Notes under the pieces: model-generated | The model's input: the letters and a program-made list of their open reading frames with translations, nothing else | What the model was told of the DNA's origin: nothing | The model's database searches: none | Part shown: positions 1 through 64,000 of the stretch, piece after piece | How positions within the stretch are numbered: the first letter of the stretch is position 1 | How the letters are laid out: the number at the start of each line of letters is the position of its first letter | Made by a program: the position numbers and the translations under genes | Assembly (NCBI GenBank): GCA_977017575.1 | Contig: CDRNVI010000194.1 | Location: 3,742-67,741, forward strand | DNA: 64,000 nt | DNA from: Paramoeba atlantica | Lineage: Eukaryota; Protista; Discosea | Reading direction: 5' to 3'

Positions 1-71
1 CGATATTTTGCCACCTAAAAATCTTTTATTTTTTGTATTTTTTTTTGTTTTTTGCCTTGAAAAACATGCTG

Positions 72-2899
72 TTGCTTGTTCAGGGGGGATGGAGGGAGTC
101 ACGGTCAGGGGGGCAAAGGGAAAAGACTTTTTTTGCTTCTTTCAAACAACTCTTTTTTTGTTTTCTTTGTGTGTGTGTAAAAAAAAGAGAAAAAGAGTTG
201 ATCTTGATGAGGTGAGAGATCGCTTCAAAGACCACACACAGAGAGAGGAAGGAAGAATTGTGGTGTGGATTGCTCAGAACTCAGAACATTATCCCTCTCC
301 TATGTGATCAGGTTTTCTTCTTTGTTTCCTCTCAGTGTTTTTTTTTTTTTTGTCCTTTCTCTCCTCTTTTCCCCACTTTTTTTTTTGGTTTTTGATCTCT
401 TTTCCTTTTGTTTGTGTGTCTTTTGTTTGTGTGTGTTTTTTGTTTGTGTGTCTTTTGTTCACCACCCTAAACCCTTGTTTTTCACACTTGTTTTCGTCAT
501 GTTTATTTTTCCTTTCTTGGGTATCATGATGGATGAGGCTTGAGATGCGGTTCTCTTCATCCTTTTGTTTATCTTGTCTTTTTTATTTGTTCTTCTTTCT
601 TTGTTCTTTTGTTTGTTCTTTTCTTTATTGTCTTTTTGTGTCCTCTTTGCTCTTCCTTTTCCCCCTTTTCCCCCTTCCCTTTCACTCTCCCTTCCCTAAA
701 CCCTTTTCTGTTGCAAACCCCTACCTTGTTCTGTTGTCTTCTATTCATTTTGAAGTCTTTCTCACTGCTCTTTCCTGTCGAATCTCCTCTGTCGATTCTC
801 CCCTCTTCTGTTTTTCTACTGTCTCCTTTCTTACCTTTTCCTCAAAAATTTGTTTTCTCACTTTGATTGTTCTTTCTTATTTGGAGTGTTTTCCTCTTTT
901 GTGTTTTTCCCTCTCTTTTGTCTTTCGTTGGTGCTTTGTACTCCTTCAACCCTGCCTGCTGTGTTTTGATTCATTTTTGTTTTTTGTCACATTTGATTTT
1001 TTTCTGTGTTTTCTCTCTTTGAATATTTTCTCTTTTGTTCAAAACCCTATTCTTTCTTTTGTTGTTGTTGTTCCTTTTATTTGATATAAACCACACCTTC
1101 TGCTTTTTCGATTTGATCTTTGGATTGACTTTCGTTTATTGTTTTGTTGTTTTTCTGTGGAGATCTCATCAATCCTGACATTTTCCCTTTCCCCTCCCCC
1201 CAAATCTTCGCTTCTCCCTCTTTTCCTTTTCTCTTTTGTTGATATCTCCCCATCTTTACTCTAATAACCTTATTCTCTCTCTTCTCTCTTTCTAAACCTT
1301 TTTTTCTTTCAATAGAGTGTAGTTGTGGGGCAGAGGAAGTTTTTTTCTCCAAATTTGTCGTCATTACAATCTTTTTCTCTTTCTTTTTTTTCAATCTCTT
1401 TTTTGCAAGTACTTTTTTTTTTTTTTTTTCATTTTCTCTTTCTCTTTCTCTCTTTTAAAGAAATAAAATAAAATGATCAATTATTGCTTGTTCAGGGGAG
1501 GGTGATGGAGGGAGTCAAAGTTAGGGGGGCGGCAAGGGGAAGAGACTTTTTTTTGCTTCTTTCATCAAACAACTCTTTTTTTGTTTTCTTTGTGTGTGTA
1601 AAAAAAAGAGAAAAAGAGTTGATCTTGATGAGGTGAGAGATTGCTTCAAAAACCACACGCGGAGAGAGAGGAAGGAAGAATTGTGGTGTGGATTGCTCAG
1701 AACATTATCCCTCCCCTATGTGATCAGGTTTTTCTTCTTTGTTTCCTCTCAGTGTTTTTTTTTTGTTTTGGTCCTTTCTCTCCTCTTCTCCCCCCTTTCC
1801 TTTTTTTTGGGTTTTTGATTTCTTTTCCTTTTGTTTGTGTGTCTTTTGTTTGTGTGTCTTTTGTTCGCCACCCTAAACCCTTGTTCGTCACACTTGTTTT
1901 CGTCATGTTTATTTTTCCTTTCTTGGGTATCATGATGGATGAGGCTTGAGATGTGGTTTCTCTTCATCCTTTTGTTTGTTTTGTCTTTTTTATTTGTTCT
2001 TCTTTTTTTGTTCTTTTGTTCGTTCTTTTCTTTATCTTTTTGTGTCCTCTTTGCTCTTCCTTTTTTCCCTTTTTCCCCTTTCCCTTTCCACCTTATTCTG
2101 TATTTCAAATCTCTACCTTATTCTGTTGTCTTTTATTCATTTTGAAGTCTTTCTCACTGCTCTTTCCTGTTGAATCTCCCCTGTCGATTCTCCCCTCTTT
2201 TGTTTTTCTTCTGTCTCCTTTCTTACCTTTTCCTCAAAAATTTATGTTTTCTTCTCACTTTGATTGTTCTTTCTTATTTGGAGTGTTTTCCTCTTTTGTG
2301 CTTTTCCCTCTCTTTTGTCTTTCGTTGGTGCTCCTTCAACAACAACAACCCTGCCTGCTGTGTTTTGATTCATCCTTTTGTTTTTTGTTACATTTGATTT
2401 TTTCTGTGTTTTCTCTCTTTGAATATTTTCTCTTTTGTTCAAAACCCTATTCTTTCTTTCTTTCTTTTGTTATTCCTTTATTTGATATAAACCACACCTT
2501 CTGCTTTTTTTCAATTTGATCTTTGGATTGACTTTCATTTATTGTTTTGTTGTTTATTTTCTGTGGAGATCTCATCAATCCTCTGACATTTTCCCTTTCC
2601 CCCCCTCCCCCTCCCCCCCCCCAAATCTTCGCTTCTCCCCTCTTTCCTTTTCTCTTTCATTGATATCTCCCCATCTTTACTCTAATAACCTTATTCTCTC
2701 TCTTCTCTCTTTTTAAATCTTTTTTTCTTTCAATAGAGTGTAGTTGTGGGGCAGAGGAAGTTTTTCTCCCCAAATTTATCGTCCTTGCAATCTTTTTCTC
2801 TCTCTTTTTTTTCAATCTCTTTTGCAAGTACTTTTTTCTTTTTTTTTCATTTTCTTTTCTCTTTCTCTCTTTTAAAGAAATAAAATAGAATGATCAATT
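72..2899. repeat. Tandem duplication of a ~1.41-kb pyrimidine-rich unit (72-1483 and 1484-~2899)
   Basis: Both units start ttgcttgttcagggg...atggagggagtca, share gatcttgatgaggtgagagat...tgtgatcag and gtatcatgatggatgaggcttgagatg, and end aaagaaataaaata(a/g)aatgatcaatt. Confidence 0.9.
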
Positions 2900-3289
2900 G
2901 CTGCTGCTGCTGTATTGTTGTTGTGGTCAGATGTCAACTATCACCCCATCTGCCTCTCCCCGAACAAAAATATCATTGCTTTTTGGAGTCATTTTTGAGT
3001 GCTGCTAAATCAGGTTTACTTCTTTTATGGTAATTAGTTGTTGTTGATTAATTATTTATTGTTCTTTGTTTGTTCTTTGTGTGAAATTCTTATATATGAA
3101 AATTATTAATATTTTGGGGATGATTATTTATTGTTAATATTTAACATGTTATTTTTCTGTTGTATTATCAATCCATTTTTATTAAGGTTTTGCTTTCATA
3201 TATTTGTTGCTTTTGAATAATATAACACCTCTCTTTGTTTTGGTTTGATTCTTGGTTAGTTCTTATTTTTTAATTTTTTATTTTTTTTT

Positions 3290-3700
3290 TGGGAGTCAAA
3301 ATCCAGACTTTTGATCAATTTATTTTTGGGTTCAATTCTTGATTGGTTCATATTTTTTTTTTTAATTTTTTTTTGGGAGTCAAAATCCTTCTGTGATGAG
3401 AATTTTGATTGATTTATTTTTGGGTTCAATTCTTCATTGGTTCATATTTTTTTTTTAATTTTTTTGGGGAGTCAAAATCCTTCTGTGACAAGAAATTTGA
3501 TCAATTTATTTTTGGGTTCAATTCTTCATTGGTTCATATTTTTTTTTTAATTTTTTTTTGAGAAGTTAAAATCCTTCTGTGACAAGAATTTTGATCAATT
3601 TATTTTTCATTCAATTCTTAATTGGTTCACATTTTTTTTAATTTTTTTTTGAGGAATCAAAATTCTTCTGTGATGAGACTTTTGATTGATTTATTTTCAC
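3290..3700. repeat. Degenerate tandem array of ~60/120-bp AT-rich units
   Basis: Recurring gggagtcaaaatccttctgtga...ttttgatcaatttatttttgggttcaattcttcattggttcatatttttttt; one more partial unit follows 4278. Confidence 0.8.
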
Positions 3701-3701
3701 A

Positions 3702-4277
3702 CCAGGCTGGCTAAACCCGATGCACCTTGAGTCATGAATTTATCAATCATCCAAATCAACCCTGTTTATTTCTTTCAAACCTGCAAAAAAAATCATGTCC
3801 ATATCAGTTTTTTTGATTTTTTTTTTTTGATTCACCACTCTTTTTTGTTTTTTTCTTGTGTTTTGAGTTTCAGAAAAGTTGAAAGATGAGAGAGAAATAA
3901 GATTTGTTCTTCTTTTTTTCAAGTTTTTTTTGTAAACTTTGTTTTTTTGGTTTGGGAGTCTTCTTGTATCTTCTTGTGTTTTTTTCTTTCATTTTTTTAT
4001 CTTTTCAGGAGAAAACAAGGTTTTTGTGTTTTTTGAAATTCTGAAAATGAATTTTTTTTTGTGTTTGGCTGGATTCTGGGTATTTTATTTTTTGGAATTC
4101 TGAAAAAGAAAGATTGTTTTTCGGAATTCTGATTTTCAAAGGTTTGTCCAAAATTGAGTTGGAACTGGTTATTTGCTAAGGTGGAACTTTTTTTTTGAGG
4201 CCTTGAATGGAAGTGATGGGGTTAGTTTGGATGATTGATAAATTCACAACTCGAGGTGCATAATTTAGCCAGCCTGG
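3702..4277. mobile_element. Putative MITE/foldback element with ~60-bp imperfect terminal inverted repeats
   Basis: 3702-3762 ccaggctggctaaa...atgcaccttgagtcatgaatttatcaatcatccaaatcaaccc versus its reverse complement at 4218-4277; no coding content and no TSD found. Confidence 0.55.
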
Positions 4278-5389
4278 AGTAATTGGTTTATATTTTTTTT
4301 TTTTTTTTGGAGAGATCAAAAATCCTTCATTTTTTTTCTTTTTTTTTTCTCATATTATTTTTTTTTTATTTAAAGGTGAATTATTGAGTGAACTTTATGG
4401 ATTTCACTTCTCTTCTTGTTATGTTAAGCTGTTTTGCTTTTTCTTCTATTGTATTAATTGAACCTTGTGTTGGTTACTATTATCAAAAGAAAGAGAAGAA
4501 TAGATTAAAATCTTTTCTATTGTATTATCTCCTTTTTTTTTATGTCTTTTGTTGACCTTTTTTTTGTTTGAATTTTTTTCTTCTTTCTTTTTTCTTTCTT
4601 TAAATTCTTCTTATTTCTCTTTCAACTTGTTTTCTATTTTTTTTTTTTTTTTTAATTTTTTTCAATTGTTTTTTTTCAAAAAATAATAAATAATTTTTCA
4701 AAATAAATTGAATGAATTTATTTTTTCAATTTTTTTAAAAAACCATTTTCTTTCTCTTACAACCATTTATTTTAAATAAAAATCTTTTCTTTAAAGAAAA
4801 ATAAAAAAAAAGAAGAAATTTTAAGTTGCAGGAAAACCTAATGTTGCAAAAAGACTTTTAAAAAAAAATATTGATTTAAAGGGAGTAAAGAGCCTAAACC
4901 TATAAAATAATAGGTTGAACTGGGCAAGAGCTATAAACCCTAAACCCTAATACAATGCAAAGCAGAGAAAATCAACACAGTGTGTAAAGAAGAAATAAGG
5001 AACTATTTCTGTTGTAATGCTTGTTGTGTTGGTTGTTTTGTTCTTTTTGTTTTGTTTTGTTTTTATTGTGTGTCATGAATTGTGAGCAAGTGCACTTGTG
5101 GGAGATGTTGGGTTGTTATAGTTGGTTTTGTTGACTTTGTTGTTTTGTTGGTGAGTGGAAACACTGAACTGTTTTGTGTGTGTTTTCCAATTGTGAATAA
5201 TTGTAAATTATTTGTTGCCCTTTTTTGTACAAAAGAGGTTTTGTTCTTTGGACCCATTTGTAGGCGAAAGAGTGTAAACTTTCTTTTGTTCTTTTTGGCT
5301 TTTGGAATGCATATGATAAAAGACATTGAACCAAGCTTGTTTTTTTTTTGTTCTTTGTTCTTGTTCTCTGTTCTTATCTCTATCTCCAT

Positions 5390-5630
5390 ACTATTCTGTA
5401 GAGAACTCAACTCATTTCAACCAAAAAGACTATTATATTAGACACAAAGTTGCTGATGAAACAGTTGAAATTAAACATGTACCCACTGCTGAAAACCTTG
5501 CTAACATTTTTACCAAACCCCTGACCCCTATGAAACTTAATCTCTTGAGAGAAGATCTTATTTCCCAGTGTACCACTGGAGATCACTGATCAATTTGAGA
5601 TGACTTCAAATTGGGAGAGGTGTGTTATGA
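5390..5630 (+). pseudogene. Ty1/copia RNase H C-terminal remnant followed by a PPT
   Basis: ENSTHFNQKDYYIRHKVADETVEIKHVPTAENLANIFTKPL resembles the copia consensus (HxRTKHIDIRyHFIR...V.T..QLADIFTKPL); followed by ttgggagagg|tgtgtt (PPT and possible LTR start). Confidence 0.75.
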
Positions 5631-6099
5631 ACCCTGTTTGGTTATCTTCTATTCAATTTGATGCCATCTTGTTGCTCCACTCCTCTGATTGATCACTGCT
5701 CTTTCTCTCTCTCTTTTCCCTTTCTCTATTGTATTTTTTCCTTTATATTATTTTCCCTTTTTCTATTTTTCCTGATGTTTATTTTATCCCTTCCTGATTT
5801 GATTTTGTCCTTGTTTCCTTCTGAACATGTCTACTTTGGTACAGACTAAAGAAGGCGTGTCAGAAATATGTTGAATGAACAACTGAAGAGCAATCCTTAG
5901 AAGTCTCACAAAAAAGCGAGAAACTTCCTGATGACATCATCAATGATGTTCTTTATTTAGATTCACAGAAGGTTGATTTGGAGGAGACCAAGGGTTGACT
6001 TGAAGGAGATTGGGAATTGACCTGAAGAAGATCAAGAGTCAGATCAAATGAATAGAGCAGAGAGTCAAGTGTCTTCAAAGTAGCGCACATTGCTTGTGT

Positions 6100-9000
6100 G
6101 CACTCTCCCCACCCGAGAAGTCCTTCGTTTAGAAGAAACAGAGGTGCTCAAAGAAGAGCTTGAGGAGCTTGAAGAGCTTGAGGACTTGGAAGAGGAAGAA
6201 GACTTCTTGGTTGATTTAGAGGTTGATGGTTTGGAGGTTTTCGATGACTTAGAGGAAGAGGAAGAGGAAGAAGACTTCTTGAGTAACTTGGAAGTTGATG
6301 ATTTGGAGGATGATGACTTAAAAGAAGATGATTTAAAAGGAGATGGATTCAGAGGGTGTTTCTGATGATATCTTTTGATTTGTTTTGAAGCATCAATTTG
6401 TAAAACATGGATTCATTTAGCATCAACTTTTCAGTAGTGTTTGAAATGCACTCAATAATAAAGTTTTCCATTTAAATACTTATGCTTAAGGATTTCCTTC
6501 ACTTTAAAATCATAACCATCATCATTTTCAACAATCTTTTTAGGTGCTAGCTCTGAATTAACAATAGATATTTCATTTGATTCAAGATGCAGAGTAATCT
6601 TGTACTGAACATGGAGTTTCTTTAAGTTCTGAACATTTTGGATTTCTGAATTCTTCTCTCGTTTGAGTTCTTGAATCTGGTAACTTCCATTTTTAAGATC
6701 CTCCACAACCACATAAATCTCTTGGTAGTAATAGGGTCTGTACTTCTTCACAATCTCTTTTCCTTTTGATTTGTTTTTCTTCAACACTTGATCACCAACC
6801 TTCAACACAGTGTATGTTCCTTCATTTGCTTTGTCATATCATTGTTTTTATTTCACAGCCACTTTCTCTCTCTCCTCTCAGACCCAATTAATTACGCCCT
6901 CCCTCTCAGTTTGTAGCTTCTTGATGTAGTCATCAATCAGTACCACTGGTTTGTTCACAGAGCTGAAGAGAGAATCGATTGGCATAATTGGATGTCTCCC
7001 AAAGTGAAGATAAAAAGGTGTGTAATCAATCGAGGAGGAACAAGAAGTATTGAAAGCAAATTCCACAAGAAGTAAGAGAAGGTCCCAATCGTCTGCATAT
7101 TTATCAACAAATGAGCGAATGATTGATTCTGTAACTTTGTGGGAACATTCAACATGGCCATTACTTTTGGAGTTGTAGGGGGCAATAAAAGTTTGTTTCA
7201 TTCTGAGAAGCTGGGTCAGTTCTGCAAAAATTTGATTTGCAAATTTTGAACCATTATCTGTTACTATCTGCAAAGGCATTGAATTAACACAAATATACTG
7301 AAGTAAGGCTTCAGCAGAGGCTTTGGCAGAGGGATCTGGAATTGCATACAGACATATATAGCCACTAAAGTTATCAAAGATAGCTAAAATAAAAGAATTC
7401 CCACGAGCAGTGACTTTTGGTCCCTTTGTACAATCCAGGTGGAGTAAAATTCCAGGATAAGAAGCCATGTAAGGGTTTAAATCAGATGTCAATGTCTTTG
7501 TTTTCGAGTTGATCGCACAATTAAGGCAGTGGTGATAGTAACCTTTGATCGCAGCACTCATACTAGGAAAATAATAGGAGACAGCAATTGCATCATAAAG
7601 TCACTCAAACTTGTGGTGTCCAGAGATTAGATCTGAATGATAAGTGTCAAATACTGTATTCCACAAGCTCTGGGGCAGAATTGCAGGTGGGAGACAACCA
7701 GCAGCTGTAGTTTCATCCACTTTCCTCAAGATTCTGGATTCATCAACCCAGTACTTGTGAGCAGTTTGTTGGAGTGCCTGAAGATAGCGCTTCCTCTTAG
7801 ACAAGAGACCATTAATCAAGTAGTTAATAATCATTGAGCAAAACTTATCTTTCCTTTGAGCCTGAGCAAGGTAAAGAAGTTCAACTAAAACCTGATCAAT
7901 GTTATCCATATCCACTTCAACATTTTCAGAACTTTCTTTTGCTGTGGAAAGTGGCAGAGGCAGTGATTGAATAGGAGGAATGTCATGAATTTCCAGCTCA
8001 CTGATTAATTCAATTTTTTCCAAAATGTCATTTTGTCTTGAGAGGATATGGGCTTTTCTTGAAGAAGATTGTTACAAATCCACCAACTCTTCAAACCAAC
8101 AAGTCACATAATCCTTTGAAGTGGCCTTATCATGATATCCAATGTACTGGTGGCTTAGAGCATCAGGGATTGCCATCAACTTTCCAGGTTTGTGAATGAC
8201 CTTTGGGTGATATTCTAGAATTCGAGCAACCCAATCACACAGCATATCATGGTTCAGTACTTTCTGTTGACCTGTTTTAAATACAGATTTGAGAGATTTG
8301 CAATCACAGAACACAATAGGATTTCAACCACAGACATAATACTTGAAGTTGTTTAATGCCCACAGGATTCCAAGGCCCTCCTGCAGAGGATTAGTATACT
8401 TCTGCTGTGTCTCTGTGAGTGTTCAAGAAGCATACTCAATAACTCAGTGGTGGCCATCTTGATCCATCTGAGTGAGAATTGCTCCAAGACCAAGCTTGCT
8501 GGCATTAACATGGATAAAAAATTCTTTTGAAAAGTCAAGATAGGCCATACAGGTTTCAGATGTTAAGAGCTCCTTTAAGAGATGTATCTCCTTGATGGAT
8601 TCTTGGGATAGTGAAAACTTCTTTGGATCCATCACTTTGGCTTTTCTCAAGTGTGTTGTTAAACTAAATGAATGAGGGATGAACTGTTTTAACCAAGTAA
8701 CCATTTCCAAAAATCTCTCAACTTCCTTTGGAGTAGTTGGAAGTGGGTAATTCTAGATTACCTCAACTTTTTTCGGATTTGGCTTCAAACCATCCTTTGT
8801 TGCAATAAATCCAAGAATTTCAAAATTTGGCTTGCAAAATGAGCACTTTGCTGGTTGGAGCATTAAATCATTGTCCCTCAATCTTTGGAAAATTTTTGTC
8901 AGATCAGCCAAATGTTGTTCAAATGTTGAGCTGTAACAAAGGATATCATCAATGTAGGCAAAACAACATTGCCAAACCAGACCACTCAAGACCATTTCAA

Positions 9001-10902
9001 TAAACCATTGTTGTGTTGTTGGAGCGTTACATAACCCAAAAGGCCTTGAAAGAAATTCTTAGAGACCATATTTGCTGGTAAAGGCAGCCTTTTCAATGTC
9101 TCCTTCTCTGATTGGGATCAACCAGAAAACCTCAAACAGGTCAATAGAGGAAAAATAAGAAGAACTACCAAGTGCAGCTAAGATTTCATCCATATGGAGT
9201 AGTGGATAAGAGTCCTTCTTTGTTTTTTCATTTAGGTGACAGAAATCCACACAAAACTGAACATTTCCATTCTTCTTGTCCACCAAGAGAATTGGAGCAG
9301 CCCAAGGAGAGTTAGATTTTCTAATCACTTTCCTTTTCACCATCTTGTCAATATGTTTCCATATGATGCAGTCTTCAACAGGTGTGGTTCTACAGGGTTT
9401 TGCTCTCAAGGGTGAACCCTCTGCCTCAATTGGATGACTCGTTGCTGTGGTTCTAGTAATTGGACCTTCTCACTTCTCATCATCCCACAAGTCTTGGAAA
9501 GAAACCAACATCTCCACTAATTGTATTTTCTGCCTATCATTCAATTCAGCATTATTCAAACCAAATTTCTCATATGCTTCTTTGAATTTACCAGGCAGAT
9601 CTTTTTTATGTGCAGTAGACTTGTTTTGGGTGGTGATGTGAGTAAGCAATTGTATCACAGATGAGTCACAATCGAGGTCAGGGTTGGGGTTTCTGGTGGA
9701 TCGATCAGATTTGCCATTCTGATGATCATACAACTTCTGTCTCTTTCATTTAGGTTTTTGAAATAAATCCTCATCCTCAATCATTTTCTCAAGCCATGGT
9801 CCAGCAAATGCACAGAAATAATTGGCACCATTCTTTGCATTAACTGATTTTGTGCAAGGTGGTTGTTTCTTGGGTACAGATTTTTGAAGACAAGATTCAA
9901 TCAAAAAGTGTTTCAAGAGTTGAAGAAGCTTAGTGTTTTCGACATTATGGTCATTAAGCTGATAAACTGTTCCAACTTTGAGATTTTTCTTCACTTGGAC
10001 CTCAGTCTCAGAATGATTCATCACAAGAACATTCAGTGTGTTGTGTTTTTTACCTTGCTCGATTGTAATCAAGCCAGGAAGGAATAACAAACTCTCTGAT
10101 CCAATTGATGGAAAGAAGAATCCTTCAAGTGACAATGCATGGCTGTTCAGTGTTAGTGGAAGAAACACTGATGATCTCAGAGGGATTGCCTTTGTCTCAG
10201 CCAAGAGTACCAAGGTCTTATCTCGCCTCTCTACATTGATGTAGAAATCTGAATCTATGACTTGAGGAAGGGTGATGTTGAGCTGTGCCGAATTTGCCTG
10301 GATGCATCTCCAACCTTTCCATGTTAAATGACCATCACTGAGACCTAGGCGACATCGTTTCATGGCACTGAAGCCAATCAATGTTTGAATAGGAAGGTCA
10401 TCAATAATGAAGAACTAGAGTCCTTGGGAAAACCTCTTTCCAACTTGACCACAGTATGAATCTCTTCATTAATCACAACTTTGGTTGAGTTTCCCACTTT
10501 GACTTGAAGCTTGTCAGCTTGCCATCAGTTCAGGATCTCAAATCCAGGATGTGAAAGTTGCTGATGACTGATCACATTGATACCAGATCCCATATCTATA
10601 CAAGTAGTAATTGCTAATCCACCTGCCTGAGACACAACTTCAAATGCACAACCAATATCCTGGCTTTTTGCATTGATTACTAAATTCAGAAGAACATTAA
10701 TCACATGATCTGAAGAAAGGTTGGTATGGGATGATGGATCAGCCTGAACATGAACATCAAAGTGTTTCAGAGGTTCTTGAACATGAGTGTTGGATTGACT
10801 CAGAGGTTCTTTGAATTCAGTTGAGCAACTAGATGAAATTGAAGAATACAATACAATGGGCTCAGAGCAGTAGAAAAACCTAATGAGAAAACTGGTGCTC
10901 AA
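6100..10902 (-). pseudogene. pol: Fragmented pol of Gypsy-A copy 1
   Basis: ORF pieces 10525-10902 (TCIDMGSG), 9059-9409 and 8753-8995 (RT, YIDD), 8444-8710 (RH), 6878-7561 (IN, IVTDNG), 6452-6808 (chromodomain start); many stops and frameshifts. Confidence 0.93.
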
Positions 10903-11504
10903 AGTTCAAAAAAAAAGAAAAGTCGCTTGCTCAAAAAACCAATTGGTGGAAAAATAGCCAACTCAAAAAGAAGATAAATGATCAAAAGTAGAAGATCGGT
11001 TGTTGTGAGGAAACTTAGCCTTCAGGAAAAAACCTCACCAGAATGTTTGTTTGTGAAAACAAGACACTGTTGTTGTTTCAATTCAAAGAACAAATGTTCA
11101 ATCTCAGTATTGAAAGTGAGCATGAGTTCCGAAAATCAAAACTGGTATCACCAATGAACACATCTACTTTGGTACAGACTAAAGAAGGTATGTCAGAAAT
11201 ATGTTGAATGGACAACTGAAGAGTGGTCCTCAGAGGTCTCACGAAAAAGCAAGAAACTTTCTGATGACATCATCAATGGTGTTTTTTATTGAGTGTTTCT
11301 AAAAAACCTGAAAAAACCAACTTTTTTGTGTTTTTTTTTTTTTTTACAAAACTTTGGGCCCAGAGTTTTGGGTGAGGGTGAAACCTAGAGTTTTTTCATT
11401 TTGAAAAAAAATTCAAAATTTTGAAAATGAGATTGAAATGGAAAATTGAAAGTTTATTTTAAACAAAAAAAAGAGAAAAATGGAAATAAAAAGGTTGTTG
11501 AAAT

Positions 11505-13127
11505 GAGGGTTTCTAAAAAACCCAAAAAAACCAACTTTTTTATATTTTTTTTTTTTTCACAAAACTTTGGGCCAGAGTTTTGGGTGAGGGTGAAACTCAG
11601 AGTTTTTTCATTTTGAAAAAAAATACAAAATTTTGAAAATGAGATTGAAATAGAAAATGAAAGTTTATTTCAAACAAAAAAAAGAGAAAAATGGAAATAA
11701 AAAGGTTGCTGAAATTGAACTGGAGGGAGGTTTATGGTGGAATAATCTTTTATGTTATCAACTCCACAAATATCTTCCTTCTAAGAATGGTGCATATTTT
11801 AAATAAAATTTTTGAGTGGAATCTCAAAGGCAAATAATAGCAAAAAGCTAATAAAAAAATTCCACACTTAGTTGCATTTTGCTTTTCATTCATAAGATGG
11901 AAAGAAAAACAATCAAAAAAATGTAAAAACCTCTTGGCTGGGACATATTACCTCTTGATTGGGACATATTACCTCTTCGCTGGGACATATTACCTCAACA
12001 CAGGTTGTCTTCTCCAGTTTCTTCCATTTTGAGAACATCTTTTTGATTTTCTAAAAAGGTATTTCAGTTTGAAAAGAAAGAAAAAAAGAGAAAGGGAGAA
12101 AGAGGGAGAAATTGAAAAAAAAAAGAAACCTCAAAAGCAGAAACTTCACAACCCCCAAAAGAGTTATAAAATAACAATTCATTCAACTAAAAACAAAAAA
12201 AAAACAAACCAACCAGGAAAAAAAAAAAAACAAGAAAACCAAGAAGGGGAACATAAACACAAACAGAAAAAGCAAAAAAAAAAATGAGGCTCTATCACAC
12301 AAAAATATTATGATTTTTTTCTTGCTGTCTTTCTTTGAAAAGAAAAAAATGAAAAGACTTGGTACCTTACTTTGGTGAGGAGTATGTTCTTTTTCGTTTT
12401 TTTCTGTTCAGTTCTGTTCTTTCAGTTTTTCTTTTGTTTTTTGTTTGTTTGTTCTTTTGTTTGATTGTTTTTTTTTGGTTTCTCTTTTGTTTTGTTTTTG
12501 TTTGTGTGTTTGCTTTTGTTTGTTTGTTCTTTTGTTTGATTGTTTTTTTTTGTTTCTCTTTTGTTTTGTTTTTGTTTGTGTGTGTTTGCTTTTGTATTTT
12601 TTTGTTTTGTTTTTTGTTTTGTTTTTTCTTTCAGTTCCTTGATGTGTTTGTTTTGAAAGGATGATTGCCAGACAGTGAATTTGAGAGGATTGATTGAGAT
12701 TTTTTTTGGATTGGTGCACACTTTTCAGACAACCACTGTTTCTTTTTCTTCAAGTGCAGGGATATGCAAACTATTGTTTTGTTAATTGTTTATTATCTGA
12801 TGAATCATAGAATCCAACTTTCTCCTCTTCATCCCCTTCCAAACAAGATTCTATCACCTTTTTCCATTTATTCTGCAGAAGAAAATGATGGGTATGAAGA
12901 TTTCTTAAGTGGCATTCATCAATTCAAAATATTGAATTTTCTTCTTCTTTATTTTTGTTTTTTTAGTCAAAATAAAAAATTTATTTTTTTTGAAATTTTT
13001 TGAATTTTTTGAAATTTTTTCATTTCAAAACGAAAAAACTCTCGGTTTCACCCTCACCCAAAACTCTGGCCCAGAATTTTTCAAAAAAAAAAAAAAAAAG
13101 GAAAATTCCTCTCTTTTAGAAACCTTC
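11505..13127. mobile_element. Same 1623-bp element, inner copy nested in the outer copy, TSD AAT
   Basis: Starts gagggtttctaaaa, ends ttttagaaaccttc; aat at 11502-11504 and 13128-13130; subterminal inverted block gggcccagagttttgggtgagggtgaaac / gtttcaccctcacccaaaactctgg(g)ccc. Confidence 0.9.
11930..11996. repeat. 3 x 21-bp direct tandem repeat inside the 1623-bp element (second copy 13345-13411)
   Basis: cctcttggctgggacatatta / cctcttgattgggacatatta / cctcttcgctgggacatatta, with no spacers. Confidence 0.9.
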
Positions 13128-14687
13128 AATTGAACTGGAGGGAGGTTTATGGTGGAATAATCTTTTGTGTTATCAACTCCACAAATATCTTCCTTCTAAG
13201 AATGGTGCATGTTTTAAACAAAATTTTTGAGTGGAATCTCAAAGGCAAACAATAGCAAAAAGCTAATAAAAAAATTTTACACTTAGTTGCATTTTGCTTT
13301 TCATTCATAAGATGGAAAGAAAAACAATCAAAGAAATGTAAAAACCTCTTGGCTGGAACATATTACCTCTTGATTGGGACATATTACCTCTTGGCTGAGA
13401 CATATTACCTCAACATAAGTTGCTTTCTCCAGTTTCTTCCATTTTGAAAACATTTTTTTGATTTTCTAAAAAGGTGTTTCAGTTTGAAAAGAAAGGAAAA
13501 AAGAGAAAGAGAGAGAGAAGGGAGAAATTGAAAAAAAAAAGAAACCTCAAAAGCAGAAACTTCACAACCCCCAAGAGAGTCATAAAATAACAATTCATTC
13601 AACTAAAAACAAAAAAAAAACAAACCAACCAGGAAAAAAAAAAAGAACAAAAAAACCAAGAAGGGGAATGTAAATGTGAACAGAAAAAGCAAAAAAAAAA
13701 ACAAGGCTCTATCACACAAAAATATTATAATTTTTTTCTTGCTGTCTTTTTTTGAAAAGAAAAAAATGAAAAGACTTGATACCTTACTTAGGGGAGGAGT
13801 GCATTTTTTTTTATTTTTTCTGTTTAGTTCTGTTCTTTCAGTTTTTCTTTTGTTTTTGTTTGTTTGTTCTTTTGTTTGATTGTTTTTTTTTGGTTTCTCT
13901 TTTGTTTTGTTTTTGTTTATGTGTTTGCTTTTGTTTGTTTGTTCTTTTGTTTGATTGTTTTTTTTTTGTTTCTCTTTTGTTTTGTTTTTGTTTGTGTGTG
14001 TTTGCTTTTGTGTTTTTTTGTTTTGTTTTTTGTTTTATTTTTTCTTTCAATTCCTTGATGTGTTTGTTTTGAAAGGATGATTGCTAGACAGTGAATTTGA
14101 GAGGATTGATTGAGATTTTTTTTGGGTTGGTACACACTTTTCAGGCAACCACTGTTTCTTTTTCTTCAAGTGCAAGGATGCAAACTATTGTTCTGTTAAT
14201 TGTTTATTATCTGATGAACCATAGAACCAACTTTCTCCTCTTCATCTCCTTCTAAACAAGATTCTATCACCTTTTCCCATTTGTTCTGCAGAAAAAAATG
14301 ATAGGTATGAAGATCTCTTAAGTGGCATTCATCAATTCAAAATATTGAATTTTCTTCCTCTTTATTTTTGTTTTTTTAATCAAAATAAAAAATTTATTTT
14401 TTTTGAAATTTTTTGAATTTTTTGAATTTTTTCATTTTGAAATGAAAAAACTCTGAGTTTCACCCTCACCCAAAACTCTGGGCCCAGAATTTTTCAAAAA
14501 AAAAAAAAACAGGAAAATTCCTCCCTTTTAGAAACCTTCATTTAGATTCACAGAAGGTTGACTTGGAGGAGACCAAGGGTTGACTTGAAGGAGATTGGGA
14601 ATTGACCTGAAGAAAATCAAGAGTTAGATCAAACGAATAGAGCAGAGAGCCAAGTGTCTTCAGAGTAGCGCACATTGCTCATGTGCA

Positions 14688-15520
14688 CTTTGAGCACCAG
14701 TTTTCCCATTGGTTTTTCACAAAACTGCTGTTTTTGTGTTCCTTTTTATTCTTGTCATGATCACATCTCAACTGTCTTTTCACTGCCCTCACATTCTCTC
14801 TCTTGAGCAAATGTTCACCTTGTTTGTTTCCTTGAATAAATCTACATTTTCAATTTGATCTTTGGTTTGGCTTTGCTTTTGTTTTGTCTGTTTCTCCTGA
14901 GATCCAGTTGATCTGACATATGTGATTGTAGAGGATCTTAAGAATGGAAGTTACCAGATTCAAGAACTCAAACAAGAGAAGAATTCAGAAATCCAAAATG
15001 TTCAGAACTTAAAGAAACTCCATGTTCAGTACGAGATTACTTTACATCCTGAATCAAATGAAATATCTATTGTTAATTCAGAGCCAGCACCTGAAGAGAT
15101 TGTTGAAAATGATAATGGTTATGATTTTGAAGTGAAGGAAATCCTTAAGCATAAGTATTCAAATGGAAAACTTTATTATTGAGTGCATTTCAAACACTAC
15201 TGAAAGGCTGATGCTGAATGGATCTATGTTTCACAAATTGATGCTTCAGAACAAATCAAAAGGTATCATCAGAAACACCCTTTGAATCCACCTCCTTCTA
15301 AATCATCTTCCTCTAAGTCATCATCTTCCAAATCACTGACTTTCAAGTCACCCAAGAAGTCTTCTTCCTCTTTCTCTAAGTCATTGAAAACCTCCAAACC
15401 ATCAACCTCTAAATTGATCAAGAAGTCTTCTTCCTCTTCCAAGTCCTCAAGCTCTTCAAGCTCTTCAAGCTCTTCTTTGAGCACCTCTGTTTCTCCTAAA
15501 CAAAGGACTTCTCAGGCACA
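14688..15520 (+). mobile_element. Gypsy-A copy 4: internally deleted fragment (5' UTR joined to integrase C-terminus/chromodomain/Ser-rich tail)
   Basis: ctttgagcaccagttttcccattgg matches the 5' UTR of copies 1/2; 14920-15520 matches the EDLKNGSY...chromodomain...SPK region; ends at acttctcaggc just before the PPT. Confidence 0.85.
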
Positions 15521-16108
15521 CACAGGGGTGAGCTCAAGCAGCACTTGCAATCGTGGCATTTTTTGGGGTTGAAGTGTGCACATGAGCAATGTGCGCTACT
15601 CTGAAGACACTTGGCTCTCTGCTCTATTCGTTTGATCCGACTCTTGATCTTCTCCAAGTCAATTTCCAATCTCCTTCAAGTCAACCCTTGGTCTCCTCCA
15701 AGTCGACCTTCTGTGAATCTAAATAAAGAACACCATTGATGATGTCATCAGGAAGTTTCTCACTTTTTTGTGAGACTTCTGAGGACCGCTCTTCAGTTGT
15801 CCATTCAACATATTTCTGACACACCTCCTTTAGTCTGTACCAAAGTAGATGTGTTCATTGGTGATGCCGGTTTTGATTTTTGGAACTCACGCTCACTTTC
15901 GATATCGAGATTGAACATTTGTTCTTTGAATTGAAACAACAACAGTGCCTTGTTTTCGTGAACAAACATTCTGGTGAGGTTTTCTCCTAGAGGCCAGGTT
16001 TCCTCACAACAACTGATCTTCTACTTTCGATCGTTTATCTTCTTTTTGAGTCAGCTATTTTTCCACCAATTGGTTTTTTGAGCAAGTAACTTTTCTTTTT
16101 TTTTAACT

Positions 16109-19100
16109 TTGAGCACCAGTTTTCCCATTGGGTTTTTTTACTGCTCTGAGCCCATTGTATTGTATTCTTTGATTTCATCTAGTTGCTCAACTGAATTCAA
16201 AGAACCTCTGAGTCAGTCCAACACTCATGTTCAAGAACCTCTGAAACACTCTGATGTTCATGTTCAGGCTGATCCATCATCCCATACCAACCTTCCTTCA
16301 GATCATGTGATCAATGTTCTTCCAAATTTAGTAATCAATGTGGAAAGCTGGGATATTAGTTGTGCATTTGAAGTTGTGTCTCAGGCGGGTGGATTAGCAA
16401 CTACTGCTTGTATAGACATGAGATTTGGTATCAATGCGATCAGTCATCAGCAACTTTCATGTCCTGGATTTGAGATCCTGAACTGATGGCAAGCTGACAA
16501 GCTTCAAGTCAAAGTGGGAAACTCAACCGAAGTTGCGATTAATGAAGAGATTCACACCGTGGTCAAGTCGGAAAGAGGTTTTCCCAAGGACTCTGGTTCT
16601 TCATTATTGATGACCTTCCTGTTCAAACATTGATTGGCTTCAGTGCCATGAAACGATGTCGCCTAGGTCTCAGTGATGGTCATTTAACGTGGAAAGGTCG
16701 GAGATGCATCCAGGCAAATTCAGCACAGCTCAACATCACCCTTCCTCAGATCACAGATCCAGATTTCTATGTCGACATAGAGAGGCGAGATAAGACCTTA
16801 GTACTCTTGGCTGAGACAAAGGCAATCCCTCTGAGATCATCAGTGTTCCTTCCACTAACACTGAACAGCCATGCATTGTCACCTGAAGGATTCTTCTTTC
16901 CATCAATTGGATCAGAGAGTTTGTTATTCCTTCCTGGCTTGATTACAATCGAGCAAGGTAAAAAACACAACACACTGAATGTTCTTGTGATGAATCATTC
17001 TGAGACTGAGGTCCAAGTGAAGAAAAATCTCGAAGTTGGAACAGTTTATCAGCTTAATGACCATGATATCAAAAACACTGAGCTTCTTCAACTCTCAAAA
17101 CACTCTTTGATTGAACCCTGTCTTTGAAAATCTGTACTCAAGAAACAACCACCTCATACAAAATCAGTTAATGCAAAGACTGGTGCCAATTATCTCTGTG
17201 CACTTGCTAGACCATGGCTTGAGAAAATGATTGAGGATGAGGATTTATTTCAAAAACCTAAACAGAAGAGACGGAAGTTGCACAATCATCAGAATGGCAA
17301 ATCTGATCGATCCACCAGACACCCTGACCCTGACCTTGATTGTGACTCATCTGTGATACAATTGCTTACTCACATCACCACCCAAAACAAGTCTGCTGCA
17401 CATAAAAAAGATCTGCCTAATAAATTCAAAGAAGCATATGAGAAATTTGGTTTGGATAATGCTGAATTGAATGACAGGCAGAAAATACAATTAGCAGAGA
17501 TGTTGGTTTCTTTCCAAGACTTGTGGGATGATGAGAAGTGAGAAGGTCCAATTACTAGGACCATGGCAATGAGTCATCCAATCAAGGCAGAGGGTCCACT
17601 CTTAAGAGCAAAACCCCGTAGAACCACACCTGTTGAAGACTACATCATATGGAAACATATTGACAAGATGGTGAAAAGGAAAGTGATTAGAAAATCTAAC
17701 TCTCCTTGGGCTGCTCCAATTCTCTTGGCAGACAAGAAGAATGGAAATGTTCAGTTTTGTGTGGATTTCCATCACCTAAATGAAAAAACAAAGAAGGACT
17801 CTTATCCACTACCCCATATGGATGAAATCTTAGCTGCACTTGGCAGTTCTTCTTATTTTTCCTCTATTGACCTGTTTGAGGCTTTCTGGTTGATCCCAAT
17901 CAGAGAAGGAGACATTGAAAAGGCTGCCTTTACCAGCAAATATGGTCTCTGGGAATTTCTCTTGATGCCTTTTGGGTTATGTAACACTCCAGCAATACAA
18001 CAATGGTTTATTGAAACAGTCTTGAGTGGTCTGGTTTGGCAATGTTGTTTTGCCTACATCAATGATATCCTTTGTTACAGCTCAACGTTTGAACAACATC
18101 TGGCTGATCTGGCAAAAATTTTCCAAAGATTGAGGGATAATGATTTGATGCTCCAACCAGCAAAGTGCTTGTTTTGCAAGCTGAATTTTAAAATTCTTGG
18201 ATTTATCACAACAAAGGATGGTTTGAAGCCAAATCCAAAAAAAGTTGAGGCAATCCAGAATTACCCACTTCCAACTACTCCAAAGGAAGTTGAGAGATTT
18301 TTGGGAATGGTTACTTGGTTAAAACAGTTCATCCCTCGTTCATTCAGTTTAACAACACACTTGAGAAAAGCCAAAGTGATGGATCCAAAGAAGTTTTCGC
18401 TATTCCAAGAATCCATCAAGGAGATACATCTCTTAAAGGAGCTCTTAACATCTGAAACCTGTATGGCCCATCCTGACTTCTCAAAAGAATTTTTTTATCC
18501 ATGTTAACACCAGCAAGCTTGATCTTGGAGCAATTCTCACTCAGATGGATCAAGATGGCCACCACCAAGTTATTGAGTATGCTTCTCAAACACTCACAGA
18601 GACACAGCAGAAGTATACTAATCCTCTACAGGAGGGCCTTGGAATCCTGTGGACATTAAACAACTTCAAGTATTACATCCGTGGTCGAAATCCTATTGTG
18701 TTTTGTGATTGCGAATCTCTCAAATCTGTGTTTAAAACGGGTAAACAGAAAGTACTGAACCATGATATGCTGCGTGATTGGGTTGCTCAAATTCTAGAAT
18801 ATCACCCAAAGGTCATTCACAAACCTGGAAAGTTGATGGCAATCCCTGATGCTCTAAGCCACCAATATGTTGGATATCATGATAAGGCCACTTCAAAGGA
18901 TTATGTGACTTGTTGGTTTGAAGAGTTGGTGGATTTGGAACAATCTTCTTCAGGAAAAACCCATATCCTCTTGAGACAAAACGACATTTTGGAAAAAATT
19001 GAATTAATCAGTGAGCCAGAAATTCGTGACATTCCTCCTATTCAATCACTGCCTCTGCCACTTTCCACAGCAAAAGAAAGTTCTGAGAATGTTGAAGTGG

Positions 19101-20905
19101 ATATGGATGACATTGATCGGGTTTTAGTTGAACTTCCTTACCTTGCTCAGGCTCAAAGGAAAGATAAGTTTTGCTCAATGATTATTAATTACTTGATTAA
19201 TGGCCTCTTGCCTAAGAGGAAGCACTATCTTTGGGCACTCCAACGAACTGCTCACAAGTACTGGGTTGATGAATCCGGAATCTTGAGGAAAGTGGATGAA
19301 ACTACAGCTGCTGGTTGTCTCCCACCTGCAATTCTGCCCCAGAGTTTGTGGAATATAGTATTTGACACTTATCATTCAGATCTAATCTCTGGACACCACA
19401 AGTTCAAGTGACTTTATGATGCAATTGCTGTCTCCTATTATTTTCCTGGTATGAGTGCTGCGATCAAAGGTTACTATCACCACTGCTTTAATTGTGTGAT
19501 CAACTTGAAAACAAAGACATTGACATCTGATTTAAACCCTTATATGGCTTCTTATCCTGGAATTTTACTCCACCTGGATTGTACAAAGGGACCAAAAGTC
19601 ACTGTTCATGGGAATTCTTTTATTTTGGCTATCCTTGATAACTTTAGTGGCTATATACGTCTGTATGCAATTCCAGATCCCTCTGCCAAAGCCTCTGCTG
19701 AAGCCTTACTTCAGTATATTTGTGTTAATTCAATGCCTTTGCAGATAGTAACAGATAATGGTTCAAAATTTGCAAATCAAATTTTTGCAGAACTGACCCA
19801 GCTTCTCGGAATGAAACAAACTTTTATTGCCCCCTACAACTCCAAAAGTAATGGCTGTGTTGAATGTTCCCACAAAGTTATAGAATCAATCATTTGCTCA
19901 TTTGTTGATAAATATGCAAACAATTGGGACCTTCTCTTACTTCTTGTGGAATTTGCTTTCAATACTTCTTGTTCCTCCTCAACTGGTTACACACCTTTCT
20001 ATCTTCACTTTGGGAGACATCCAATTATGCCAATCGATTCTCTCTTCAGCTCTGTGAACAAACCAGTGGTACTGATTGATGACTACATCAAGAAGCTACA
20101 AACTGAGAGGGAGGGTGTAATTAATTGGGTCTGAGAGGAGAGAGAGAAAGTGGCTGTGAAACAAAAACAATGATATGACAAAGCAAATGAAGGAACATAC
20201 ACTGTGTTGAAGGTTGGTGATCAAGTGTTGAAGAGAAACAAATCAAAAGGAAAAGAGATTGTGAAGAAGTACAGACCCTATTATTACCAAAAGATTTATG
20301 TGGTTGTGGAGGATCTTAAGAATGGAAGTTACTGGATTCAAGAACTCAAACGAGAGAAGAATTCAGAAATCCAAAATGTTCAGAACTTAAAGAAACTCCA
20401 TGTTCGGTACGAGATTACTCTGCATCCTGAATCAAATGAAATATCTATTGTTAATTCAGAGCCAGCACTCAAAGAGATTGTTGAAGATGATGATGGTTAT
20501 GATTTTGAAGTGAAGGAAATCCTTAAGCATAAGTATTTGAATGGAAAACTTTATTATCGAGTGCATTTCAAACACTACCGAAAGGCTGATGCTGAATGGA
20601 TCCATGTTTCACAAATTGATGCTTCAGAACAAATCAAAAGATATCATCAGAAACACCCTCTGAATCCACCTCCTTCTAAATCATCTTCCTCTAAGTCATC
20701 ATTCTCCAAATCATCAACTTCCAAGTCACCCAAGAAGTCTTCTTCCTCTTCCTCTTCCTCTAAGTCATCGAAAACCTCCAAACCATCAACCTCTAAATCA
20801 ACCAAGAAGCCTTCTTCCTCTTCCAAGTCCTCAAGCTCTTCAAGCTCCTCAGGCTCTTCTTTGAGCACCTCCATTTCTCCTAAACGAAAGACTTCTCAGG
20901 CGGGG
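16109..20905 (+). pseudogene. pol: Fragmented pol of Gypsy-A copy 2 (PR, RT, RH, IN, chromodomain)
   Basis: ORFs 17563-18507 (RT; YINDI from YIDDI), 18545-19411 (RH and IN N-terminus), 19451-20134 (IN core), 20204 onward (chromodomain and S/K tail). Confidence 0.93.
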
Positions 20906-21101
20906 AGAACAAGAATTGCCATATTAAGACTGTTTTATTTGAAGATTTTATGAACTTGATTCAGTGCCAATATTTATACTTAAATCCATCAATGTCACAC
21001 TGAAGGTATCTTCCAAATAAAACAGCATGAAACCATTCAGTATCTTTTTCTTTCTCTTGTTTCTGAAAGTTGTAGAAGAGTTTGCTCACATTTTTCTCAG
21101 G

Positions 21102-22109
21102 ATGGCAGCAACTAAAAAGAAGAGAGGAAAATCATCTCAAGATCAGATGGAATTGATGAAACAGTTACAAAGTTCTCTGTTGGAAGTTACCTATACAATC
21201 ACCGAGTTGAAAAATGCCCAAGAGTCAGAAACTCGCGCGAGAAAAGAGAGAGAAGTGAAAGAAGATGAACAGAGAGAAGAGAGGAAAAGAGAACCTCAAA
21301 TAATACAAGTTATTGAAAAGAGAGACAACCCTGATTTTGAACAAAAATGGGGCAAGACGATTTCAACACTTAACCCTGACACTTTTCTTGACGAGGTCGG
21401 TGGTGGCGAATGCGACCTCCCACATGGCCCTTGGGAGGTAATGTATTCAGACTCAGAAAAGTCTACTATTGAAAAGAAATCGCTCTCGAGGGTCCAAGTC
21501 CCAGTATTGCGAGAGGCTACTTGGGACCTGGTGAAAGCTGACCCTTCACTGAAGGCTAATGCTGAGGCTGCGAAAGTGGCTATGCAGGCCAACAAAGGAA
21601 TCTTCAACACCTGGCTCCATTGTATTGACGAGCTCAAACCTTTGTTTGAAGAAGATTCTGGCAGTGAAGTGAATATTTCGAAGCTTAGAACTCGGATGAA
21701 TTGTCTCTCTACACTGTTATTGATGAATATGTCCAAACATCATACTGCTTTTGTAAACCAGGGGTGCAAAGCTATGAAAACTAATTTGATAACTCATCAG
21801 GAAAAGATTTACGCTGATGCTGAAGGGGAGAGACTGATTGAAGAATTTCATCATAACAAATCCTTGGCTGAAGCAATAGTTACAGGTGTTACAGCCTTTT
21901 CAAAAAGAGGTGCTCGGGGGAATGGCCGAAACCAGAAGCCTTATGGCAGACAAAGACACAACTCCCATGAAACTGGCTATACCCAGAGTCCCCCTTTTCA
22001 GCAGACGGTTACTTTCGATCACAACCAGAGTCGGGGGGGGGTCCCTGGTCAAGGCCAACGGGGGAGGGGCCGAGGCCAGAGGGGTTCCAGGATGCTCTCC
22101 CACAACTAA
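21102..22109 (+). CDS. gag: DIRS ORF1 (gag-like), intact; coiled-coil N-terminus and RGG-like C-terminus
   Basis: Open frame MAATKKKRGK...GQGQRGRGRGQRGSRMLSHN between the left ITR and RT. An upstream in-frame ATG at 21027 lies inside the ITR. Confidence 0.8.
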   Translation: MAATKKKRGKSSQDQMELMKQLQSSLLEVTYTITELKNAQESETRARKEREVKEDEQREERKREPQIIQVIEKRDNPDFEQKWGKTISTLNPDTFLDEVGGGECDLPHGPWEVMYSDSEKSTIEKKSLSRVQVPVLREATWDLVKADPSLKANAEAAKVAMQANKGIFNTWLHCIDELKPLFEEDSGSEVNISKLRTRMNCLSTLLLMNMSKHHTAFVNQGCKAMKTNLITHQEKIYADAEGERLIEEFHHNKSLAEAIVTGVTAFSKRGARGNGRNQKPYGRQRHNSHETGYTQSPPFQQTVTFDHNQSRGGVPGQGQRGRGRGQRGSRMLSHN

Positions 22110-22126
22110 GATTCTCGTCACCTCTC

Positions 22127-23346
22127 TTGAAGGCAGGAAGGATTCAAAAGAAGCGTTTCCTGGGGGTATGGACGAGCATAACAAGAGACAAGTGGATACT
22201 GAAGACCATCCAGCAGGGGGTGAAAATCCAATTATATGCCCAGCCAACTATGCAGCCTGAGCCAAGAGAATGGGATTGGGCCAGTGCAGACAAAAAAGAC
22301 TTCGAATGGTTAGAAATGGCCATCTCATACGACGCTATAGAAAGAGTTCCGCTTGAAAAGCAAGGTCAGTCTGGCGAGGTCATCCACAACCTTGTTTGCA
22401 AAGTGAAAAAGGGCAGGATATGCTCAAATGTCAAGACTCTCAACCTGTTAGTCAAGAAGATGAATCTCAAAATGCCAAGCCTGAAGGATGTCCAAGCTCA
22501 GTTTCAGAAAAACGATTGGATGATAAAACTGGATCTTTCCAAATTCTATTGGGCAACTTTGATCAAAAGCTCTCACAGGAAATTCTTCTGCTTTTGCATC
22601 AACGGGGTCCTTTGGCAATGGAGGGCTCTCCCATTCGAGTTCGTCAACTCAATGCAGATCATGGCAAGGATAATGGCCCCAGTTGTGAACAAACTAGCCT
22701 CCTTCGGTATTCGAGTTGTGAATTGGGTCGACGACTTTGTACTCCTATTGGGCCCCAACAAAGAGACTGCCTTCCAGCAGGCTCAAAAGGTGGTGGACCT
22801 TCTCGCTACACTTGGTTTTATTATAAACCAAGACAAGAGCAGTCATTCTCTCACAAAGTCAGTCCTGTTTCGAGGATTCATTTGGAACACAGTCACCATG
22901 AAAATTGATCTTCCTCTAGAGAAAAAGAAAGATTGGCAAACAGCTGCCAGGACAATCAACCTGAGTCAGACAAGGGCCAGCGATGTAGCGTCTCTGATCG
23001 GGAAAGTTCAATACTCAGCTCAGATATTCACCCACCTGGTAGCCTGGTTGGTGGAACTCCAAATTGCAAACAATCACACAATAAATGCCAACGGCCAAGG
23101 TGCAGTTTATGTCCTTCCAGATGCAGCCAAAGAGGAAGTCTGACATTGGAGAAAAAGAGATCATGTCCTTTTAATGCCAATGAATTTCAATGGACCACTT
23201 GTAGAAACAATGGGAGACACGGGTCCAATTGGCTACGGTTTCGAATGGTTTGAGGTGATTGCAGGCTTATAGACAGTGGAAGAAGCCCAGAGAAGTCCAA
23301 ATTGGAGGGAAATCCACACATGGTCGCTACAGATTTACCAATACCA
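22127..23346 (+). pseudogene. DIRS RT and start of RNase H (interrupted by Gypsy-B)
   Basis: W..IT.D.WIL..IQQG start, KLDLSKFYW, WQWRALPFEF, NWVDDF, FRGFIWNT; premature TGA at 23143. Confidence 0.92.
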
Positions 23347-23823
23347 TGTAAATGGTGGTTTATTTCGGGTTTCGAGAGTTCAAGGAAAGACACTTGGGGA
23401 ATTCAAATGAATTGGAAAAAGTGAGAATGAAAAGGAAGAGGGGTGACGCTTGGTGGGTGACAACCAATTTCGCCAAAATTGCAAGTCATGGAGTCGAGAT
23501 TCTATATAAAGTGATGTATATATTTGAATATTACATATTTGGATATTTTCTTATTTACACTTCCCCCCTTGCAGAAAAAAGACGAGTCTCCTGGCTCGAG
23601 TCAAGAAACGCAAGTTGTTTATCATTCCTCCAAAGATTTGTTCAACGTTTGAGAAGTTGATTCGAAAAGTTAGTTCCTCGCAGTTTGTTTGTAGTGATCA
23701 GGAGATCAAGTTATTTCAAGTGACAAAAAACCTTTTCAAGGGAAAATCCACTTGTGTTCTCTGAGGAAACCTTTTCCAAGGTAAAAAACCTCAGGTTGGT
23801 GGATCTGCCCACCGATAGCTTTT

Positions 23824-26800
23824 TCAAGGATTCTTTGCCTCAAGGTATTCTTTTAATTCCTTTGTACCTTTCAGGTTTTCCTCATCCCACCACTCATGTC
23901 GTTTTTGACCAGCAGGTGGTTGGGTTTGGACTCGATATTGATGATATCCATCATAGATTCTTTCAGAAACAATTTGATATCTCAGACTTTTTTGTCTGGC
24001 TCCTGGTGGGAGCTCTTTCTCTTCCAGAGAGTCTTGTTCCTTTTCCTCTTCAACCCTTTGATAATAAAGTCTTAATTGACTTCCATGAACAGGTGCTGGG
24101 AGAATATATCCTGTTTTGAGGTTTTTTACTTTGTAAGTTTGAGGTGTCAAGACCTCTTCAATTCTATGGACATCATTCTGAGTCCTTGAATTGAATTTCT
24201 GGTTAAATTTCTTCTTTGTTGTGTGATTCAGGAGGAGGACTCTATCCCCTGCTGATAAGATTTGAGTTTTCTGATTAATGTTATAATCATCAACCCTTTT
24301 CTCTTCAGATTCTCTTCGTTTTTCATTTACAAGATCGAAGATTTCAGACATTTTGTCTCTTACATTAGCCACATATTCATCAGGGCTTACCAGTTCCGGA
24401 TTTGATGTTCCCAGTGTAATGTCAATTGGGTATGTTGGTATTCGACCAAATTGTAACGTAAAAGGTTTTTGTTTTGTTACTGAGTGGACTTGGGTGTTGT
24501 AAGCAAATTCCACCATCGGAAGAAGCAAATCCCAGTCTCTTTCATATTTTCTTATATAAGCTCTCATCATATTCTTGACAGGTGAATGGATTGTTTCAAC
24601 CTTGCCATTTCCTTTATGATTGTGAGGAGATACTTTGGCATGATGTATGCCCCAAATTTTCATCAATTCTTTTAAGAGTGCCTTTCTGAACTCTGGGCCT
24701 CCATCAATCACTATCTCAAGTGGCATTGAATGGATTGTGACGTATTTCAAGAGACATTCAGCCATCTCTCTTGTGTTTACAGCTTTCAATGGAAAAAGTG
24801 TCAAATATCCAGTGAAAGCGTCCACAATTGACAGAATATAGGTATATCCTCTGATATTACCCTCAATCCCTTTCATTGAGTTGATATGTATTGTCACATT
24901 TGGGTACCCAACATGTGTTGAACCCATTGGTGGTTTTATATATTTTGTTGTTTTTGTTTTTTGATAAATTTCACAGGTTCAGCAATATTCACTGATATAT
25001 TGTGTCATTCCTTTAAACCAAAACTTATCCTGCATAGTTTCATAAAGTTTCTGAAACTTCCTATGCCCTTGATAGTTGTGGAAATGTTTTACTACCTCAA
25101 ATACCATTGAGTCTGGTAAAACAATTGGGGGTTCACCCGTCTCTGTTGGGATATCCACCCGACAAAGAGTCCCTGCCTTATTGAGGCAGTAATGTCACCT
25201 CTTTTCAAGCAATTTCTGAGCATCCTTCTTGTACTCAGGTATTTCTCTATTCAGAAGTAAATTTCTCATTCTGCGGCAAAATTGATCCTTCATTTGTTCA
25301 GCTTGAACATCAATTGCTCGTTCTCCTCTCCAGTAACATTCTTGGTCCTTTATGACCTATTGATTTTCTGAATCATTCTGATTCTCAGATCTGGTGTGGC
25401 CAGTACCAGTCTCTGATAATTTTTCCGTTTCTTCTTCTACTGGAAGAGTATGTTCGGGCACTGTGTGAATTCTAAGAGGTTCACCTGGTTGTGTGCTTGA
25501 CCCAAATTCTTCATCTGTCCAAGACTCAGAAATATCAGCACTCTCAGTCCTGCTGGGAATCATCTGAAGTTGACCCATCACTACGTCCAGCGCTTTATGT
25601 GAAGTTGACCCATCAGCTATCCCAGAAGATCGTCCTTGAAAGAGTCCCTTGCTCCTTCCTTGAGCAAATTGGCCGCCAAGTTGACCCATGCTATTTGCAT
25701 GCTGACCCATATTGGCCAATAACTCATTTCCATCTCCAGTGGACTCATCTGCCCTATGACAGGATTTTGAGAGAGAACAGAGCCCTAATATTGCCATTTT
25801 TGTTTGTTCTTGTGTTGTTTTGTTTTCAACATTACTAACTCCAAGTCTTTCCAGGACTTCTTTAAGTGGAGTTTGTATATCTTCATCTTGATATGATACA
25901 TGGTGTGCTCGACTAAGTGTGTCAGGGATAACCAGTGTTTTCCCAGGTCAATGTAAAATTCGATTTGCTACTACGGCTATTTTCAGCAGCCATCCACAAA
26001 TAAGTTTACTCCTTGATGTGCTTGTTGTGGAGTTGCACAATTTGACCAGACTCTGGTGATCACTGAAGATCACCACATCTCTTCCCATAATGAATTCTTT
26101 GAACTTGTTAATTGCCCAGTAGGCCCCATAACATTCTCATTCTGAATTCGTGTATTTTGTATGAGTTTTTTGGCAAAGCCAGGCTTGCAAAAGCGACTAT
26201 TTCGTGCTTTTTTGGTATTCCTGACCTTTTTGGTGCTGGTCTATCAAGAAGATCATCAGGGTGTTGTGTCAAAATTGCACCATAACCCTTTTTTGATGCA
26301 TCCACATGAATGTAAAAGGTTTTCTTGAAATTCAGGTGAACAAGCATAGGTATTTTTGCAATTGTTTCCTTCATTTCCCGAAATTCATTATCTGCCTCTT
26401 TAGTCCATTCAAATGATGATTGTAGGAGTATTTCCCAAAGATGATATGTTTTTTGGGAACAATTGTGGATGAATCTCCTGCACCAACTGACTAATCCCAA
26501 GAATGATTGTAATTCCTTTTGATTAGCTGGTTGTGGAAAATGTTTTATAGCCTCAACTTTCTTGTCATTAGCCAAGATTCCATCCTTTGTTGCCGTATAC
26601 CCAAGTAATGCGAAAGATCTTTGACAAAGCTTCACCTTGTTCAGGTTAATTCACAACTTGTTTTTCTTTAATCTATCCAGTACTCTTTCTAGTGACTGAA
26701 CATGTTCCTCAAAGATTTCTGAGAAAATAACTATGTCATCAACATAGTTGACACATATATGCCATTGTAAACCAGCAAGTATTGTATCCATGAAATGCTG

Positions 26801-28009
26801 CTGTGTTGCCGGAGCATTTGTTAATCCAAACAGCATTGAATTCCATTCCCACAGCCCAAACTGTGAAGCAAAAGCCGTTTTTTCCTTGTCCTCCTCCCGA
26901 ATTGGGATTGACCAAAATGCTTCAGTCATATCCAATGTTGAGAAGTATGAAGATCCACCCAGGTATGACAACACATCATTAATTTTTGGTATTGGATAAC
27001 TCCATTTCTTAGTCTTTTCATTTAATTCTCTGTAATCCACACAGAATCGAACTTTACTATTTGCCTTTGCCACCAACATAATTGGGCTTGCATATGGTGA
27101 ATTTGACAGTCGGATGACTCTTCTCTTAGCCATCTCTTGAATTTGTTTTTCTTCAATTGTCCTTTTAACCATGTCCTTTGTTTGATAAGTATGTCTAAAA
27201 GGCTCTTGGTCTTTGTCATTGAGTTCAATTCTAAACTCAGTTGCATCTGTGTGCACAATTGGAGCATCATTAGGTATGTCCCACATTTCTTTGTATTTCT
27301 CAAAGAGTTTACAGAGTTGAATTGTCTGATCAAGATTGAGGTCACTAAGGATAAGGCCAGTTTTCTTTGCAAACTCCTCATATTCCTCTGGAATCATTTT
27401 TTCATCTTCTTCCAGATTTTTCTGACCATCTCTCAACAGAATATTTGCTAAAGAGCATTGTGCACAAAACGCTATTTCCCCTGAGAATTCCTGATTCCCT
27501 TGGTTACACATGTGTTTTGCCATTCCATGGCAGTCCTCTTGAGGCTGTAGTTCTGGATTGACCAATTTGTCTTTATACATTCCTTTGTCTGATCCCTTTT
27601 GGTGAAGTTTTTTTGACAATTGTTCAAAACATTCACCAACTGGTCTTTTGTCAAGAGATTTTGCAATGGTTTGTTCTGCATCCTCCTCTGTAACATAAAT
27701 ATGTTTTGCAACTGTTGACCCTTTTTCAAATGAGAATGAGGTATTTCCAATATTCATAATCTCAATTTGGCCAATGTATATTTGTCTCACATGATCAAAT
27801 CTCAGATGTGTCAGGCCTGGCATGACAGTTAAATTTGAATTAAGGCATGAGATTCCCTTCACATACCCATCTGTATCTGGAATAGGTTTGCCTTTCAGTT
27901 TGACCTTGACTGTTGAGATTGATCTTGGATCCAATCTTGTTTGTGTAGTTGTTTTTAATTCTCCAATCTCTCCAGGATTGGAAAGGAGTGCCTGAGCATA
28001 TGCTCCATT
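23824..28009 (-). pseudogene. pol: Gypsy-B RT-RNase H-spacer-integrase with degenerate chromo-like C-terminus
   Basis: FSTLDMTEAFW and YVDD (RT); HVDASKKGYGAIL (RH); HNYQGH...C*TC and VDAFTG/VIDGG/GKVETIH (IN); a few TGA stops and one frameshift near 26160. Confidence 0.92.
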
Positions 28010-29698
28010 TCAGCCTCTGATTACTGGATATCTAATTGTCTCATTATTTATCAATCGTCGGAATTCGATGTGTCCTTCATCAAAGTCAAGAACAGCACCA
28101 ACTTTTGACAAAAATGGAGTTCCAAAGATGATATCTGATGAAAGATCATCAAGTACAACAAACCAGTGCCTTCTTCTTCCCCCAGAGATGTCAATCTCCA
28201 GGAGAACTTCCTCAGTTGGCAATACTGATGATTTGTTGGCCAAGGAGATGTGATTCCCTCTGTAAGGCCTCCGAAGTTTGGGAATTGCTTTGTTCAGGAA
28301 TGTTCTTGCTACAACATCTATCCTGCAAGCCCCAGAATCACATAATGCTTGTGTATTGGTATTATTAACCATGCAAGGAATAGTGAATAATTTGTCTTTT
28401 ATTTGGCAAATTTCAGGATTTAAGTCTCTGACTAAGTCACCAATAGAGATTGTGAAGCCTTCTTCACCCATCTTGACCGTCACTTTGTGGTCCTGCTGCC
28501 CAATATTATGAGTAAATTCCTTTTTACTCCCAGAAAAAATTGACAAACCATTTCCTTGATTTCTGAGCTCATCCAGAGTCATTTTCCCAGTCACCAAATC
28601 TTGAAGAGTATTCTCCAATTTTCTCCTCTTTTCTTTCTCCTTCTCTTGAGGGATTTCCCTTCCTCTTTTCCCTGGAAGTTTCTTATTCCAGTCAGCAGGT
28701 TCCATACAATTGTATTTTCGAGCTGCAGACTCACCATAATGAGTCACAGCTTCCTTCCAGGGATGATCTCCCACAAGTTCAATTTTTCTTTCTGTTACGA
28801 ATTTTGCAACACTTAACCAAAGGCACTCCAGGCTCTTATGGTCACATCTTCCATGAAGAAGACAGTATTCCCTTCCAGGGCGGTCAGCAGCTTCCTGTTT
28901 CAATTCATCCAGAATGAAACATTTTTTGAGGGAATGACTACCCTGACAAAGGAAGCAGGTAATGGATCTTTCTTGACCCCTCCCCAGCCTTTCCTTTGTC
29001 CTTTGGTATTCGTCTGTTTTCCTCACAGACAATTTGTTCAGACCCCGAGGATTCGCCGCAACTTGGGTGAACTCAATATCTTCTAAAAAATTTTGGACCA
29101 GTTCATTCCAGACTTCTTCCTTCTCAGCCAACTTGTCCCACTTTCCTTGAAAGGCTGGGTTCTCAAACCTTCTTCCAAAATCCCTCATCGCTTCCTTCAC
29201 AGCTGGTTTGTCCAATTCAGTATCTTTTGCCTTCAAGAAGAGATGAATATACTCAGAGGTGACAAGTTGAAAATTGTCTTCCATTACCTTCTCATCAGGA
29301 ACTCGAAAAATGTTGAATTTCTTTTCGTCTGAAAGGACTGCATTCTGCCTCCCAAAAGAGCTATTCAGAGCGAGTAATATATCTCTCGGCAATCCAGCAT
29401 CCTTCTTCAGTCCCAAGGAGTTCCAACTACCAGCGGGGAGGGTTATTGCAAGTTTGATTTGACTTCCAAATTCAAGTGTGTTGGGCCAAACATCTTGTTC
29501 CAAGTTGCGTTCACCCTGAACATAGAAATGAGTAACTTGCAACAGGTCTTTGAAATCGACATTCTTGAGAGCCAGTTTGAGATGACTCTCATGAGACTTG
29601 TACGAAGTCTTCCCGACCATCTCCTTCGCCGTAGTATGTTCGTTCTGCCTCATCAATTTCTCATTTTGCTCCATAAGGAATTGGATTGCTTTCACCAT
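28010..29698 (-). CDS. gag: Gypsy-B gag-protease (two Zn knuckles, aspartic protease); ends at a probably premature TGA in frame with RT
   Basis: CFLCQGSHSLKKC, CLLHGRCDHKSLEC, ALCDSGAC; the frame continues past the TGA (IRG*NGAYAQ...) into 27934. Confidence 0.9.
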   Translation of the reverse strand: MVKAIQFLMEQNEKLMRQNEHTTAKEMVGKTSYKSHESHLKLALKNVDFKDLLQVTHFYVQGERNLEQDVWPNTLEFGSQIKLAITLPAGSWNSLGLKKDAGLPRDILLALNSSFGRQNAVLSDEKKFNIFRVPDEKVMEDNFQLVTSEYIHLFLKAKDTELDKPAVKEAMRDFGRRFENPAFQGKWDKLAEKEEVWNELVQNFLEDIEFTQVAANPRGLNKLSVRKTDEYQRTKERLGRGQERSITCFLCQGSHSLKKCFILDELKQEAADRPGREYCLLHGRCDHKSLECLWLSVAKFVTERKIELVGDHPWKEAVTHYGESAARKYNCMEPADWNKKLPGKRGREIPQEKEKEKRRKLENTLQDLVTGKMTLDELRNQGNGLSIFSGSKKEFTHNIGQQDHKVTVKMGEEGFTISIGDLVRDLNPEICQIKDKLFTIPCMVNNTNTQALCDSGACRIDVVARTFLNKAIPKLRRPYRGNHISLANKSSVLPTEEVLLEIDISGGRRRHWFVVLDDLSSDIIFGTPFLSKVGAVLDFDEGHIEFRRLINNETIRYPVIRG

Positions 29699-30002
29699 CT
29701 CAACAGGCTGTAGCTCCGATCCATCAACTTCACAGAGTCAAATGCTTCTTCGCCAGTTGTCATAGTTCAAATCAGGTGTCGCCAATGTAAATGGTGGTTT
29801 ATTTTGGGTTTCGAGAGTTCGAGGAAAGACACTTGGGGAATTCAAATGAATTGGGAAAAGTGAGAATGAAAAGGAAGAGGGGTGATGCTTGGCGGGTGAC
29901 AACCAATTTTGCCAAAATTGTGAGTCGCAGAGTCAAGATTCTATATAAAGTGATGTACATATTTGAATATTACATATTTGGATATTTCCTTATTTACAAC
30001 CA

Positions 30003-30627
30003 TCTCCATCTTGCAAAGAAAGTATCAGTCTACTCAACTGATTCGGTAGTTGCGGCTTGTTACATCAGAAAGGTTTATGCAAAGACTCCAGAACTCTCTT
30101 GATCAGCAGCAGAAACAGTCAAATTCATGGAAATCCACGAGATCATCCAGATCCCAAGGATTGTGTCCCAGGAGGAGATCAAATCAAGCGACATTCTTTC
30201 CAGACTCAAGGAGAAGGACGAATTGACCCTATCCAAGGAGTTTCTTGATCAATGGCTGGCTCGGCATCAGATTCACCCATCGATAGATCTATTTGCATCC
30301 CGATTTTCAACAAAGATGATGAGGTTCTACACCAAGATCCCAGATGATCAGTCCCTAGGGACCAATGCCCTTCTTCATTCTTGGAACAACAAGATCCCAT
30401 ACATGTTTCCACCACCAATTCTCCTTTTCCAGACAATCTCAAAATTTCTGGACGAATGCAAACTTGCAGTCATAGTGTACCCCAGAGACCAATCCAGAAG
30501 ATGGCACCAGTGGATACCAGAATTAGCTTCCGACACATCAACAATCCCCCAGGGAGCAATCACAGACTCTCAAAACGCTCCTATCGACTCTTCAATCTGG
30601 AGGATATCAGTGATCCAAAACTCTTGA
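30003..30627 (+). pseudogene. DIRS RNase H end and N6-adenine methyltransferase-like (MT) domain
   Basis: The frame is restored across the ACCA TSD; STDSVVAACYI and SSDILSR (RH), IDLFASRFS and YMFPPP (DIRS MT motifs). Confidence 0.88.
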
Positions 30628-31184
30628 AGATTGAAGAGGGTTGGTCTGAGGAGGCCATCGCCATGATCTTTGGTTCAGTTAAGCTCACCACATGGAAGGA
30701 TAGATCCAAAGTTTGTTCCCAATTCAAGGATTATCTGCATCACCTTCACAAATCCTCCTTTTCGGAAGTGGACATTGGCAATTTTTTGGCACGAAAATTT
30801 ACCAGATCGGGTGATCAATTTCGCTCTGCTCGAACTGCCCTATCTACTACTATCTACCTCAACACTGGTTTTGACTTATCGAAAGAAATCCACTTTTCAA
30901 GACAATCGAAAGGGGCCTCTGTATTGAAGCCTAAATCCCCCAAATTCAATGATATGTGGGACCTCTCAATTCTTATGAAACACATGAATGGTGTTTTCTG
31001 GTCTGACAAACCCAATATATCTGCTCGCACCAAGGCAAATGTTCTGCTGCGGATTTCTATAGCTGGACGAAATTCAGATGTGGCTCATATTTTCCGGGAT
31101 TCCATTGTATGGACTGAAGACACGGTATCGTTTCGTTTCTACAAATGGAAAACTAAACATGTAGAAAAAGTCAAGCTCTCACGC

Positions 31185-34100
31185 TGAACACGTCTACTTT
31201 GGTACAGACTAAAGGAGGCATGTCAGAAATATGTTGAATGGACAACTGAAGAGCAGTCCTCAGAAGTCTCACGAAAAAGCGAGAAACTTCCTGATGACAT
31301 CATCAATGGTGTTCTTTATTTAGATTCACAGAAGGTCGACTTGGAGGAGACCAAGGGTCGACTTGAAGGAGATTGGGAATTGAGTTGGAGGAGATCAAGA
31401 GTTGGATCAAATGAATAGAGCAGAGAGCCAAGTGTCTTCAGAGTAGCGCACATTGCTTGTGTGCACTCTCCCCGCCCGAGAAGTCCTTCGTTTAGGAGAA
31501 ACGGAGGTGCTCGAAGAAGAGCTCGAGGAGCTTGAAGAGCTTGAGGACTTGGAAGAGGAAGAAGGCTTCTTGGTCGATTTAGAGGTTGACGGTTTGGAGG
31601 TTTTCGATGACTTAGAGGAAGAGGAAGAGGAAGAAGACTTCTTGGGTGACTTGGAAGTCGATGATTTGGAGGATGATGACTTAGAAGAAGATGATTTAGA
31701 AGGAGGTGGATTCAGAGGGTGTTTCTGATGATACCTTTCAATTTGTTCTGAAGCATCAATTTGTGAAACATGGATCCATTCAGCATCGGCCTTTCGGTAG
31801 TGTTTGAAATGCACTCGATAATAAAGTTCTCCATTCGAATACTTATGCTTAAGGATTTCCTTCACTTCAAAATCATAACCATCATCATCTTCAACAATCT
31901 CTTCGGGTGCTGGCTCTGAATTAACAATAGATATTTCGTTTGATTCAGGATGCAGAGTAATCTCGTACCGAACATGGAGTTTCTTTAAGTTCTGAACGTT
32001 TTGGATTTCTGAATTCTTCTCTCGTTTGAGTTCTTGAATCCGGTAACTTCCATTCTTAAGATCCTCCACAACCACATAAATCTCTTGGTAGTAATAGGGT
32101 CTGTACTTCTTCGCAATCTCTTTTCCTTTTGATTTGTTTCTCTTCAACACTTGATCACCAACCTTCAACACAGTGTATGTTCCTTCATTTGCTTTGTCAT
32201 ATCGTTGTTTTTGTTTCACAGCCACTTTCTCTCTCTCCTCTCGAACCCAATTAATCACACCCTCCCTCTCAGTTTGTAGCTTCTTGATGTAGTCATCAAT
32301 CAGTACCACTGGTTTGTTCACAGAGCCGAAGAGAGAATCAATTGGCATAATTGGATGTCTCCCAAAGTGAAGATAGAAAGGTGTGTAACCAGTCGAGGAG
32401 GAACGAGAAGTATTGAAAGCAAATTCCACAAGAGGTAAGAGAAGGTCCCAATCGTCTGCATATTTATCAACAAATGAGCAAATGATTGATTCTGTAACTT
32501 TGTGGGAACATTCAACACGGCCGTTACTTTTGGAGTTGTAGGGGGCAATAAAAGTTTGTTTCATTCCGAGAAGCTGGGTCAGTTCTGCAAAAATTTGATT
32601 TGCAAATTCTGAACCATTATCTGTTACTATCCGCAAAGGCATTGAATTAACACAAACATACTGAAGTAAGGCTTCAGCAGAGGCTTCGGCAGAGGGATCT
32701 GGAATTGCATACAGACGTATATAGCCACTAAAGTTATCAAGGATAGCCAAAATAAAAGAATTCCCACGAGCAGTGACTTTTGGTCCCTTTGTACAATCCA
32801 GGTGGAGTAAAATTCCAGGATAAGAAGCCGTATAAGGGTTTAAATCAGATGTCAATGTCTTTGTTTTCGAGTTGATCGCACAATTAAGGCAGCGGTGATA
32901 GTAACCTTTGATTGCAGCACTCATACCAGGAAAATAATAGGAGACAGCAATTGCATCATAAAGTCGCTCAAACTTGCAGTGTCCGGAGATTAGATCTGAA
33001 TGATAAGCGTCAAATACTGTATTCCACAAACTCTGGGGCAGAATTGCAGGTGGGAGACAACTGGCAGCTGTAGTTTCATCCACTTTCCTCAAGATTCCGG
33101 ATTCATCAACCCAGTACTTGTGAGCAGTTCATTGGAGTGCCTGAAGATAGCGCTTCCTCTTAGGCAAGAGGCCATTAATCAAGTAATTAATAATCATTGA
33201 GCAAAACTTATCTTTCCTTTGAGCCTGAGCAAGGTAAGGAAGTTCAACTAAAACCCGATCAATGTCATCCGTATCCACTTCAACATTCTCAGAACTTTCT
33301 TTTGCTGTGGAAAGTGGCAGAGGCAGTGATCGAATAGGAGGAATGTCACGAATTTCCGGCTCACTGATTAATTCAATTTTTTCCAAAATGTCGTTTTGTC
33401 TCGAGAGGATATGGGTTTTTCCTGAAGAAGATTGTCCCAAATCCACCAACTCTTCAAACCAACGAGTCACATAATCCTTTGAAGTGGCCTTATCATGATA
33501 TCCAACATACTGGCGGCTTAGAGCATCAGGGATTGCCATCAACTTTCCAGGTTTGTGAATGACCTTTGGGTGATATTCTAGAATTCGAGCAACCCAATCG
33601 CGCAGCATATCATGGTTCGGTACTTTCTGTTGACCCGTTTTAAACACAGATTTGAGAGATTCGCAATCACAAAACACAATAGGATTTCGACCACGGACGT
33701 AATACTTGAAGTTGTTTAATGCCCACAGGATTCCAAGGCCCTCCCGCAGAGGATTAGTATACTTCTGCTGTGTCTCTGTGAGTGTTCGAGAAGCATACTC
33801 AATAACTCAGTGGCGGCCATCTTGATCCATCTGAGTGAGAATTGCTCCAAGACCAAGCTTGCTGGCGTCAACATGGATAAAAAATTCTTTTGAGAAGTCA
33901 GGATGGGCCATACAGGTTTCGGATGTCAAGAGCTCCTTTAAGAGATGTATCTCCTTGATGGATTCTTGGGATAGCGAAAACTTCTTTGGATCCATCACTT
34001 TGGCTTTTCTCAAGTGTGTTGTTAAACTGGATGAACGAGGGATGAACCGTTTTAACCAAGTAACCATTCCCAAAAATCTCTCAACTTCCTTTGGAGTAGT

Positions 34101-36476
34101 CGGAAGTGGGTAATTCTGGATTGCCTCAACTTTTTTCGGATTTGGCTTCAAACCATCCTTCGTCGCGATAAATCCAAGAATTTCAAAATTCGGCTTGCAA
34201 AATGAGCACTTTGCTGGTTGGAGCATCAAATCATTGTCCCTCAATCTTTGGAAAATTTTCGTCAGATCAGCCAGATGTTGTTCAAACGTTGAGCTGTAAC
34301 AAAGGATATCATCGATGTAGGCAAAACAACATTGCCAAACCAGACCACTCAAGACCGTTTCAATAAACCGTTGTTGTGTTGCTGGAGCGTTACATAACCC
34401 AAAAGGCATCGAGAGAAATTCCCAGAGACCATATTTGCTGGTAAAGGCAGCCTTTTCAATGTCTCCTTCTCTGATTGGGATCGACCAGAAAGCCTCAGAC
34501 AGGTCAATAGAGGAAAAATAAGAAGAACTGCCAAGTGCAGCTAAGATTTCATCCATACGGGGTAGTGGATAAGAGTCCTTCTTTGTTTTTTCATTCAGGC
34601 AACGGAAATCCACACAAAACCGAACATTTCCATTCTTCTTGTCTGCCAAGAGAATTGGAGCAGCCCAAGGAGAGTTAGATTTTCTAATCACTTTCCTTTT
34701 CACCATCTTGTCAATATGTTTCCATATGATGCAGTCTTCGACAGGTGTGGTTCTACGGGGTTTTGCTCTCAAGGGTGGACCCTCTGCCTTGATTGGATGA
34801 CTCGTTGCCGTGGTCCTAGTAATTGGACCTTCTCGCTTCTCATCATCCCACAAGTCTTGGAAAGAAACCAACATCTCCGCTAATTGTATTTTCTGCCTGT
34901 CATTCAATTCAGCATTATCCAAACCAAATTTCTCATATGCTTCTTTGAATTTATCAGGTGGATCTTTTTTATGTGCAGTAGACTTGTTTTGGGTGGCGAT
35001 GTGAGTAAGCAATTGTATCACAGATGAGTCACAATTGAGGTCAGGGTTGGGGTGTCTGGTGGATCGATCAGATTTGCCATTCTGATGATCGTGCAACTTC
35101 CGTCTCTTCCGTTTAGGTTTTTGGAATAAATCCTCATCCTCAATCATTTTCTCAAGCCATGGTCCAGTGAGTGCACAGAGATAATTGGCACCAGTCTTTG
35201 CATTAACTGATTTTGTGTGAGGTGGTTGTTTCTTGGGTACAGATTTTCGAAGACAGGGTTCAATCAAAGAGTGTTTCGAGAGTTGAAGAAGTTCAGTGTT
35301 TTCGACATCATGGTCATTAAGCTGATAAACCGTTCCAACTTCGAGATTTTTCTTCACTTGGACCTCAGTCTCAGAATGATTCATCACAAGAACATTCAGT
35401 GTGTTGTGTTTTTTACCTTGCTCGATTGTAACCAAGCCAGGAAGGAATAACAAACTCTCTGATCCAATTGATGGAAAGAAGAATCCTTCAGGTGACAATG
35501 CATGGCCGTTCAGTGTTAGTGGAAGGAACACTGATGATCTCGGAGGGATTGCCTTTGTCTCAGCCGAGAGTACTAAGGTCTTATCTCGCCTCTCTACGTC
35601 GATGTAGAAATCTGGATCTGTGACCTGAGGAAGGGTGATGTTGAGCTGTGCTGAATTTGCCTGGATGCATCTCTGACCTTTCCACGTTAAATGACCATCA
35701 CTGAGACCTAGGCAACATCGTTTCATGGCACTGAAGCCAATCAATGTTTGAACAGGGAGGTCATCAATAATGAAGAACCAGAGTCCTTGGGAAAACCCCT
35801 TTCCAATCTTGACCATGGTGAGAATCTCTTCATTAATCGCAACTTTGGTTGAGTTTCCCACTTTGACTTGAAGCTCGTCAGCTCGCCGTCGGCTCAGGAT
35901 CTCAAATCCAGGACGCAAAAGTTGCTGACGACTGATCGCATTGATACCAGATCCTGTGTCTATACAAGTAGTAGTTGCTAATCCACCCGCCTGAGACACA
36001 ACTTCAAATGCACAACCAATATCCCGGCTTTCCGCATTGATTACTAAATTCAGAAGAACATTGATCACATGATCCGAAGGAAGGTTGGTATGGGATGATG
36101 GATCAGCCCGAACGTGAACATCAGAGTGTTTCAGAGGTTCTTGAACGTGAGTGTTGGACTGGCTCAGAGGTTCTTTGTATTCAGTTGAGCAACTAGGTGA
36201 AATAGAAGAAAGAGAATCAACAGGGCAAATTCGAGTTTGTTTATTTGGTTGTTCTGAGTCGCCATCCCCCTTGGGAGTCAACTCAAATCTTTTCTCTAAC
36301 TCCCCGATGAGTGTATTCATAAATATCCTCTGTTCTTTCTTCTTGTCTCGAGGCGACTTTGGTGCTGGGGGTTCTCTGGATGAATGGTCACGTTTCCTTT
36401 TGTTCAACATTCGACAACCAGAAGTCCAGTGAGAGCTGTTCTTCTTGTGTTCCTTACAATAGAAGCCATCTCTCGC
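31185..36476 (-). mobile_element. Gypsy-A copy 3, least degraded, 5'-truncated within gag, no 5' LTR
   Basis: 3' LTR 31185-31465, PPT gggcggggagag; flanked by the 18-bp duplication aaagtcaagctctcacgc (31167-31184 and 36477-36494). Confidence 0.96.
31407..36476 (-). pseudogene. pol: Gypsy-A gag(C-terminus)-pol single frame with only two TGA stops (33807, 33129)
   Basis: CKEHKKNSSHWTSGC knuckle, TCIDTGSG (PR), YIDD (RT), HVDASKLGLG (RH), HLDCT/VTDNG/GRVECSH (IN), FEVKEILKH...YRVHFK...AEW (chromodomain). Confidence 0.95.
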
Positions 36477-36925
36477 AAAGTCAAGCTCTCACGCCCATTG
36501 ATTGTCAAGAAACTTCCCAATGAGTTTGCAAACATTTGTCCCTTCCGAGCTCTGAGGGTTTACGTGAATCTGCATCGTAATGACTACCAAAGAATGAATT
36601 CCAAGGGTATTTGGTTGGATTATAATGGAACGAAAGAGGTCAAACCTAGCATGCTAGCAAAATGTACCTGCTACTTGATGAGAGATGCTGGAATCGATCG
36701 AATCTTCAGCTCAGCGACCATTAGACATGCCACCATCACCTTTTGGCAGAATCTAGGCATCCCAATTGGCACAGTCATCGAGAGGACTGGACACAAATCA
36801 ATACCTCTTATCAACAAATACTACAACAAGTCATCCATACAACAGGATATTTTTGCTGACGTCTTCGAGAGGATACGCAATGATGAGAGTTCAGACGAAG
36901 AGTCAGAGGATGTTCGTGAATCGGA

Positions 36926-37007
36926 ACAGTCTTAATATGGCAATTCTTGTTCTTTTATGTGTTGGTCATGTTCAATGACCCAAACATGAGAACAAGAATT
37001 ACATATT
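36926..37007 (+). other. DIRS internal complementary region (ICR)
   Basis: acagtcttaatatggcaattcttgttct is the reverse complement of the left end, joined through tct to tttatgtgttggtcatgttcaatgacccaaacatgagaacaagaattacatatt, the reverse complement of the right end. Confidence 0.95.
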
Positions 37008-37768
37008 CTCACCCACCCACCTCTCCACTAACGACTTCAAAATTTCAGAACACATGAGAAAAAGATACTGAATGGTTTCACGCTGTTTTATTTGGAAGAT
37101 ACCTTCAGTGTGACATTGATGGATTTAAGTATAAATATTGGCACTGAATCAAGTTCATAAAATCTCCAAATAAAACAGTCTTAATATGTAATTCTTGTTC
37201 TCATGTTTGGGTCATTGAACATGACCAACACATAAAAGAGTGCACACAAGCAATGTGCACTACTCTGAAGACACTTGGCTCTCTGCTCTATTCGTTTGAT
37301 CCGACTCTTGATCTTCTCCAAGTCAATTCCCAATCTCCTTCAAGGCGACCCTTGGTCTCCTCCAAGTCGACCTTCTGTGAATCTAAATAAAGAACACCAT
37401 TGATGATGTCATCAGGAAGTTTCTCGCTTTTTCGTGAGACTTCTGAGGACCGCTCTTCAGTTGTCCATTCAACATATTTCTGACACGCCTCCTTTAGTCT
37501 GTACCAAAGTAGATGTGTTCAAGTATTCCTTTTGAGCCTTCAAAAAAAAAATCTGATGTCATATCCACGTGTTCACTCTTGTGGTCTCTCTTTTGATTTG
37601 TTTGTTTTTTGGTTGAATGAGGATGGTGAAGGTTGAAGAAATAGAACAAAAAAGAAAAGGAAAAAGGAAAAAAAGTGTGTATTTGTTATTCTTTTGATGA
37701 TTGGATTGTTTAATTTGAAAGAAAAGGTTGTGTGTTGAAGTTGAAGATGAGGATGTTGTGGAAGGAAA

Positions 37769-37837
37769 CTCTTCAGTTGTCCATTCAATATATTTCTAAC
37801 ACACCTTCTTTAGTCTGTACCAAAGTAGATGTATTCA
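37769..37837 (+). mobile_element. Gypsy-A LTR 3'-end fragment (probably the distal end of copy 4)
   Basis: ctcttcagttgtccattcaatatatttctaacacaccttctttagtctgtaccaaagtagatgtattca matches the last 69 bp of the LTR. Confidence 0.85.
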
Positions 37838-37935
37838 TCTCCTGAGTTTTGATGCCTCTTTCTTTCATCATTTCTTTTATAAAATTTTCCATTTCTTTAT
37901 TGATTTTTCTTCAAAACCAGAAATAATCAGCTTTG

Positions 37936-40900
37936 TTAAAAATGAGAACTAGAATAACAAGGAGTTTCAGGAGTCATAACACACCCTCCATTTCCTGTTT
38001 CAGAACAACATGATGGAAGTGGACAATTGATGTAATTGTGACTCATATCAAGAGTGGCAACCCTACATAACCACTTATCACCTTGAATTGGTCCACTCAA
38101 AAAATTGTAACTCACATTCCTATTTTTTCATTCAAATCAAAAAAAAATTCACTTTTTCAGCAAATGAGAAAAAAAAAGAAGAAAAGAGCATGAGATACAC
38201 ATAGGTAGGAGCAAAGATCTGTTTTCCTTCAGGAAATGACCCTTTCAGTGAATTTGATGATAAATCCCTACCACAAGAACCCCATGATCAGTTTTATCAA
38301 TTCTTCAAAATCACAAAAAAAGAAACAACATACAAGGTAAACCGAAAGTTGTCAAAAAGTTCAGATGGAATTGTTCCACTCAATGAATTCTGATTCATAT
38401 ATCTGAAAGATTAAATTTGTTTGAATAAAATATCCAGAGACAAGAGAAAAAATGAAAAATACAAGTTTGCCAATTCAGTGAGGGCAGTAAGTTGGGTTGG
38501 AATTGTTCCAGATAATGAGTTGTACTGAAGAAACCTGGTTTTTCAAAAAGTAAAATAGAAAAATTCTTTGATTAATTTTTTGATAATGATGTGGTGTCAG
38601 AAAAGAGAGGATTTTTAAACAAAGAGAATCCTTTAAAATAAGATCTGTAACAAAAAGGGGGAAAGAGTAGAAGAGGAAGAGGTAAAAAAATTACAATGAG
38701 TTGAGAGATTTGGATCCAAAATCAGATGGAATTGTCCCAGTCAAAGAGTTATCATTAAGCAATCTACAAACCAAAATAGTTGGTGGGAAGAGAGGAGAGA
38801 ATGAGAGAAATTAGAATTGAAAGAATGCAAAAAAAAGAAAAAAGAAAAGGAGAGAACAAGGAAACCAAATGGGGCATGGCAAAAATTTCGGGTGGAATCG
38901 TGCCATTCAGTTGATTATAGCCCAGCTCCCTTGAAAAAAGAATCATGGAAGAAAGAAAAAAAACAAAAATGAAACCCACATACACTTGTTGTGATTTTTT
39001 ACAATTTGCTAATTCTGATGGGATAGTTCCTGTTAATGAATTATGACCTAACGCTCTACAATCAACCCAGATATGAGAAGTTGTTGAAATGAGAGGATAT
39101 TCAAAAAAAAATGGAAGAAAAAAAAAGGGAGGAAAGAGATACAGCCAATAAAATCCACATTCACTCAATTCAGTTGGGATTGTGCCATTAAATGAGTTGT
39201 CCTCGAAATATCTGGATGAAAAAATTACCAATACAGAGAAAGTCAAACAATTAAAATCTTCAGAGAATAATCTCCAAAAAAAAACATGGGAAAGAAGAAA
39301 AATGAAAATTAAAAGAATTTTCAAACATATATCTTAATGTTGTCAGTTTCCCAACCTCTGTTGGAATAGATCCAGTCAGCAAATTCTTAGAAACATCACT
39401 GAAGAGAACAAAAAAAGAGAATTTTTTCTTTAAGTCAGGAGAAAGGGAAAAAAGTAAAGTAATAGGAAAGAAAAAAAAAAAGAAAAATTCAAAAAGAAAA
39501 ATCATACAATATGGTGAGATGGGTAAGGAGTCCAATTTCAGTTGGGAGAGTTCCTGTGAACGAGTTACTCCCAGCAACACTAAAAACAAGAAAGAAAAAA
39601 TATTAATCTCCCAAACAAAATTTGAGCAAAAAAAGAGAGGATTGAAGAAAAAGAAGGGAAGATGCATCAGAGAAGGGAAGAAGAACCAGAATTTAAGTGC
39701 TGAGATTTCAGCAATTTCAGTTGGAATTGTTCCATTGAACATATTTGTTGAAAAGGTCCTTTTCAACAAATAAGTTAACCACCAAAAATGATTCAAGTGA
39801 AAGAGAAAAGGAAATGACAAAAAAAAAGATACAAGCCAGTAACAGATGAAAGCCTTCTCAGGTCAGTGGGAATCGTTCCTGTGAATCTATTCACGTCAAG
39901 GGCTCTATAAATCAAAGAATAAGTTCAAATTTTTTGAATGTGAAAAAAAAAAGAAAAAAATGAGAAGAGAACAAAAATTTCAAGTTCTCAAATTGGATGG
40001 AATGGTCAAAGATATCTCCATGCAAGTCATTGTTAGAAACATCCCTAAGATGATTCAAAAGGTTTAAGTGATTCATTCAGGAGAGAGAGTAGTTCCCCTC
40101 AAAGAAAAATGGAGATTAAAAAGAATGAAAAGGGGAAAGAAGACAAACAAATGTTCAAGGTTTGAGAGTTGGGTTATATCAACTGGAACTGCTCCTGAGA
40201 GTCGATTTGATCTAAGGGCTCTTTGAAAATGATATTTTGATAAGATTAGAAAACCAATATGAACTCATTAGGAGAAAAGAAAATTATCCTCCTCTCCAAA
40301 AATAACAACCATCCAAAACAAAAGAAAAAAAAAGTTAAACAAGAGGGTTAATCGAGAGAGTTCCCCGATTTCAGTTGGAATGGTTCCAGAGATATTATTA
40401 TATCTCAAATCCCTATGGAGAAAGAAGGAAGAAGAGAGAATCAACAAAAAGAGAGACAAGATAAAGAAAAAAAAAAGAAAACATGTCGGTCATATGAAAA
40501 AGGCCCCCAATATCACTTGGAAGAGTACCATCCAATTTGTTCGAAAGCAATTTTCTAAAAAAAATGAGAGATCTGAACGAAAGAAATCTTTTTTCTCTCT
40601 CCTTCTTTCTTGAACAAGAAAGCAAAAAACTTACAAAGATTTAACGTGTGAACTCAAACAGGAAACACCATGCCATCGATTGGAACAAGGATCACCTGTC
40701 ATCCAATTTTTTTTCTTCTCCCAGTTGGGACCATCTGTTGAATCATAAAGACTTTCTAAAGCTGTACACACCACCAAAATCAGTGACAAAAGACAAAGAG
40801 AAAAGAAGAAGAGAAAAAAGGAAGAAAAGAAGGACGAAAGAGAAACCCAATGTCTCGTTGCTTGTTGTTCCTTGGACAATTGGTGCGAAGATCAGAAACA

Positions 40901-41003
40901 ACAAAACAAAAACCTGAACAAGAAAAAGTTTCAAATAATTGGAAGAATTCTTTCTTTCAACTTTCTTTCCACAAACCATTGAAATAAAGAGAAACTTTCT
41001 CAT
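37936..41003 (-). CDS. Secreted plant-type LRR protein, paralog A (multi-exon)
   Basis: Hydrophobic leader (VFVLLFLIFAPIVQG), LRRNT_2-like ALESLYDSTDGPNW...GDPCSNRWHGVSC, repeated 72-nt exons of the LxxNxLsGtIPxeIgxLxxL type, Cys-rich end NCPLPSCC...PCYSSSHF*; no TM or kinase seen. Start codon uncertain. Confidence 0.85.
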
Positions 41004-42368
41004 GTTGGCTTCTTTGTTCCAGAGACCGAGAGAGAAAAAGAGAGAAAAAGTTTTCTTCCAGGAAATCTTCCAGGAAAGATTTTCTGTCCGCACAGCGGAA
41101 AAAAACAGCCGCAAATTCACACATACGGCAAGAAAAGGGACCTTTTGTTAAGGCGATCTTTGTCACCGCTACTTTCTTGGAAGGGAGCTCTCCATTGACC
41201 AAAAAAGGGGAAAAATGGTTTGGTAATTTATCTCGAACGGCGTTCGAGAAATGAACGAGTTTTTCTTTCTGTCCTGAGATGATTCAACAACATCCAGATA
41301 AAGTTTCTTTGTCAAAAGTGGTGGTTGGGACACCTTTCTTAATTTTTCAGGAGGAGGATCACTTGGAAGGTTTTCAGAAATTTCGAAAATTCAAAACCTT
41401 TCAGTTTGTTTCAAGTATGAAAATCTCCCCTTCTTCTCTCCCCTCCTGTTTTCGTTTCCTCATCGAAAATGTTCGGAAAAACGCTTCCTACAAACTGAAG
41501 TTTAGATATCTTGGAATGAATATAAGATGTCCTTTTGCTCAGAAGTGATGGGCACTTCGAGATTTCATGCCCACTTTCAGAACCTTTAAAAAGGCCAAAA
41601 CCCATAAAATCAAACACACAAACAAAAAAATCAAAAAACTAATTCCAACAAATTGTAGAGAATTCCAAAAGGAACCTTGTCATAAAATTACAGCAACTTC
41701 TTGGCAAGAATCGAACACAAAACTGTGGCCACAAAAAACAAGGAATTCAACAGCGAAGAAAGCGGCAAACGCACACAAAAAAAAGAACGAAACTTCGTCC
41801 ACAATAGGGTGTTTCAAATCAACATCGTTTTTTACTGTTGTGTCCGGAAAGAAAAGTTGACGCGGAATTTTATTCACTGAATCAGATGTTTCAGGACCGT
41901 GAAAATGAAATTTTTCACTTCAAGACATTGCGAAAAAAAAGATGGATGCAATGATTGTCATGGCGCGATGATTGTCACAAAGCAACCTATTCGCAAATAA
42001 TTCAAAGAAAGGTTTGGGGAAAGAGGAAAACTAATTCCAAAAACAATTTGATCATCAAAAGTTTTTGATAACTTGAACTCAACAGAGTTTCGTTTTCATT
42101 TTTTTTTTGAGCTGGTTTGATATTTTTTGGAGACATTTTCGGTTTCATTTTAAAAAAGAAAAAAAAAAAAAGAAAAGAAATTAAAAAATAAAATCTTCAA
42201 TTGGATGATTAATTCAACAATATTCTGGTCTGCAACATCAAGCACTGTTTTGCCATCCTAATACAATAATAAGAACAACTTAAACAATTAAAAAGTTCTT
42301 ACAATTTTACTAAATTAAAAATAAAAGTAATCTTTCATTTTTATTATCTTCAGAAACAATCAGCTTTG

Positions 42369-45300
42369 TTAGAAATGAGAACTAGAATAACAAGGGGTTT
42401 CCGGAGTCATGACACACCCTCCATTTCCTGTTTCAGAACAACATGATGGAAGTGGACAATTGATGTAATTGTGACTCATATCAAGAGTGGCAACCCTACA
42501 TAACCAATCATCACCTTGAATTTGTCCACTCAAAAAATTGTAACTCACATTCCTATTTTTTCATCCAAATCAAAAAAGAATTCACTTTTTCAGCAAATAG
42601 GGAAAAAAAGAAGAAAAGAGCATGAGATACACATAGACAGGAGGAGAGAGCTGTTTTCCCTCAGGAAATGACCCTTTCAGTGAATTTGATGATAAATCCC
42701 TACCACAAGAACCCCATGATCAGTTTTATCAATTCTTCAAAATCACAAAAAAAGAAACAACATACAAGGTAAACCGAAAGTTGTCAAAAAGTTCAGATGG
42801 AATTGTTCCACTCAATGAATTCTGATTCATATATCTGAAAGATTAAATTTGTTTAAATAAAATATCCAGAGACAAGAGAAAAAATGAAAAATACAAGTTT
42901 GCCAAATCAGTGAGGGCAGTAAGTTGGGTTGGAATTGTTCCAGATAATGAGTTGTACTGAAGAAACCTGGTTGATTAATTTTTGATAATGATGTGGTGTC
43001 AGAAAAGAGAGGATTTTTAAACAAAGAGAATCCTTTAAAATAAGATCTGTAACAAAAAGGGGGAAAGAGTAGAAGAGGAAGAGGTGAAAAAATTACAATG
43101 AGTTGAGAGATTTGGATCCAAAATCAGATGGAATTGTCCCAGTCAAAGAGTTATCATTAAGCAATCTACAAACCAAAATAGTTGGTGGGAAGAGAGGAGA
43201 GAATGAGAGAAATTAGAATTGAAAGAATGCAAAAAAAAGAAAAAAGAAAAGGAGAGAACAAGTTAACCAAACGGGTCATGGCAAAAATTTCGGGTGGAAT
43301 CGTGCCATTCAGTTGATTATAGCCCAGTGCCCTTGAAAAAAGAATCATGGAAGAAAAAAATTGAAAGAGGGGGGATTTTAATCAATGGGAAAGAAAAAAA
43401 ACAAAAATGAAACCCACATACACTTGTTGTGATCTTTCACAATTTGCTAATTCTGATGGGATAGTTCCTGTTAATGAATTATGACCTAACGCTCTACAAT
43501 CAACCCAGATATGAGAAGTTGTTGAAATGAGAGGATATTCAAAAAAAAAAAATGGAAGAAAAAAAAAGGGAGGAAAGAGATACAGCCAATAAAATCCACA
43601 TTCACTCAATTCAGTTGGGATTGTGCCATTAAATGAGTTGTCATCGAAATATCTGGATGAAAAAATTACCAATACAGAGAAAGTCAAACAATTAAAATCT
43701 TCAGAGAATAATCCCCCAAAAAAAAAACATGGAAAGAAGAAAAATGAAAATTAAAAGAATTTTCAAACATATATCCTAATTTTGTCAGTTTCCCAACCTC
43801 TGTTGGAATAGATCCAGTCAGCAAATTCTTAGAAACATCACTGAAGAGAACAAAAAAAGAGAATTTTTTCTTTAAGTCAGGAGAAAGGGAAAAAAGTAAA
43901 GTAATAGGAAAGAAAAAAAAAAGAAAAATTCAAAAAGGAAAATCATACAATGTGGTGAGATGGGTAAGGAGTCCAATTTCAGTTGGGAGAGTTCCTGTGA
44001 ACGAGTTACCCGCAGCAACACTAAAAACAAGAAATTTGGGAGATTAAAGAAATTTGAGCAAAAAAAGAGAGGATTGAAGAAAAAGAAGGGAAGATGCATC
44101 AGAGAAGGGAAGAAGAACCAGAATTTAAGTGCTGAGATTTCAGCAATTTCAGTTGGAATTGTTCCATTGAACATATTTGTTGAAAAGGTCCTTTTCAACA
44201 AATAAGTTAACCACCAAAAATGATTCAAGTGAAAGAGAAAAGGAAATGACAAAAAAAAAAATACAAGTCAGTAACAGATGAAAGCCTTCTCAGGTCAGTG
44301 GGAATCGTTCCGGTGAATCTATTCACGTCAAGGGATCTATAAATCAAAGAATAAGTTCAAATTTTTTGAATATGAAAAAAAAAAGAAAAAAATGAGAAGA
44401 GAACAAAAATTTCAAGTTCTCAAATTGGATGGAATGGTCAAAGATATCTCCATGCAAGTCATTGTAAGAAACATCCCTAAGATGATTCAAAAGGTTTAAG
44501 TGATTCATTCAGGAGAGAGAGTAGTTCCCCTCAAAGAAAAATGGAGATTAAAAAGAATGAAAAGGGGAAAGAAGACAAACAAATGTTCAAGGTTTGAGAG
44601 TTGGGTTATATCGACTGGAACTGCTCCTGAGAGTCGATTTGATCCAAGGGCTCTTTGAAAATGATATTTTGATAAGATTAGAAAACCAATATGAACTCAT
44701 TAGGAGAAAAGAAAATTATCCTCCTCTCCAAAAATAACAACCATCCAAAACAAAAGAAAAAAAAAGTTAAACAAGAGGGTTAATCGAGAGAGTTCCCCGA
44801 TTTCAGTTGGAATGGTTCCGGATATTTTATTATATCTCAACTCCCTATGGAGAAAGAAAGAAGAAGAGAGAATCAACAAAAAGAGAGACAAGATGAAAAA
44901 AAAAAAAAAGAAAACATGTAGGTCATATGAGAAAGGCCCCCAATATCACTTGGAAGAGTACCATCCAATTTGTTCGAAGACAATTTTCTATAAAAAAATG
45001 AGAGATCTGAACAAAAAAGAAAGAAAGAAATCTTTTTTCTCCCTCCTTTCTTTTCTTGAACAAGAAAGCAAAAAACTTACAAAGATTCAACGTGTGAACT
45101 CAAACAGGAAACACCATGCCATTGATTGGAACAAGGATCACCTGTCATCCAATTTTGTTTCTTCTCCCAGTTGGGACCATCTGTTGAATCATAAAGGCTT
45201 TCTAAAGCTGTACACACCACCAAAATCAGCGACAAGACAAAGAGAAAAGAAGAAGAAGGACGAAAGAGAAACCCAATGTCTCGTTGCTTGTTGTTCCTTG

Positions 45301-45429
45301 GACAACTGGGGCCAAGATCAGAAATAACAAAACGAAAACCTGAACACGAAAAAGTTTCAAATAATTGGAATCATTCTTTCTTTCAACTTTCTTTCCACAA
45401 ACCATTGAAATAAAGAGAAACTTTCTCAT
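42369..45429 (-). CDS. Secreted plant-type LRR protein, paralog B
   Basis: Colinear near-identical copy of 37936-41003 with the same exon structure. Confidence 0.85.
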
Positions 45430-45486
45430 GTTGGCTTCTTTGTTCCAGAGACCGAGAGAGAAGAAGAGAGAAAAAGTTTTCTTCAG

Positions 45487-47742
45487 CCGGTCTCTTTTAG
45501 CACTCTATAAGAAACCAAGAAAAGCTAAAATTTAATTTTAAGGCCTTATTCAAATTGGATTGCAATAAAAGTTTATTTTGAACAAGAAGAACACAGAAAA
45601 CTCATTCGTCTGTTTGAAACACCCCGTCCCTTCAATCCATGGCATCTTGAACATGTGGGTGCATTACATGCCACACAAAGAAGAGTTTTCTCCTTGTAAA
45701 TTTTCGAGGAACAACTGAGACATGAGACCTTTTGAGACTTTTTTCGTCTTTTTCGGGGTTTTTGACTTCTTTCACTTCTTTCACTTTCCTCACTTTCTTT
45801 TTTCTTCTCTCGACGTTTTCTTTTTCTCTCATTTTTTTCTCTGATTTCTTTTTCTTTTTGACATCTCTTCTCTTCTGCAATCTCTTCTTCTTGGACCTCT
45901 CTTTCCTGCCTTGCAATGATATTTAACACATCCAATTCTTCCAAACGAGCAACACAACTCTCACAATCACATCCTTGAATAATTGGTCGAGGGAAAATCG
46001 GATCTGTAGGAAGAGAAGTAGCATATTGCATCAACTGAATTGCAAGATCGCGAAGAAATGTCTCAAAAATGGCTGTCCCATACGAATTCTCTTTTTCAGG
46101 AATTTTATATTTCCCACCCCATTGTTGAAGAGCCCAAATATCCAAATAGAGGGTTAAATGGAGCATTTCAGAGAAAACAATTGAAGAAGATGCAGATCGA
46201 TGAGGGGGAGAGAACCAGGTCATGAATCGATTGAAAGCATCAGAACCAAGCCCAAAGAGACTCGAATATACTGTGTTCACCACCGCCATCTGATTGGACA
46301 AGATTTTCGTTTTTTTTTGTTTTTTTTGTTCAACAGTGAAGCCATTTGAATGGACAGCACGAACACCAAACGACTTCTTGTTACGCTCTCTGTGCCAGTG
46401 CATTGAAATGACTGGACCTGCTTCAGTCACCATGGCAACTTTCTTTGGGAGAACCTTTTTGGTCTTGAGAGGTTCTTCAAGTTTTGAGAGCTTCACTTTT
46501 TTCTCTTTTTTTCCAACTTTCACGACAGCCTTAACATTTTCTTCCTCAATATCTTCTTCATCTTCTCCTTCCTCTCCATCATCATCCCCTTCATCTTCTT
46601 CTTTCTCATTCTCTTTCTTCCTCAGTCCCACAGTATCACCTTCATCAATAATATACGAAATCAATGCTCGCCATTCTCGTTGCCACCACCGTTTGTTCAG
46701 GGAAGTGAAATAAAGAAAATTTTTCTCCTGCAAAAAGGACAATGCAGGACGAGAGGAATAATATGAGTCAAATACCAACCCACTCTCTCCAGGGATCATC
46801 CCCTTTGAAGCCCATTCAAGAATCGATGTTTTCTTTGAGAAAAGGTTGTTGGAATCTTTTGAGGGAAAATCTAGGGGGAGAATCTTGTGGACAAAGGGAA
46901 GAGAGCTTCCATGACATTGAACTGCGCTTTGAATCATCCAGATGACTGGGGTGCCCTTATTCATCCGAATAACATCGCAGTGACCATGGTACTCTTCCTT
47001 TCTCTCATCAAGAATGTTCAAGCAATTTCCAAAATTCACTAATCGAGAGAGATTATCAGTAAAATCAGTTCCCATCAATGAAGTTGGAATTGCAAAAACT
47101 CGTTCCATTTTGGTAAATGCATTCCTCCCTAACAACAATTTCGGGGATTCAGGGAGAGATGGGAAGCGAATAGAGTCATTAAAGGTCTCAGACCACGACA
47201 CACTGTCTTTCCGAACGCATCTGTAGGCGTAGATCCAGATTCGTTGTGCAAGGTAAGCATAAAACCTCTGAAGGGAAATGTACTTCTCATTGACATCTTC
47301 TCGACGATGAAAATATGCATGGCGGATCACCTTTTCTGCTAAGGCAGGAGGGAAAACTTTAACGAACAAATCCGCAGCATTCTGGTGTCAATTTCCAATG
47401 ACAAACGATGGTTGTCGTTTCAGAATCGAAATGGCGTTTTGTGTGAGGCGAAACTTCCGGGAAGAGGGATAAATCGTCCAATCTTTCGTCAGGTCTACTT
47501 TCTCAGACTCCAATGTTGTTCGAGATTTCTTTTTCTTCGTTGCATGTTCCAAAGGGGAGAGCTTTTGGTTGAGCGCAAGTTGGGAACTCATCCTCACCCA
47601 AACAAAAAACAAAAAAAACAAAAAAAAATCATCAATAATTCCTACCTACACTAAAAATATAGTGCAAAGGTCCATACCAATAGCGAATTAATTGTTTATT
47701 TTAGCCTCGCCTGGTTTCTTATAGAGTGCTAAAAGAGACCGG
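45487..47742 (-). mobile_element. piggyBac-like DNA transposon (2256 bp including terminal CCGG)
   Basis: Perfect 31-bp inverted match ccggtctcttttagcactctataagaaacca (45487-45517 / 47712-47742), extending imperfectly to gctaaaa; encloses one transposase frame. Confidence 0.92.
45573..47591 (-). pseudogene. piggyBac-family DDD transposase, 672 codons, one in-frame TGA at 47388-47390
   Basis: ILDERKEEYHG, LVFDSYYSS and YSSLFGLGSDAFNR match the piggyBac IDE / FDNxFTS / YN..MGGVD triad; C-terminal CLSC...CVACNAPTCSRCH Cys-rich domain; MSSQL...IGN*HQNAADLFVK is one frame. Confidence 0.88.
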
Positions 47743-48126
47743 AGAGAAAATAACGCGGGATTTTCTTCACTGAATAGGGTGTTTTCAGGACCGTGAAAAT
47801 GAAATTTTTCACTTTAAAGACATTGTGAAAAAAAGACATGGATGCGAGGATTGGCATGGCCACGAGGATTGTCATGGACACATTGTCACAAAGCAATCTC
47901 TTCGCAAATCATTCAAAGAAAGGTTTGGGGAAAGAGGAAAACTAATTCCAAAAACAATTTGATCATCAACAGTTTTTGATCACAGAGTTTTGTTTTCATT
48001 TTTTTTTTTGAGCTGGTTTGATATTTTTTCCCTACAAAAAATACAAGATGTAGAAAAATATTGAGAAAGACATTTTCGGTTTTCATTTTAAAAATGAAAA
48101 AAAGAAAAGAAAAGAAATATAAAACC

Positions 48127-49181
48127 TTCAATTGGATGATTAATTCAACAATATTCTGGTCTGCAACATCAAGCACTGTTTTGCCATCCTAATACAATAA
48201 TAAGAACAACTTAAACAATTAAAAAGTTCTTCCAATTTTATTAAATTAAAAATAAAAGTAATCTTTTATTTTTATTAAGAATAAAAATGAAAATCAAAAA
48301 AAAAAATCAAAACTTTAGTTTGGAGCTGAATGTTGACTCGATGTTCAATAAGAATTTTGACAATTTCTTCAAAACCATTCTCAGCAGCAAAGTGAAGAGC
48401 AGTCCGCCCCTGCTAACAACAAAAAAGTTTTAAAAAAAGAAAAACAAATCATTGAACAACTGTCTCCCACCCTCCACCACAAATCAAAAAGAAAAATCAA
48501 AACATAATCTTGAAGATCAACATTGGATCCATGTTCAACAAGAATCTTCACAACTTCTTCAAAACCTTTCTCAGCAGCTCTGTGAAGAGGAGTCCATTCA
48601 TTCTTAGAAAAGTTGTTAAAAAGAAGTTGTTAAAAAATAACAAAACAATTCACCACAACCATCCCCCACCCACACAACATCATCAACAAAGAAAAGTGAA
48701 AAATCCAAAAGAAAATCAAAACTTCATCGAGAAGATCAATGTTGGCTCCATGTTCAACAAGAATTTTCACAATTTCTTTAAAACCTTTGAAAGCAGGCCA
48801 ATGAAGAGGGGTCCGCCCAATCTAAACAAAAAGAAGTTTTAAAAAAAGAATAAATCAAAACAACCAAAAAAAAAAAGAAAATGAAAACTTTATCTTGAAG
48901 ATCAACGTCAGACCCAGATTCAACCAGAATCTTCACAATTTCTTCAAAACCTCGAAAAGCAGCAACGTGAAGAGGGGTCTGTCCAGACTTGACAAAAAGG
49001 AGTTTGAACAAAAGAAACAAAACTTCAAAAACAACAAAGAAAAAAGAGAGAAAGAAAGAGTTTCCGAAACCCTGTTGTTTTTGAAGTTCACATTCGTTTT
49101 TTGATTTTGGAGAAGAACTTGGACAAGTTCTTTGTCTCCTTTATAAACAGCATCAAAAAGCTTTTCTTCTTGTTCTTCCAT
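48127..49181 (-). CDS. Ankyrin-repeat protein (about one repeat per exon); 3' end may extend to ~47880
   Basis: MEEQEEKLFDAVYKGDKELVQVLL, GQTPLHVAAFRGFEEIVKILVESGSDVDLQDK, GRTPLHWPAFKGF..., DGKTVLDVADQNIVELI, separated by GT-AG introns. Confidence 0.88.
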
Positions 49182-49354
49182 TTTCTTTTGCGTTTTTGAT
49201 GTGTTGAAGGGAGAGAAAAATGAAGGAGAGCACAAACCAAAAAACCAAAGTTTTCTGGCGCTTTATTTTTGGCTTTTGTGAAATTTTTTCGGTGTCCTCT
49301 TTTCGTTTCGTTTAAAAGTGATTTCTTTTCGAAAGAGAAGAAAGAGAGAGTGAA

Positions 49355-50305
49355 ATGGGTTGTTCAGCTGGAAGAGGTTATCAACAAAATCCAAGCAATT
49401 CGAAATTTGTTAGAGTTGTGTTGACTGGTGGTGCTGAAGTTGGAAAGGTTTTATCGTTTTCTTCTTCCTTTTCTTTCTTTTATTCACTTTAAAAATAAAA
49501 AAAAACAAGAGTGGGATCCTTTGTCAATATGCTGAAAAGAAATTTTCTTCTCAGTATATTTCCACAATTGGAGTTGAATTCAAGATTAAGTATCTTACTA
49601 TTGGTGCTTCTCCATATAAGTTGCAAATTGTATGGAACTTTTTCTCTCTCTTTTTTTTTGTTAATTTTCTTTTTTTTTCCTTTCATTTTTCTGACACTCA
49701 TTTTTTTTTGAATTCTTTTTTGAATCTTTTTTTTTGACAACCTTCTTTTTTTTTTCCACACACAACAGTGGGATACAGCAGGACAAGAAAGATTTCGAGC
49801 AATTGCAATTGCGTATTATCGAGGAGCTCAAGGAATTATTCTTGTGTATTCTGTCACAAACCGTGAATCATTTTTGAATATATCCGTCTTCTTGCTGCAG
49901 AAGTAAAAAACTATGGGAATCCTGATGTCAAAACAATTCTTGTTGGAAATAAGATTGATCTTCATGATCAACGAGAAGTTCTTTATAATGAAGGAAGGGT
50001 TTTGTTTTTCTTTTGTTTTTTCTGAATCAATTATTACTTTCGTTTTTTTAAAGGTTTTTTTCCATTTTCTTCTCCCTTCTTTTTCTTTGAAAAAATTAGA
50101 TCTTCTCTCTTGTGATATTTTTCTGTATTGATCTTTATTCATACACTGATTTGAATAATAGCAATTAGCCCATGAGTTGGGGACCCAAGGATTCTTCGAA
50201 ATTTCAGCAAAAGAAAATGAAAACATTGATGAAATGTTCTTCGAGACACTTGCATTGATGGATGGACGATCCCAATTTGTCAACGTGAAAAGAGCTCGAA
50301 ATTGA
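49355..50305 (+). CDS. Rab-family small GTPase (Rab1/Rab8-like motifs), 4 exons, apparent frameshift at 49871-49875
   Basis: GGAEVGK|[45 protein letters not shown]. Confidence 0.9.
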
Positions 50306-50953
50306 AAGGGAAAAAAGGAGGAATTGAAAAAAAAATCATCTTTATTTTTTTGTTTTCAAAAAAAGCATTGATGCGAACCCCCCTTTTCCTTATTGATACG
50401 TACTCAAGAATGAATAGACATTGGAGCTTTAGATCAAGGTTATTTCCGATTTTGAGATTTATTTTTTTGAAATGAATTTTTTTTAAATTCTTCTCACCAA
50501 AATCTTATTTTTTATTTTAGTTTTCAAAAAAAAAGAATGGAGACACACCCTTCCACAAGATGCACATCTTGTGGATGTAAACAAAATATTCAAGCATTGA
50601 CAATCACATTTTTGTTGAGAAGAAATAAAAATTGTGAAAAATTTTTCTTAAGAAATAAAAATTGTGAAAAATCTTTGTGTTTTTTCATTTTCTGGGATTT
50701 ATTTATTTTTAACATTGAATCTTTTGGCTTGAGGAAAATCAAAGACAAAGAGAAAAGAAAATGCACACCCCAAACGGGGTTCGATAAATTTTCGAGTTGA
50801 TAATTTTCCGAAACAGAAACTTCAACAAAAATGAAAACGTGTTGAACCACAACTCAAAAAAATCTGTGCGCCATCGTTTGCGAATCCGATCAGTTTTTCT
50901 TTTTCTTGTTTTCTTTTTTTCTTTTTTCTTTTTGGTCAACGAAAGCAACTATC

Positions 50954-53246
50954 ATGTCGGAAGGTGGTGGTTGGGGTTGGGGGTCGTCATGGTCTTCTAT
51001 CTCAGCTGCAGGTTTTTTCGTTTTCTGATTTTCTTTTCTATTTTTCTTTTGCCTCATATATTTTGAAATAGTGACAAGCACGATTACTGACATGGGTGCA
51101 CAAATGGTTGAAGATGCGGCGTTTGGTTCTCTTCTCTCTTCTCTCTTCTCCGTTTTTCTTTTCCACTTTTCTCATTTTCCTTTTTTCTTTCGCAGCAAAG
51201 ACACTGATTGGTGGTGAAGAAGAAGAAAACCCTCAAGGTCAAGAAGATTCGAAAGGTGCTGAAAGCTCGGAGAAACAAGGTGACGAGAAGCAAGACGAGA
51301 GATCACAAGAAAAAGAAGAAGAAAAAAATGGTGAAGAAAATGAGAAGAAAGAAGAAGAACTTTCAGAGAAGAAAGAGGGCGAAGGAGGATTTCGAAGTTT
51401 GTTTGATCGAGTTGGAAAGTAAGGGATTTTTTTCAGAACCTTTTCTTTCCTTTTTGTTCTTGTGATATAGAATTTAAAAAATTAAATTTTACCAGTTCTC
51501 AAACAATCCAACAACAACAACAACAACAACAACAACCTCAAAAAGAAGGAGAAGAAGAAACCCCAGAAACTCAAGAGTTGGATGATCTCATCCTTCAAAC
51601 ATTTATGACTTCGACCAACTTTCTCACCGGTTTTTGTTTCCTTCCTCTCTTCCCTCTCATTTTCTCCTTATTATTTTCCTCCAAAGAAGCTTCTATTGTA
51701 ACAATACCTCTCGAGATTTTTTCTTTTTTTTTGTTTTTGATCCAAAAAAAAATAGATTTTGTGTCAACATCCACCGATTTTGTCGCATCATCTTCTGAAC
51801 AAGTTCGAACTCTTGCCACAAATTTAAATGCAACAGAACTTTTGGATCAAGCTGGAAAAAGTGCTCTTTGGATTGTCGATCCTGGTCTTCTTGATGATGT
51901 TGCTGAGAATGAAAAAGGAAAAGAAGAAGAAGGGGTCCAAAAGTTGTTGGAGGTTCTTTTTCCTTTTTGTTTTGTTTTTTTTTTGCCTTGGTTTGATTCT
52001 CATCACCCTTTTTAACTCTTGAAGGGAGGGGGACAAGAAATTTCATTTGAAAAATTGTTGGAAAAGCATGGTGGAAGTGAGAAACTCAAGATTTTGAAGA
52101 GTGAATCAGAAAAAGAAAGGACAAGTTTCCAAGGTTCTTCTTTCTCATTTTATTCATTTTTTATTTCTTTCTCTCTGATTGAAATTTTTTCTTGGAAAAG
52201 AAAAACGAAAAGTTCTCGGTGTTATGAAATGGTCTGCTCTCTCCCCTTTCTTCACTCGCTTAGAAAAAGCTCTTCAATCCTCTTTCCCTGTCAAACAAGA
52301 ACGAGAAGATGAGGGAGAAGAAGAACATGACTTCAAAGTTACTTTTGAGAAACTAAAAAACTTTTCACCTTCTTCTCTCTCTTCTTCTCTCTCTTCTTCA
52401 TCTTCTTCTTCTTCATCATCGTCCCCTTCCCCTTCTCCGACCCCTTCTCCTTCTCCTTCTTCTTATCTTGGTCCTTTAAAGAATGATATTAAGATTTGCC
52501 AACAGTTGAAGTTGTTAGATTGTTTGTATGTGACAAGTGTCGATCGGTTGAGCGGAGAGAAAAATGTCTTTCGAAATGAGAAAGAAGGAGAAGGGAATGT
52601 TCTGAAAATTGCTGTGGTGTTCTTATTGAAAAAGAGAGAAGAATATTTAGATGAGGTTGCTGATTTTGTTCATCTTTTTGTGGGATTGTTACTTGCTGTC
52701 TCTGAGGGGTTGAAAGACCAGTCCATTGTCCAAAATATGAAAGAGAGTGTTGGGGCAAAAGGAGAGAAAGAAGAAGAGAAGGATGAAGACGAAGATGAAG
52801 ATGAAGATGATGAAGATGATGAAGATGATGAAGAAGAAATGGTCAACAAAGCTGTGGTTAACAAGTCTGTGGAACTTTGTGGGGTTCTTCGAGATCTTTT
52901 TATTTTTCAGATTAAGAGATTATATCATTTGATTCATTTACAAAAAGATGTCATTGAAGATGTTATCAGTGAATCTCGTGCTGGTTTGAAAGGTGTTGAG
53001 AAGAAGAAAGAAGAAGAAAAGGAAGAAGGAGAAAAGAAAGAGGGAGAAGAGGAAGGAGAGGAAAAGAAAAGAGAAGGAGAAAAGAAAAGAAACCAACAAC
53101 AATTGATTGAGTTGGCAAAGTTTACGAGATCTTATCTTGCTTCTTTTTCTGTTGATCAAGAGGAGTCGAGTGTGGTTGTCAATGACGCTGGTTCCTCAAT
53201 GAGACCGTTTTTTGATTCTTTTTTATTGGATCTTTGTAATTTGTGA
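50954..53246 (+). CDS. FAM114/DUF719-like acidic protein (multi-exon)
   Basis: N-terminal MSEGGGWGWGSSWSS and internal SFEKLLEKHGGSEKLKILKSESE recall FAM114A (GWGxWG; F.E.QG..HLEALE.LS.ESE); long last exon 52200-53246. Family call is from memory of motifs only. Confidence 0.55.
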
Positions 53247-53450
53247 AAGAGAGAGAGAGAGAGAGGAGAAAAGAAAGGTGGAGAGGTTGTTGTCTTTTGA
53301 ATGAAGGAGAAATTGGGAAGGAGCAAAAGACAGTAAAATAAATGGATGGAGCATTTTTGTGGGTGAAATTTTTTCAAAAAAAGATTTTTTTTTTGTGTTT
53401 CCTCTTCTTTGTTTGTTTTCGCAACACAAAAAAAGAAAATCTCTCTGATT

Positions 53451-56400
53451 ATGGAGATGGGTTTCTTTTTCTTCTCTTCTCTCTCACTCCCATTCTTTTA
53501 AACTAAACTCCTTCTCTCTCCCACACACACACCAAACAAAAAACACACAGAAACTCCGCCAGAAGAATTTCCATCACCACCATCAAGTCTGGAGCTGCGA
53601 TTACCACCACAAGGAAAAGAAGAATGGGGTTGGAGAGAGAAATGGAACAGCGCTTTTGAATTTTGTTTCGAAAAATTCTCTCATTTTCTCACTCGTTTTT
53701 ATCTTCAGAGTATTGTTTTTGGTGTTGTGGTTGTTTTTTTTTGTTTTTTTGGTTTGTTGTTGGTTGATGAGCCCAATTCTACCATTGAGGTTTTTTTGTT
53801 TTCCCCCCCTTTTTTTATTTTTCTTTTCATTTTTTTGTTTCTTTCATTTTTTTGTTCTTAATTTCTTCTTAAGAGAGATTGTTCTTTTTCTTTCTTTTTT
53901 TTCAACTGAAAAAAAAACAGATCTTTTTATCACCAAATTCCATTGAATATGATTGGGACGAGTTCTTCAATGAATATTTCGGAGGTCTCTCTCGAGCTGT
54001 TGTTGCCATGATTACAGGTTCTCTCATGATATTCTTCTTTTTTCTCTTTTTTTTCTTTTCATTTTTCTGACTTTTAAAAAAAAAAAAAAGAAAAAGAGGC
54101 TGGTAAACCAAACATATTAACAACAGAGCACCTGGCGGCTCTCTCTCATATTGGGCGCTCGCTGTTGGATTCTTCTTATGAAAACTTTCAAACTTTTACA
54201 ACAAGTAAAAACCAAATTTTCAGTCAAAAAGAAAAAGAAAGAGGGAAAGAGAGGAAAACCAAGAAGAGATTTTTTTTTTTTCATTTGTGCTTTTTCATTA
54301 AAAAACCAAATCACAGAATCAGGCGTTACAATTACAGAGTTGGATATGTGCGAGGCGCCACAAGTTCCTCCATATTTTACAGATCCAAATTCCCAAGAGG
54401 TCTTTTTTCTCTTTTTGTTCTTCTCTTTTTCTCTCTTTTATTTATTCTTTTGATTTTAACTTCTCTCATGATTGATATCTCTTGTTCTCTCCTTTTCTCT
54501 TCTCTCTCAGTTAAAAGAAATGAGCGATGTATTGGCTCCTATGGGAGGTCCACTTCCTGATGGTTTTAGAATTGATCGATTTCCTTGTAATCAAATTTCA
54601 ATTCTTGATTGTTTCCAAGAAGGAGGTTTTTCTTTTCTTTTCTCCCTCTCTTTCTTCTCCCATCCCCTCTTCTCACATCTCTTCTTCTAACTCCAAATAC
54701 TTCTTTTGAAGATATGGATATCCCAGCCAATTTAACATATTTAAATGACCGACTTTGTGCAATTCAACGGTGTATTTTTCCTGTACCCTACAGAAACAAA
54801 CCCTCCATTTATGACCCTGAGTTAGATATTGGGGCCTATATTGCTCAAGAATTTGATAAGATCGGAAGGGGACAAATTTCAAATTGTTCAAATGTAATTT
54901 TTCCTTTTTTTTTATCTCTTTTTTTATATTTTGTTTCTCATTTCTCTTTTATTTAGTGGGGAGGAATTCCTGTTGCTGAGGGATTTGTTGTGGGAGATGT
55001 CGAAAGAGAGAAAGAATCAAAGAATCTCTTGAGAATTGGATATTCAAGAATGGGAATCAGTAATTGGAATCAAGATCATCCAGATTTCGTTGCAAAGTAT
55101 TCTCCTTTAGGGTAATCTTTCTCTTTTTTCGATTTTGTTTTATTCAAGAATAAAAAAAATAACTTTTTATCTTCTAGATTTGACACAACAAAAAAAAGAG
55201 AAAGATTAGTGGAAAACTTTGAAACTTTTTTAATGGATAATTTGTTCATGGGTGCATATAATGAAGAAGAAGATTCTTTATTTGGCCCTGACGAACAATT
55301 TAACAATACCCAGTTTCTTTTTACTGTTGCAAAATCAATTGATGATGTCCAAAATGACCAAATCTCTACTGTTCGATGGGGTTCTTTTTTTCTTTTTATT
55401 CTTAAAAAGAATTTTTTTCTTTCTCTTCGCTCGCTTCTCTCCTCTCACTCTTTTTCTCACTCTTTTTTAGATTTAATCTTCTTGGGATATCTTATCATGT
55501 TGATCTATTCTGTTGTGTGCATGGGACATCTTCCTTTTGTCACTCCCTATTCTTATGGACGTTCTCGTGTGGCTGTTGTTTTTGCTGGTTCAATTTCTTT
55601 CTTTTCTCGTGTTTCTCTTATTTTCTTCTCTTTCTGACTCAAATCTCTGAAGGGATTGTGATGGTTGGATTCTCTGTCCTTGCTAGTTTCGGTTTAATTT
55701 CTTTTTTTGGGGTCAAAATCTCAGGTAACTTTCTTTTCTCCTCACAGTCACAGAAAAATAAAACATTCTCTTCTCTCTCTCTCATTTTTTTTTCTCCCTG
55801 CAGGAATGCAATTGGCCATTATCCCCTTCATTGGTTTAGGAATCGGAGTTGACGACATCTTTATTATCATGCACACCCTTTCTCTTGTTTACTCTACTTC
55901 TTCTTTTGATGATGATGCTGTTTCTGATGCTTTTGAAGTTCATTTGGATACGCCAGAGAAGAGAAGGGTCAAGAGAGTTGTGGTTGAAGCAATGAGAATT
56001 GGTTTGGATTTTTTTTTTCTCTGTTCTCTTACTTGTTCGAACTCTTATTTTCTGTTCCCAGCCGGACCTTCTGTTCTTTTATCATCTGTTTCAAATTTGT
56101 GTGCTTTTATTACAGGTTCTCTTTTTTTTTCTCACTTTATTTCCATTCTCTCTGCACTCCAACTCATATATATCTCTTCTCTTTACTTTCTTTCCTTCCA
56201 ATAGCCGCTTGGGCTGCTTCAGTCCCCCAAACTTCATGGTTTGCGTTACAAATGGTGTCCGTGTGTGTCTTGAATTTCATAACATATTCATTTATTTTTA
56301 TTCCTCTCCTTTATTTGGATTTGAATTGGGAAATGGATTTGTTTCGATCTTGTCGAAGATTGCCAACAGGTAAAAGAATTATTTGGAATACTGAAAAAAA

Positions 56401-59400
56401 ATTTGAAATATCTTTCTTCTCATTCACATAAAATTCCTCACATTTCTCGCAAAAGGAAACGTGCCTGCAACAAATGAAGTTGTAGAAGCTCCGGTTGAAC
56501 CATCTTATTCTGATTATCCTTTTGGTGAAGGAAAAGAGGGAGCTGAAGATGACGATAGTTATCCTTCTCCTGCTGCACCTCCTCCTTCATTAGATTTACC
56601 CAGTTTGAATTTTTTTTTTTTCTTTTTCCTCTCACCTTTTCCCTCATATTTTATTGTCCATAGTTGATCATGGTCACATTCTCTCACAAAAGAAATACTC
56701 CATTGAAAATCGGGCTGTTCTCGTTGTTGTCTTCTTTATTGTTGTTTTATGTCTCTTTCTCTCTCTTTATGGAGCAAGTCAAGTTGAGAGAAAAATTGAT
56801 ATTTCAAAATCTATGCTCGATGACAGTTACCAGAAAGATTTTTTTGTTCCAATGTTGGAATATTTTCAGGTTTTTCTCATCTTTTTTTTTCTTCCCATTT
56901 CTTCCCCTTTTCTCAATTGCTCTCTCTTCTCAAGATCAACTCTCTCTCCCTCGTCACTGAAACAATTGACTGGCCAAATGAGTATCCAGACGTTTTGACA
57001 ACTCTCGACTTGGTGTCACATTCGGATGGATATGTCACAGAAATTCCACTGGAAACAACATCTTGGCTTTTGAGATTTATAAATGATGTAAAATATGAGA
57101 ATCGAAGGAGAAATTTTGAAGAGAAGAGAGAGGTTTTGGTTCTGAGAAAAGAAGAATGGGGAGAGAGAGAAGAAGAGAGAGAAGATTTAATCAAGAGAAG
57201 AGAAGAAAAGATGATTGTAAATGGATTGGTTGTGTTTATTGGGCTTATTTGTCAAGATTCAAGAGATGTTGCCTGTTTGTGTACTTCGGAACATGTTGAC
57301 GGGCCTTGTCAAGGTTATTGCTTCTTTTGTTTCTATTTTATTTAATTCTTTTATTTAATTTCTCTTTTTTAAATTCCTCTTTTGACAGTTCAAATCTTTT
57401 TGGCAAGTGACCCAAGCAATGTTGTCACAACAGATAAATATGGAACTTTTTCAATCTCTGTTCCTCCTCCTCTTGATGGTGATGATGTTGTTGTTTTGCG
57501 TTTGAATATTTTGGATACAGCAGCGGTTCTTCTTATTATTTCTTTCTTTTTCTTTTTCTGAAACAGATCCATTCTTTTTTTGTATTTTCTGATCTTCTCC
57601 CCCCTTTTTAGGCAGCAATTGATTATCAAGCAACTCTGAAATATTCTCCAACTGGAGTTCATTATCATTTTGAAATTGTGGCAGAAACAGTTGCCCAAAA
57701 CAATTTCGGCCTTCCTTTTGAACGTTCTTTTGCTTTCTATGGTATTTTTTTCTTTTTTAATCTATTTTTTGTCTTAAAAATACTCATCTCTTATTGTTAG
57801 GTTTGGCGATTGGGGGAGATAGAAGTGGTTTTTCACTTGTGGTTGCAGATGATGTGGATAGTACAGGAAGAGATCTTTCTCCTATTGATATTATGTATGT
57901 TTCAAGCGAAACCATTTGTTCGAATTGGACTTCTGAACTTGAAAAAACAACAACTTGTGGGGCTTTTGGTGTGGTTAAACGAGATATTCCGGATGACAGA
58001 GAAAGAGAGAGAGAAAGAGAGAGAGAAGTATTTTGGATGAATGAAGAAGAAGAAGAAGAGATTGAGATAGAAAGAAGGCAAGATAGTGAAGACATCATTT
58101 TTGATTTTGAAATGGTTTCTTCAAATTTGATCGATTGTTCTCCTATTACCAGAGCTCCTCTTTCTCCTCAAATTGTTCTCTCTCCCGATTATCTCACAGG
58201 TAAAAATTTTTAAATTTATAAATTTTTGTTGAATAGAATGACAAGAGAGAGAGAGTTACTGATGGAGAAAATAGTTGGGACATCACAATGTTCTCCAGAG
58301 AATTTAGTTTGTGGAACTGAGACATGCAATTCATGTTCTTTGTGCTGTGATGACTTTTATTCAGGTTCTATCTTATTTTCTCAAAAATTCAAATGCATTT
58401 TCAAGATAAATTATCAAATATGTCTTTAGTTTTTTTTTTCTCTTTATTAATGGTTGAATTAGATGTGTGTGGGGAATGTCACGAAGCAAAATGTGTCGAA
58501 ATTTACACCCCAGATTGTTCGCTTGGAACTGCAGATGTTCTCCCTTTTTCTCTTTTTTTTTTTTCTAATTTTTCTTTTTTCTTCCGATGTTTTGTTTTCT
58601 TCCTTTCAACTTTCTTTTTTCTTTTCACTAAACTTCTTGTCTTTCAGAGCCCATGTCAAGAATGCAGAAGAACGCTTAATCCTCTCTCTTTCTCTGAGTG
58701 TACTCGGTGCTACACTGAAAAATGTCCCAATGTCTATTCTGAAGGTCTGATTGCAAAGGATCTCACCCACAATGTTCTCTTTTCTTTGATTCTTTCTTTC
58801 TTTTCTTTTTCTCTATTTTTCCTCTCTTTTTCTGATCCCTCTCTTTTTCTGATCCCTCTCTTTTCTTCAAGACTCCGACTCCGCCAACTGATGATACGTA
58901 CCCAATTTCACCAGAGAATTTTTATCGTTTGTTGAGAATTTGGTTGCAGGGAAAGGGTGCTCCTTTTTCGGATGATCTTTCTTGTGTGAATGGAGATGGA
59001 GAGAGGGTATTTCTTTTAATTTTTATTAAAATGAAGGAATGAAATTTATTAGAGATCAACTTTGATTCTTTTTTTTACAGCAAGATTGCTCTCTTGAAGG
59101 GAGCGTGATTGGAGGGTCAAAAATGTCATATTTTTTGTGGGGCAGAGCAGAAGATGAAATTTATGTTGAGCGCTTAGAAGACCAAAAAGAAATGTTGTCT
59201 CAGACAAGTAGGTTTGTGTAATTGTTTGTGAAAGGATTTTCTAAATCTTTTTGGAATTAAAATCAAAAATAGTTTCCCTTGGGATTACACAGTAATTTAC
59301 ACAAGCCAATATGACAGTATTGAAGCCAACACAGCCCACCTTCTCTTCCTCTGTGCCATTCTTGTCTCAGTTGTCAATCTTCTCTTTCAATCTTCTTGGG

Positions 59401-59955
59401 CCATTTCTCTCCTTTTATTTGTGAATATTCTGTTTACCGCTTTGGAATTGTATGGGTTGTTGTTTTATATGGATTTGGGATTAAATAGTTACTCTCAAGT
59501 TTTGTTGATTATGAGTGTGGGAATGGCTGTTGAGTTTTCTGTGCATCTTTCAAGGTTTGGAGTTTCATTTTTTTGAAAATTGATTTTTTTTTTGAATTTT
59601 ATTTCTTTTGTTTTCTTTTCTCTTCTCTTCTCAACCCTCTCCAAAAAGATCTTTTCTCCTCCTCCCTGGATCTCGCCCAGCACGGGCAATGGGCGCAATC
59701 AAAGAAGTTGGCCTCCCTCTCTTCCATGGAGCGATTTCATCCTTTCTCTCTATCTTCGCAATCCTTTTTAACCCCATTGAATGGTTCAGAGTTTATTTCT
59801 TTTATTATCTTTCAGGGGTGATTTTTATATCATTTTTGAATGGGATTGTACTTATGCCTGTGGTATTGGCGCAACTTGGACCAAAGAGGATTCGGCGATT
59901 TAATTCTATGATGTATCAGGATGATGAAGCTGATATTCCTCGATTTTGTTTGTGA
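53451..59955 (+). CDS. Patched/NPC1-superfamily sterol-sensing RND transporter (many exons)
   Basis: TM1 near 53700-53770; SSD with IPFIGLGIGVDDIFII and GPSVLLSSVSNLCAF; second half SVGMAVEFSVH, GLPLFHGAISS, YFF...FLNGIVLMPVVLAQLGP; stop at 59955. Exact exon boundaries partly uncertain. Confidence 0.9.
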
Positions 59956-60149
59956 AAGAAAAATTTTTCAGTGAGAAATCAAAAAAAAAATATCCAATAA
60001 ACCTTCCAATTTTGGTTGGCAAAAATCTTGTTTCCTTATTTTTGTTGAGAAGATATATTTTTATGAGAGTCACACTCTGCCAAAACTGTCAAATAAAAGA
60101 CAAAAAAAATGATTTTTGATTTTTAATTCTTTTTAATTTAATCTTTTTT

Positions 60150-63100
60150 CTTAACAGAAAATTTTCCGAGTGCATTCCCAGATAATGATCTTGAAAGCTG
60201 TTGTCGTTTTTGTTCCTAAAAGAGAGTGAATTCAGAATCTTAGAAGAGAGAAGAACCAAGAAAAGGGAAGAGAAGAGAGGAAAATGAGAAAAAGAAAGAA
60301 ACTTTTTTTCCTTGACTTTTCAAGTCATTTTTCTTCCACTGCAAAAAAAAAATGTCAAAATCAAAAGGAAAGAGAGAAACAAAAGAAAGGAAAAACAAAC
60401 CCCAGAAGTAGAGAGAGAGAGAGAAGCTGTTGGGGAAAGGGCCATTCTCCCATTGTCTGGTGAATACTTTCTTTTCTGTTCAAGGGAATTTTTTGAGAGC
60501 GAGAAAGAAGAGAAGAGGAGAAGAGAAGAGGAGAAGAGAAGAGAAGAAGAGAGAAAAGAGAAAATGAAAGACCTCAGAAAAACTGCTTTCATTAACTCTC
60601 TTTAGTTTTCCTCTTTTCTGTGGAATAAACAGAAATAAGTATTTTTCTCTTTTCCTCTTTCTTTTCCTCTCTCATTTTCTCTCTTCTTCTCTCTTTCTCT
60701 CCCTCTTTCTTTTTCTCAGACCTTGAGTTCCTCAGGAGTATTTTTTACTTTTCGTCGAGTCAGTTTTACTGAATTTGTCTGATGAAGAAGAAATAAATAA
60801 AAGAGAGAAAGAAAGAAAGAAGAAAAAAAGAGCTTTGTTGAGAAAACCTTTGGACTTATTATTTCTTCATTCGTTTCCTGAGAAAAAGAAGAAAGAGAGA
60901 AGAAGAAAGAGAGAAGAAGAAATTAAAGGAAAATAAAAAAGAGGGAAAAAAAGAATTCTTGAAATTTTCTCTCTTTCTCTTTTTTTTCAAACTCTCTTTC
61001 TTGTTCTTCTCAAGCAAAATATTCTCTCAAAACTCTCTCTCCTTCTTCTTTCTTTTAATCTTAATGAACCTGACTTGGACAATAAGTATTTTTCAGTGAT
61101 ACTGTTGATCCTAATAATCTCTGAAAAAAGAAGTTAAAAAAGAAAAGAAGAAAGAGAGAGAAAGAAGGAGAGAGAAAGAAGAGAGAGAAAGAAAGAAAAA
61201 AGATACCGTTTGACTAATTTCATTTTCATTCTCAAAACTATAATCTCTTCGAATGGACTATTTTTTTAAATATCAATTGTGAAAAAGAAAAAGAAAAAGA
61301 AAAAGAAAATGAGAAAACAAAACTCTTCTCCAATCAACTTTTGTAATCTCCATCTCTTCTTCATCAGAACAGAAAAAATCCCTCTCTCTTTCCCTCTCTC
61401 TTTCTCTCTCTTTCTCTCTCTCTTCTCCCTCCTCTCTTCCTCTCATAACCCTTTTCTCTCTCTCTCTCCCCTCTCCCCCTCTCTCTCTTTCTCTCTCTTC
61501 TCCTTCTCTCTTTCCATTCTCTTCCATTTTCTGGTCTTCTCTCTCTCCTTCTTTCTCTATTTTTTGTTCTCTCTCTTCTTCTTCTTCCTCATTCTCTCTT
61601 GCGGTAAAGGGGTTGAAATAGGCTACTTCTTCAATTGTTTCTTGCTGAAGAGAAGAGAGAGAGAAATAGAGAGAAATAGAGAGAAAGAAAGAAAGAAAGA
61701 ATTCAATAAATAATAATTACCAGAATAAATAAATATTTATCAGAATAATAAAGAATAATAATAAAGAATAATAATAAAGAATAATTTTAAAATCTGATTC
61801 AAAAATTATTATATATTTTTTATTCAAAGAAAAACAAACCCTTTTTCGAACTGATACAATTTCCAATCCTGATGACTCTGTTGATGATACCTAAAGAAAG
61901 AGAGAACAAAGAAACAAAAAGAGAGGACAAAATAAGAAAGAAGAAAGAAGACTCTTGAAAAAAGAGAGGGAAAGAGAAGAAAAGAGAAAGAGAAAGAGAA
62001 AGAGAAAAAGAAAGAGAGAGAAGAGAGAAAGAGAGAAGAGAGAGAAAGAAAGAGAAACATCGGTTGATTGAGAAGAAGAAGCAAGGCTTAGCACATACAT
62101 TGCTGGCTCTGTTGTCCCTGTTACCCTTGCTCGGTTTTCTTCCTAAAAGAGAGAGAGAAAGGAGAGAAGAAAGAGAGAGAAAGAGAGTGAGAAAAGAGCT
62201 AAAAGAGAGAGAGAGAGAAAGGAAAGAGAAAGGAAAGAGAAAGGAAAGAGAAAAGAAAGAGGGCTCACACCTTTTCTTCATCATCTCCATAAGAATACTA
62301 AAGAGAAAGAGAGAGAGAAAGGGAGAGAGAAAATTAAAAATTAAAAAAAGGAGAGCAAAGAAAAGCGAAAGAGAGGAAAAAGTGAGAGTGAAAGAGAGAA
62401 GAGAAGAGAAGAGAAGAGAAAGAGAGAAGAGAGAAGAGAAGAGAAGAGAAAGAGAGAAGAGAAAGAGAGAGACAAACATCAGCCTGAATAAGACAAGGAT
62501 CAGAAGGAACAACACCCATAATAATCATATCATCTTCTTCCTCTCCCTAGAAAAGAAGAGAGAGAGAGAGAGAGAGAGAAGAGAAAGGAAAAAGAGAGAG
62601 AATAAAATTATGAAAAGAAAATGATCAGTGAAGAGAGAGAGAGGAAAGAGAAAGAGAAAGGGAATTAGAAAGAAAAGAGAAGGAAAAAGAGAGAGAAGAG
62701 AGAGAAAGAGAAAAAGAGAGAGAGAAGAAAACCTCATTTGAAAGAGTGTCTCGCTAAATTAAAAAAGAAATTAATTATTTTTTTTTATGAAAAAAAATTA
62801 GAAAGTAAAAGAAATTAAAAATCAAATAAAATTTAAAAAAAAGGAAAAAACCAAAAATTGTAATTTTGGTTTCTTTTCTTTCTCTCTTTCTCTCTCTTTT
62901 AGTCTCTCTTCTTCTCTCTCTTTTATTGAATTTTTAGTTGAAGATGTCTTGTATGAGAAAAAAATCAGTAAAGAGAAAGGAAAAGAAAAAGAGAGAAAAG
63001 AAGTGAGAGAAAACCTTTTTCTTCCCAGGAGAAATGAGGAAACTCCCCTATTATCATAATATGAGAAATAAAGAAGAAATGAGAAAAGAAAAGAAAGAAA

Positions 63101-64000
63101 AGAAAAGAAAAGAAAAGAAAAGAAAAGAAAGAAATGAGAAAAGGGAAAAAGAACAATTTTTTTTCTTTTTTGGGATTTTGGTGAAATAATCTCCTCTCTC
63201 TTTTGTGTTGCATCAAAATTTTCCTCATCCTAAAAAGAGAAAGAGGAGAAGAAGAGGATAAAGAAAGGAAAGAAAGAAGAGGGAGAGAACAAAGGGAGAA
63301 AAGAGAGTGCGATTGAAAAAGAGAGAGAAAAGGAATATGAGAAAGAGAAGAACGAAAAAGAGAAAGAGAAAGAGAAAAACGAAAAAGAGAAAGAAAAAGA
63401 GAAAAGAAAAACCTGAGGATTCATTTGTTTTTTGAGTGTTTCCTGAAATTGCAAAAGAGAGAAGATGAGAAATAGAGAAGAGAGAGAAGAAAGAGGAAAG
63501 AGAGAGAAGAGAAAAGAGAGATATAATACCAATTCAGAATTCAAATCGTCAAGAAAAGAAGCATCATCTTCAAAAGTATTGTCTTCCTAGAGAGAGAAGA
63601 GAAAAAGAGAGAGAAGAAAGAGAGAAGAGAGAGAAGCGAAGTGAGAGATGAGAGATAGGATTAATCTTCGAGAAAAGAGAGAAAATGAGAAGAGAGAAAG
63701 AAAGAGAAGAAAGAGAAAAGAGAGAAAGATGTTTGGAATAAAAGAGAGAATAGAGAGGAAAACCTCTTGAGGAACAACACCCAAAATATACAATGTAGTC
63801 TCAAGCTTTAAAAAATAAAAGAGAAGAAGGGAAGAGAGAATAAGAAGAGAAGAGAGGGGAAGAATGAGAAGGAGGAAGGAAGGAAGAAGGAAGAAGGAAA
63901 GAGAAAGAAAAGAGAGAGAGAGGGAACTGAAAAGTGAGGAAAAGAGAAGAAAAGAGAGAAAGAAAAGAGAGAAAAGAGAACCTCACTCGTTTTTATTGAT
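60150..64000 (-). CDS. Unidentified multi-exon gene, partial (5' end probably beyond the window)
   Basis: Short purine-rich exon-like blocks bounded by AG/GT (EDNTFEDDASFLDDLNSEL; DEENFDATQKREEIISPK; EENRARVTGTTEPAMYVLSL) between CT-microsatellite introns; no family motif recognised. Confidence 0.45.

Follow-up and report, generated by a model that had tools for sequence, protein, structure and literature searches.

Among piggyBac transposons, targeting of TTAA is treated as a defining, and practically limiting, property. Ciliates carry domesticated piggyBac nucleases, PiggyMac and Tpb2, which are piggyBac-type enzymes that act at non-TTAA sites; these are host genes without transposon ends, whereas the element described here is a mobile one with inverted repeats and target site duplications (TSDs). 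For piggyBac itself, integration occurs 'almost invariably' at TTAA, the positions of the active sites in the transposase dimer fix a 4-bp stagger, and the TTAA site is read in the form of unpaired single strands and requires bonding of target base 1 to target base 4 (PMC7351741). A survey of 157 piggyBac elements reported TTAA throughout and ascribed rare exceptions to mutation (PMC5381638), and a recent large mining effort kept TTAA elements only (PMC13461360), so that lineages like the one described below would be invisible to that mining.

Within a 64,000-nt stretch of Paramoeba atlantica DNA (the window), positions 45487-47742 are occupied by a 2,256-bp (2.26-kb) DNA transposon whose ends are perfect reverse complements of 31 nt each (45487-45517 and 47712-47742, CCGG included; CCGGTCTCTTTTAGCACTCTATAAGAAACCA). 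The inverted similarity of these ends reaches 64 nt at 80%, and a 26-nt core of the element end occurred exactly twice in the window and not once in 100 shuffles. The original prediction that TTAA is absent from the ends of this element and that both read CCGG was borne out by the end sequences. Relative to the piggyBac superfamily (T. ni piggyBac, piggyBat), the element has no match to the Pfam model PF13843, its TSD is CNNG/CCGG instead of TTAA, and the repeats of its family begin with T (TCTC, TGGC, TAGC), whereas piggyBac repeats begin with CC(C/T). We nevertheless consider it probable that the transposase belongs to the piggyBac superfamily as a deep branch that is invisible to Pfam, and that the element is a young, recently active, single-copy, autonomous, cut-and-paste transposon with a C-N-N-G TSD. 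The features of the locus are as follows.

41844-41847, no strand: single CCGG at the aligned position in the paralogue without insertion; it serves as a control for the right junction alone.
45487-45490, no strand: left TSD copy, CCGG; the sister copy has CAGG at both sides, and homology between the copies ends just beyond.
45491-45517, plus strand: left terminal inverted repeat (TIR) proper, 27 nt perfect, beginning TCTCTTTTAG; weaker inverted similarity extends to 45550, with 0 chance matches in 100 shuffles.
45573-47591, minus strand: transposase gene of 672 codons, putatively a divergent piggyBac-type DDD enzyme, in a single frame that opens with the ATG at 47591 and closes with the stop at 45573.
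45576-45722, minus strand: Cys-rich zinc finger of PHD-like type at the C-terminus, covering residues 550-598 in the numbering of the 598-aa part, from the family profile compared with PHD fingers in PDB.
46239-46241, minus strand: candidate catalytic codon D377 (numbering of the 598-aa part).
46767-46769, minus strand: candidate catalytic codon D201 (same numbering).
47007-47009, minus strand: candidate catalytic codon D121 (same numbering).
47388-47390, minus strand: in-frame TGA interrupting the gene at codon 68; the sister copy has CGA (Arg).
47712-47738, minus strand: right TIR proper, 27 nt perfect, the inverted-repeat match to the left end.
47739-47742, no strand: right TSD copy, CCGG; homology to the paralogue in the window begins exactly here, and the sister copy has CAGG.

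Collecting all genomic copies by the 31-bp end had been proposed as a check, and the genome of the host (45.7 Mb in 248 contigs) yielded one copy only: searches with the end sequence (≤3 mismatches), the protein and the DNA returned this locus and, beyond it, low-complexity matches. By these searches the element is single-copy in its own genome and has no miniature derivatives there. Metagenome, genome and viral contig collections scanned with protein patterns gave zero matches, as did an exact scan of metagenome contigs with the element end sequence.

The window also contains a local duplication in which one duplicate is unoccupied. Its left block aligns 43000-45484 with 38598-41058 at 94% identity and its right block aligns 47739-48277 with 41844-42346 at 81% identity, and right-flank homology sets in precisely with CCGG, of which the paralogue has a single occurrence. 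Some 785 bp (41059-41843) are found in the first duplicate only and are missing right up to the left CCGG of the element, in agreement with the earlier description of a ~790-bp deletion in the left flank that leaves an empty-site control at the right junction only. Pieces of this ~785-bp stretch are dispersed elsewhere in the same genome. In a third paralogue (L080) homology ends at this same position and CCGG is absent, within an A/G-rich stretch whose ambiguity precludes scoring. The start codon of an LRR gene, placed earlier ~60 bp downstream of the element, was not confirmed: the frame opened by the ATG at 47799 has only 9 codons, and long plus-strand ORFs beginning at this point are absent.

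A word search for the protein led to a contig of another assembly (ENA ERZ24900291 ctg3760l; L027) with a 99%-identical protein fragment, on which a second whole copy of the element lies at 8889-11148, 99.7% identical to the window copy. Homology between the two stops at the element edges, with no shared flanks, and there are four internal differences: a T-run of unequal length in the left repeat, a single substitution, an indel of 1 nt and base 47390. The outer four bases are CCGG on both sides in the window and CAGG on both sides in L027. Because CAGG in the sister copy is direct and non-palindromic, it behaves like a TSD rather than like a piece of an inverted repeat; CAGG/CAGG is the only non-palindromic perfect insertion in our set and the sole direct proof that the inner bases originate from the target. 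Together with the single CCGG in the paralogue, this direct repeat upholds the original view that CCGG is target DNA and that the TIR proper starts with TCTC, and these alignments show the four bases outside TCTC...GAGA to be duplicated host DNA. Perfect 4-bp TSDs were found in the window (CCGG/CCGG), in L027 (CAGG/CAGG) and at two sites of a relative, L076 and L077 (CCGG/CCGG at each).

An empty orthologous site for the L027 copy was not found in the P. atlantica genome, where the unique flanks of L027 are absent and the matches to its flanks are dispersed repeats only, at 89-95%. The element is 99.7% identical between the two assemblies, other shared repeats are only 89-95% identical, and unique flanks are unmatched. 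This suggests either that the element was recently active in each of the hosts or that it passed from one related host to another. The sister contig also holds ZBED/BED-finger RNase-like genes (16491-17924), and ~1.6 kb of it (about 15945-17565), overlapping these genes, matches the P. atlantica genome at 89%; this stretch common to both is probably another shared transposon family.

The target preference was assessed from every family member whose contig shows both ends (n = 6); two of these insertions are the element itself (window and L027) and four are relatives, in which the element boundaries were placed after the pattern was seen. The assemblies with the sister copy and the relatives are ENA ERZ24900291, ERZ27247320 and ERZ2783015 and JGI 3300082556 and 3300082333. 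P0004, P0013 and P0009, on contigs too short for both ends, and P0006, P0016 and P0020, without DNA, were left out of the count. In L026, a 45%-identical relative, the ends start with TCTCTTTTT and the flanks are CATG and CAAG. A 22%-identical relative, P0021, forms a 3.7-kb element with 88-nt repeats that is present on two JGI contigs with different flanks, and both of its sites (L076 and L077) read CCGG-TGGCTTC...GAAGCCA-CCGG, with no direct repeat beyond CCGG. P0068, on a TARA scaffold, has 160-nt repeats and unequal flanks, CCGG and CTAG. The six insertions are thus CCGG/CCGG (three), CAGG/CAGG, CATG/CAAG and CCGG/CTAG (one each), so that all 12 flanking 4-mers are CNNG, 7 of the 12 are CCGG and none is TTAA. 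On the same contigs the background frequency is 0.03-0.09 for CNNG and 3e-4 to 6e-3 for CCGG, and the probability that all six sites are CNNG by chance is about 8e-9. The occurrence of CNNG in all six insertions, compared with a 3-9% background, indicates that the outer C and G are selected. On these counts, CCGG is the preferred and commonest site and not an obligatory one, with the outer C and G alone invariant in the family. Of the CCGG-targeting lineage that had been proposed, the non-TTAA target and the prominence of CCGG were retained, but a strict CCGG target was not, given CAGG in L027 and CATG/CAAG in L026. TSD lengths of 1, 3, 5 and 6 bp and shifted boundaries fail in both young copies. 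Two other arrangements were seen among the relatives: a minus-strand PIF/Harbinger-type DDE_Tnp_4 gene (L026 2517-3578) lies ~10 bp outside the right end of the relative, so that two transposons abut, and the 11-kb contig of P0020 (ENA ERZ26222911) is a head-to-tail array in which a pair of 390-aa and 315-aa genes occurs four times, every ~2.37 kb.

Pfam assigned the 598-aa part of the transposase to no transposase family, PF13843 (DDE_Tnp_1_7) included, nor did PF13843 match any of ten long relatives, and a six-frame PF13843 scan of the P. atlantica genome detected 46 other true piggyBac stretches and not this locus. Searches of PDB sequences with phmmer and with the family profile gave no piggyBac match and returned PHD fingers only. 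The relatives recovered by an exhaustive profile search number only 66, all of them unannotated metagenome or transcriptome proteins. In contrast to Pfam, fold and profile comparison pointed to piggyBac. An AlphaFold2 model built on an alignment of 36 sequences from the family was confident (pLDDT 83, pTM 0.75), and its top Foldseek match was 6x67, a strand-transfer complex of piggyBac (E 8e-8), followed by piggyBat and after it Tn5, such that the predicted structure has the piggyBac transposase fold. The lowest-rmsd rows of a structure search of the ESM Atlas were PF13843 clusters, and language-model features of the protein likewise point to PF13843. With hhalign, the family profile matched one true piggyBac of the same genome at 56% probability (E 1e-4), and the family alignment (A4) matched an alignment of 28 PF13843 proteins (A5) at 94.1% probability (E 1.3e-7, 246 columns), with the LDE and VFDS motifs lining up with the first two catalytic Asp residues of piggyBac. 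The candidate triad is conserved in the family (D121 in 23 of 26 sequences, D201 in 27 of 27, D377 in 29 of 31); D121 and D201 align to piggyBac Asp residues, and D377 was assigned by motif resemblance only. At the C-terminal Cys-rich block, the family profile matches PHD fingers in PDB (E 1.5e-4) and weak Pfam PHD matches were found in the relatives P0007, P0009 and P0016, which agrees with the cross-brace zinc finger of the piggyBac C-terminal domain (PMC5861402). The originally suggested DDD and Cys-rich transposase was therefore recovered in the conserved triad and the PHD-like C-terminus, and its assignment as piggyBac-type is supported by fold and profile comparison but not by PF13843.

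The P. atlantica genome also harbours a PF13843-positive piggyBac family with many copies, repeat tips CGGGTTCCTTCCAGG (CGGGTTCC) and at least 27 ends in the genome. Three of its insertions, listed here, have perfect 4-bp TSDs, namely CAAA, ATAT and CGAT.

L029, C139:308200-312342.
L030, C167:130887-135029.
L031, C139:258975-263117.

This family resembles our element in its host, its 4-bp duplications and its non-TTAA sites, and differs in its clear Pfam piggyBac match (195 bits), its many copies and its unrelated repeat ends; its protein is no more than a remote relative of the one studied here (hhalign E 1e-4). It has no visible site consensus in the three insertions, whereas the family of the element has one, together with a far more divergent protein. 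The TSDs of L029-L031 indicate that non-TTAA piggyBac relatives are a broader feature of this host.

One explanation for the junctions other than a 4-bp duplication is that CCGG/CNNG is the tip of the inverted repeat and the true duplication is the 2 bp outside it. Canonical piggyBac repeats do begin with C (PMC5381638), and the 2 bp beyond the TSD (45485-45486 and 47743-47744 in the window) repeat directly in both young copies, as AG..AG in the window and GC..GC in L027, for which the chance is ~1/256. However, the tips of L027 are direct (CAGG/CAGG) and not inverted, two independent substitutions would be needed in 8 terminal bases of copies that differ at ~4 internal sites, and the paralogue already has CCGG. 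The original prediction had named flanking TTAA in other copies, or an AG repeat outside their CCGG, as evidence against a CCGG target; TTAA is found in none of the 12 flanking 4-mers, and a 2-bp repeat outside the four bases is present in L027 (as GC) but absent in L026, L076, L077 and L078. We consider such a tip very improbable. The duplication may also be 2 bp with element tips of G...C and the same CNNG target, a model that predicts a sequence identical to that of a 4-bp duplication. That 4-bp duplications arise without sequence preference, with CCGG in the window a matter of chance, would accord with the true piggyBacs of the same genome, which sit in CAAA, ATAT and CGAT, and with the sister copy, which is not in CCGG; we regard it as quite unlikely, because every one of the six family insertions lies in CNNG, for which the background is 3-9% per site, and because CCGG, at 0.03% of window 4-mers, is nonetheless occupied both by this element and in two or three relatives. 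A strictly CCGG target, with CAGG, CATG/CAAG and CTAG as rare off-target events or mutated duplications, is a less remote but still doubtful option. Seven of the 12 4-mers and three perfect CCGG/CCGG insertions favour it, and the 'almost invariably' used for TTAA in piggyBac leaves space for rare exceptions (PMC7351741), but three of the six insertions deviate, including one of the two copies of the element itself, and the perfect direct CAGG of the young L027 copy makes mutation unlikely.

A different question is whether the family belongs to Sola or to some other DDD superfamily that is little characterised and makes 4-bp duplications, in which case group-specific targets would already have been described. 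Bao et al. are said to have reported in 2009 that Sola elements have DDD transposases, 4-bp duplications and group-specific target preferences. The RNase H domains of Sola have no Pfam match (PMC5751038), as in this protein. The comparison with Sola was by description: a DDD enzyme, a 4-bp duplication and the lack of a Pfam model are shared with our element, and the first two do not separate Sola from piggyBac. What does argue against Sola is that profile comparison ties the family to PF13843 proteins (94% probability), that the best structural and language-model matches are piggyBac, and that a C-terminal cross-brace finger is a piggyBac feature (PMC5861402); we therefore consider membership in Sola or a similar group unlikely. 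Tn5 and IS4 transposases are set apart from the element by a structural score below that of piggyBac, a 9-bp duplication and a prokaryotic distribution.

For a piggyBac-related enzyme with a C-N-N-G target, a mechanism can be proposed by analogy to piggyBac. A dimeric DDD enzyme would join both 3' ends to the target with a 4-bp stagger, leading to duplication of four host bases; the outer T/A pair of TTAA would be replaced by C/G in this clade, and the two inner positions would be relaxed. We infer that the invariant outer and variable inner bases fit the piggyBac geometry with a C/G pair in place of T/A. We give an even chance to the broader proposal that a natural piggyBac-related clade has swapped TTAA recognition for the G+C palindrome CCGG, or more loosely for C-N-N-G, with the same outer-base pairing logic. 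By duplicating C-N-N-G in place of TTAA, the element illustrates how the choice of landing site has changed naturally within a family of enzymes that serve for gene insertion. With the 4-bp stagger retained and C-N-N-G/CCGG as the site, such a relative puts the question of which residues set site choice within direct reach of testing, and it points to new insertion specificities for genome engineering. If the proposal of such a clade is correct, it would offer an existing alternative in site specificity for the seamless insertion of genes by cut-and-paste, as well as a comparative system for finding target-choice residues. In an AT-rich, CpG-depleted genome, where CCGG is as rare as 0.03% of window 4-mers, the landing places open to the element would also be shaped by such a preference.

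Both whole copies of the element have a damaged transposase gene. The TGA noted originally at 47388 is present in frame at 47388-47390 and, because the sister copy reads CGA there, represents a C-to-T change at a CpG. As judged from the reading frames, the window copy is a dead remnant through this one CGA-to-TGA nonsense change, and the L027 copy is dead through a 1-nt frameshift. In the 46 PF13843 stretches of the same genome, the internal stops of the piggyBac copies are nearly all TGA, a bias that, with the CGA-to-TGA change in the window, fits C-to-T decay at CpG.
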